A DNA stretch of 63,122 bases, counting the filler, from Bigelowiella natans CCMP2755 (taxonomy: Eukaryota; Protista; Cercozoa), in assembly GCA_000320545.1 (NCBI GenBank). It is 8 parts of 8 records of this genome, joined end to end, with 100 filler letters (N's around TTAATTAATTAA, not from the genome) between each part and the next. Parts side by side here need not be neighbours in the genome. Positions count along the whole stretch, not along the records: positions 58,115 to 63,122 come from ADNK01002613.1; 7 more parts are not named here. One strand, 5' to 3'. The position numbers and the translations under genes are program-made. The notes beneath the pieces were generated by a model. The model saw only the letters and a list, made by a program, of their open reading frames with translations. It was not told where the DNA came from and did not search any database. Numbering within the stretch: the first letter of the stretch is position 1; each line of letters opens with the position of its first letter. Shown piece by piece: positions 1 through 63,122 of the stretch.

Positions 1-92
1 TTCTTAGTCTTTCCATATTCTCCTCTTTCCTAGATCTCGGTTCAACCACCAAATGGACCCTCCGAGCTGCCCATTGCGCGCCCACCACCCCA

Positions 93-1177
93 CTAGACTT
101 CTTGTAAGACTTCCTCCATACTTTTTGGTCGCAATTCGTACAGCAGCCTCTGCAGTGATAAGAGCCTGCACATGTTAATGTTAGCCACGAAATTTTTCAA
201 TGTCATTTAAGTTTAAAGGACTGTGAATGTCGAGTAACAAGGACAGTAATGATCTATGGTTACGGCTGAGACGGTGGCGTTGATTATACATCTTCCACAT
301 CACGAGTACCGTACCGTTTGCAATTTTTACCAGAGAGGGCCAGCATTTAGTTGAGCAAGCATGTTCTTTGCCCTTAAACCCTTCACCCCAGACTTCTTCG
401 CGTCGAAGGTAAGACGCTGTTTTTCCCCCCCCCCCCCCTCCCCCCCTCAGGCACAGCAAACCTGTACATGTCGCACACGCGCTCTGGCGCTTACTACCTG
501 AGCTGCAGTGGAATGTGCATCTCCTTGTCATCCTGGTCCTGCTTCTTGAACATTCTCCCCTTTTCGTCGTGCCCGCCGCCGGCGATTGAGTCAGCACGCA
601 AAATAAGCAAACAAACAGGATGCATTCAGCGCAGAAACGAGTAGCAATAGCAGCGGTGGTGGGGGTGGGGGTGGCAGCATTCGTTGTTGTCTTTGTCGGA
701 GAATGCTTCTGATATCCACCATCAATTCAATGATGATGATGATGATGATTATTCTTCTTCTTTTTCTTCTTCCTCGTCCTTCAACTACTATACTACTACT
801 ACTACTACTACTACCACCGCCACTAAGTGGTGACACTACTGCTAGAATTGCACCTTGAACCATTGAGTAGGAAATTCCTCATCCAAAGCCGATGATGAGT
901 TCCCATTCTTTTCTCCTCCTCCTCTTCCTTCCCCCCCCTGAGTCTGCTGCTTTGCTACGTCGTCGCCATCATCGTCGTCACCCTTGCTCTCGTCTCCCTC
1001 CTGGAGAATGTCGTGTTCATATGCGAGAAGATGTTCAGTCGTATTCCGTCAAACCAGCATGTATGCGACCATACCCATCGTACTCTTCCTCCACCCCCCC
1101 CCCCCCTCCTCATCATCATCATCATCGCCATCATCCTCATCATCATCGCCATCATCCTCATTATGGAAACCATCATT

Positions 1178-1215
<38 letters not shown>

Positions 1216-1346
1216 CGTGGTCATCGTTCGGCGTCATGCAGACCGGCGCGATGCATACGCCTCGCAACGCCTTAATGGCCTCCCGATGCGATCTGTTCAA
1301 AGTCGCGGAGAGAAACAGTGCAAAGATGAGAGAGGGGGGGGGAAGA

Positions 1347-1402
<56 letters not shown>

Positions 1403-1911
1403 CTCTTGATATATAGTGGGGCTTGGGAGGAAGAGACAGGGAACTTAAACTACACTCCACACACAACACCACACACACAACTAATTTTTTTTCTATTTAA
1501 GGGACGATGTATTGAGAATTGATACGCCCCCCCCCCTCCCCTATCACACTCCCCTGTGTGGATGACGGAGAACGAACAGGGAGGGAGGGGGAGGGGAAGG
1601 AGGGGGTAGCGGATGAGCACCTGAAGAATATGTTACAGGTGCTGTCGGTCAGCCATCCGACATATCGTACGTCGTGGCCCTCGAAGTACTTTAGATGCAA
1701 TGGAGAGGAAGGAGGGAGACGGGGGGGTGGGGAGAGGGTTATGAGGAAATATATCATCTACAAGCCTATACACGCTCTGTGTGCATGTCTATGCTCCTCC
1801 TCGTGCGTATACATTGTGCGCTGCGTCTGGATCTTAATACAAGTCGTACGATGACACGAAGAACACAGCACCGTCAGTCACCACTGCAGGCGACGTATAT
1901 GCACTTGCCCA

Positions 1912-1953
<42 letters not shown>

Positions 1954-1979
1954 TGATGTATTGTGTTTGTGGATGTGTG

Positions 1980-2025
<46 letters not shown>

Positions 2026-2212
2026 GCTCAAATGGGACATGTACTGCGTTTATTGTGTGTGCGCGCATTGAGACAGAGCCGGCCAAGCAACCTGGTAGAG
2101 CTCTTGGGTGTTCAGGTGGTCCGTTCCGTACACGTGGATCACGTCGAAGAGCCTGCAGATTCGTTTTGTTTTTGTTTTTGCTTTATTTTCATTGTTCGTT
2201 TGTTCTATATTT

Positions 2213-2258
<46 letters not shown>

Positions 2259-2555
2259 GCGCGCGCGCACCTTGGTATATCGTCACCAACTTCCGTCCGG
2301 GGCTCTATCACGTCCGATGCCATATAATCCTGCAGTTTAGAGTAAAGAGCACACATCGTGTCGTACTTCACGTTTCCCATGTCAGGAGCGAAGCAAAACC
2401 ACCTGCGTTTTTATGCCGACTGCGTCGGCAAATTTCTCGATTCGTTCCTTTCTCCGCACTCTATCAATCATCCACATTCGCAGATTAATGGCTGGTGCGC
2501 AAGCATGTAGTTTCTGGTCTCACTTCACACACACACACACACACACACATTATAT

Positions 2556-2614
<59 letters not shown>

Positions 2615-2746
2615 TAGCATGAAAGTTATATAAGAGTCGAATGTAGTATTGATGAAAGAGCTGCAAATACCTCCTTATCAAGACCGCTAGCGCCGGGAAC
2701 TATATCCGAATACTGGTCTCTCTGGGGAAGGATGGAGGGAGGAAGA

Positions 2747-2791
<45 letters not shown>

Positions 2792-3225
2792 AAAGGAGGG
2801 TGGAGGATGATCACGCTGTAGAGTTTGCATTGAGCACTCGTCGTCGTCGTCGTCGTCATACCGCTAGCGTGTTAACACTGATTTCACGATCGATGATCCC
2901 ATCTGGAAGTAAGAACGAGCATCACCATCCACCTCATTGCGAGTTTTTATGTGCCATCTATCTGTTTCTACTACTACTACTACTACTACTGCTACTACTA
3001 CTATTACGCGTTGTGTATGGGAATGACATGCTGGCATCAGATCGCACCTCACATCATCATTCATTTATTCATTCATTCATTCGTTCGTTCGTTCACCACC
3101 TGTGCGGGCCTCGGCGTCCGAATTAGGGTCGTCAATTGCGGATACGGAATCGCTCTCTGAGAGCTCCCCAGCAGAACTGAGAGAAGGGATTCATCATTGA
3201 GCAGGCGCCACGAGCTCGTTTTAAA

Positions 3226-3261
<36 letters not shown>

Positions 3262-3900
3262 GTTCCACAACTTACTCGCAGGGCGAGAAGCTTTGACTGC
3301 AAGAATCGCGCGACCTCCTCAATGAGGAGGCCCCCCCGCGTGCGTACGTCTTTGGTAGCTCGGAGCGCGATTGGTGCGACTGCGACGTCGAGAACCCATC
3401 CTCGCATATCTGTCGTAATTGCTAATGATCATGCTTTCGTATGTGAGGGTGAATATTTATCCCCATCACTAGAGCAAGTGTTTCGCCAGGACTACTGCAT
3501 GCTTCGGGGGAGGGTGGGGTGGTGACTTACGTCTCGACTATTGAGTGCAGCATTGCCTCCGTCATCGCTCATCTGCGACTTTACCGAGCCGTGCTCCCCC
3601 GCCCCTCTTCCCAATAGTAATACGCGATCGTTTCCGCTTATACTTTGGCGCCTGAGATCTCCGAGCGCAAAGGATGCTAAAGTGCAGGCGAGCACTGCCA
3701 TCATCCGAAACCACCCCCGCCGGCGCGTCTCTCTCTTCACAGCAACTACTACATGGTACGAGAATGGGAGGAAGAGAGAAGGCGAGAACTAAGGACAAAA
3801 CCAACCCCATGCACAAAGAGATGACGATTAATTCTAAGCCTTTTCACGTACCATATAGCTCGCTGGGGCAGTCCTGTGCCCGAGAGCCGCAGGGCGCCAT
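93..3900 (-). CDS. NCBP3: Multi-exon NCBP3-like (nuclear cap-binding subunit 3 / DUF2414 RRM-like) protein with long N-terminal leader
   Basis: GT-AG exons join in phase: VRRKERIEKFADAVGIKTQ|DYMASDVIEPRTEVGDDIPR|LFDVIHVYGTDHLNTQELYQ|YFEGHDVRYVGWLTDSTCNIFFR|SHREAIKALRG. This resembles the NCBP3 core (IxxxGVDxMSTxDIxxYF...IEWLDDTSCNVV). Start (3900) and stop (93) are tentative. Confidence 0.7.
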
Positions 3901-4391
3901 GAGCAAGGGCCGTTGCTTGTGCAAAACCAGGAGAAATTAGTTTAAAAACAATGAAAACCGCCTTCGTTTTCGCTCATTGCATGCGAATCTATGGAAGAAG
4001 GATTTACATGGGGATTTATTAATGCGACATGAATATAATTGTTGTCGTAGGAACAATTTCGTGGTTCTATCGTCTTGTGTTCGTAAGCAGGTCGTCAGGA
4101 ATCTTCGGTAGTCCCCGAACATACCTTTCATCAGCTCCAACCTCTGGCTTCCCCACCCCGTCCCCCTCCCCTGCCCAACGGTAGAAATATTCCTGCCTCT
4201 CTGAGGATATTGCGATTAATTAGTTTCTGTGTCTTACACTTTCTGACCTCCGCTTATATTGAAAGATCTATGTTGATGTGAGATGTCGTGACTCAATCCT
4301 ATCCTACTCGTGCTTGCTTTTTGACAAAATAGGAAAAGCCATCCGGTTGAAAGACGGAAGTCTTTTCCCCTTTCCCCGTATCCCTGTTTCA

Positions 4392-4836
4392 ATGGACGAG
4401 GGAACAAATGTTGTGTTGATTGTCGTAGTGATTCTCGTCTGCGCCTCGATTGCCTACTCTGCCTTCCTACTCGCAAGATACATGTACTACAGGTACCCTC
4501 GATATGGTATTGATAACAGCCTGCGTAAAACCGTGATAAAGTTTGTATTCTTGGAATAGCTTTCTCATTCTTCTTTCTGTATCTTATTCGCGGCTCCTTT
4601 GTATCCACGCCTGCAAAATATCATTGTTTAAACAAAACAATGTGTCTGGATTAATCAGCGCGACGCAATCGCGGACTGCTCATCAACCAGATGTGCCCGA
4701 TGAGCATCAATACCACGGGCGTGCTCTCCACGACCCAGCAGCAGAAGAATTAGAGACTGGTAGAAGCCCTGATGGCACGGATGACTCCAAAAACAGCGAG
4801 CTCGGCAGCGGGGATAGAAGCCCGGATGGATTATGA
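4392..4836 (+). CDS. Small single-pass membrane protein, unknown function
   Basis: ATG then hydrophobic helix NVVLIVVVILVCASIAYSAFLLA, a GT donor after YYR, and an acidic/polar downstream exon ending SPDGL*. No family recognised. Confidence 0.35.
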
Positions 4837-5247
4837 TTGGAACATATATGAAACAAATGATGACTATAGCCCAATTTTCATTATGGAGATTCAACCTCAC
4901 GTCTATGCTTTCGTCGTTTATTTTGTTTGCCCAAAAAAACTACGAAGCAAATTAGGCTGCTCGAGTATACACACTACCAAAGGATTAGAGAGTGAAGTAT
5001 TAGATGGCGAACTATGTCCACATCTCAAACTAACATCCAAAACCACAAACGTATACCAGCCGTAGATTTCAAATCCTAACTTGCATGAAAAATGTGCGAC
5101 TGCACTGTAACTCAAAATGTGGACTGTGTGTGAATGCCACACAGGGGGAATATAGATGTGCCACCGCAGTGTGCCCGTGTCCTGCACTCGCTCTGCGATG
5201 ATGCACGTTCGCGGTGTACTCATAATAGACATGTTATATTATATATG

Positions 5248-5334
<87 letters not shown>

Positions 5335-6288
5335 CTGTGTCTATAATGTGTATCGCGCATTCACACACATCACACACATCACACATATAATGATCATCAT
5401 GCACGTGTTCATTGTTCGCGATCTAGCGATGGCTAGATGACTAGATGACTGTGGCGAGTGCGACTGGCGGTACGTAGATGCAACAATCAAGAGTCCAAAA
5501 CAAAATGCAACCATGCGAGTGTGTCACCAACAAACATTGCTCGCAACGGTGCACACCATGTGCAACACATGTACAAGCAGTTGTGCACACCATGTCCATT
5601 GTGTGAACGCCATGCAAACAATCAACGATGACGTTGTCCAGCTATACAGCAGGTCCATGCAAGCTAGCGCAAGGCGGCTAGAGAGTGTGCGCCGCTTGCT
5701 GGCTGTGCACATCACACATGCAATCATATAGCGGAAACCAACAAATTCAACATTAGCTCTGTAGCCGCTGCATTGCACAGCTACATACATGAGGATGACC
5801 ATTGAAAAAATTTAATTTAATTGATCCCTTCCGTCTTAAAATCATGCACATGGCTAGCTCTGACATGGCTACTAGAGCCCAAGCATGTCACAAATGTGTA
5901 TAATGCGCTGGTTTCTAGTTGTGTTATCTCTTGGAAATTGAAGACGTGGTCATTGCATTGCATGGATAATGGAGTGCACGCGTGAAACCATTGATCTAGC
6001 CATGGACGCTGCTCACTGGCATTGATTCCGGAACTTCGTACACACACGCTGTGTCATCCCCTTACAATTGCATTCGAAGTTGTTAAACGTTGATTCCGAG
6101 ATTTTACGGCTTTGTGCAATTGAACCAGATGCTCTCTCCACGCCATTGTTCGCTTCGACATGTTGCAGCTGTGTGTTCATTGGTACAATCTTTGCAGATA
6201 CTTCGCGATGGTGTTCACTTCCGTACCATCCTTCCTCTTAATGGTGTAGTGCATCTGAAAATTATGGAACTAATGAATTTGTGGGATA

Positions 6289-7992
6289 TCAACGCATGTA
6301 GTATCGAATTGGGGAAACTGGCGTACGACGCATAGCTTGTACCATTAGATGTAATGATGTTAGATGGTAATAAACCTCTTCGTCATGGTGCACCGCTATC
6401 ACGGTTACGTTCTCTCTCTCCTTGTAACGCACTTCTTCGTTTTTACGAAAAATTATCTTCTGATCTTGATCAGTGACGATTTCCCGGGCCTGCACAATTT
6501 TTCTTTGGTCCAGGGAAAGTGTTCCAATAATCTCCATTCTCGTCCCGATCCACAGAATGCACTCTTGTTCATGGGGAAAGTGAGAAAATTGAGTGATGGG
6601 CTTGGCTTTCGATGATTCTATCATGAAAAGGGTGCAGTCAACATCAATGAAGGATTTTAAACTTTCTAAATCATCAGTCGTGCTAATGACAGCACAATCT
6701 CGTTCCTCTTTGCCCTTTTCTGGCAGCTCCACGTTCCCAGGAATAGATCTCCACACTGTACATTTTTTGCTTGGAATTTTATTTAAAGCGGATTTTAGTA
6801 GCCGCAAATATGGCAAAAAAGGTCGAATATGCTCCATGTCCAATTTACGAAGAGATTTGTTGAGATCATGGTGAAAAGCTGTCGTGTATAAGTTTATGGC
6901 ACTCACTTCATCCTTGCTCAAAAGCTTTTGGTGCTGTTTTGAGTACTTCTTCTCGGCTTCTAGCCGAACACTTTCGAGGACTTCTTCGAGCTCATCTTCG
7001 TCATAGCCAGGAAGTCCTTTCATTTTCCAGCAATATCGTATGCTGTCCTCGAAACTCATCGGACTAGATTCAACAAGTTCTTTATCGAAGTTGGAAAAGA
7101 ATTCTTGCGTGCATTTTATCTTACCTGAGAAACAGCCCCCTTCGCTGGAGAATTTTGCTAGAGCTTCCAGTTTGTTCCAATCTATCTTGATCTTTTTGGC
7201 AGGTTGAAAAGGCTTAGGGTATTCCTCTCGAGGACCGTCATACTTTTCGAATGAACGTTTTTCTCTTTTCAATTCGGGAGGCTCCTTGTTGTTTATGTCA
7301 TGCTTCGCAGATGATCGATGGAAACCCGGAGTTGGAGATTTAGGGCCTCTGTACTTCTGCGCAGGTGAATAAGACGTAAACTGGTCAAGGCAGCAACCTT
7401 TGTAATGGTCAACCATGTACTTTTTAGAAGCCTTGTCACCCCCCAACCTCTCGTATTCCTCCAATCCCTTTCTGGTACGGAAGGTTTTTTTTATCAAATT
7501 AAATAGTGCCTTGCCATCCACGGCCTCCAATTTTTCCCACTTTTCCCATAAAAACTTTGAAAATTGGTGATCTCCCCCCTTTTCTTGAAAATCTTCCAAG
7601 GAATTGCTTTGTAACCATTTTTTTTTTTTTCCCTCATGATATTTTTGGTACACACGCTTAACAGCGCTATCAGTAGGCAAGCAAGAAAAAGATGGGCATC
7701 TGAGACCTCGGCATCTATTCGAATCAAGGTTTTTCTGCGTCATCGTCTGAAAGTTGATTTCGTAAGGAGTTTGAATTTTGCCGTTCCAGCTCCAGTCTTT
7801 GGAGATGAATGTTTCGAGCTTCCCAATTTTACTATCGAGGAGCATCCGGTCCGCCCAACTAAAATTCTCCCACCCTACCCCTTCCCTATACTGCCATATC
7901 TTCGGTCCATTGTCTATTGACTCTAGTTTCCGCTTCGACTCGGATTTTGTGGAGCATGGGCGTCGTCTTTTCCATGTGGACACATGTGACAT
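6289..7992 (-). CDS. Intronless WWE-domain + R-S-E type (ARTC/toxin-like) mono-ADP-ribosyltransferase
   Basis: 567-aa ORF. N-terminal WWE pattern IWQY..GWENF...YEINFQTMTQKNLDSNRCRGLR. ART domain AINLYT...LNKSLR...PYLRLLKSALNKIP..TVWR (R), ISTT (S), SHFPHEQECIL (ExE). Confidence 0.85.
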   Translation of the reverse strand: MSHVSTWKRRRPCSTKSESKRKLESIDNGPKIWQYREGVGWENFSWADRMLLDSKIGKLETFISKDWSWNGKIQTPYEINFQTMTQKNLDSNRCRGLRCPSFSCLPTDSAVKRVYQKYHEGKKKKWLQSNSLEDFQEKGGDHQFSKFLWEKWEKLEAVDGKALFNLIKKTFRTRKGLEEYERLGGDKASKKYMVDHYKGCCLDQFTSYSPAQKYRGPKSPTPGFHRSSAKHDINNKEPPELKREKRSFEKYDGPREEYPKPFQPAKKIKIDWNKLEALAKFSSEGGCFSGKIKCTQEFFSNFDKELVESSPMSFEDSIRYCWKMKGLPGYDEDELEEVLESVRLEAEKKYSKQHQKLLSKDEVSAINLYTTAFHHDLNKSLRKLDMEHIRPFLPYLRLLKSALNKIPSKKCTVWRSIPGNVELPEKGKEERDCAVISTTDDLESLKSFIDVDCTLFMIESSKAKPITQFSHFPHEQECILWIGTRMEIIGTLSLDQRKIVQAREIVTDQDQKIIFRKNEEVRYKERENVTVIAVHHDEEVYYHLTSLHLMVQAMRRTPVSPIRYYMR

Positions 7993-8865
7993 CCGCGCTG
8001 TGCGATCTTATGTCCGGCAGGCTGTATATCCTAGGTCTATCGGAGTTCAGAATTCTGTGACCCGAAGGCATTTTTGCCATGCGACAACAATGCAAACGTA
8101 TTAATGTCTAGAATGTGTGTGTTTCTTCTACGTGGGCCTACGAGTACCCTACCGTGGGTTTGTTAGATTCTAGTTACATGTAGTCAAATTAAGCCGTTTC
8201 ATGCTTTTCTCAGCATCGGATCGAACGATGGGAAATGATGTCACAGGCGCCCATGACGACACTGTCTTTTACGACTCGACAAATCCCCATGCTTTTTTTG
8301 TTTTGCTTTTTGTCATCATGAGATGGTGCAGCCGTATGAACAATGTAGGTCTAGTGGTGGAACAATGTGGCATGGGACATCGGGATGTTTTCCCGATGAT
8401 TTTGGCAAATTAATGTTTGATGTATTGCGACAAAGGATCCATTCTTGCCGGATGACGACAATCAATTTCCTCAATGAATTGCACGCGCCGATGGGAGCGA
8501 ATTTTTAGCACTGATAACTTCCAAATTTGGTCATGAAAAGGAAATTGCCATTCGCTTCTTCTTTTCCAACCATGTCGCACCGCAGCGCTGACTCTTTCTA
8601 GATTTTTTTTCATGCGACCAACTTCGCAAGTTAATTTATTGTCGTTACCCTCTCCAGATTGGCTAGGATTTGACGCAATCTCAAACAATTAACCTGCGTG
8701 AAACAAAGGAGTATAGATGGAATTATCTTTTATAAAAATATAATTTGTATGTCGCTATATAAAAATATAGATAAATTTTAGAAATCCCTAGGAAATGTTC
8801 AATATTTAATTAAGAATTTAACTCTGAATCTTCGAGAGTGCCTCCTCTGCACCCCCATCCAAGAG

Positions 8866-9999
8866 ATGCTCTCTGTCCTTCTTCTCTTTCTATTGCCCTG
8901 CTGTGCCACCCACCTTCCTTTAAATAAACATGCTTCCCGATCACTTCCTACGGGGAAGATTATCGCTGGTTACTCCACTGGATGTAGTGGACAAGAAGAC
9001 ATGATTCTGCAGGAAGCAGAGAGGGGAGTCAACTTGTTGATTTGGTCGTTCATCAATCTTCGCGTGGACCCGGTCTCTAAGAAGCAGGACTTTGGTTTCT
9101 CAATTAATACAACATGTATCGCGGCCGTTGCTCAAGAATTGACGCGTCGGGGGCTTCCGACAAGCCACCTCATATCCATCGGCGGGTGGGACGCCCCCCA
9201 TCCCGACACGTCCTACACCGCCAAGGAGTGGTGGGCCTTCTTCAAAGACTGGAACGAGGGCTATGTCGCAAATCCAGAGCTAGGGTTTGATGGCTTCGCG
9301 GGAATCGATTGGGACGTAGAGGGGGTGAACAACCTCACGAGCGCATACAATGAAATATCTCTTGAGTGCTTCCAGCTGATGGGGGAGATGTCGCACCTGG
9401 CGAAGGGGGATGGCTACTTGGTCACAGTCGTGCCGGCTCAAAGCTACCTGAACCCCTCCGTTCCCCAGGTTGATTTGAGCCTTCGTCATTCTTCGCCCTG
9501 TGCTGCTGACTTCCACTACGCGGGCAGCAACGGCTACACAGCGCTCCTTGCGAAGTACGGCAGCGATACGTTCGACCTCGTCAGTGTCCAACTCTACGAG
9601 ACTTGGAGCTACATCAACTGCAAGATCAGATCCTTGGGAAACCCACCAAAGCAGCTGAGAGAGTTCGTCCGCTCGTACACAACGCCGTTTTGGATGGATT
9701 TCTCCAATATCACGAAGCTGGGAATCGATATACCTCCAGAGGACTGGCACGTGCATATCAGCCCTTCTCAGTTGTTAGTCGGGTTTTCCTTTGGTGCAGG
9801 TGGCTCTGGAAAGTCGATCTATATCGCACCAACGGATCTTGGGGAAGCTCTGCACGGCGATGATCTCCCCAAAGAGAACTGGCCACGGGGTGCCTTCTTC
9901 TGGAATCTTGATCTTGATGGAAATCGTCCAGTCAACGGCACAGCGTTTAACACTTCATTTGCTTCAGGATTCAACGACATCTTTCACACAAGGGTGTAA
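8866..9999 (+). CDS. Intronless secreted glycoside hydrolase family 18 (chitinase-like)
   Basis: 377-aa ORF with signal peptide MLSVLLLFLLPCCA, SIGG motif, catalytic FAGIDWDVEG (DxDxE), VSVQLYE, and C-terminal GAFFW. Confidence 0.9.
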   Translation: MLSVLLLFLLPCCATHLPLNKHASRSLPTGKIIAGYSTGCSGQEDMILQEAERGVNLLIWSFINLRVDPVSKKQDFGFSINTTCIAAVAQELTRRGLPTSHLISIGGWDAPHPDTSYTAKEWWAFFKDWNEGYVANPELGFDGFAGIDWDVEGVNNLTSAYNEISLECFQLMGEMSHLAKGDGYLVTVVPAQSYLNPSVPQVDLSLRHSSPCAADFHYAGSNGYTALLAKYGSDTFDLVSVQLYETWSYINCKIRSLGNPPKQLREFVRSYTTPFWMDFSNITKLGIDIPPEDWHVHISPSQLLVGFSFGAGGSGKSIYIAPTDLGEALHGDDLPKENWPRGAFFWNLDLDGNRPVNGTAFNTSFASGFNDIFHTRV

Positions 10000-10743
10000 T
10001 GAGTTTATGCTGTAAACTAGAAAAGCGAATCGTATCATCTTGTTGCTATCAGCGATGCATCACGCGCACAGATGCAGTTATGCACAGACAAATATATATA
10101 TGTAGCTACTAGACTGTAAAGTATACGACACAAAGGTATGTGTAGTATAGCTGTCTGTCTTTTAGTGAAACGTCTATATCTTATGTGGAAAATCATGTAT
10201 ATATGTGTATCATCGCATCCGCAGGCACATGAAATACCTTGCCAAACTGGCAAGCAGTACGTGAAAGTTGCATTAAATTGTTTGAAGTAAAATCACTGGC
10301 ATAATACATTATACAGACTCGATTTGCCTGTTAGCTGCATATTATGTATTGGGCGGTGTTGCATGAGTTTATATCATACATGCATCGTGGCAGCGCTTCA
10401 TGCATGTTGTAGAGTATAACACAAGCGACACGTATATACTCGTACGTATGTGCTGGCAAGAGATACGTATATACTGGCGATGGTCTCTAGCTTACATTCA
10501 GCGTATCTAGACATCGACAAAGCTATTTAGCTATGCTAGTGCATCGCTGCAAGTTCTTGCTCCTTGTGCTGAGACTATCGTTTATTATTATTATATCAAT
10601 ACGCAGTACGTGCACTTATTTTCTAATTGTCATTGTTTTCATTACCATCGCGACACCCTGCTAAACTCGACGATGCTACCTCTCCGTTCTACCATCGTAG
10701 CAGCAATCTCCCTATGCTACCCCTCAGTGGCACAATCCGCCCG

Positions 10744-12045
10744 TTAGTTTTCTTCGTTTTCATTCAAAACGACGCGGTTATGACCGGCTTGTCTATCTCC
10801 CTGATCCCTTGCCACAACCGCAAAACGTGGGGGAATGTCAAACCTTTTCAGGAGCAAAAGACAGTGAGGCAGTAAGAAGGAAGTAAATTACGGAATACTG
10901 CAGAAAAGTTGGAGGGAGGGGAGGGGGGGCGGAGAATATGCAGGTACCCAAGCTCCTCTAGCCTTAGTTGCCGGTCAGGTCGATTCTTGATGAAAGTTCC
11001 AAGGTACTTCACTTTGTGCAGCTGCAAAGAGTGGGGGAAGTGAGGGAGGGAGAAGAGGGAGGATGAAAAATGTTTGTGTGCGCGCGCGCGCGCGCGTGCA
11101 TGTGTGCGTCCCGTGTCGAAAACACACAACATCATCGGGCGACAAGGATCACCTTCTCTCCCAGAGCAAATCCTCTTAGAGCCTCAGGCCATCTATCATC
11201 TGAGTCGTGTGGTACCACGAAAGATCTCTGGACTTTTGAGCTCCCATACATATCCTGCTCGGAGGAAGGGGGGGGGGGTTGAGGGGTATAGTATTTTAAC
11301 GAAAACATCAATACACCTCTATCTGCCATTGCAGTGTCAGTGTCAGTCCCATTCCCTGACCCTAGCGACATCCCAACTTAGCTAACCCCCCCCTCTCTTC
11401 TTCCCCCCCCCACGCGCGCCGCTGCTGTTTACATTATATATCTTGAGGGCGAGGAGTGTGTCGTTGAAGATCGAATCTCGAAGGCTCCAAGAAAACCCTT
11501 GCAGACAGAAGATACCATGCAGCAACACATCACCACCGCCATTCTTCGCGTGTTGGTGAAGAAGAGGAGGGAGGGGAAGGGGGGGACGGGGCGGGGGGGG
11601 CGAGCCGCAAGCAGCACCTAAATCCTGTAGCTTTTGTTTCATCTCCCGCGACATATTGCGTCTCTGACCGCGGAGTCGATGCACCTTTTGGCCAAGCCGA
11701 ACAACGTCCTTCTGCCCAAACTGCGCCATAATATCCTCCCACGCGCTGTCGCTCGAAGCAGCGGTGAAACCTCGAGGAACCTTTTTTCAGAGAGAGGGCA
11801 AGGGAAAAGCAGGAGGGGGGGGGGCGGTGGCATGAGCGTCCCTCTTCAGACGAAATTGTGCAAGATTAAGAAACGGCGCGACAGAATTGACAGATGATCG
11901 ATCCCCAAGTGAAAGCACACCGATATCATCGGCGTGAGCAGGCCTCTCGTGCGCTGCCCAAAGATGCAAACCCTCGTGTTGGGGAACCAACCAACCACAA
12001 GAGCAATCAACGTTATTCAGAGCTGGCCGTCTTCTTTACATAGAC

Positions 12046-12128
<83 letters not shown>

Positions 12129-13133
12129 TTTATATTGCGTGTCTCCACTAGCACCCACGATGCTCGTTACATTGCAATGGCCGTGGAGAGACTTGAAGTG
12201 AGCGATGTACGCCACGAGCTTTTCCGCCTCGATTTGCCTCGGATTGAAGACGAAACCGATTCTCTCGAGCTCCTGCGCAGAGAACGACGACGTGGCAGCA
12301 TGCAGCAGCAGCAGCAGCGGTGAAGGACGTTGGGAAAAAGAGTAAGAATGAGAAGAGGGAGGAGAGGGAGCCACCGAGGAGGCAGAATATACATAACGTG
12401 TAGAAAGCACAGAGGCAATAGGAAAGCAATAGGCCTCTTCTTGCGCTACTGCGGCACAGTAACACGGCTGCCTCGAGGTAGGAGGACCAAACTGCCATAG
12501 AGGAGACCAGTCTACTGCCAAAACAACTATAGTATATAATATACTCAATTCTCCTCCGCGAAACGACGCAAGCATGTTCAGCCTCAGCCAAAAACAAAAC
12601 AGAAACAAAAAAAAAACCCTAAAAAACAAGCGGAGGAGGAAGAGGAGGAGGAGGGGGAAAGCATATCTCGCAAACGAAGAATGAACGAACGGACTTGTTT
12701 TCTTCTAGGATTGTCCTTAATCCATATCTTGGAGGTGCGGAGAGAGCGAGTGCGGTCACCAAGAGGAAGCCCCCACACGGATCTGGGCCATCGAGCATCG
12801 TCGTTGGGTACTACAAAATTCTGCCTCACCTATGCACAACGTGAGGATGTGTGATTTCCAACAAAAACAGCAAAAGGCGGGACGTGACAGTGTGTATCTT
12901 ATAAAAGGTCGGTTTGCTTGTGGTGGGGAGGTTTCTCCAAAGTGCTGACGGTTTCTCGGATCCCATGGCAGCGTGTTATTATATGTTACACATATAAATA
13001 TATGGCATACTTTAAGCGTATGCGGCAGTTTTTATGAAGGAAAGTCTGGAAACAGTGCCGAATGTCATCATCATCATCGTCCTCTTCTTCTTCTTCTTCT
13101 TCTTCTTCTTCTGCTCCTCTCTCTTCTTATATG

Positions 13134-13179
<46 letters not shown>

Positions 13180-13246
13180 CAAGGAGATTCCCGTATATCG
13201 AGCGATACACCTCCAGCGCTTTGACCAGCTGCCGAAACCGATGTAC
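10744..13246 (-). CDS. Helicase-associated (HA)-like repeat protein, 5' end lost in gap
   Basis: Spliced exons give repeated units: ALEVYRSIYGNLL|VRQNFVVPNDDARWPRSVWGLPLG...ELERIGFVF; AHFKSLHGHCNVP...RLGQKVHRLR...KLQDLG|FSW; LALKIY|DMYGSSKVQRSFVVPHDSDDRWPEALRGFALG...LEELG|FD. Confidence 0.7.
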
Positions 13247-13303
13247 CTGCCCAATATGCTCGCCATTAATATCAAGAGGACGAGGGAGAACGGGGGGGTT
13301 GGT

Positions 13304-13403
13304 NNNNNNNNNNNNNNNNNNNNNNNNNNNNNNNNNNNNNNNNNNNNTTAATTAATTAANNNNNNNNNNNNNNNNNNNNNNNNNNNNNNNNNNNNNNNNN
13401 NNN
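13304..13403. other. Artificial contig spacer
   Basis: 44 N + TTAATTAATTAA (stops in all six frames) + 44 N. Confidence 0.97.
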
Positions 13404-13662
13404 CCCCACACAACACACAAACAGATCCACCACACCCTTCTCCCACCTACTAAACCCACACACCCCCGCCCCCCCCCCCCCATCCTTTTCCCCCCCCACT
13501 TTCCAAACTGAACCCTCCGCCCTACTGAACAAGAATCACGCAATCGATACGATTACTCCTCCTCCCCCCCCGACGCCGGCGGGGGGCGCCCGCGATAGAA
13601 GCGTGGATGTACATCTTCCCCTGAATGTGCTTCCCTCTCCATCATCATCATCATCGTCGTCG

Positions 13663-13700
<38 letters not shown>

Positions 13701-13718
13701 ATCATCCGTCGCTTGCAG

Positions 13719-13804
13719 ATTCTGTCCGATCTCGTGGAGAATAGTCTGGACTGTGGGGTCAAGCTTTGGTGCGTAGTACTTAATAGATGATGATGGCTGA
13801 GATG

Positions 13805-13840
<36 letters not shown>

Positions 13841-14482
13841 GTCATGCTGGTGAGTGCGTGGCAATATGTTGTGTCACGTCTCATCATCATCATCATCATC
13901 ACCATTGTCATCATTATTACTCTCAGGGCGTTGTGCTTGATAAACTCAATAGTAAACTCAAAAGGTGCTTCTTCCTGGGAGGGAGGGAGGAGGGGAGAGA
14001 AGGAGAGGAAGGAGAAAAAAGATGATGAATCTGCATTCATTTCTCACTCCGTGCGTTTGCGTTTGTGCGTGCGGCATGGTGGCAGAACAACTGGAGGATC
14101 GAGTGGCGATTCGTCGGTAATGAAAAGATGGAAATAAGCGACAAAAACGCATGCATAGCCCGGTTCCTCACAATGGCTCTACTACGTGCAGCTTTGCATC
14201 ATTTAACAATTATAAGCGCATCCATCCGCCAGGACATGCATGTTGATGTAGACGAAGAGCTCACGCTCTCCGTATTTTTATTTATTTCCAGACTGTTCCT
14301 AGACCAGAACATCGAGGTGGTGTTGGACAAGATGGACATCGCAGCTGTCGAGAAAGAGGAGTAATATATAATAGAATACGACGACGACGAAACCCTGATC
14401 TGATCTCCCATCTTCCCCGCTGCTACCTCCTTGCTTCCTCTTGTTTTTCATCTTTTGGCACGATGTTCAGTGTGTATGAAAC

Positions 14483-14537
<55 letters not shown>

Positions 14538-14552
14538 ATGTCTCACGGTGTT

Positions 14553-14592
<40 letters not shown>

Positions 14593-15076
14593 ACCACATT
14601 ACCCACTACGTGCAGGCTGGAGATCTCCGCCCCGTTGAAGAACCAAATTGCATTATTCCACGAGGCTCATAAAGAAGGTCCAGGATTAGACAAACACACA
14701 CACACACACAGAGGGAGAGAGAGAGAGAGAGAGAGATCAGAGACATCTGTGCATCACGGCGTTGGTGGTTATATGTGCAATGCGTATTAATTCATTCTTT
14801 GTTACCGGGTCTGCTGGTATGCAACGATTGATGTGGTTTCTATTATTTCTTACTCTTTTCCTTCTTCATCATCATCTTCTTCTTCTCGTTGTTGCTCCAT
14901 CCGTCATCAGATCGTCTGGAAACAACGCGCTTGCAGACGGATCTTTCCGACCCCATCGACGTGATGCGGTACTACTAACAATACCACAGCAAAGCTCCTT
15001 GACATCGTTATCATTCAAGTGTTTTTAGAGCGTATTGTAGTCGTCCTTCATATAGCTTCTGTTCCATAGTGAAAGC

Positions 15077-15123
<47 letters not shown>

Positions 15124-15367
15124 TCCCTCCCCCCTTCCCTCCTCGTGCGTATGTGTGTGTTGCTGTCGTGTTTTGACATGCTCATACCCGCGCTTCTGTC
15201 GTGTTTTGACATGCTCATACCCGCGCTTTTTTCACAACGCACTGCTTCGACCTTCTACTTCTTGCTGCTCCTGCTCCTACCGCAATATATGTGAATAGCG
15301 CCGTCTACTCAACCGCATCGGATCAGGGGTACTTCATACGCATCATCATCGATTTCCTCGCAAACGG

Positions 15368-15404
<37 letters not shown>

Positions 15405-15443
15405 AATATTTTATAGAGCGAGAGAGATTACTGAGAAAAAAAG

Positions 15444-15478
<35 letters not shown>

Positions 15479-15662
15479 GTGATGGCGACAGTGATAAGGT
15501 GCCCACCCTAGGAATAACTGTGTGTGTTGTTTGTGTTGTTTGTGTTGTGACCGTGTTGGTGGTCATGACGCCGAGAGCAGGTGCGGGCATCTGTTGCTCT
15601 CCTCCCTCCATACCATGCTGCTGCTCCCTTCATCGGTATGATGACGACGAAGAGAGAAAGCA

Positions 15663-15704
<42 letters not shown>

Positions 15705-15904
15705 CATAGTTTGATGTCGCTGCTTTGCTAGATATAGTATGTCCGGAAAAGGATGACTTTGCGGTGGCACCCTCATCGGCTTCTGCCGTCATCATCATCA
15801 TCATCATCATCAACAACATCAACATGAAGTAATATATATAAATGAAAGGGGGACGGCGAAGTCGTATGGCAAAGGCTGGATTGGTTTCTACACAGGCTTA
15901 CGGT

Positions 15905-15947
<43 letters not shown>

Positions 15948-16182
15948 CGCAACGAATCCTTAATACCGTTAATTTATTACTTATTCTTCAACATGCTCAC
16001 ACTCGGAATGAATCATTCGAGTAACAATCAATACGCTGCCCTCCCATTCCCCTCCCGCTCGCACACCTCCACACATACACACATAAACACACATATGCTA
16101 CTATATGTATTTTGCGTATCTCTACAGAAACGAACCCGGGAAAAGATGGAAGGGAAGGAAAGCAAGCAGGGTACTGACTTTG

Positions 16183-16217
<35 letters not shown>

Positions 16218-16461
16218 AACAATGTTTTTTATTACATAGACTTCCTCCTCCTCCTCCTCCTCCTCCTCCTCCTCCTCTTCTTCCTCCTCCCCCCTCTCCT
16301 CGTCGATGATCAGGGCTCGATTTCCTCCAGATGTCTTATAAGGAGCTCGGAGAAAAGATAGGTGTTAAATGAATGAAGACGAATGACGATTATTGGGGAG
16401 AAGCAGAGAATGAATGCGAGATTATGTCCCTCCCTCCCTCCCTCCCTCCCTCCCTCCTCCT

Positions 16462-16521
<60 letters not shown>

Positions 16522-17605
16522 TGCGCGTGGATGCTCGGTGTTCCTCTGCTAACTACCTGTGAAATTGATGTGACACTGCTGCTGCTGCTGCTGCTGTGGC
16601 TAAAGAATTGCAAGCGTCGCAGGACGTCAAGTGGAAGTCCAACGAGCTTCGTCGTCTTCACGTACGTTGTGCAGAGTGAACCTCAATGCCATCATCATCA
16701 TCATCATCATCCTCCTCATCATCATCATCATAAATGCCGATGCATTGTTTATAAATTGTATCATGGTCAGGATCAAATCAACGAGTTGGAGGAGAAGCTT
16801 GCCAACGCCCCGTCTTCTTCTTCCTCCCTTCAGCACCATCAATCACTCGTACCCCCCCCTCCTGGAGCCGCAGGAGGAGGAGGAGCAGCAGGACCTGGTA
16901 TCCCCCCTCCACCCAGCGCTGCAGGTATGAAAGAACAACGACGAGTGACGGGCTTTATCGTCTTCTTCGTCGTCACCACCATCGTTGCAGCACAATGTCA
17001 ATTTCCTTCGTTCTAATGTTAGGGATCATCCCTCCCCCACCTGGCGCGGGGATTCCTCCGCCCCCCGGCGCCTCCGGCATAATCCCCCCCCCCCCACGAT
17101 GGGAGGAGGCATCCCACCCCCCCCTGGTAGTTCCGTAGCGTGGAAGCCGATGGCACCCGATCATGATTGGTGATAATTACTCTAATGATTCTTGCTGTGT
17201 ACTTCCAAGGTATGAGCAGTGGAATTCCGCCCCCTCCGGGAGGCCTTGGTGGTATCCCCCCCCCACCAGGTGGCTTAGGAGGGCTACCGCCCCCTCCTTC
17301 CATGGGCGGGGTACCACGAGCTGCCGCTGCACCGCCCAAGAAGCCGCAGTGCCCTGCGAAGAAGAAGGTGAGGAGAGAGTGACTAACGCGTTTTTGTTCT
17401 GGTGTCTTAGTTTCTTCTGCCTTCGTCATCAGCTCAAGCCGCATGCGAAGATGAAGCCGCTGCACTGGGCGAAGCTTACGAATGAGGTAGTGTAGTGGTA
17501 GTGGTAGTGGTAGTGGTAGAGTACTTAATGCCACCATTTAGGCCCGTGATTAGGGTGTGTAGGGAGGAGGCACACAAACACAGAGAGAGATAGACAGAGA
17601 GAGAC

Positions 17606-17643
<38 letters not shown>

Positions 17644-18435
17644 GTTGATGATGAGGCTGATATAGAGAGCAACCAATCACCTTCCTCCTCCCTCCTCCCT
17701 CCCCCCCCTTTACTTTCTCTAGGCTGCCTACGACACCGTGTGGAAGGAACTAGGGTCAGACGACGACGCCCTTCTCGACGGCCTGGACCTCATCTTCATC
17801 GAGGAATCGTTCGGCGAAACTGACAAGAGCAAGAAGAAGAAGAAGAAGGGCGACGACGATAACAGCACCAGGGATAAGAGGTCCCCCTCCTCCTCCTCCT
17901 CCTCCTCCTCCTCGAAGAAGAAAAAGGCCAAGAAGGTGGCCGTGGAGCTGGTAGACTCCAAGCGCCGACAGGCTGTGGATATTGCGCTCAAGGGCGTGAA
18001 GCTGTCTGGGGAGCAGGCGAAGGCGGCTATGCTTCAGATGGACACGGTACTACTAATACTACAACTACTACAACAACTAGAACAACTACTAGTATCTGAC
18101 ATACTACACTTACTGTCTTATGTGGTTAACCTCCCCCCCCCCCCCCTTTCTTTCCCCATGCACGCAACGACGTCATGATGATGCCCTCATTTTCGGCGTT
18201 TTCCTCGCTCAGAAAGCGCTCCCCCCCGAGAAGCTTTCTCTTCTGATGAAGGCATGCCCAACCTCGGCAGACATGGATCTACTCAAGACGTACGATGCCC
18301 TGCTGTTGCTATTTTCGTTCGCTTATCATCCACAGCAGCAGCAGCAGCAATACAGTACGATTGCGTGTGCATAGTATATATGACTGGTGTTGTTCGTCAA
18401 CGTGCACCAACAATAAGTGTTTTATATGTGTTTCG

Positions 18436-18489
<54 letters not shown>

Positions 18490-18705
18490 TTCAATCCTTA
18501 GATACACTGGCCCCACCACAGAGCTGGCAGGCGCGGAACGGTTTATGAGGGTGGTGTCCATCGTTCCGAATCTACAGGTAGCAGTAGTAAGTAGTAGTCG
18601 TCGTCGCCGTAGCAGTAGTAGTAGCAGCGCAATATAGCGCATAGGTAACGAAGATGTGTGATCCCAGCGATGTGTCTGGTGTGCTCCAGAACTTGCCAAT
18701 CACCT

Positions 18706-18742
<37 letters not shown>

Positions 18743-18829
18743 GTTTGTGTTTTATCCATCTTTAGCCTCGACTGCAGCTGTGGGCGTTCAAGACCCAATT
18801 CGAAGAGCAATACGAGAAAATCCACGAAG
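13719..18829 (+). CDS. Formin (FH3-FH1-FH2), partial at both ends
   Basis: FH3-like exons ALCLINSIVNSK and LKNQIALFHEAHKE|DRLETTRLQTDLSDP. Polyproline FH1 exons at 16770-17360. FH2: KMKPLHWAKL...TVWKEL...LVDSKRRQAVDIALK...CPT...AERFM...PRLQLWAFKTQF. Stops at the gap mid-FH2. Confidence 0.93.
15163..15228 (+). repeat. Perfect 33-bp tandem duplication in formin intron
   Basis: ctgtcgtgttttgacatgctcatacccgcgctt x2. Confidence 0.9.
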
Positions 18830-18907
18830 GTAGGAGGGGGCACCGGAATGAGGGGGGGGGGGGGGAGATAAATGGGGTTCTTATATAATTTTAGGGGGGA
18901 GCGGAAA

Positions 18908-19007
18908 NNNNNNNNNNNNNNNNNNNNNNNNNNNNNNNNNNNNNNNNNNNNTTAATTAATTAANNNNNNNNNNNNNNNNNNNNNNNNNNNNNNNNNNNNN
19001 NNNNNNN
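18908..19007. other. Artificial contig spacer
   Basis: 44 N + TTAATTAATTAA + 44 N. Confidence 0.97.
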
Positions 19008-19040
19008 CATCATTCGTCGGGGGGGGGAGCGTTGCGGCAG

Positions 19041-19654
19041 AGGACCTCTTCGATATGAGCGTCTTCTTCGATCCAGGGGTGCCGCAAGAGACGCCACAAG
19101 CAAAGGTGTGGTGGTGGAGGGGGGGGGGGGGTTGGGGGGGGGGGGAATGGGTGGGGAAATAAAAAAAAAAAAAAAAAAAAAATGGTTTTGAACAGCTTTT
19201 TTATTATCATCTCCATATTCATCCTCTTCCCCCTCATCTTCCCCCCCCCTCCCCCACCTTTACTACCTCCATTACTACTAATACTACTAATCCCCCCCCC
19301 CACCTCACAACCTCGTAGCCTGGCGGCGCACAAGACCCGCGAGCAGCAGCAGCAGCAGCGTGGTCAGACAAAGACCGAGAAAAACACCGGCGGACACACA
19401 GTAACGTGGTGAAGGAGATGGTAGAGACGGAGAGAACCTACTTGAAAGGGTAATCAGGGCCATTTCACACAATATCCACGGCTTTAATCGGAAGACGATG
19501 ATACTATGAATGAACCGATCTTAAGTGTCCCATTTTTCATCCTCCTCCTCCTACTCCTCCTTCTCTGCCATTGTGTGATGTTGTGTAGCTTGGAAAAGCT
19601 GATATCGTTCTTCGTCTATCCCCTGCAAGGACAGAACTTTGATCCGGTGTGTGA

Positions 19655-19716
<62 letters not shown>

Positions 19717-20851
19717 TTCTAATGTGTCTTCCTTGGTGTTGCTGACTTTCTCCTCCTCCTCCTCCTCCTCCTCCTCCTCCTCCTCCTCCTCAATCGATCC
19801 GCTAATTTATGATATGGCAGGCATTGTTAGATCGTCCCCGAGCAGGATCCGACATCCAAGCTCCCAGCCCAAGGCCCTCCAGTGATAGTAAGAAATCGGT
19901 TATAACTGCCCTTGTGGTGGTGGTGGTGGTGGTGGTGGTGGTGGTGGTGGTGAGGTGGAGGACGAGGGGGAGGGGGAGGACGCAGGAGGAGGAGCCGCCT
20001 CAAAGCCAAATCGCGCGCCGTGTGAGAGGGAGGGAGAGAGAGATGGATGCAGTGGAAACGTTTATAGTCTTATAAAAGCCTAAGGTTGTTTATGGTGTTG
20101 CTGATTTGCTCAGAGCCGTCGCCATTCTGTAGCAGCAGCTGCAGTCCCTCCTGCCCACGGAAAGTCAGAGTCCAAGATGACCAGCTTTGAGAGCGCCAAG
20201 GTGTTGTTGTTGTTGTTGTTGTTGTTGTTGATTATTATTCTTCCAAGCATACATGTTTTTACACACACACGTACACACGCACACACACACACACGCACAC
20301 ACACACACACCTCTACACCCACGCAGACGCGCACTTACGCGTGGGTACACATTTCGCACCGACACGTCTCTTCACCATCATCCTCATTATCGCCATCATC
20401 ACTCAAACCGCCCAATCAGCACAAAGCGGTCATCGATCGGAGCGAGGCCCAGAAGATCTTCTCCAACGTCGAGTTGATCTACCGACTGAACAAGGCAACG
20501 ACTATGCGCGGATGATGATGATGATGATGATGAGGATGATGACGATGACGATGATGATGATGATAATGTGTCAAACGACGAGCGATGCGAGATCATACTG
20601 CAGGGTTGTATTTAGAGCGCGATGTGTGCGTGTGCGTACGTGTGTATTACTACCATGATTTAGTTATGCATTATAAAAGAGGATTAGGAGAAATATATGC
20701 GTATGGGAGAGTCTTTCTCCTAACCCAGCATCATCATCACTAATGCCGTCATCATCCCCAGCTTCACCACCACCACCGTCGTCGCATTCGTCCTCATTAC
20801 TGATTACTGCAACAACTAACTATTAACCACCACTTCTACCGCTACTACTAT

Positions 20852-20887
<36 letters not shown>

Positions 20888-21900
20888 CACAGAGATTCCT
20901 CGATAGTTTGGTGAACTCGAAGAACGTCAACCAAGTCTTCAACAAAATGGCTCAGTAATGTGCTAACAACAAAAATCAACCAATCAATCGAATGCAGTGA
21001 TGGCAACTAGGCAAACATCCATCGGTGTTCTCACCTAGACTTTCGCCAGCAAAAATACATCGATTTGCCTCACGATTTTCGGCAAGCTGCTAATCGTGCA
21101 TCATCCCGGCCGTTTGTTGCGATGTTATGACGTTTTGTTACTGTTCCCAAGGTTCTTCAAAATGTACACGCCGTACATCCAAAACCATAACAACGCGACG
21201 GAGCAGCTGAAGAGCCTAACGTGCGTATTTCTTAGCTACCGTCGTCATCATCGTCATCATCGTCATCGTCATCATCGTCGTCATCACCTCCCATACCCCC
21301 CCCCATCGTCATCATCGTCATCATCGTCATCATCATCATCGTCGTCATCACCTCCCATACCACCCCCCCCCCCCCTCTTCGCAGCAAAGCTCGGAGGTCC
21401 TTTCGAAACGCGAAAGAAAAGTGCGAGAAAGAGGCCGGCGTCCCCCTCGCCTCGCTGCTGATCCTGCCAATCCAGCGAATCCCACGCTACGAGCTCCTCC
21501 TTGGCGGCCTGATAAAGAGCACTCACCCTTCCGACGGCTCCTACCAAGATCTCCACCGAGCGCTGGACCTCATCAAGAGCGTGGCCGTGCACATCAACCA
21601 GAGCATCCATGCGCGCGAAGATGCGAAGAAGCTGCAGGAGATCCAGTCGCTCTTCCACGGAAACGTAATTTGTCATTGGAGACGCTCTCTCTCTCTCTGT
21701 GTGTGTGTGTGTGTAATTGATTGATTGGTTGATTGCGACGACGTTTGATTCGCTTCGGCGGAGGCCGTATTAGGGGTGGGGGGTGGGTCGGTCAATCGAT
21801 TGTGCGCCCTCCCACCAATCCCATAACGTGCGTGTGTTCCGATGATGAATCGTGGTATATTCAATACATGATGGAGATAGTGATAGTGGGAATGCTGATG

Positions 21901-21936
<36 letters not shown>

Positions 21937-23827
21937 CTGACGCGCTACACTAGGCGGAACTTGTTGCTCCGCATAGGAAATTCATCATGCGACAACGGAT
22001 GAAAAAGGTAGACCCTACTACCTAGCAGCGCCGTGATAGATATCATCGCGTGTCCGATACCACCGTTTAAAAAACAGCAGAGCGAACGACGAACATGCTA
22101 AAAATAATGGCCAGATGATTGCTCTCTTCTTGGCTTTGTAGTAGTAGTAGTAGCTCCATCGTCGCCTTCGTCGTTGTTATCATCATCGTCGTCATCGCCG
22201 TCAGAGAGCTGTAGCTTCGCTGTTTGCGTTCCCTTATAACAGCAGCTGTTGTTGTTGTTGTTGTTGTTATTGTTGTTGTTGTTGTTTGTTTGTGATTGCT
22301 GGATCGGGACTGTGATTCTTCCAAGATGACGAAGTCCGGTCGGCTCGAAGACCGAGAGTTCTTTTTGTTCACGGATATGCTCGCATATGGCTCGGATGAC
22401 ACCATGTTCAGCGACAAGTTTAGGTCAGAAAAGAAATCGATAGTCAACGGCTATCGAGGGGTGAGAGGAGGAGGAGAGGCAGAGGAAATGATGCAAATGG
22501 AATTTTGTCATTCGTGTTTTCAGTACTAATCACCTCCCTCCTCTCTCTGTCAATACCCATCCCATCTCTGTATTCCCTTATATATAGGTTGCGGCAAAAG
22601 ATGAAGATCGACAAGTCTTTCCTGGTCACCGAAGTCCAGCGATTAGGGTGAGGCTAGCAGCTGCTCCCACCATCCCTCCCCTCCCCTCCTTCTTCCTTCT
22701 CGCTCAATTCTAGATTTGTTACGTCATCTTAAATGACTGATGGTTTATATCCTCATTTCCTTCTCCATCCCCCCCCCCCCCCCTCCCCTTCCTCGGCATA
22801 TCAGCCCCGAAGATCACTTGCTGTACGTGTCCTCAGCAGTGAAGAACATCACCATCTTCTTTGAGCATGAGGTGCTGCCGGTGCAGATTGTGCGGCGTTT
22901 TTTCCTCTTGATGTTTTTGCTATTCGCACGCCGTTATGGCCGCCGTCTTCCCAGCGACGTCGGCAAGAGGCTGTTTTTGCGACAGCTTGGATTGCGTGGC
23001 TATTCATTTCTTTTGGCGATTCGTTCGAATGCCGCTGCCGCAGATACATGTTCCCCACATAGTCATCGTCATCATCATCATCATCATCATCATCGTCGTC
23101 GTCGTCGTCATCATCAACACCAACAAGAACAAAACCATCGTCCGTATCAGGCCGATAAAAACAAGTGGAAGTCAGCTCTGACCAAATGCATGGAAGAACG
23201 CCGCAAGAAGATCGGGTGAGCCAGAAGAGGGGCGATTCTCACCTCCTAATCGACATTTTTGCCATATGAGGGGGCTTGAATGTGATTATACCTTCACATA
23301 CGCGTGAGCCTCTGGGAAACTGTTTTTCCTTGTTCAGATATAGCGTTGCATGCATCGGTGGTAGTGCTTGCCACTCTCCCGTTGTCTTATTCACAATCCT
23401 ATGATCATCATCCTCATCATCATCGTCATCATCTTTAATAGATACAACTACGATCGACGAGGCTCGTTGTACATTCGCCAATCGAACAATCCATCCAAGT
23501 CGCACGTGGTGAGAAAGATAGAAATAATGGGAGGGGGTAGAGGGGAGAATAGTACTCTAGAATCTAAAAATATAATCTAGCATTTATAAAATTGCATCAA
23601 TATTTGGAAGTTTTGAGGAACATTCTCGGCCTGGAACCGCTCCTCTTCCTCTCCACTTTCTTGATGATCATTTGACCACCTCATTCATATCCACAGCCGC
23701 GGGCAGACATCGGCCCAGCTTTCACGTCATTTAGCTATGGCTCCGCTGCCGAGGAGGACGCGAAGGTCGGAACCCAAACCCCACAGAGAGCAAACGATGG
23801 GCTTCGCGCGCGGATCTCAATCGAAAT

Positions 23828-23863
<36 letters not shown>

Positions 23864-24956
23864 AGAGTCCTGATGGTGTTCCCACTTTAATTCGCCTGTT
23901 CATTTTGATGTAGACGGAGCCGAGGTTCTACAAAGACATGCAGTACATCGAGATCACGAAGAAGTACTTCGAGTCGCTGCTGAGACAAACGAAGGTGGTA
24001 GCCGCATCGTGCCGCTAGTTTGGGCACAACGTCGAGTATGTATGCTGCAGCACGCCGCTACCCGCGCCACGAGACCAAAGATTACTGGCTGATTTCAGCA
24101 GATGGCCTTTGTTGTCGTGCACGTCGTGCAGTCAAGGCATTGGCGAGGGCTACTGCCAACATCTTACACCGCTATTCGTTGCGCGCGGACGTTTCTCCTT
24201 TCCTCTACTGCTTCTTCCGGGCAGAGCGCTATTAATGGACATTACCCCCGCTACCCTATTCCCCCCCCCCCCTCCCCTTGCTCACACACCATTCTTCCTC
24301 AGGTCTACCTCCATCAGCAGCTGGAGCTGGTAAAGGGATCGAACAGCTTTGCAATCAAGCTCAAAGGGGAGTTCAGCGGGCTGGGGGAGGTGCCGTGGTA
24401 CCGCGCCCTGGACGCGACATCAAACATGGTAGCCGTGCACTCCCAGGAGATGCTCCGCTGGAAGTCGGTCACGGAGCTGATGATCGACACCATCACGTGG
24501 CTGCTGCACGGCCCCATCCGCAGCGCGGACAGGCGCAAGGACAAGTACGAAAAGCACGCCTACGAGCTCCACCAGGCGCGGCGGAACCTCGACCACGCCG
24601 CCAAGAAGAAAAACGCCGAGCGCATCCTCGCCGCGGGCAAGCTGCGCGACGCCGCTGCCGCGGAGCACAAAGAGGCCAAGGCCACGGCCAAGAAGGGCGT
24701 GCTGGACATGAACGTCGCCATCCAGCGGGGGTTCATCACCAAGCTGAAGCTGTTCGTGCAAGTGCAGGCCGACTTCCACAAGGACTGCTACTACGACATT
24801 CGGCAGTGCTGGGCGCAGGTGAACAACGCAGAGCAGCACCACTACGAGGAGGGGCCGGGGTTTCTCCCAATGGCGTTCTCTGCTTCAACGCTCAATTCTT
24901 CCGATTCCAGCCAGCGGAAAAGTAGCGAGGGCAAGCAGGCCTCTGAGCGGTCATAG
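19041..24956 (+). CDS. Rho guanine-nucleotide exchange factor, DH-PH-BAR architecture, 5' partial
   Basis: DH: NVVKEMVETERTYLKG|LEKL, KIFSNVELIYRLNK, FFKMYTPYIQNH, LASLLILPIQRIPRYELLL...LDLIKSVAVHINQSI. PH: REFFLFTDMLAYG...KNKWKSALTKC. The last exons read as a three-helix BAR domain (...KYEKHAYELHQARRNLD...FITKLKLFVQVQADFHKDC). Stop at 24956. Confidence 0.9.
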
Positions 24957-26348
24957 CGGCGTTCTTGAAGGAGCGGTTGACGAAGACTTCTTGCTGGTGC
25001 CAATGCGGCCGGGACAATTTCGTTAGTCTAGGCAGTACAGAGAGTGAATAATGAATTGGAAGAAATGCACTGACAACATGGGATTGAGGCATGATAGCAT
25101 GCAAATAAATGAGGAGGGTGGTTGGAATATGCAGCTGTGGGTCATCAAAAGAGAACCAGAGATGCACGATTACATGTTGAGGAAACCAGCAGATCTAGTA
25201 TGCATTATGTGAATTCAAACTTTAACCGATTAAACATCAATTATATGTATCACCTATTGCTTGTTTGTGAGGCGCTCTCTCTTTATTAGACAGGAAGGTA
25301 CATCTATGATGATTGCCGTTTTTTGTAACGCGAGTGCTTGCGCGAGCATGGCTTGTTCAGATAGTTTACGTATCGCATCGTAAGTAGATCCTGGTGCTTA
25401 CCAATCTAGACTGGGTGTAACTAGATGACTGAAGCGCAAAACGTGTGGGAATGTCAATCCATGCTAGCATGCATACTGCACGTACATCGAACTGGTGATG
25501 TGCTGCGTGTCTACGCGTCATTGTGGTGTTTTCTGGCACGCTTGATGAGCGTTTCCTCCAGAAACTGCATTCAATGTGCGCCAATAGTGACATTGATTGC
25601 ATACACGTATGTCTATTGTACTGCATGTTCTAGTGTCAATAACACTAGCTAGCTAGCTCTTTATTATCTTTACAAGCAGACACTAGATGACGCGCCACAG
25701 CTCACAATGCGGATTTACACGTTTAGCCTAGCTAGCTAGCTAGCATGAGCTAGTACTAGAGTGATCTTTTCAAGCATGCCATGCTAGCATAGCAATGTTT
25801 AGCTTCATCGAAACGGCATGCAATCCAGACAATTCTTTCATTAGTCATGTGTCGAGGGGACGAGCAGAGCAGTTTTTCACAACAACTGCACGCGTGCATG
25901 CATGCATGCACGCGATGCTCCCGTTGTTTACATCATGCGACCAAGGACGTGCACAAGTGGTGCAGTTCTAACGACAACAATGCTAGAATGATTAAACAAA
26001 AAAGAGCTCACATCTAGATGTGGCAGCAGCTTACGTTATCACAAGAAACTTTCATTTCCCGAACTGTTTTATTTGCAGACGACTCACTGCGATGAGCATG
26101 ATGTAGAAAGCCACACACAATGCAGTGAATGTGAATCACACGCGCGCATCGTGCCGCTTACAGCTAGATGACCATGGCCACTGTATTGATTGGGCCAGCA
26201 CACACTGTACATACCAACTAGAGTCCGTTACAATATATTTGGCTTCGACATATTCAACAAATGCTATTGCAGTTTTTGGCGGAAGCATGACTACTTCGCA
26301 ACGTTGATGCAAGGAAGGTTCGTTCGTTCATTGCAAATCACGGAAGTC

Positions 26349-27374
26349 CTAAAGATCCTTCACAGATGAAAACACTTTCCAGATAGGTTTTTCACTCTTT
26401 TCTGCTTCATACCGAGCAATTACTTGCGGATGAGACCCTACCGTCTTGCGAACCGCGTTCAGCTTGGGATATGAATTCAACAGGTCTTTTGGAATACCTG
26501 AGGATGAAATGTTCGTTCTCAACGTTATTTTCAGGAACAGCAATAGACGATACATCACACTTACCGTCAAAGAATCCACAGACCAGCATAGTTCCGTAAC
26601 AGAATATTGCGATATCTGCCATGGTAACTTTGTCGCCTAATGTAGAGCCATTCCATGTGATGACTCCGTACTTTTGGAATGAAGATTCGAAATGGCTCTT
26701 ACCAACGGCATGCCCATCCTTTCCATTTTCGGAAATGGATGCCTCAATTTTCTTGAGAATATCAGCAGCTTTGCCTGAGGTGACCACTTCTTTTCGAGCT
26801 TTTAACTTATCTTCTTTTTCCATGCCTTTACCAGTGTCGTTGACAATTTTCTGAGGTAGGACATACATGATCACGGACGACAATACTCGCACGATCCTAT
26901 GAAATGGAAATTAACCTGGAGGTCCTCCAGGATGTCAAAGATATCATCGCACAGAGCAGCCTGGTATGGATCCTCGGGATAAAGCCCCGCCAACTTACAT
27001 GCAAATCTCGTACAGGATCGAGTTTGCCTGAGCATCGATCGAAGCGTTGGTGAAGAAAGATTAGATTACATAAAGCAAGAAAGTGTTTGAATACGAACCC
27101 AATACTCTTCCCGTTTGCCAATTCGAGGAAAGGAAGCGTGCCCCACGGCGCATTTGGCTTCAATTTTGACCACTCCGAAAATTGAACATGTACGTCTTTA
27201 AATTCCTTCTTCCCGATCCACAGCGCGAGGCGGATTGGCTCACCACGGCCCGGGATCTGTCGGACACAAGAATGATGGATGAGATGGGACGAATGAAGCT
27301 TCTCATCGGCATGTTGATGCACCAAGCGTAGGGAGAGATACCTCGAAGTAAGTGAGCTTGATCTTGCCTTCCAT
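26349..27374 (-). CDS. Glutathione S-transferase, sigma-like
   Basis: MEGKIKLTYFE|IPGRGEPIRLAL...APWGTLPFLE...QTRSCTRFACKLAGLYPEDP...VG|DKVTMADIAIF...YPKLNAVRKTVGSHPQV. Confidence 0.93.
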
Positions 27375-28886
27375 TCTGCGTGTGCTTCGTTTGGGATCTA
27401 GATTGTACAAGATGCGAGATATTGTTCCGAACGTTTGAAAAGCCTGTCTTTTCCGCCTCCGACGCCTATTTCATTATGTCGCAGGTGAGTTTGCGACATT
27501 CTCTCTTTCTCATACCCGAGGATGAAAAACGCGGTCCGGAAAAGTTAATCTCGAGAATGAAAAATCTTTGTCGCCCAAACAGAACGGCTTGGATTTTTTC
27601 GATTTTCCCAGAAGAGATTTATCCCGCGATGACACGGGTGAAGAAAGAGCGAGCTCTACTGATCACAGTGGGGGGCGATGCCACCCGCCCCTTTCGTGAG
27701 CCCGCTCATTTCACTCTCAATTTGGATGCAACTGTGATTGAGTTTTCCTTTGGGTAGCGTTCCACAGTTCAATTGCACGGCTACTCACCAGGAGAGAGAG
27801 AGAGCGAGAGAGAGATAGAGAGGGGGGATTACGGGATGTCGTTGTGGGTGCGGTTCTCAGTGGAAGAAGCTAAGGAACTGACAAAGATGTGGCGTTGAGA
27901 TTCTAAGCAAATGCCCAAAAAGAAACGTACGCCGAGCTTCTCACTTGGGCTAAACTGATGCTAAGCTGCGAGCCGTTTTCATCGTGGATCTCGATGAGCG
28001 AATCATGTGTTGTTGTCGGGAACATTATTATCCTGCAACTTATGAACTGCGCTTACGATCTTTTTATGGCGGTAACCACGGGGAACACTTTCAGGAAATT
28101 CATAGCCTACCTTGCAACCTTCAAACGCATACGCAGTGTGACTTTTTGAAAAAGGCTATCGAGATAAATGAATGCAACTATAAAGCCCATGCCACTTCCA
28201 AAGAAACAGTTTTGTTGGACGCGACGCAAGATTACTGAAATCCGATTACTAAAACTCAAAAGGGACGGGCCAGTAAGAGTCGGTCGCGAAGATAGCAAGA
28301 GGAACAAGCGAGAGCAAAGCGCAATGAATCTAACTCTAATATGGTGGACGGAAGGAGGACAAGTTAGTCATCCGCGAAACGACAACTAGTTGACATCTGA
28401 ACAGCTAGCAAATGTGCTGAAACTGAACGCTCACATCCACGTTGAGCTAATCAGGATTAACTGCGTATTCAGCCTATCGTTACGCATCACTTATGCCATT
28501 AGCTGGTGTTGTTATGATTAGCTGCGCTGTTGTGGATTGCATGTGGACAATCTTGATTCCCACCATTCAGAACATATTGATCTTCACGCAAGAGCAATCG
28601 CTCATATGCATTTGAACATACGTGCATCATTTTTTTGCATCCAAGTAGCAAACACTTTGCTGGACATGCTAGTATGCCTAGATTTCCAAATGAAATGTAT
28701 TTGCGCAACGATGAATTTCATCTATTTGAGTTTTGAATTTTGTTAACAATATAAGAAGCCGCTTCTTATACTGGGATATCGTTTTATTAAGAGGAACACA
28801 GCTAATGGCACATGGGAGCAATCACCGCGCAAAATCCCATGCGACACCCGCGTACTTCCACTGCGGGCATCATCTAGTTTCCGTCT

Positions 28887-30024
28887 TCATCTGTTACCAT
28901 TATTGGTATCGTTTGTGATGTGATTCTCGTTGATAGCCGCAGTGCTTGTCCCATCATCCTCACATTCTTTTCCCCGGTCTAAATCAGCATTCTCCTTAAT
29001 ATTTAGCGAGTTATCGTCATCATTATTCCCATCCCCACCAATGGCAGCTGCAGATCCCGTTGGATTTCGGCCGCTGCTACTACTGCTCCCACCTCCTTGC
29101 TCCTTCGCGTTTTGGCTGAGCGACATCGTGGCGGCCACGACTGCAATGTCGTCCGATTTTCCTGAGAGAGGAGGGGGGTGGGGGAAGTAGCCATCATCAA
29201 GTGTATCACGATTTGATCACAAGTCAACGATGACATAGAAATATGAACGAATTCTAGCCCGGAAATCATCGGGGGATATTTTTGAAAGCAAGCAGAAGTG
29301 TTGCCCAGTACTCACGTACCTCCTGGGACAATAAAGCCTTCGTGTTCTGCTTTCGCCTGGATGAGGAGAATAACAATAATCATCGATGTACGCGGAGTCA
29401 GTCAGGCGAAGCATCAGCAGCAGGTTTTGATGTTTTTAGTGAGAGAAAGCAGAGGTGATTTGAGTTTATTGTGATTATTGTGACGACGGCTAAAGGCCAC
29501 CCATCACATGCATGCTGCGCTTGTGCACTTCCGAAACTCAATTCTGGCATCTTTAAATGGATAGTAGCTAAAGCGTTCTCACCGCAAAGGGAGTCCTCAC
29601 ATTTGGCATCTGCGACACCTCCAATGCCAGATTCCTGGGGGGGTGCACGGGGGGGGGGTGGATTTCGATCAGTTTCTTATAACTAAACACACAAGCAAAT
29701 CATCCGATTACTTTATCGCCTCTGCTAGTGCCGTTGTGTTCTTTGAAAACTGCGGGGACCTCTGCCACTCCCTCGTTATCTATGATTTAGCAACAACGAT
29801 ACATGCGCTCAGAGGGAGGGGAGCGGAGGGGGGGGGAGGGCGTGACGGTGGAAACGACAACAGCTGATTTGTGATGAGACGTCCTGACACAGAGTGGAAA
29901 CGCACCTTTTCTATATCCTGCGGCCATAGATTATCGAGAATGCTAATTGGATGGTAATAGAACAAAAGTAACATCATCTAAATTACTGGAAGGGAAAGCA
30001 AGAGGATGGACTCTTTGCTATGGG

Positions 30025-30071
<47 letters not shown>

Positions 30072-30230
30072 TGCGAGTAGATGTTGCATGTTCTGTGCTG
30101 CGAAGTGCTCGAAGAGGGAGAGAGTAGTATACTACCCATCAGTCATCAACAGGATCACGTCGCCCTCCTCGATCTGTGGGGATTATATATAACAACGAAA
30201 TCAAAACATGCCTACAATAACGAGGAATAT

Positions 30231-30315
<85 letters not shown>

Positions 30316-30946
30316 TGTGGATCTTCCTCCTCCTCCTTCTCACTTGGTGCGAATCCGACTTAGCATCCTTCGGATAATCGCACTATTGACACAATTACGC
30401 AGCGACAGCAGCAGTAGCAAGCAGCAACAACACACAAATGGTGGGGGAACATGAGAGAGGGCGAGTAGAGAACCAGGAGGAGGAGGAGGAGAAGAAGAAA
30501 GAGAGAGAGACTGTCAGGGAAAAAAACACAAGATGAAACGATAGCGACAATTCTCTCTATTGGGGTCGTGCTGCGTGTTGCCGTGGGCCGAAAAATCTCC
30601 GATGTTTTCCCGTGCCGTCGGCCAACTTTAGTTTTGGGAATATATCAACAGGCTCTTCTCATGTGAAAGCTTACCATGACAGGCTGCGAAGATTGGACCT
30701 GACGAATGAAAGAACACGCACATACAGAGATTATATGTTGCCAGCTAAGAAGCGTGATTTTCATCACAACCTCCATCATCATCATCCTCATCATCCTCAC
30801 CATCACCGCCACCATCATCACGTAGGAAAGAATATGTCGGATAAGGAGAAGACGGAGGCGAGCAGGAAGCAAGAAAATAATAAAACTTTTGCGTTGTTGT
30901 GTTAGTGTAATTTGCCTCTCCCCCCCTCCAAAAATAAATAAACAAA

Positions 30947-30990
<44 letters not shown>

Positions 30991-31447
30991 GTGTGTGCAT
31001 GTGTGTATGATACCCTAGTAAATGCGACAATAAGTCGATCGCTCAGCTGGTAAGGATGATTGAATGCGTGCTGCAAGTGGGAAAGAAAGGCGAAAATCGG
31101 CATTGAATGAATACCACTGCGACATCAATCAGACGATAACTTCGGTAGAACAACAAAACGACGAGGACAACGAGCATGAGGGGGGGGAGGAGGAGAGGAT
31201 TGAGGATGATGCAATGCTCGTTGTTTCATTGATAAAATGTCGTAATCATCAACGACACTAGAACGGTTCATTTAACCCCCCCGCACCTCTCACCGCGTGC
31301 GAAACGCAAGATACTCACACAGCGCAAAGGTGAGATAGTAGAGACGACGCTAAAGCACCTCTTGGATCGGGCCTTGGTGGATGATGGAACCGTTTCGCAA
31401 TACCATATAAGATGAATCACCGAGCACGCACGTGTGTACGCGTCCGC
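28887..31447 (-). CDS. PP2C-family protein phosphatase, PTC7-like, 5' partial
   Basis: Exons: VLGDSSYMVLRNG, HAFNHPYQLS, IEEGDVILLMTDG|ILDNLW, RTPFA, VPGG|KSDDIAVVAA. Confidence 0.88.
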
Positions 31448-31473
31448 CTGGAAAATAACACACAATCTCCTTG

Positions 31474-31510
<37 letters not shown>

Positions 31511-31700
31511 TGTGTGTGTGTGTGTATGTGTGTGTGCGTAGTAGTAAGGTAAGGCTTCATCTTATATGTGATTGTGAAAAAGGGTGATTCATACACCACG
31601 GCCCGACCCAAGAAGGGCGTGGGCGTCGGGCTCTCCTATCTCACCCTTCGCCGTGTGAGTATCTTGTGTGTCACACGCGGGGGAGGGGGGGGGGGGGGGG
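31275..31700. repeat. Noisy inverted (fold-back) duplication centred on a (TA)n tract at a contig end
   Basis: The reverse complement of about 31556-31690 matches about 31290-31420 with many mismatches (e.g. caagatactcacac...ggtgagatag...cttggRtcgggcc). Confidence 0.8.
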
Positions 31701-31800
31701 NNNNNNNNNNNNNNNNNNNNNNNNNNNNNNNNNNNNNNNNNNNNTTAATTAATTAANNNNNNNNNNNNNNNNNNNNNNNNNNNNNNNNNNNNNNNNNNNN
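31701..31800. other. Artificial contig spacer
   Basis: 44 N + TTAATTAATTAA + 44 N. Confidence 0.97.
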
Positions 31801-32231
31801 CAAAAAAAAAAAAAAAAAAACCGCTTTTTTTTTCGAATTTAAGGGGGGGGGGGGCGCCCCCCAGTGTGGGAGTGGAGAAAATCCCATTTTTTTCTGCCAG
31901 AATATACCCCCGGGGGGTTGTTATCGCCTAGCACAACTTCAAGGAAATTCCCCTGCCCGTAAGCGAACCCAAAGTGGGCCTTTCGAGAGGGGCTGCCGGG
32001 GATGAAAATTTTGAGGCCTTTCCCCCCCCCCCCCCCCCTCCCCCCCCCCCTCCTTCGCTGGCAAATGACCGTGCCGCAGGCATGGATCATCGGAGTTAGT
32101 TTTTCGCTTTAGAAACGGATTCTCATTCGCAGGAGAACAAGCTGCTGCTGTCGTGCTATATTTCGTTCATGAGTTCCTATGGCTATTTCAGCTGCGACTC
32201 TCCTGCTCCTACGCGTTGACTCTGCCCACAC

Positions 32232-33707
32232 CTTTGTTGGCCCTCCAGCATGGCGAAGAGGCGTAGCAATGCGGTAGTCGATCTCCGCCTTCGGTGCGAT
32301 TTGATATCAGAGTATTGTCACGAGAACGAGGTTTCATTGGTGAATTGAGTTCTGTCAGCATGCTATTGCGAGATGCCAGTATAGTATAGGCGTCTCTCTC
32401 GGCGTGAAACTTCGTTGGTTTTTTGTCAGATTTTCACCTTCTGTCCCGGCTGCCTGAACTGCATCAGCGTCGGGATCCCGCTTGCCCTGGCCTGGGAAAG
32501 TCTCGGTGTTGAATCGTGCCAGGATGATCAAGCATGGTGACGACGACAACGACGACAACGACGATGACGGCGACGACAAGAAATAATGCCTCGCTTCTAC
32601 CTGTTTGATATCTATCGAGATTGCAGCGAGGTACTCGCGAGCATCCTTCGCTGCAGTCTGAAATGAATTATACCACATTAAGGTTTCTGGTACGAGAACA
32701 AGGATCTCCAACCAGAAAAGCGCAAAAACTATCAGAATTTCAGATTTGAATTTGGACATTTCTCAGGAAAGCGGTCCGCATGGATTCTTCCCGAATTCAC
32801 TAAAACCTTGTCGTTGATAAGTTCCTGCGTTGACCTAGCAGTGAGAAATCCCCTGCGATAGATAGACGATGTTAATTTTCCCTTTCCATTTCGAGACTGT
32901 TTGCGCTTATTAAACATATCTCACGGGCAAGAATAGATGTGGGCTCGCTTGCACATGATAACTTGGGTTAAGCACTACATGTCCCTTTGACCCATATAGT
33001 CTAAGGCATTCAAATCAAGATTCTGGGAGCTTGCAGCAAGAGCAAATCAAGCAACTACCAAAGTCCCAGAGTAGCCAGTGCAGCCCTTCTCGTAAATCGA
33101 TCATACTGGAATGATGGCCAGAAAAGGTCTCAACTTAACGTGGAATTCTAATGTAGGCTCTACGGCGGCATGTCAACAAGCAAAGAGAACTTGCACCGCA
33201 CCTCATATTCAATATCCAGATCGTTCAAGTCGTAGTCCGAATCTCGTGGGACCTCCTCGCCATCCCACTGATTGTTGAGCGAGTCTTTGAATCGGTCGAC
33301 GCGATCACTCAAATCCCTTTGCAGCTTTTCCGTATCCTCTGTCTGCTGATGATGTATGCCGAAACCACAACGCGTTGACTTTGCTAATGAAATTCTACAC
33401 GAGTATATATTGATTGTGAAAAAGAGGTACGGAATGTGTACTTTTTATTGCAGTTTTGTGTAACCTGGCTTTGTATTCCCATTTTCCTCCTTCCATACAG
33501 GCTTCGTGCAGGAGTTTTTATCCTACGGATTCCTGATATAGCATTCCATTGTCGATTGAATTTTGAATATGAGCACAACTAGGTACCATGAAGGCCGAAA
33601 GCGGTAGCAGCGCCAACAGCGCGACGGGTTCTTATGGCCCTCCCTTCTGCTTGTGGTAGCAGGTAAGCACAAATGAAAAGGTATACGGGTAGATATACCG
33701 CCGCCAT
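32232..33707 (-). CDS. Putative complex-plastid-targeted protein (bipartite leader), possibly degenerate thioredoxin-fold; 3' partial
   Basis: MAAVYLPVYLFICAYLLPQAEG (signal peptide) + RAIRTRRAVGAATAFGLHG|IRRIKTPARSLYGRRKMG (basic, transit-like). Later exons TRRAALATLGLW|GFLTA and ARASGIPTLMQFRQPG. Confidence 0.55.
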
Positions 33708-34127
33708 CCTCAACAATTGATATTATAGGGAAGACGGTTCGTGATAGAACGAACGAAGGGGGGGAGTCCTCGTAGAAGCAGGAGAGAATTAACAAATACT
33801 TCAAGAAAATCTGACGATATTAAAAACGCAGTGTATTTTTATCCTGCGGTAAGAATTTAGAACCAGGTTCACAGAAATTTCTCGGCGTTTTTGTTTTGGT
33901 CGGTCCAGCAGAAAGGCCTACGACAGCCGGCTTTGCTCATGACCAAAATTTGAAGGAGACTTATCCAGACGCGAATATTCAAGGAATTAAACACGAAATC
34001 AAGGGGATTTATGGAATTTATTCCAGATTTTCTCTCGTTTTACATGAAAAATGGCACCAGTACTCGAAGGTCTTCGCTTCCGCCCTTTTCACAATGGAGG
34101 AGGAATAACGCAAAGGCTCCTGCTCCG

Positions 34128-34591
34128 ATGAACTCACGACCATCTAAGAGGGAAAAATTGAACCACCCTTCCTTTGTTGCCGAAAAGACCCCGGGGTTCT
34201 ACGCCAACGAGAAGGCGGATAAGGAAAGGGAAGAAGGGATCGTAGCGAAGCAGGAACGTGTATTCCTCGAAGATGAGAGGCATGCATGGGTTCCAGGCAC
34301 TGGCTATGTGGACGGATCACATCACCCTCTCATCTACGTTAAATCACCAGGAAAGAGGACATCTATGGAAAGGTTGTCGTTGCCTGGAACTTTCTCCCCC
34401 CCGCCGAACGATGTGCTGATGTACTTCTTGGTGTCTACTCTACCCAGATTCATCCCTTTACCGACTGATTCAGTGGTAAGAAAACGGGCGGGCAGCTGTC
34501 CCCAAATTAGCTCAAATAACGACTTAGAGTTTCACTGCTTTCCTCTTAGCACTTTTGACCGGCGACTTCGCCTCCCTTCAACAAGGAAAAA

Positions 34592-34627
<36 letters not shown>

Positions 34628-35755
34628 AGGTGGAGGATCATGCACGTGTGGTTGGCTTCAAAGATCTGAGACTGGTAATGATTGAAGCAAATTATTTCGT
34701 GGGATTGGCTTAGTATATGGACAAACTTTGACAATTGCACGCAGGTCATCAGGAACCCGAGAGATATTGAGAAGAAGAATCTCGTGCTAGTGAAGAATGA
34801 ACGATCGAAGCGTTGGGAGGAGGCTGAAGTCCTAAAAGTCAAGGAAGACCGTGCTTATACAAAGAAAGTCGAGCTTCGCTATGGCGGTTCCAAGCTCAGC
34901 CGATGGAAGATTTACTGCCGGCGCTACTACTGCGGGTGTCCGCCATTCGAAGATGTATGTAAGGCACGAGAGAGCTCTTCCACGCAGAAAAGCGGCCTAA
35001 GTATCTGCAATGCATTGTTTCAGGTCCAATTCGGCCACCACGCAGCGTTTGTTTTCAATAGCGGGCATTTCTTGACGGTGGGCGCAAAAGTCAAAGTGAT
35101 GAGGAAGTCTCTTGACGGCCAATGGTTGTGGGAGGACGCTAGGATCTCATCTATTGACTTCGACAAGCAGCGGGCTAAGGTGAGGAGAATTGGAAACCGT
35201 AGTGGAGATACCAGCAAACTATTGCAAATCCTACACGCCTTCAGCAAGAACACCCCCCATCTGAGATTTTTGCCCCAATCTACTTGTTGCGTTCATAATG
35301 AATGTATTCTAGGTGTTGGTAGGCAGGACCGTAGTCGAGGAGGTGAAATTGAGCCCCGAGGCTCTTTGCATGGATAGAGGCCATAGGTGCTTGATTACGC
35401 ATGATGCGAATCGTTGTCGTGTAGAAAGAAGCCCTCACAATTGAGCGCATGCATAGGAAAAGACAACGCAAAACTTTTCATTTTACTGAGAAACTCGGGC
35501 GATCTGACCCGCAGACATCGGAAAGAGGGGGGGGAGGGTGTGTGTGGGGGGGCGGCATTAGAATTTAACAAACTCTGCATTTCATCAAATATTTACTACC
35601 ACATGCTATATAATGTTGTATCCTCGCAAAATGCCGATGAGCGCTCTTTTATCTACCAAACAGGCAATGCATTCTCCAATTGCTCTCGGAACGAAAGAAT
35701 GACTTCATAACTCCGGACGACTTAAAGAAGATTAGCTTCTGGCGTTGTTTGGTAG

Positions 35756-35811
<56 letters not shown>

Positions 35812-36460
35812 TTAAAGTGATGGTTTTAAGTTTGGCGGCGGCTGCTTATATCCACGAGTCTTTTTGAGCTGGTTACTTACAGACTCTTGTAAATTACTTA
35901 CAGATTCTTGCAAATTTAATTTGGCATTGGGGTCTCTTGATAATCTATCTAAATAATCACCTTCGTACAGAACTGCCAGCATGAGAACCAATGGAAGCCA
36001 GAGAGAGATTGGCTTTCGGGGAAGGAGGCGCAGAACGTGCACGTTTGCGTGCGCTGCGAGCAAGAGGGGCGGTCAAGGTGGGCTGTCTTCGTCGCCATTA
36101 CAAGGCTATGATGTGAGTAGATCCACGCCATTCCTCACTCACAACCCCCCCCCCCCCCCTCCCCTCAGGTTGATTAAGTGCAGGCTAACATCGGCAAGAA
36201 TAGACAAATTGGAAGAAGTCCTGTCCGCCATTCCTTCGTTTTACGGAGGCGTGGCTGAATTGGTCGTCGATTACCTCCTAGACCCCGGTAAGACGATGAA
36301 CCTCATAAACTATTACAGAAAAGTGATATCCTCCACGAACCCCCCCCCCCCCCCCTTCCCCCCAATTTCCTCCTTGGGCTTATTTTTTAAAAAAATCCCA
36401 GGTAGATCGACGGAGGACGTGCAGAGAAAGGTGCGATGTTTCGAGAATCCCATATTTCCC

Positions 36461-36496
<36 letters not shown>

Positions 36497-38146
36497 CAAA
36501 CCTCCACTCAGTAGCCCCCCTTCCTTCCTCCCTTGCTTCTATCTACACATATCCGAGTTAGGTCGTTCTTGACCTCGATGCCTTTGAGCAAATGCACGGT
36601 CTGTGCGCCATGGTGGACGCCGGCAGCTCCAACAAAGTAGTGCTTCCGGGGGGGGGGGGAGGGTGAAAGAGGGAGGGGCGGTTGGGTGCGACAAGCAAGA
36701 GCAATATCTCCGGTCGGATGGAATTAAACGGGTTCTAGAACTGCCAAAGGTAAACACTGGAGCTTGGGAGGGGGGTTAGGGTTTGGGGGGGGAGGGATGA
36801 GCAGTAGAATCGATCTCGGCTGTATTATCCCTGCTTTTAACAATGAACGCCTCCCTGCTGCTTTTGCTGCTGCTGCTGCTGCTATGTATGTGTAATGATC
36901 CCCAAAACCAAAAGATGGAGAGAAAGCTACTGACACTGATAAAAGAGGCGGCAAAGGCAAAGCACGATAATTTCAAAACGATACGGTGCTTAAGAGGCGG
37001 CCTAAATTGCATCCCAAAGGTCAGCAGCTGCGAGAAATTGAAAGCAGCTATTGCTAGCCAAATAGGCTCTCTCGAGGCGAAACTCAGAACGAAGCTTTTC
37101 GGATATCAGGTGGGTGAGATGTGCATCCTTTTTATCATCATCAAAAGGAATATATGGTGTGCGTGTGCGTGTGCGTGTGCGTCGTGTGTGCGTGAGCGTC
37201 GTGTGTGTGTGTGTGCTCTGCCGCTATAATGTATGCGGATGAGTAAGCGAGTGATTGAGCGAGTTGCATTCCCAGCGGTTTTTCCCCAGATGATGACGTT
37301 TTTCCGTCGCCTCCTACCACCGTTCTCTCTCGCAACCGATGATGATTCGTTTGCATGAATCGTCCTTCAGGCGCGTACGATCTCGTGGGCGTTGATGCTG
37401 GAGAGGAGGGTCTCCAAGAAGCATAGGCTTCTAATCGGAGCGAATGACCTGCAGCTGGGGCGGACATTTCGCGGCGCTCGTATTCTGTATGGTAGGGCAT
37501 TACTGCGCCACTGCCCGTCCAAACCGGCCGCTGTTTGTGTTTGATTTGAATTCGTTTTTGCGATCTATCGCAAGCAAAAGCGCCGAGGATGCCGGTCGTC
37601 GTTGTCCCGCGACAAGGCGCGCGGTGCTGCTGTCGCAGCACAAAAAGCGCATCACGCGCTTCGTTTCCAGCGTTGTTGACCGTCTCGAATGTCGCTGAGA
37701 GCTGCGACGATCCTGGGAATGATGATGATGATGATGATGATAATGATTATGATGATAATGATGATGATGATGATGATGATAGTGATGATGGCTATGGTAC
37801 ATAGATCCTTCGCATGGGTTCTTAGATGCGACATTTGGTCCTAGGCGCTTCTACACGGACTCGGGTGGGATGATGATGATGATGATAATGATGATGATGA
37901 TGACTAATGATGATGATGATGACTAATGATGATGATGATGATAGTGATGATGGCTATGGTTCATAGATCCTTCTCATGGGTTCTTGGATGCAAGATCTGC
38001 TCCAAGGCGCTACTTCACGTACTCGGGTGGGATTATTGCAGACGACTCTGGTACACACCAATAAATTTATCGGAATAAAACGAGGAATAGAAGGGGAGGG
38101 GGGTGGGGGGGGGCGCACAACGGGTGCTTGGCTAAGAAAGGACATT

Positions 38147-38182
<36 letters not shown>

Positions 38183-38307
38183 GGGTTAGGAAAGAGCCTG
38201 GCTGTCTTGGGATTGATTATCGCAGACATGAAAAGCACGGCAAATCCGAGCAAGAAGCGTACGCGTGCATTCTCCCAAGACAATCATATTCGCAACACCC
38301 GTGATAA

Positions 38308-38340
<33 letters not shown>

Positions 38341-38726
38341 CAGCAAGAGTCAACCGGGCGTTGTAGACGAGAAGTGCGGCATCGGCAATCGATCGACGAA
38401 TCCAATCATTCATTCCGCAACCGAAAACAGACACATGTCAGAAATCTTTGACCACGAGTCGCAAGCGACGTTGGTTATTTGCACTTTTTGGACGCATTGG
38501 GAGGAGGAGCTTCGGGGCCATGTGCGGGATGGGGTGCTGAAAGTAGTGACGATCGTTGATAGAGCCAGCCATCAAAAACTCAAGCCTGAGGAGGCGATTA
38601 GTGCTGATATTGTCATCGTAACCAAGGATTTCATCATGGGTGAGGCTTGGGTTGCATTCTAGCATAGTCGTTGACTGCCTTCTTCTCCAAGCGCAAACGA
38701 TTCATTTGCAAAATTATATGAATAGC

Positions 38727-38778
<52 letters not shown>

Positions 38779-38920
38779 GCGCGCGCATACATACGTTTAT
38801 ATATTTTCATCTATAAATGCGTTCTCCTCAGGAAAGTACTATAAATCGCAAAAGATGCATCTGAAATCAGGCTTGCTACATTTTAACCAAATCAATTGGA
38901 AGCGGATTGTGTACGACGCA
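34128..38920 (+). CDS. SNF2-family ATPase (RAD5/RAD16/SHPRH-like N-terminal lobe) with N-terminal Tudor/Agenet-like repeats, 3' partial
   Basis: KLFGYQ|ARTISWAL (Q motif), GGIIADDS|GLGKSLAVLGLI (motif I), ATLVIC...HWEEEL (Ia), ADIVIVT, INWKRIVYD (II). Upstream beta-barrel-like segments RWEEAEVLKV and LWEDARISSID. Confidence 0.8.
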
Positions 38921-38981
38921 GGAGGTTTCTCTCTAATCAGCTGTTTCCTACCACACACACACACACACACGTATACGTATG

Positions 38982-39020
<39 letters not shown>

Positions 39021-39049
39021 TTGTAATGTTTGAGAAATATATATATTAC

Positions 39050-39081
<32 letters not shown>

Positions 39082-39224
39082 TGAGAGAGGCGTGCGCGTG
39101 TGTGTGTGGAGAGCTAAAGATAGAGAGAAATAGAGATCTAGATAGCTAGAGGGTATCTGTGTCTCTGTCGATGGGGGTGTGATATATATATATATATATA
39201 TATATGTGCGTGCGCGCGCGCGCG

Positions 39225-39324
39225 NNNNNNNNNNNNNNNNNNNNNNNNNNNNNNNNNNNNNNNNNNNNTTAATTAATTAANNNNNNNNNNNNNNNNNNNN
39301 NNNNNNNNNNNNNNNNNNNNNNNN
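39225..39324. other. Artificial contig spacer
   Basis: 44 N + TTAATTAATTAA + 44 N. Confidence 0.97.
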
Positions 39325-39596
39325 GGAGGAAAGTTTAGTCTCTATGGTTAGCGGGGAAAACGATGCTGATACAGCTTCTACTGATAGCAGATCTCTAACA
39401 GACGTCAAGGCGAGGAAGAAGGAGGAGATACCTAGTAGCTCCAAGGTGAAAAAGCCTTCTATCAAGCGCGACTTGTCCGAAGGTGAGAGGGGGTCGCCGC
39501 CCCCCCCCTCCTCCTCTTCCTCTTCCCCCTTTCCACAAGGAAATCCCTCCCTCCAGCCGTCATCGTCTCCTTCCTCAGCTGCTTCTACGCGTCAGT

Positions 39597-39632
<36 letters not shown>

Positions 39633-40009
39633 GCACATACACGCACGCGCAAGTGGCAGTGTGGTATCGTCCTTATTAATGGGAACGGAGAGGCGACTGT
39701 GCGAGCGGGTATATATGCTCGTATTTGACACTACACTCAGCGCTGTGTTGCTTCAAACCATAACACCTGCAGCGACCCTTTCTTCGCCTCTCCAAAAGGA
39801 GGATCGCTTAAGCAATGGAGATCAGAATAATAAAAAAGGACCATTTAGCGAAGCGAAGGCAGCCTCAAAGAATGTGAAGAACACAGCACCAGCAAAGATG
39901 GCCCCTCCGTCCCCCCTCCCAATGCAGCAACAGCCATACACGCCGCTGATTCCACCCCCGGACGTCGAAGCACAGTCAGAGGGGGGGAAAACTGCGATCA
40001 TGTGAGGAA

Positions 40010-40049
<40 letters not shown>

Positions 40050-40807
40050 CGTGCGTGCGTATGTGTGTGTGTGTGCTTGCGTATTTATTTATAAATCTAT
40101 GTTATGAGACAGAGAGAGGGAGAGGGAGAGTGAGAGTGAAACCCTCTCATCATATTCCCTTTTGATTTATCCCTACAAACAACAGGTATGCGGCGCAGAA
40201 TGGCCATCTAGACGCTCTTAAGGTTCGGAAGTCGAAGCTACCAATGCAACGGCAACGCAATTTACCCACCATCGTCTTCGCCATCAGCGGTTTCTTTAAT
40301 TAATGCAGGTACTCGTTTGGGAAGCTGGGTGCGACATTGAGGCCGAAGAACAGCAAGGTGCTGCAAAAAACAGACAGTAGAAAACTCTACTATTGCGAAC
40401 GAAAACCCCAAAATCGTGGAAATTGATGTGAAAGACTTTGGGGGGGGTTGGTTGCTGTTGCTATCGTGTATCGATCGAGGAGAATCGGTGCTGTCTTTAG
40501 GGAGCAGCCATAGAAGTGTTGAATAGAATTGTAGTATTTGACCCATTCGCACCCAAAAGATACCAAACCCAGAGCCTTGAGAATGAGCGTGTCAACGGTT
40601 TCTTACACAGGAAAAACAGCATTGATGCTAGCTGCAGAGAGGGGCCATATGCACGTGGTGAAGTTTATGGTTATGCACGCGAAGGCATCGGTTTTCTCAA
40701 GAGACGGCTCGTTCCGAAACGCGTACGATCATGCGGTAATATAATCCAAAATATGAGCCATACTTATGTTCGCGATACTGAACGGCCGGTATGTTTTATT
40801 GTTGTCA

Positions 40808-40846
<39 letters not shown>

Positions 40847-40948
40847 GATATTCGATAGATGGAGAATCGGAACTTTGATGTCGCTGAGTTTCTCGCGGCA
40901 GATATGAAAGTGCAGAGTTCCTGGCGCCAAAAGAACTCTTCCTCATGA
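39325..40948 (+). CDS. Ankyrin-repeat protein, C-terminal part
   Basis: GKTAIM|YAAQNGHLDALK|VLVWEAGCDIEAEEQQ|GKTALMLAAERGHMHVVKFMV...NAYDHA|MENRNFDVAEFL. Confidence 0.85.
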
Positions 40949-41319
40949 GAAGTTGTTGGTTTTGCCAACCGATTTGTCGGACATGCCATCAATAGCGACA
41001 AAAAGCTATGACTGTAGCACAAGATACACAATGTCACGCTGTTTCTTTTAAAAGGGATTATTTTAGGACCAAATCAAGTTCGATCGTTATTCATACATCA
41101 GAAACGAAGCCATCGACAAACACATTACACATCAAGCATGGGCACAGCAGCTCCCATGACGCATTGCAGCACTTCTAGACAAACAAAATGTCTTCAAAAT
41201 TACTTTGCGTGTGCACAAGTGCATTGAGATGTAAGCGTGTTCGGGCTGGCTAGCTGGGTTGCAGTGAACAGTTTCTCTAACATCTCATCCCATTTCTAAT
41301 GCTGCTGACATGCATCAGA

Positions 41320-41703
41320 TCACAACAAGTGACGCATGTCCAAATCGAACGAATGTGACAAGCCGCGGAAGTCGACCGTGCGCCCGTTCTTGTCCTTCCA
41401 GATCACCTTCATGTTCTTGAGGAAAGGTGTGGTCGACATTGCGGAATGTTTGCGCACGACAGCGTCATTCTCACGCACGACAGCGTCGCAAAGGATCTCT
41501 GGATGTTCATCAGCAAATTCATGGACAGACATGTCCATGAAGTCTTCTGGGTCTGGCACCACGTTGACTGTCGGTTCGACTTCAACGGCACGGGAATCCG
41601 GATCGTCGTGTGCATCTAACCCCATCAAGCCGATCAACAACTGAGCAGCAGAATCGACGAGAGAACCGTTTTCATTGCCCACAAGAAGAGACATGTTGGA
41701 CAC
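41320..41703 (-). pseudogene. 127-aa intronless ORF of unknown family inside a TpA-depleted tract (possibly a hypermutated mobile-element gene)
   Basis: Protein-like composition with no Tyr. Lies next to short direct repeats and a long inverted repeat. No domain recognised. Confidence 0.4.
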
Positions 41704-41948
41704 ATGATCGAACGAAAAACGTGAAAACGACAGTCAACGGAGGTGACGTGTGCCGTCATCGTTGGTGTCCAACTGACAGTCGTCGCCGCTAGTGTCCACA
41801 TTCAGCTTGCAGTCGTCGCAGCTAGTGTCCATGGTGAGATTGAAAGCACTTCCTCGCGGATCTGTCCAGCCCAAAGCAATTGTGGCAGACCTAGGTGAGT
41901 GTGAAGGCACTGCCTCGCGGAACTGCCTCGCCCAAAGTGATCTAACCC

Positions 41949-42156
41949 GTCCAATTGATTGTCAACGAGGACTTGTTTGTCAAAATGGATCGATTTTAGA
42001 TGTTTTCAAGCAAAAAATGGAGAAGAATTTTGGGGCTCTCTCGCTTCAATGAAATATAAAAAAAACCACAAAAAAAAATGTTCTCCATTTTTTGCTTGAA
42101 AACATCTAAAATTTGTCCATTTTGACAAATAAGTCCCCATTGACAATCAATTGGAC
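41949..42156. repeat. About 76-bp inverted repeat with about 56-bp spacer (MITE-like or element terminus)
   Basis: 41949-42024 gtccaattgattgtcaa...gatgttttcaagcaaaaaatggagaa pairs with 42081-42156 ttctccattttttgcttgaaaacatc...ttgacaatcaattggac. Confidence 0.9.
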
Positions 42157-42264
42157 TAGTGAGTAATTGTGGCAGACCTACGGCCGCATGGGTCTGCTTT
42201 GGAGAACTAGTTGGATCCGAGGGAAACAAAATTTTCACTAAAAGAAACTGGTAGGAGTTGAGAC

Positions 42265-42879
42265 ATGAAGGCGAGCAGCGTGTCGGAGAAGCAGGAAGGG
42301 TCGACGGAGCAGAAGCAAGGAATGCTGAAGTTCGATGTAAGATGCCTTACGGGAACAAAGTACCGTGTCGTCGTTTCCCCCGACCAGGCAGTCATTGACC
42401 TCAAAAAAGCAGTGCTTGCCGATGAGGAGGTAAGAGTGGGATTGGAGTTGGGGATGAGTAGCGATAATTCGATTTTTTTAGTTATAAAGTTAAATTTGAG
42501 TCCAAGGTGGAATATTGTAAAAAATGTGGGAGTATTTGTAACATAAGACGTTTGTACATGAGTGACACATATGGCATGCACCATGATTATAACTCTCCCT
42601 CCGAACCCTTCTCTCCCTTTCTCTTTCTGACTTAGCATCCCTCTCTCTTGATATGTACATTCTGTTCTTAACTGACATGCACAGTTTCGAGACTATGTAA
42701 AAGGAGCCAGTATGTTCTACCTCATACACTTGGGGAAGCAGCTAAGAATGGATCAGTCATTGAAGGATCTCAAGTTGAAAGTCGATGAAGTGAATCTTAT
42801 CCATTGTGTTGTACGACTTGGAGGCGACCCTGAATCACCCCCCGATCCGAATATTGAGGGAACTGGCGACGCACCATAG
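42265..42879 (+). CDS. Small divergent ubiquitin-like protein ending VRLGG + short tail (2 exons)
   Basis: Exon 1 42265-42429, exon 2 42685-42879: ...LKFDVRCLTGTKYRVVVSPDQAVIDLKKAV...|...YLIHLGKQLRMDQSLKDLKLKVDEVNLIHCVVRLGGDPESPPDPNIEGTGDAP*. Confidence 0.8.
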
Positions 42880-43008
42880 ACACTATGGTAGTTAGGTTTT
42901 TATGCTTGTCTCTAGTAGGCATTGATATGATGTCTAGATGCATAATCTGCTGGCACACACACACACACACACACACACACGTGTGTGTGTGTATACATAG
43001 ATTTTTGC

Positions 43009-43051
<43 letters not shown>

Positions 43052-43107
43052 ACGGATGTAATGGACACTTGTCCTGCACATCCGTGCATTGTAGCCGTTA
43101 CTAGAGA

Positions 43108-43207
43108 NNNNNNNNNNNNNNNNNNNNNNNNNNNNNNNNNNNNNNNNNNNNTTAATTAATTAANNNNNNNNNNNNNNNNNNNNNNNNNNNNNNNNNNNNN
43201 NNNNNNN
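43108..43207. other. Artificial contig spacer
   Basis: 44 N + TTAATTAATTAA + 44 N. Confidence 0.97.
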
Positions 43208-43618
43208 AGCTAGACAGGGGGGTCCTAAGTGGGGGGACCCCTGCCCCGCCCGACATTTCCCCCACCAAAAATAGCAGCAACATTCTTTTGAATAATTTTT
43301 GCAGGCAAGGTTCTGCGCCTTTCCCCCCCTGCTCTTTCTATCATTTGCCACGAATGGAGGGGAGACGTATTTGATGGCACTGAATAGTGGGTTGCTGGGT
43401 AAGCGAGCGCGGGGATGAGTCCATAAAACTCAGGTACAAAAATCTCTCTCCCTCCCCTCTCTCTCTCTTTTCTCCTCTCTCTTCTCTTTCTTTTTTCTCG
43501 GGTTATATAACTCTGTGAGAGTGTGTCTATGTGTGGGGACGACTGTCTCTTTGTTGATTTCTCTCTGTCTCCCATTGATCTCCCCACTTCCTCCCATTTA
43601 CTATGTTTGATTTTTAGG

Positions 43619-43825
43619 TTCCGGTAGATTCCAGGAGAAGGTATGGAGCGCCCCCCCCGTCCCTTCCGAAAGTCCCTCCTCCAAATTTGCAATTACCCCC
43701 CCCCCCACTCCCATCAGGGTCACTTGGCCCTCCTCCCAACAAAGAAAAGAAGCAGCCCACCACCTCAAAGCTAAAGATTAAGAGGTAATACGGCTTACGA
43801 AATGGGTAAACTGCGGGTAAGCAAA

Positions 43826-43885
<60 letters not shown>

Positions 43886-44842
43886 AAAATATAGTTCTGA
43901 CTACATCTCTGCATCTTCGTCCTGGTTGTGGTTGTGGTTGGTAAATTGAATGGGTGTTCGTTGATGATACCCTCCTGTCCGTTTATTTCCGCTTAGGCTC
44001 ACGAAGGAGGAGCGGGAGGAGGTACGCTTGTAGTTAGGAGGGAGCAATGTTTGCGGAGCTATCACTATGCAACAAGAATGACAAAATCAAAATGTTGGAG
44101 AGATCATTCCAACGGGGCATCTTACGTATCATCACTCCGAAATCGTGATGCGAATTGAATATGGCGACCTCAATACAAACAAACATGAGCGGCAGAGTAG
44201 ACAGCTGATATTACTTTCTCGCTTGCAAGGCCCTGAAGAGGGGTAGGGACAAGTCCCCACCATCCTCATTATCGGTATCATCATCTGCTTCTACTGCGGC
44301 GTCTTATAAGGATTATGTGACCGTTGCGACGAAGATGATCGAGGTAGGTTGCTGCCATCATCACCTCTATTCGTATGCACGGATCACACATGTGTCCCTC
44401 CCTCCAAACCGTCAGGCCAAAGATGGAAGGGGCATGGCGGCGGAGATCGAGCGAATAATTCTTGCGGAGAGCGAAAAAGACGGGGGCACACTGCACGATT
44501 GTCTGTTTGTATTCGACTTTGACAAAACGATCACTACCGGGCTTGGGGTTGAGCAACGGTATTCGTGGCGTAGCAACGACCAAAATTAAAATTGATGTAG
44601 CGGCCGGAGTAGTAGAGGCAAAAACGGTTCCTGGCTTTTGTTTCACCGATCGAAAAAACATTTGTGTTTGCGCGGGCGTGTATGTGTTTGTGCTCGCTCA
44701 TGGCAACTTGCTAAAGTACGGGGCTGTTTGTTGTGGCGGTCGTTCAGTGTTCGGGGTGGTAACAGGACCGTGGAGGCTATGGAAAAGTTGTCCCAAGCGA
44801 ACGCCACCCTCGTTGTAGTCACAGCGCGCTCCAAGTAAAGAA

Positions 44843-44887
<45 letters not shown>

Positions 44888-45362
44888 GGGTATAGGGGGC
44901 ATGTATTCATTATAATTAATTATCACAGATTTGGGTGGCTGAACTGCATATTCTATGCCCTGTCCCATTGCATTAATATTGCGTCTTTCTTCCCCCCCTC
45001 CCGGCTCATATTCGCTCCTTCTCTATGGCGAATATTATTCTGTGAATAACAGGGTGTCCAGCGGGTTAGTATCACAAATTGTGCGCAATGAGCGTTTAGC
45101 ACAAATCTTCTCACTTGCTACACCGACGACAAAAACTGAGACGAATGCGACGGGCGGGCATAGTGGAGAAGGTGTAGATGGAGGAGGAGGAGGAGGAGGA
45201 GGAGGAGGAGGAGGAGGAAATGGAGGAGGAGTGGGGAGGGGGAAGAAAGTAGAAGAACACCGGGAGAAGAAGAGTACAAGTAACAGGGCTACTGAGGCAG
45301 AAGATCTGAAATTGGACGGCATTTCAGTGCAGGTGCAAAGTTGTATGTCGAATCTAATACTC

Positions 45363-45440
<78 letters not shown>

Positions 45441-45849
45441 TCATACTACAAAATATATCGTTAATATGTAAATATTACATATATGGATGTACGAGCAATT
45501 TAGACCTCTTCAATACACAATGAGTGTGAGATCATGGATATGAATGCGCTCTCTCCCCTCCCCTCAGTGCACCCGAAACCGCCGTGCTTTCGCATGTGGC
45601 TTTCACAAGCATTTGGTTGTCGCGCACCTTGCAACGGGCGCGCTCCTACAGCCATCTTCCGCAAAGCAGGCACAGGCAACCAAGGTAATTCTCACAGCAG
45701 TCTATCCGTGTATGGAGGTCGATGCTGTCTTTCGTCAAGGAAAGGCTCCTTCGTAAGAGAATATGCAAATGAGCTTCCGTAGAGGGTTTTACCCTCGTGT
45801 TTTCAGTGATTAGTATAGCTGCTGTGATATAGCATTCTTTATCTTGCTC

Positions 45850-45925
<76 letters not shown>

Positions 45926-46627
45926 TTTATTTAATTTCCTTCTCACGTCTCCCTTCGAGTTTTCAGACAGATTGGATAACTGTTTCGTTTATAACAGGCA
46001 TTCCGTAGGGTGTTTTTCTTTGACGACAACCCAAACAACGCTTATGAGGTCTCACCCCACCCTCCTATGCATACCCCCGGGAAAGGAAGAATCTGATGCT
46101 ATGACAGCCTTTATTACACCGAGGTTTTGACTTTCAGCACGGCTGACAGTGAGACGTGTAGCTCATATTTTACGTTATTATCTGAACGGATGACTCTCCC
46201 GATAAGTAGTTTTTACGAATGCATTCTCTCGCAATGAAGGTAGCGGTGCTGTCGCCGGTTATTATTGCTGACTCTCTCAAGAAAGCTCGGCGCTCGGGAA
46301 GCAATAGCACGGCCCCAGCAGCGGTCCAGCTCCATTCCTACTGGTATCGAGTTTGTCGTCGTCGTCGTCGTCATCGTTCTAAAGTACTGCTATTTTTGAG
46401 TAAATAGAACTACATAACGCGAAATCATCGTTGTCGTCGTAATTGTCGTCATGATAAGGTGCTCTACATTCCTGGAAGAGCTTGAGGGCCTTGTCGCTGT
46501 CTGCCCAAACGATCCCGATCATCCCTACCAACCCGACATTTATCTGGCGGCTCTCCAGGCCTTTGGAATCGGTCATGCTCGACAAGCTACATGTGGATAT
46601 TTACGCGACACATCCAAGCAATTGTGA
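43619..46627 (+). CDS. HAD-superfamily hydrolase/phosphatase, multi-exon, boundaries uncertain
   Basis: Motif I LFVFDFDKTIT (about 44500), motif II LVVVTARS (about 44815), motif IV RVFFFDDNPNN (about 46010). Confidence 0.72.
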
Positions 46628-47570
46628 CTGACTTCGTGCGCCAAAAACGCTAATATCGATTTGTGTTGGTGATAGTGGCTGTGCTTGTGTTTGTGGGTGT
46701 TGGAGAAAAGGAGAAGGAAAGAGAGAGAGAGAGAGAGAGAGTCTATATGAAACACGAATGAATATTATGTGTGTTTGCATGGGTGCCTTTCAGATTTAAA
46801 TACATGTAAGAAGCGCGACAAAGCTCTAAGGGAAAAGTTTAAGGCCGTCATTACCGAGCGGCGAAAGGGGAGATTGGAAAATTGAAAATTAAAACATTGA
46901 ATTATCAATGATAAGAATGTGACATTTGCTCTATTTATTTTGAACATACAAATTAAATCACCATGCAAAGGCCTGCGAGCACAGTATGTAATACTTTATC
47001 ACTTAATCGGTGGCTGTACGTTGAATTTTTGCGCATGCATGCGTGCATGCTAGTGGGTACACAGTAATCGTATCTGTCTGTACTAGTGTACAGTCCGCGT
47101 GCTCGCATGCATTTCACTTGCGCATCTTTGCAATATCTAAGAAAGTGCCTGTATAGGTAATGCTGCAGCAAACAACAAAATGAACATGAACAACATCTGT
47201 GCACATCTAAACATCCACGCGCGTACCAAGCCAAGCTTCGTTTCACTTGCGCATATACATTGTGAAGTCACCAGTTGCAATAAATTGTTTTGCCCTACAC
47301 CACTACTGCTCACATCCTCGTGGTCGTGCCGTTTACAGCTGGTGTGTAGTAAGGGATACACCGCAGCCATAACTACATGTGCATGGCACCCAGCAAATGT
47401 TGTTGCGCTAAACGAGACTCTTATTCATTTGTTCCAGGATAATTCGAAATTAATGAGCTCCCAGGCTTATAGTTTTACGTGCATGTGTACACAAGTGCGA
47501 GGCTGTTGCTCATGCATAACAAATTGCCACCTTTGCTTCATTACCCCGATTTCGGAAAGCAAGGTGACAC

Positions 47571-49359
47571 TTATGGCAGTCCGCTTGAATTCTCCAGCTC
47601 CTCTACCATGGATTCCAGAGCTTTAAGGTCAGCGTCTTCGTCTCCAGTGGTTTCAATTGGATTTCCCTGCCGTGCTGTTTAGTTTAACAGAAGAACCGTA
47701 ATCATAATAATAGTAATTATAAGTGTGTCTCCCCAAGAAAAAGTGAGATATTTCCATAGCACATCAGAAAACTGACAGTCTCTTATCCCGATGTTGACGA
47801 AGTCGTCGGTGATGAACTCGGTGACGTCATCGAGTCCAAGATCCTCCTCCAAATCCTGATCAACGGCCGAGATCGTCTTAACTCAAAAACTGGCGAAATA
47901 AGAAGTGTTAATGGAGACTCTCTTTCATACCTGAATAAGTCTTTGCTGCGTGGAGGGAGGTGCCTTATCTTTTTCAGCAGGCTCATCGTCGCTAGGTGCA
48001 TTGGTAATGAGATCTTCGTTTTCAGAGGGGGGGGGATTCAGCTCCGAGAACTCGGATTGCTCCTTGGGCGGCACTTCCTTCGATTCTTGTGTGGCCTGTG
48101 TGATGGAACATACGAATGAGACACGCATTTCAGGGGTTGAGTGAGAATGGGAGATGTACCTCCGGCTTCTTTTGCAATGGTTCCATTGCCTATGAACATC
48201 AATTACTCGAAGTATAAGTGTCCGACATACATGATCGCATTTTTTTCGTTGACGAGTATTACGATGGAATTCTGTTGCCCCGTCATCTCCTCTGGCAATA
48301 TCACTTCCGTAGAGATGGGAAGAGCCTCAAACTTCATGTCCTCCCGGATCAATGATATACGATAAAAGTAGTTGCGGAAGAAATCGAGTTCCTTCAGCCT
48401 ATCAGCAGAGGAAAACATTTTAACACACTTCCACTCGTTTCAGAACGTGCCCGTCTCAAAAGGACCTTTTGGGAACAAGCTTATATCTGACTTTGTCCAG
48501 GTTCGGGTCGTATTTAAGTGCACCTTGAATAAAGGGAAGCGCTTCGGACCGGGATAAGAAGGGGAAAGAAGAAGGGTATGTCAGTCGAGTGTTTCTGCTA
48601 ATGATTGAGTTTATCGAATGGTATTCGCTACAGAACACAGAACAAAGGAGTGGCATTTAAGCTACACTGAACGCGATGCAACAACTGGTTATTTCAATTT
48701 AAGTAGTGTCTAGTGGGGAAAACCGTAAGCTTCGCTATTCATGACTAATGATGATACTGCTTAGATTAAACCTGAAACGAGGTCAAACTCGAAAACCTGC
48801 GTAGTGTATCTAAATGTCAGAAATCTTGGTAGCAAATCAGAAAGGATGGTTCAAATTACCTCTTCCGGCGGGGGCACCATAAAATTGCGTTCATTCTGAG
48901 GAGGTTCATAGGTTCGATTGTATAAAGAGTTGTTTATCACGTGAAGCTATTACCTTGGATATCTCTAGAATCTTCTGTTTCAGATCTTCCTCGAGAATTG
49001 ATTTTTCTTCCTCCAGCGCAGTCCATGGAGGGATTACTGAGACATAGCCAAAGTTGCTGACTTTGTGACGCGAGAATGCATGACGAATGGGTACCACCTT
49101 TCTTCCGCAACTCCTCCTGGCGTTTCTGCTCTCTTTTTAAAGCGGCATTACGCTTAAATTCCACATCTAATTCCTTAAAGTGCTGGTCGGCCATGGTTGT
49201 GATGGTGCTTTTCAAGTTGGAAAAGAAGGAGGCGGCCGAAGCGAAAGCTTTGTTCGCACCTCCGGAAGTTCCTTCTGGAGATCTTCCATCTTGTTCACCT
49301 TCTTTTTGTTGCTGGGTTTTACTGTCAGAGCTCGATCCCCATTGCGGCAGCCCCCACAT
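47571..49359 (-). CDS. BSD-domain protein, synapse-associated protein 1 (SYAP1)-like
   Basis: VIPPW...LKQKILEISK|NERNFMVPPP...ALKYDPNLDKVRYKLVPKR|LKELDFFRNYFYRISLI, with an acidic C-terminus. Confidence 0.85.
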
Positions 49360-49709
49360 TAGCAGCGACAACGCTCCTCGTTGTCTTCAGGTGGTAGGGG
49401 TAGCGAGGATTCGTCTTGGGGAGGAGAAGACGTAAACGACTCGTGTTGACGATTTTAATCTCGGAGAATCTCCGGAGCTCCTAATTGATCAAAGCCATTT
49501 TACTCTTACGACAACATGATTTCCCCTTAGAAAAGCAAAAAAGATAGGACTTGAGTTTTTGTCCTTTCGCCTGGCATTTATGTGAAACCTATGGGGTTTT
49601 GTTCCTGCGACTGGAGAGTAAACGCGGGAAGTGGTTCCTCTTTTATAAAGCAGTTGCAGAGGAGATCCGCTGGGGGTGGCAAGTAGCATTCGGACTTCAT
49701 TAATCCATC

Positions 49710-51631
49710 ATGGAAGGAAAGGAGATAACATCGGCACCAGACATGCTCACAAAGCAACTTTCTCTTCCTCAAGACCCCAGCTTTGCAGACGGGTACCGGG
49801 TCGTTTATGATCGTAAGGTATGGTTCGCATACCTCCACTCACATGAACACAAGGAGTCTTTTTCTATCATCCCGCTATGATTCTGGTGTAAGATAAATCC
49901 CTTGAAATTGGTACAAGACTGCGTGTTTTATTGTATATTCAACAGGTCGGAATCGAAGTCCGGGCAGGTGCTGAACCCAAACAGGGGGTTGGGGATATGA
50001 AAACCTTCAAGATTAGGATACTGCTCCTCGGAAGCAATGAGAATCCCGACTCAATTCGGATGGAGGTATGAGCTCCCGCAAAAGACCATACGTGGCTATG
50101 TTGGTGATATTAGTAAAATCTTTGGTAAACTCTCATACCCTCGATCGACATTGTGGCACCATTATGTTCCCTTGCAGCTTTCTACGGAGGATGATTTGTT
50201 CTTCAACTATTTCCACACGCTGGACGGGAGCGGATTCGATCACATGAAAAACAGACAGAAACTTATGATACAGTTCCAGGTCACTTGAATTGTCAGCATC
50301 GTTGTGTTTGTGAGTGCTTGTGGTCAAAGTCCTAAATGTTATTTTCATTTACACGAAAACAGAGTTATCCAATGGTTCTCATGAGCACCCTAAATAAATG
50401 CATCAAGCAACCTCACACATACATGTGTGTCCTGTACATAAGTGAAAACGGAACTGGTAATTAAGTTAAATTTAGGGGGGAACAACAATATTCCTCTTTT
50501 TTCGACTCACAAAAAAAAGTACTTTCACAGCAGATAGAGACGAGATGTATGTGATGTCGAATTCTTCCTTCTCAAGATAGCATTCAAAGAACAATATCCT
50601 AGTAATGCGGTGATGGGCTTTCCTGAACAAGCTTGGGTTTTTCTCCATTTGCTGGTCACACTTGAATACAGGGCGCCTGGATTTCATACAGAACATGGAG
50701 TATAAATTTGTGGACTTACTATCGGTACATATTTCTGAGGTTTCGGACTATCACCAATTGATAGGAAACGCATAACATGAAAAACTTTCACAATCAATTT
50801 TGCATCGAAAGGAGGCCAAATCCAACGAGTGGGCGTAAACACGAGTGGGCGTAAACGAAAATATATAGATTGGGGGGAGAGAAGGAGAGAGGGAGGGGGG
50901 GAGACGGGGCCAGATGTCGTAACTCGAAGAAAGAACGGATAGCGCTAATGTTCGGCCACGTAGGTTCGATTCACGAAATCAACCGAGGAATTTATTCGCC
51001 AGCAAGTGTCGTACCGGTGTGAAGCGAGATTCTAATATTACTTTACGCTAAGAATAACATCTCTAAATTTAATGAAAGCGCGAATATCCAAACACATTTG
51101 ACGCTTTCTGCGGCAAACATATCGGTGTTAATTTTTCTGCCGAAAACTTCGTAAAATTAATTTGGGGAATTTCTCACAAAGAAGAACATGATTGTCTTCG
51201 GAGTCCTCCTGTGAAATTGAAGGTCCAACTTCTGGAATCTCTTTCCAAACCGTCCGAAGGAGCTTTACCTTTGTATTTTTTCCTGTTGTGACTAGGATAA
51301 ATGGCCTTTGCACACACCTCCAGATCTCTTGGAACTAATCTCTCCTTGCATCTTTTACACTTAAAACACAGGTACAAGATGATGAAGAAGCAAGTCAGCA
51401 TGCTCCAACACAAACTCGAGGAAGTAAATAAGATGATCAAGCTCAGGAACCCTTCGCTCCTCCTTCAAGTAATAAATAAGATACTGCCCATCACGCAACT
51501 ATCATATGCTGTTTTTTTTTGTGAGTATTGTTACTTCTTCTATGGCCTGACTGCTATGATGCCTTGCGATGGTACGTTAGGTTGGGAAAATTCTCCCCAA
51601 ACCTATCATTAACGACTGGGAGTCTAGATGA
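49710..51631 (+). CDS. SAS6L: SAS-6-like protein (SAS6L family)
   Basis: DPSFADGYRVVYDRK|VGIEVR...KIRILLLG...SIRME|LSTEDDLFFNYFHTL...QKLMIQFQ|...LNKCIKQPH...G|RLDFIQNMEYKFVDLLS|...|RYKMMK...IKLRNPSLLLQ. Confidence 0.88.
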
Positions 51632-52335
51632 AAGGAGGAAAATAAATATTGAAATTACTACGGCGGGATACCCTCTCTTACATTCTTTTCGCAGTATGAA
51701 ATCGCCAATCTGAGTGTGGATGCGTCAGTGGAGTAACGTCCACCGATGTGGTGTGCGTGCGACTGATCTGTGAGTGACTGAGCGGGGACACAAGCATAAT
51801 AGAAAACATAGTGAAGTAGTCGTAGTATTGCGCAATGTATTTGTAAATGAAGGATTTTTTCCCGTGGATAAATTAATTTTGGATGCCATGCTTATGCCAG
51901 CACAACGTGAAAACTGCGAATAATGGCTTGAAGGAGTTGTCCATTTTACATTTTCGATCGCATAAGCTCGACACACTGGTCACGTAGCATATAAATATGC
52001 CGGTAGCTGCGCGCAGCCCCTAGCAAGCAGGGTCCCATATGCATTGCAGTTCGTGCTGAACAGGTGAAGGCCCTGCCCAGATGCGATTCAACTCGCCTGG
52101 CGCATGCGCTGCGTGCTATCTAGCTATTTACGGTACATGTGCGTCGTATATGTAAGCTAGGATATAAGGAACAAGCTAGACAAGGGGCTAATCTCGACGC
52201 GAGGCCAAGCTAGCAAGTCCCTTCACAATTTAACTCAAACGTCATCAGTGTACGCGTCAGGCTAGTCGTAAAATAGATGCGCGACAAAGCCACGCCTCTA
52301 TGATCGAAATGTGCTTGCACCGGCTATGATGCTAG

Positions 52336-53256
52336 TCATGATTTCTCTCGCAAAATTAACCAGTGGCCGATCCGAAGTCCGATTGCCATTGCCCACAGAA
52401 CACCGAACATGGCCCCTACGTTGACATTCGAACTTAAGCCCTGGACATTGTCCAGGACCTCATCCCCGTCCCTTCCGAAGCACGAGGCGATGCAGTCGTC
52501 GAAACCGGAAAAGGCTTGCCCCGAGAAGGCCAGTTTGCTTAAACCTCTCGTAGCATAGGCGTGCGGGGAAATATATTCGATCCAGCGGAAGACCCACGGA
52601 ATGGAGCTTGGAGTCACAAACAAGCCATTGAATACGAAGAAGTTCGACAAGGTCGACACAGTTACGCCGAGTGCAATGATAAAGTTCGGAATGAGAGCTG
52701 AGAATATGACGCACAGCGACTCTATGGTGAAGAGGAAGGAAAACTGCAGAAGCCAGAAAGCGAGAAAAACACTCGGGTCTGGATTGATGTTATCGATCCT
52801 GACGCATTAAACATGTACACAGCGTGAGGCATATTCAGTCTCCTCGTTTCTCTCAGCACAATGCACACATTTTCTATGTGTGTATTACCAGTAGTACGGG
52901 ATGACGCTTAGCGTTGAAGTCATAAATACAAATATAACTTGAACACACGACGTCGCGATGACGTAAGATATAGGAGAATACATCCCGTTCTTGACCTCTT
53001 TCCCAAAAATAGCTCTTTCGAATGTAAACACAGGCAGGATCATCGATGCCATGTAGCTTGGTGTTGCCATACCCCACGCAATGGTAAATAAGATGTCTAA
53101 AACGTGCTCCTGAGTCTTCGACCGAGACCCGACGTAGATAATTCCTTTCATCATAATCGTCGTCATACTCATCAGAAGCGAAAGAATAAAAATGTGCTCA
53201 ATCAGATGATTATTATTTTGATATGTTACATTACAACTAACTTCTTGTCTTGTGCT

Positions 53257-53290
<34 letters not shown>

Positions 53291-53990
53291 CGTTTGTTTG
53301 TTTGTGTGTTTGTGTGTCTAAGCTGCGCAGGGCACGAACCGAAGATTGTCGACATTGCCGTGTACAAGACTGCGCGGCCAAGATAAGCCCCCGGATCCCT
53401 CATATACGACATCGTCATGCGCCTACATAGAATAAGGACCTGCCAGATACAGCTGGCAGCATGTGTCGGCGAAGAGAGGGAAGTAGTTGAGAGGGGAATC
53501 TTCCTATTTCGCTCTTTAAGCTCCCCAGGCTCAGTGTCACGACGATTCCCTACTCTGCTCATTTTTAGGTCGCCATTCCTCTCACTCAATGAGGAACTGC
53601 CTCCCTTTTTGCCATTTAGAACCGCAGATGCTTGCCCCCTCTTCTTCCACTCTTTCTCCCATACATCTATTATTTTATCCACTTGCTGCGAGGTCGTAAA
53701 GTCCGGGTTGGATATTTCTATTAGATAATCTGCGGGGTTCATATTGGGTGGGGACTTGAACCCTTGGCTCTCGAAGTAGGATAATGCATCCTTTGCCGGT
53801 CCGAAATAAGCTACTTTCCCTTGGGAAAGCAGTAGTGTGAGATCAAACGCTAAGAATGTACGCGTGGAGGGTTGATGGATGGAGCACACGATAACTATGT
53901 TAAGACTCTTCGCCAAACTGGTAAGAAGCTGCATCACTTCCGCAGCGCTCTTTGAGTCTAGTCCCGAAGTAGGTTCATCAAGGAACATAA
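52336..53990 (-). CDS. ABCG (White/PDR-type) transporter, C-terminal part
   Basis: Walker B MFLDEPTSGLDS, H-loop SIHQPS, NPADY; TMD exons ERAIFGKEVKNGMYSPISY and FNGLFVTPSSIPWVFRWIEYISPHAYA. Confidence 0.93.
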
Positions 53991-54156
53991 GCTAGGAGAT
54001 TTGATGGAAAAGAATGAGGACGGTGAGAATGAATTGGAGAGAAATTAGTCTAAAGGTAACTATGCATTTGCACATCCTAGCTAACGTAGGTTATGAAGGG
54101 CTTGATGACTCTCTCTCTCTTTCTCTCTCTCCCTCCCTCCCTCTCTCTCTCTCTCC

Positions 54157-54256
54157 NNNNNNNNNNNNNNNNNNNNNNNNNNNNNNNNNNNNNNNNNNNN
54201 TTAATTAATTAANNNNNNNNNNNNNNNNNNNNNNNNNNNNNNNNNNNNNNNNNNNN
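54157..54256. other. Artificial contig spacer
   Basis: 44 N + TTAATTAATTAA + 44 N. Confidence 0.97.
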
Positions 54257-54838
54257 AATCAGCGTTATCAGGAGTAAAATGAAGATGGTGATGATTCCAA
54301 CGATAGTGCGACCCAGAAGATGGTGAAGGTAGCTTGTAATAACCTAATTTTGTTTCAGGTCCGCATGCAGACGAACAACAAATACACGGGCGTGTTACAG
54401 TGTGCTAGAGACATGGCATCTAAAGAGGTACGTGACGATAGCAAGAACATCTCGCAACACACACATAATTGATCCCAGTGTGTGTGTGTGCTCGCGCGCG
54501 CGCGCGCGCATAAGCATTTATCTTCACAGACCATGTTTTTCTCTCTACAACTGATCTCCCCCAAATGCGCTGATGATGGACAATTCTCAGGATTCATACA
54601 CAAACACACACACACACACACACACGCGCGCGCGCGCACACAGAGCTCATACTCCGATTTGTCAATTCTCAGTTCCATATGCATGTGTTGCGTGAGTCTC
54701 TTTGTGTTTGCGTCTATATGTGCGTGTAAGGAGAACCTTACACACGGTTTGATTCCACCAGTCCCTGAAGCGATGAGGAATAGCCCAACGAGCAGCCCTG
54801 TAGATATCACATATAAACACACACACGCACACAAAACC

Positions 54839-54884
<46 letters not shown>

Positions 54885-55023
54885 AATATTTCTAATGCGT
54901 GTTTGCGCTCTCTCAACTTCTTCCACGCTGCTGCTACGATAGCGGCAACTGATAGCTCCGACTGACGTAAAGTACTTAATACATTTGTTTGCCTCTTTTC
55001 TGTACTACTCGATTCTACTACTT

Positions 55024-55054
<31 letters not shown>

Positions 55055-55099
55055 CTGGAAGTTGGAGTGATTGCGGTACCTGACAGATGCACAAACACA

Positions 55100-55153
<54 letters not shown>

Positions 55154-55179
55154 AGAGAGGGAGCTTTAAATATCGCCAA

Positions 55180-55227
<48 letters not shown>

Positions 55228-55487
55228 CTGTGCCAACATCATTTTCGGGCAATAATTTACCATCGTTGAGCTAGTATATGCCAACACGACCGAGCCGAAC
55301 GCGTAGATCTAACCAGATAAATCAAAACCAACAACGGAATCATCATCCATAATTCAAAACGCGCGTGTTCGTCATAAATCCATTAAGAGAATCTCCACGC
55401 TCCGAAATACAGGTGCTTCACATATCGACGTATAGTTCTTCCTGACCATTGAAAGGTAGAGAATGGTACGGTACTTCCCTAGATAAC

Positions 55488-55558
<71 letters not shown>

Positions 55559-56600
55559 ATGATCCTGTTACGTTGTAACAGTTACAGCGCTACTGAGAAT
55601 GCGATAAACAAACACGAATTCACACCATCACTTTTCTTTCCATATAACCCCACCCCAGCCAACTCTCTATTGGCTTTTTTCTACCATCGGAGAGAGCGCC
55701 TCCTACGAGAGGGGTCAGGTACGCGGCAGCAATAAAGCCGTGGTTAATCTGGGAGAAAATGGGGGCAATTCTCATATTCGCAGAAGAAGCCATCGCTTGC
55801 GGGCAAGAGAGCGACGATATCTTGCCTAGCACAGGTACTGCTCTCCACTCTCCGAGGATGCTATTATCATTTCTCACCATGATCGCCGACGACTCTGAGA
55901 GCCCAACGGTCGCTTCACACGTCATGTACAGAATCAACACCTGTGTTTTCCAGACAAAACAGATCGTGAAGAAGAGGATGCACGTGGTCTGCGCCTCAGC
56001 GAAACGTGCAACGCCGCGACTGAAAGTAATGGCTTTCCGAAACGGGAAAATCCATCGCAACATTGCAATGAGCTACCGCTCGCATGCCGTAGTAGCAGAA
56101 CCGCTCGCAGAATTCATTTCCGACGATATACTTTACGGAGGCTGGGAAGCCGGGGCCGCATCGGCTACTTCCCTCCTTCTCGCTCAGGACGGCCTAAGAT
56201 GTCGTTATCGCGTTGCTTATATCTCCGCACAGTCTATTATTTGCTTACGGCTTCGTTTGGAATTGTAGCGTCGGTGTTGTGTTGTGTTGTGTTATGTTGA
56301 TTCGGGTCGTTTGGTAGGGAGGAGGAGGAGGAGGAGGAGGAGGAGAGAAGAAGAGAACCCTTCTACCTCGCCGTCGCTCTTAGCCCAGTCGTGGTCCTTT
56401 GCAAGAAGCTGGTCTTGGCTCTGTCGCACCTAGAAGCAACCGCATGTTGTGTGGACGATATCACGCCAAGATCGAGGCAAGTGGCATCGAAAATACTCTC
56501 GCGCTCGCGCGAGTGTGCGTGTGTTTTCGCTCATATTCGAGCCAGTTAGAGCTCACCTCCTCTGGGTCGTCCGGCCTTCCAGCGTGGACTCGCTTCATCT
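54257..56600 (-). CDS. POT/PTR (SLC15) proton-dependent oligopeptide transporter, N-terminal part
   Basis: IVGNEFCERFCYYGMRA (ExxERFxYY), AYLTPLVGGALSDG|YLGKYRTILYLS, GLFLIASGTGGIKPC, SAFGGDQ. Confidence 0.92.
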
Positions 56601-57167
56601 CTAGGCCCTTCGAGTCTATTTGCTCACTCTCTTCCACCAGCTCAAACTGAAGAAGGAAAACAACAAATGAGGTATTTTTTATGGTTTTGGCAAAGGAAGA
56701 GGAATACCTCCACTGTTGCTACGGATTTCGGACCAGTGACAATAAAGTGTCAGGTCTCGATGCTCTCTTTGTTCTATACTGTAGCGAGATCTCGGAGGAA
56801 CAGATCAATATCGCGGCGTGGTTGTGCCGGAGGGGGAGAGGGGACGAAATTGGTTCGTACACTAATTTTTTTGAACTGGGTCTGAAACAATTACAAAATT
56901 TTGAAAATAAATGTGGCTTTAAAAATCGATGCGACAATACTTTTTCCATGTCGCTTTCTGGAAATCTAATTCCTTTTTACTTTCAGAAAGAAAGTTCTCT
57001 GAATTTGTCTCTGCGACAACGATATTTCTTGTCGCGATATATAAATTAGCTCGTCCGCTCTCCCCGACGCTTCCGGTCGGGACGCCGTCCTCCAGGAGGC
57101 AGGAGGCGGACTCAAAGCATCGATTCGAAGTTGGGGATATCGCCCCCACGCCCAATTTCGACCGTTG

Positions 57168-57800
57168 ATGTCTGCGATCGACTTCCAAGCGTTGTGGGAG
57201 CGAGAGAAGGCGCTTGCGAAGGAAAGAAGGTACGATTTGAAAGGCACACGATGCTGCTCGCTGAGCTCATTCCGCATGTGTTCGCAGAAAAAAGCGAAGC
57301 CAGAAAAGGGGAAAGAATGGAAGGACAAAGCACGGGGGAGGAGAGGGTCAGTTGAAGGGGAGGGATGGAGATCCGACGAAAAATAGCTTGAGCGGCGTGA
57401 AGAAACAGGCCAACGAAGAAGGCAAAAAATCTGTGTTGAATGAGCGAACTACAGAATCGCAGTCACCGAAGAATTCATCCCATTCGAATACAAAGGAACT
57501 GCTTGATCATCTAAGGTAGATCGATTTTACATGCTGCCCTTGCACCTTACAGCAGCATGCACAAAGAATAAGGCTCAGGCTTTCTTACCCTACATCATCA
57601 GGGTCTCCTGTGTGGTGTGTGCATCCGTGCATGGTGAGCGCCATAAGTGCTCAGTCCTTCCATATTGTTGGTTTACTCAGGAAGACATTTGCCTCATCCA
57701 TTTCCTCCTCTTCCTTTCCGACGACACGCGCTCTCTGTGAAGGCGGAAAGGGGTGGGAGAAGCACTGCGTCAGTGAATTCGGAGTTTGGTCAGTGTACAT
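57168..57800 (+). CDS. N-terminal exons of an unknown protein (weak resemblance to ALKBH6-type N-termini)
   Basis: MSAIDFQALWEREKALAKERR|KKRSQKRGK...KELLDHLR with canonical splice sites. Cut by the gap; the family call is a guess. Confidence 0.4.
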
Positions 57801-58014
57801 TGTATACTTTGTTTCGTAGTTATGAATGCATGCGGTTCGATTCAATGGCGATAAGAGGTTGCAGGGGTGGGAGGATGTTTTATTAGAGCCCTCACGCACA
57901 GAGAATGAAGCCCTTGTCGACAGTCAGGGCCAGCGATGATATACAAATGAACAACGCCCCCGCACACTCTCTGCTACGCTTGCTTGTGTGATTAGAGTCG
58001 TGTGGTTTTGTGTT

Positions 58015-58114
58015 NNNNNNNNNNNNNNNNNNNNNNNNNNNNNNNNNNNNNNNNNNNNTTAATTAATTAANNNNNNNNNNNNNNNNNNNNNNNNNNNNNN
58101 NNNNNNNNNNNNNN
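58015..58114. other. Artificial contig spacer
   Basis: 44 N + TTAATTAATTAA + 44 N. Confidence 0.97.
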
Positions 58115-58141
58115 CCGCAGCATCTCTACACCGACCTGCAG

Positions 58142-58794
58142 ATGATCCTACACCTCACTCCCGAATTTCCTCTCACTGACCCTCCGCTCCCTCACACCGC
58201 TGCTTCCCTGCATGCGGCCGTTGAACTTATCCTCTCTGGGCGCCTCCCCACCCCCATCCAGCAGAAGCTCCTCAACTTTCTACTCTCGGCGACAGGGGAG
58301 GAGGAGGAGGAGGAGGAGGAGGAGGAGGAGGAGGAAGGGGGAGACGGGCATGTGACTGGGGCGGGTACTGAGTCAAATCACAGCCCCTCGAATGAGGCAA
58401 ATGATCACACACCAACTATAACTGCCGCTATCAGCGATGAGAAGCTCAAGCATGGTGGTGACAGCAGCAGCAGCAGCAGCAGCAGTATGGGCAGGGGGGG
58501 AGGGGGAGAGACCGTCGAAGAGCCTAATGTACATGATAAGAGCGTCGGATTAGTTGGTAATGTTAGTGGAGAAGTAACCAAACAAGGAAGGGCCAATAAT
58601 CATCTCGATAGACACGATCATAACCCCAACCATGTCAAGAAGCCTAACGGAGGAAAAGGGAACATCTGCGAAAGCAGCATGGAGAAGAAGAGTAACCGTA
58701 CCATGCCAAGTAGCATAGTAGGAATGCCTAACCGCACCAGTGAAAAGGAGGAGGAGGAGATTTTTGGGAGGACAAATAATAGGGCCAACGGCAT

Positions 58795-58827
<33 letters not shown>

Positions 58828-59404
58828 TGAGTTTCGCCATAACGATGATAACGACAACAGAAGCCAGAAGAGTAATGCCCCTGGAATCATTGACACCAAA
58901 GAGGGTGAGAGGGGGGGGGGTGCCAAGAAGATTAGAAACGGCAGCACCAACAGCATGAGAGGCAGCATTGAAAATTCAAAGAACCCAGGCCGTCGTCGCC
59001 GTCGCTACACCGCCATTGCAGTCGGTGGGGGGGGTGGAGCAAGGGCCCCATTACGGAGGAATTCTGTTCAAAGCGCGTCCACTACACAGCTTCATCGACT
59101 ATCGACAGACATCGACCCTCTAGAGGCCTTTACACGCCTGGCAAGAATGCGCAGAAAGAGTCAGGTTCAGCAAAGGAGCAAGATGCCCAAGAACTACGCA
59201 TCTGCCACCACCAGCACCAGCAGTGATAGTAACAGTAGCACCGTAGACAGCAGCTTTCGTAATAGGCGTGAGTCTCGTTCCTCTGAGCGGAGCAAGAGTA
59301 GCACGCGGCCTCCGCCATTAACCGTGGCCATCGACGGTGGCGATGGTGGTAGAGAAAATGGCAGCACAGCCAGCAGCCCTACTCAATCTAGTCAATCACC
59401 GTAA
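58142..59404 (+). CDS. Large exon of an unknown protein: short helical segment plus long S/E/N-rich disordered region
   Basis: 420-codon open frame. It ends at CC|GTAAG, which is either a splice donor or a TAA stop. Confidence 0.6.
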
Positions 59405-59429
59405 GTGTGGTTCCTGCTGGGTTGTAGCC

Positions 59430-59617
59430 TCCATCCTTAACAACCGCATTGCAACCATGTTGAACGTGGCAGGAACAAACTGACATCCACACGCGCCACA
59501 TTTGGATCACTTTGCATGCATGGTGTTTGCTGTGGCACAAACACAAATCACACGTGCTCACATGCACTGCATCATCTAGTCATGGATGGCATTGCTAATG
59601 CCAATGTGCATGTCTAG

Positions 59618-59653
<36 letters not shown>

Positions 59654-60335
59654 AATGTGATTCAGTGCATCGAAGTTGTTGTTGCAGATGATGCAATCAG
59701 ATCGCCACAAACGCTGGAACATGCATGCATGCCTCTGCAACAAAAACTGCATGCCACAAGCTTGTCAGACGGCCAAGACACGCGGGTGCGACACGCATGC
59801 ACGCGTGTGTGGTGTCAGCCGCCACCCAGCTCAAGTGGCGGAGTTTTGCAATTGTGATTTCGTGACGATGCTGGGATGGCGGCCGATCGATGTGCCCCAC
59901 TTTGGCTGTTGGTGCCTGCTGGCCTGTCGCGTGAGGGTGCACTTCAAGCGCGTGAGCGTGCACTTGAAGCTTGACGTTGCGCTGAGTGCAGTGTCAAGGC
60001 CATTCGGTGGATTGGTGAGTGAAGCTGTTTTCCAGTGGTCCAGGCTAGCCAGCTAGCTGCGCGAAGAGCAGCACAAGAAGAAGAAGAAGCAAGAAGAAGA
60101 AGAAGTGTTGAAGAATTTGATGAAAAGCTCGGAGGGACACAGAACAAAAAAGGAATGAATGAATGAATGAATGAAATGATTCCAATTGTGCAGCAGAGTG
60201 GATCACAGGATCACACTGACTTGCCCTCCTCGACCAGCAAGATCACCGATCAAGGAAAGTCGAAACATTGTTTTCACATCTTGTCGACCGATTTGCCGAT
60301 TTTGCTGCCAATTCAGCCGAGAAAATTAGCAGTGA
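59430..60335. other. TpA-depleted decayed tract, probable hypermutated repeat or element relic
   Basis: Only 7 TpA in about 900 bp, all YTAR. His/Cys-rich, Tyr-free short ORFs. 21-bp tandem duplication at about 59928-59969. Confidence 0.6.
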
Positions 60336-61146
60336 ACTATTTCGCCTTCTTCAGAATTCACAGTCAATCTTAGTACAGAGACATGCCTTAGCATTGATTT
60401 CGTGATCAAAACCGCCTCGCGACTTCTCCAATTAAAGAGTTGAAAAACCAAGAGAAAAAAAGAAAGAATAACGGTAAAACATTTGGGAATCTCAGTGAAA
60501 TTTTCAGCTGCGACATTTGAGAAGAGATTGTCGCAGAGGATATTATCGCCTGGATAATATACCTGAGATCTCCCGGAGATTTTGTGCAACTGGCCATTTC
60601 GCCTAAGAAAAAATCATTCTGTCCCACCCCTCACCTCAAACGGCCCAGAATGGTACACCCCCCCCCTAAAAATTAGTGCATGATTTGGGAGATGAATTGA
60701 GGGAGGGGCTAATAGTTTGGCTTTATTCGTTATCAATCAAACGCTGGTTTAGAATTTGGATTGCGATTCCTACGCTCTCCCCTCGCCTGAGTCGCCTAAC
60801 GTCTACGTCTACGTCGACGTGGCGTTAACATGTAAACCAGCGGTGCGGTTAAACTACTGCCTGTGATCGGTTTCGGATGTAAATATCGGCGAAGCCACTG
60901 GAAGTCCATTACTTGTACTTTCAGAGGGGGGAGATTTCGCGAAAGATTATATGCACTGCAGAGTTCATAAAATAGCTTAGCTAAGAAACACCAATTTTCC
61001 TTACGGAAGAGGGAAGAGGCTGATGGGGAGAATTGAGGCTAAATCTTTTGAAATTTTTTGACGCTGAGCACATAGCTTACTATAAATATGTACACAACAA
61101 AGTGGTCGACCGGGGTTATACAGTCGCTGATACGATAATTTGCCGA

Positions 61147-62041
61147 TTAGATTACTGCTCTTCGGGCGGCGCTAGTCCTTCCTCTCGTAGTAGCTGCGAT
61201 CTCATCTTCACAGCGCGTGAATGTCCACACCGCTACACGGTCTGGAACAAAATGGTCCTCTCCGATTGTACAACAGGTATCTTTGATTACTATCTTTAAA
61301 TAAATGCATAAAAGTGTCGGGGGATGCCTCATGTAGGCGTGGTGGAATAATAACTGCGAACAAATATCCCAAGAGGCCATGCCTGTATCATCCCCATCAT
61401 TATTGCCTATCATCGTCTCAAGCTCCATGATTATCTTCTTGGTTCGGTGCTTTCAGCATGGGCAAAACATGCGTCGGAATCTCCGTCGGTCCCTCTCAAA
61501 AGCTCTCGCTACTACCAAAAGTAAGAAGTGTAGAAGCAGTACTACAGTCATAAGCAGCAAAAGCTGCGCGTCGCTTTTATTTCCTGAGTTTACCTCTTCC
61601 TCTCTCACCCCTCCTCGCCCTTTAATCGCTCCCTTTCTCTCCCATTCCTTGCTAAGAAGCATACAGTTGATTTTGATGTTGCCTGCACACAGACAAGCAG
61701 CCTGGTAGCTGGCAGATCTCTGATCGTAGTAGTACAAGTAGCAGTAGCAATTCCCGACTTGTTAAGAGCTCAAGCGCCATTGCCACGCCGCCCACCAACG
61801 CTGCCGTGCAGGGAGCAAACCTGAAGTAATATGGGGAAGGGGGGCAGGGAACATATCAGCATGGCGTTGAGCAATCGAGCGGCAAAACAACGGAGGGCAA
61901 AGATGAGAGAAAGAGTAAAGCGAAGGAGGAGAGAGCTTTAGGGCGTGAAAGAAACAGAGAGGGGGGGGGGGGGGGAGTGAGGGGGGAAGGTGCTAGGAAT
62001 AATTTTGAATATAATATTGTCTTGATTTATCCAACGTGGCC

Positions 62042-62095
<54 letters not shown>

Positions 62096-62832
62096 TTGTC
62101 CTTGTATATTGATAGGGTGTTCGGCTATGATGTCACGAAGTTTGGTGTATACTTTATGGCCCACGGTACTACTCGCACATGTGCTCGCATACACCTCACA
62201 GCAGACGTGTGCACACATAAAAAAAGATGCCTTGAATGGACTGCACTGCAGCTGATATAATGATAATATGAGAAGAAACTAACAATTCAACATGCTCTTT
62301 CCCTCCCCCTCCCCAACTTTTAACAGCTCTGGTGTACGGGATTCTTTGGTATCTCTCTCTGATTAAATGGGCTGTTCTCTCCTTCATTGATAAAGGTGTG
62401 CTTGGGGTGATCAACATTGGTATATACCTGCAGCAGAACCCCCCCCCCCCTTCACTCTGGTCGCTCCCTTCTGAAGTTGATGCTTCTTGTTGGGATATAT
62501 CAACGATAAGGCCGCGTCGTATTTTCCCCCATCCTTAATTCCAAAAGGAATCTCCACAACACCACGCAGTAGAGGGCTATTTTTTGAACGGTTCTTTGTT
62601 GTTGTTGTTGTTGTGGTTGTTGTCATCGTCGTCATCGTGGTGCATAGATCACCATAATATGGACCGTTCATCTCTCCTATGGGCGACACGCACACTCAAG
62701 GTAGGTAGTAGGAGGAGAAGGAGGCATTTATCTCTTCCTCTTTTTGCCTTTTGGCGAAATTGACAGTATTCTTGATGGAAACACGTGAGGATAACATTGA
62801 GTATCACTAGACGTACATCACGCACATTAGAA

Positions 62833-62869
<37 letters not shown>

Positions 62870-62977
62870 GTTGCATAGTCCACCGGCTGCATGCCGATTA
62901 TCGAGGGCTGGGAAAATCTCCCAAAGGAGCATGGCGGCACCATGGAGGATGACGTACTACACATATCTTCTTCTCCC

Positions 62978-63011
<34 letters not shown>

Positions 63012-63100
63012 CTGAGCAGTACAAAATGCCATACGGAGGATATCCTTCAACACGAGATGATAATACGAATGAACAGAACCAAGATGGACGACAAATCTGT
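61147..63100 (-). CDS. Probable multi-exon gene of unknown function
   Basis: Short unique blocks with AG acceptors separated by microsatellite introns. No consistent frame or family established. Confidence 0.25.
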
Positions 63101-63122
63101 TCTCATCTTCGTCCCCCCCCCC

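Follow-up and report, generated by a model that had tools for sequence, protein, structure and literature searches.

The stretch of DNA analysed here (the window; 63,122 nucleotides of joined genomic parts from Bigelowiella natans CCMP2755) ends in a piece of about 5 kb, positions 58115 to 63122 from record ADNK01002613.1, to which we aligned public RNA runs. The piece carries the 3' part of one gene (gene 1) and, downstream of it, a second gene (gene 2), and between and across them lies a tract (59430-60335) that is nearly free of the dinucleotide TpA. Table 1 lists the features together with their TpA content.

Table 1. Features of the piece 58115-63122, with the ratio of observed to expected TpA where counted
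Feature	Position	Strand	Basis	TpA observed/expected
Gene 1 coding region, 3' part	58115-59404	+	Frame open from the edge of the piece, RNA contigs; stop codon TAA at 59402-59404	0.84
Gene 1 3'UTR, 85 nt	59405-59489	+	Poly(A) site at about 59489; the TAY/RTA-free interval starts inside it, at 59427	0.4
TAY/RTA-free interval, 911 bp	59427-60337	none	TpA context counts	
Intergenic spacer, 367 bp	59490-59856	none	No RNA contig over 59507-59856	0.15
Gene 2 exon 1, 796 nt	59857-60652	+	Spliced RNA contig; 5' leader of about 793 nt	
Gene 2 leader, first 479 nt	59857-60335	+		0.10
Gene 2 leader, rest	60336-60652	+		0.49
Gene 2 intron 1	60653-61150	+	GT..AG; joint seen in two runs	1.0 (normal, though adjoining the island)
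Gene 2 exons	61151-61276, 61457-61520, 61693-61825, about 62117-62165	+	RNA joints, contig pieces; GT..AG introns	
Gene 2 exons, further	62327-about 62394, 62646-62698, 62877-62954	+	RNA joints, contig pieces; GT..AG introns	

The part of gene 1 present here encodes the C-terminal tail, of low complexity, of a VPS9-domain protein. Residues 1-110 match the proteins P0001, P0002 and P0003, in which the Pfam VPS9 domain stops at the point where the piece starts. Poly(A) tails follow 59489 in four raw RNA reads, and the ends of RNA contigs lie at 59497 and 59506. Within the spacer, RNA depth is 0 in the bin 59618-59784. The spliced RNA contig of gene 2 covers 59857-60061 and 60184-60651, and the 122-nt gap in its coverage, which is contiguous in contig numbering, corresponds to a region of AAG and GAAT repeats. 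The leader has stops in all frames and then an ATG at 60650-60652, the last three bases of exon 1. This ATG is the likely start codon of gene 2, and its frame continues in exon 2 with a signal-peptide-like sequence; the model of gene 2 was built by exon-by-exon translation and phase arithmetic only. Many upstream ATGs occur in the leader, including those of a (GAAT)6 array.

RNA supports gene 2 from 59857 onwards, where an assembled contig with 25 unmatched letters begins; this is not a start defined by capped reads. Relative to it the tract runs from about -430 to +480. In the RNA contigs of two runs, 25 and 49 unmatched letters stand upstream of 59857 and 59883, respectively, and no AG acceptor precedes either position. 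The 25-mer from the 5' end of the gene 2 RNA contig occurs nowhere in the window. These letters could stem from an assembly chimera, another allele, or an upstream or trans-spliced exon. The five well-mapped introns of gene 2 (from 60653, 61277, 61521, 61826 and 62166) begin GTACAC, GTATCT, GTAAGA, GTAATA and GTACTA, in that order. The 5' splice-site consensus of this organism may include GTA.

Extent and context of the TpA depletion

The tract measures 906 bp, is 50% G+C by count, and holds seven TpA where about 50-56 are expected, a ratio of 0.12. An earlier note on this DNA had reported that all seven lie in the context YTAR, and our recount agrees with it exactly: CTAG four times and TTAA, CTAA and TTAG once each, with the T at 59438, 59577, 59596, 59615, 60046, 60054 and 60327. 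Twelve of the 16 NTAN contexts are at zero, and the longest TA-free runs measure 431 bp (59615-60046) and 273 bp (60054-60327). The interval free of TAY and RTA slightly exceeds the tract, the nearest TpA in another context being GTAG at 59425 on the left and CTAT at 60338 on the right. Outside the tract, YTAR makes up only 37 of the 225 TpA. Perfect palindromes around CTAG are centred on three of the seven surviving TpA (59609-59622, 14 nt; 60043-60050, 8 nt; 60050-60059, 10 nt).

Sequencing or assembly error does not explain the composition. RNA contigs from independent studies show zero differences from the genome over 59015-59506 and 59857-60651, and fourteen DNA runs contain 97% of the words sampled from 59300-60500, so that the tract is not an artefact of basecalling or assembly.

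Expected counts for the tract were taken from the TpA density of the remaining piece. By this measure YTAR is at background density (seven observed, 8.2 expected; P=0.43), whereas TpA in every other context is absent (none observed, 41.5 expected; Poisson P about 1e-18). The earlier note had held that its proposal would fall if YTAR were depleted as much as TAY, and this is not what the counts show. On its face the depletion is all-or-none by context, with YTAR untouched and other TpA erased. In 1000 second-order Markov simulations of the 5-kb piece, every 906-bp window held at least 22 TpA, and the maximum TA-free gap in the same simulations (same size, n=1000) was 228 bp. That the depletion is real and statistically extreme is therefore beyond doubt. 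The nominal probability that all seven TpA would be YTAR is 3e-6 to 6e-5, rising to 1e-4 to 1e-3 when two adjacent CTAG are counted as one event. Since there are seven sites, two of them adjacent, and the pattern was spotted post hoc in a very large scan, the YTAR specificity is less secure than the depletion itself, and given the size of the scan it could be partly luck.

The two borders differ (Table 1). The left one is sharp and lies about 25 bp past the stop codon of gene 1. Pairs of serine codons, AGT-AGC, are kept in the last 200 bp of the gene 1 coding region, where a change of GTA to GCA would be synonymous, and thus protein constraint does not set this border. On the right side the depletion declines gradually over some 300 bp and leaves a weaker shoulder that reaches about +800.

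Composition and sequence motifs

Inside the tract, TG (1.97), CA (1.71) and GC (1.41) are in excess, and CG stands at 0.71. In the remainder of the piece CG is likewise 0.71 and TA 0.83, so that CpG is equal inside and outside. The ApA/TpT ratio of the tract is normal (1.12). Pyrimidine-purine steps in one-sided contexts are as frequent in the tract (120 per kb) as in the flank (119 per kb), and between the two TpA falls by 29 per kb and CpG by 9 per kb, and TpG plus CpA rise by 40 per kb. G+C increases by 5 points, from 0.455 in the right flank to 0.50. We simulated the corresponding change by applying TAY to TGY and RTA to RCA to flank sequence. The converted flank reaches a G+C of 0.505 (tract 0.500), with TpA at 0.17-0.23, TG and CA at about 1.45 (tract 1.7-2.0) and TGCA at 15-16 per kb (tract 22), and the 4-mer correlation of flank with tract rises from 0.08-0.17 before conversion to 0.58-0.66 after it. 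Since conversion reproduces the G+C and much of the k-mer spectrum, replacement of TpA by TpG or CpA is largely a fair description of the tract. The tract is nevertheless not just flank sequence plus transitions, because its purine/pyrimidine 6-mer spectrum is deviant as well, correlating with those of the flanks at r of only 0.02-0.58 where the flanks correlate with each other at 0.58-0.89. The contexts of CpG, inspected as a possible footprint of double conversion in the form of an RCGY excess, gave no significant signal (P=0.11). A polarity of divergent transcription, CpA-rich on the left and TpG-rich on the right, was also sought in the tract, where no consistent switch was seen.

Several motifs that the earlier note had listed are indeed abundant, and most of their excess follows from the dinucleotides. 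The tract has 20 TGCA (3.5 expected) and 12 CATG; a hand calculation from dinucleotide ratios predicts about 17 and about 12. Dinucleotide biases thus account nearly fully for both, and we reject a motif-driven explanation. On the promoter side, TGCATGCA occurs twice, at 59513 and 59722 (0.3 expected), modestly above first-order expectation, and five copies of GCATGC in the spacer (1.5 expected in a first-order hand calculation) are likewise a modest excess. In Plasmodium, TGCATGCA, GTGCAC and CACACA are ApiAP2 motifs (PMC11417369). The long TG repeat pointed out in the earlier note is a (TG)16 at 59621-59652 in the spacer; a (TG)9, however, lies in flank sequence of normal TpA. An (AAG)10, the (GAAT)6 and a 21-mer that occurs twice are also present. 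Tandem arrays make up about 146 of the 906 bp (about 16%), and the remainder is complex sequence; we accordingly reject the idea that the tract is mainly microsatellite. Alternating purine-pyrimidine runs of at least 6 nt occupy a share of 0.20 of the tract and of 0.13 and 0.05 of the flanks. Between 59488 and 59811 there are eight alternating runs of at least 9 nt, the longest of 37 nt, none of which contains TpA. TpA is also zero in the one-sided contexts outside the alternating runs, and the complex sequence of 59830-60335 holds three TpA against about 30 expected.

The minus-strand reading frame at 59697-59963 has 11 His and no Tyr, as the earlier note had remarked. Its suggestion that the frame looks more protein-like with His restored to Tyr, however, is a by-product of composition, since CA is abundant and the lack of TAY on both strands leaves every frame without Tyr codons. 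We rejected a minus-strand gene at this place: the frame has no Pfam match and the mapped transcripts are all on the plus strand. A Pfam search of the reading frames of the tract as a whole gave no match, and an Rfam search gave nothing above any gathering score. A scan for bacterial promoters and terminators also returned nothing, and such models have no bearing on a eukaryote. We also rejected a foldback or hairpin element, because the alignment of its two arms is within the range of shuffled sequence; the fold z-score of the tract, -3.0, is explained by the complementarity of its CA-rich and TG-rich parts.

Known systems and possible origins

Among known processes that leave a dinucleotide signature, fungal RIP turns CpA into TpA in duplicated DNA, raising TpA/ApT and lowering (CpA+TpG)/(ApC+GpT). 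The tract resembles its products in being bounded, strand-symmetric and changed in composition by dinucleotide context, but the direction is the opposite, as the earlier note had stated: TpA/ApT is 7/59 (0.12) and (CpA+TpG)/(ApC+GpT) is 208/116 (1.79), and the tract is expressed and, as far as seen, unique. Vertebrate CpG islands, which keep CpG by escaping methylation-driven decay, are likewise centred on the 5' end of a transcript, measure about 1 kb and are set off strongly from their flanks by a single self-complementary dinucleotide. Here, in contrast, CpG is the same on both sides of the borders, TpA has been lost, and G+C is only 5 points up. During somatic hypermutation, DNA polymerase eta acts at WA motifs, where TpA is the favoured site of A-to-G change, over a zone that depends on the distance to the promoter. 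Both the apparent A-to-G change at TpA and a zone set by promoter distance recall the tract; eta is, however, strand-biased and also hits ApA, which is normal here. To our knowledge such mutagenesis is limited to vertebrate B cells, downstream of AID, and never saturates. The usual depletion of TpA in genomes and of UpA in mRNA concerns the same dinucleotide, and UTR sequence is involved here too; it amounts to ratios of about 0.7-0.8 and is not context-selective, whereas the tract, its apparently untranscribed spacer included, stands at 0.12 with most NTAN contexts empty. Hyper-editing by ADAR shares the apparent A-to-G direction. ADAR acts on RNA, however, with a strand bias and a preference for UAG, and in the tract UAG survives and RNA equals DNA where RNA contigs align. 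A search of the literature found no description of TpA-free promoter islands.

We observed directly what the tract is composed of, where it ends and how it lies relative to the transcripts; from these observations we infer a direction of change and a cause. The reading that we prefer, and to which we give about an even chance of being right, is that the tract is a native, single-copy, non-coding island centred on a promoter, and that a regional, promoter-proximal process, not repeat-directed hypermutation, is its cause. Within such an island, TpA with a 5' purine or a 3' pyrimidine would have been replaced by TpG or CpA, leaving YTAR at its normal density. We lean slightly towards a persistent, context-dependent T:A-to-C:G transition bias in open or unwound promoter DNA, since 3'UTR, spacer and leader are affected alike and no single signal fits all the contexts. 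A close second would be selection against TpA-containing signals in regulatory DNA of an organism whose population is very large. To remove all of about 41 sites, a bias would have to be very strong or selection strong; so complete a loss is hard for either, and we know of no precedent for such a bias, or such selection, in the TAY/RTA context. The promoter-island reading is drawn from one locus.

If efficient weak selection acted alone, purging TpA-containing signals from the promoter and the long leader, the candidates would include TATA-like elements, cryptic GTA 5' splice sites, polyadenylation or PUF-type UGUA/AUA elements and UpA cleavage sites. We consider this possible but on the unlikely side. 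The island does coincide with regulatory and UTR sequence next to an intron of normal content, and general under-representation of TpA, reportedly described by Karlin and Burge, is well known. As at least five mapped introns start with GTA, the same triplet within the leader exon of 793 nt could be used as a cryptic donor. No single signal, however, spans TAC, TAT, GTA and ATA on both strands and yet spares YTAR; the untranscribed spacer is depleted as much as the leader, and neither the gene 1 coding region nor the 3'UTR of a relative strongly avoids TpA. Ordinary heterogeneity, in which a TpA-free vocabulary of microsatellites, Z-DNA-prone runs and palindromes of the TGCATGCA/GTGCAC type fills the tract and the YTAR pattern is chance, seems to us a rather improbable account. 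The arrays, the larger share of alternating runs and the copies of TGCATGCA and GCATGC on the promoter side speak for it, and the look-elsewhere argument covers the YTAR pattern; but the arrays are too small a part of the tract, TpA is as scarce in its complex half and in one-sided contexts away from alternating runs, and dinucleotide bias explains most of the motif excess.

The earlier note had proposed a dedicated system, either a TadA/ADAT-like deaminase or TAY-specific adenine methylation with mutagenic decay, that changes A to G in TAY on both strands, possibly as a RIP-like defence of the genome. What it had described, namely the absence of TAY and RTA, YTAR at background and the surplus of TpG and CpA, has stood, and the clean trinucleotide specificity, the balance of TpA loss against TpG/CpA gain with a rise in G+C, and the sharp left border speak for such a system. 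Bacterial TadA, moreover, acts on A34 in a U-A-C context, which makes a preference for TAY not absurd. The interpretation as a defence against repeats has fared less well. As far as seen the tract is unique, with no second copy within the 5-kb piece and an RNA depth across it at the level of single transcripts; it is expressed and centred on a transcript 5' end, all of which argues against a RIP-like process aimed at repeats. Its sequence is UTR and spacer belonging to two expressed genes, not a repeat or mobile element; saturation of every site is unlike known stochastic hypermutation, and the purine/pyrimidine pattern departs from that of the flanks. We therefore regard a dedicated system of this kind as very unlikely. 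In a further reading, which we consider unlikely, this protist lineage would have a sequence-specific T:A-to-C:G process on DNA at RTA/TAY, through an enzyme or a modified base, that acts in bounded, chromatin-defined tracts such as promoter-proximal DNA and leaves YTAR-sparing islands recurring across the genome. Least probable is foreign or inserted DNA of viral, bacterial or mobile-element origin from a donor without TAY, an origin the earlier note had named as fatal to its proposal. The composition is sharply unlike both flanks; native spliced and polyadenylated transcripts, however, run across both borders, so that the tract is not detectably foreign, and searches found no similarity in plasmids, phages or viral contigs, no Pfam domain, and no terminal or long inverted repeats in the tract.

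The significance of the promoter-centred island hinges wholly on its recurrence genome-wide. Should the signature recur at many sites, it would point to a new context-specific process of mutation or repair, or to a new type of promoter island, marked by the loss of TpA and not by retained CpG, and either outcome would be relevant to mutation spectra, DNA modification and protist promoter architecture. A tract that occurs only once would be a curiosity of composition.

Homologues of gene 1 and other features of the piece

A profile-free search with gene 1 gave three distant homologues of 46-52% identity, among them one from the chlorarachniophyte Amorphochlora amoebiformis (52%) and another from a marine protist transcriptome. 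When gene 1 peptides were used to scan metagenomes, no relative turned up. The loci of the homologues were rejected as comparators because they are too different, that of Amorphochlora being 25% G+C and the other two belonging to a compact genome of about 55% G+C. In the orthologous transcript of a relative (L004), the 3'UTR is not TpA-poor, which indicates that the loss of TpA belongs to the present locus and not to gene 1 function. The 5'UTR of this VPS9 transcript (L004 1-136) is 66% G+C and TpA-poor, and its first 200 nt hold one TpA, which is not YTAR. The introns of the Amorphochlora homologue are extremely AT-rich, and the ratio of observed to expected TpA at its locus is 1.7; its exon and 5' region (L001 9836-10045) have many homopolymer runs of G or C.

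The B. natans piece, too, is rich in homopolymers of 8-14 G or C (58897-58905, 59025-59032, 61961-61975, 62441-62451 and 63113-63122). One of them falls in a block at 61955-62096 in which a G-rich homopolymer run is followed by a (TC)16 and a (TG)9. This block has weak, sub-threshold matches to miRNA hairpins in Rfam, and its depth of 377 in one RNA assembly shows that it recurs in many transcripts.
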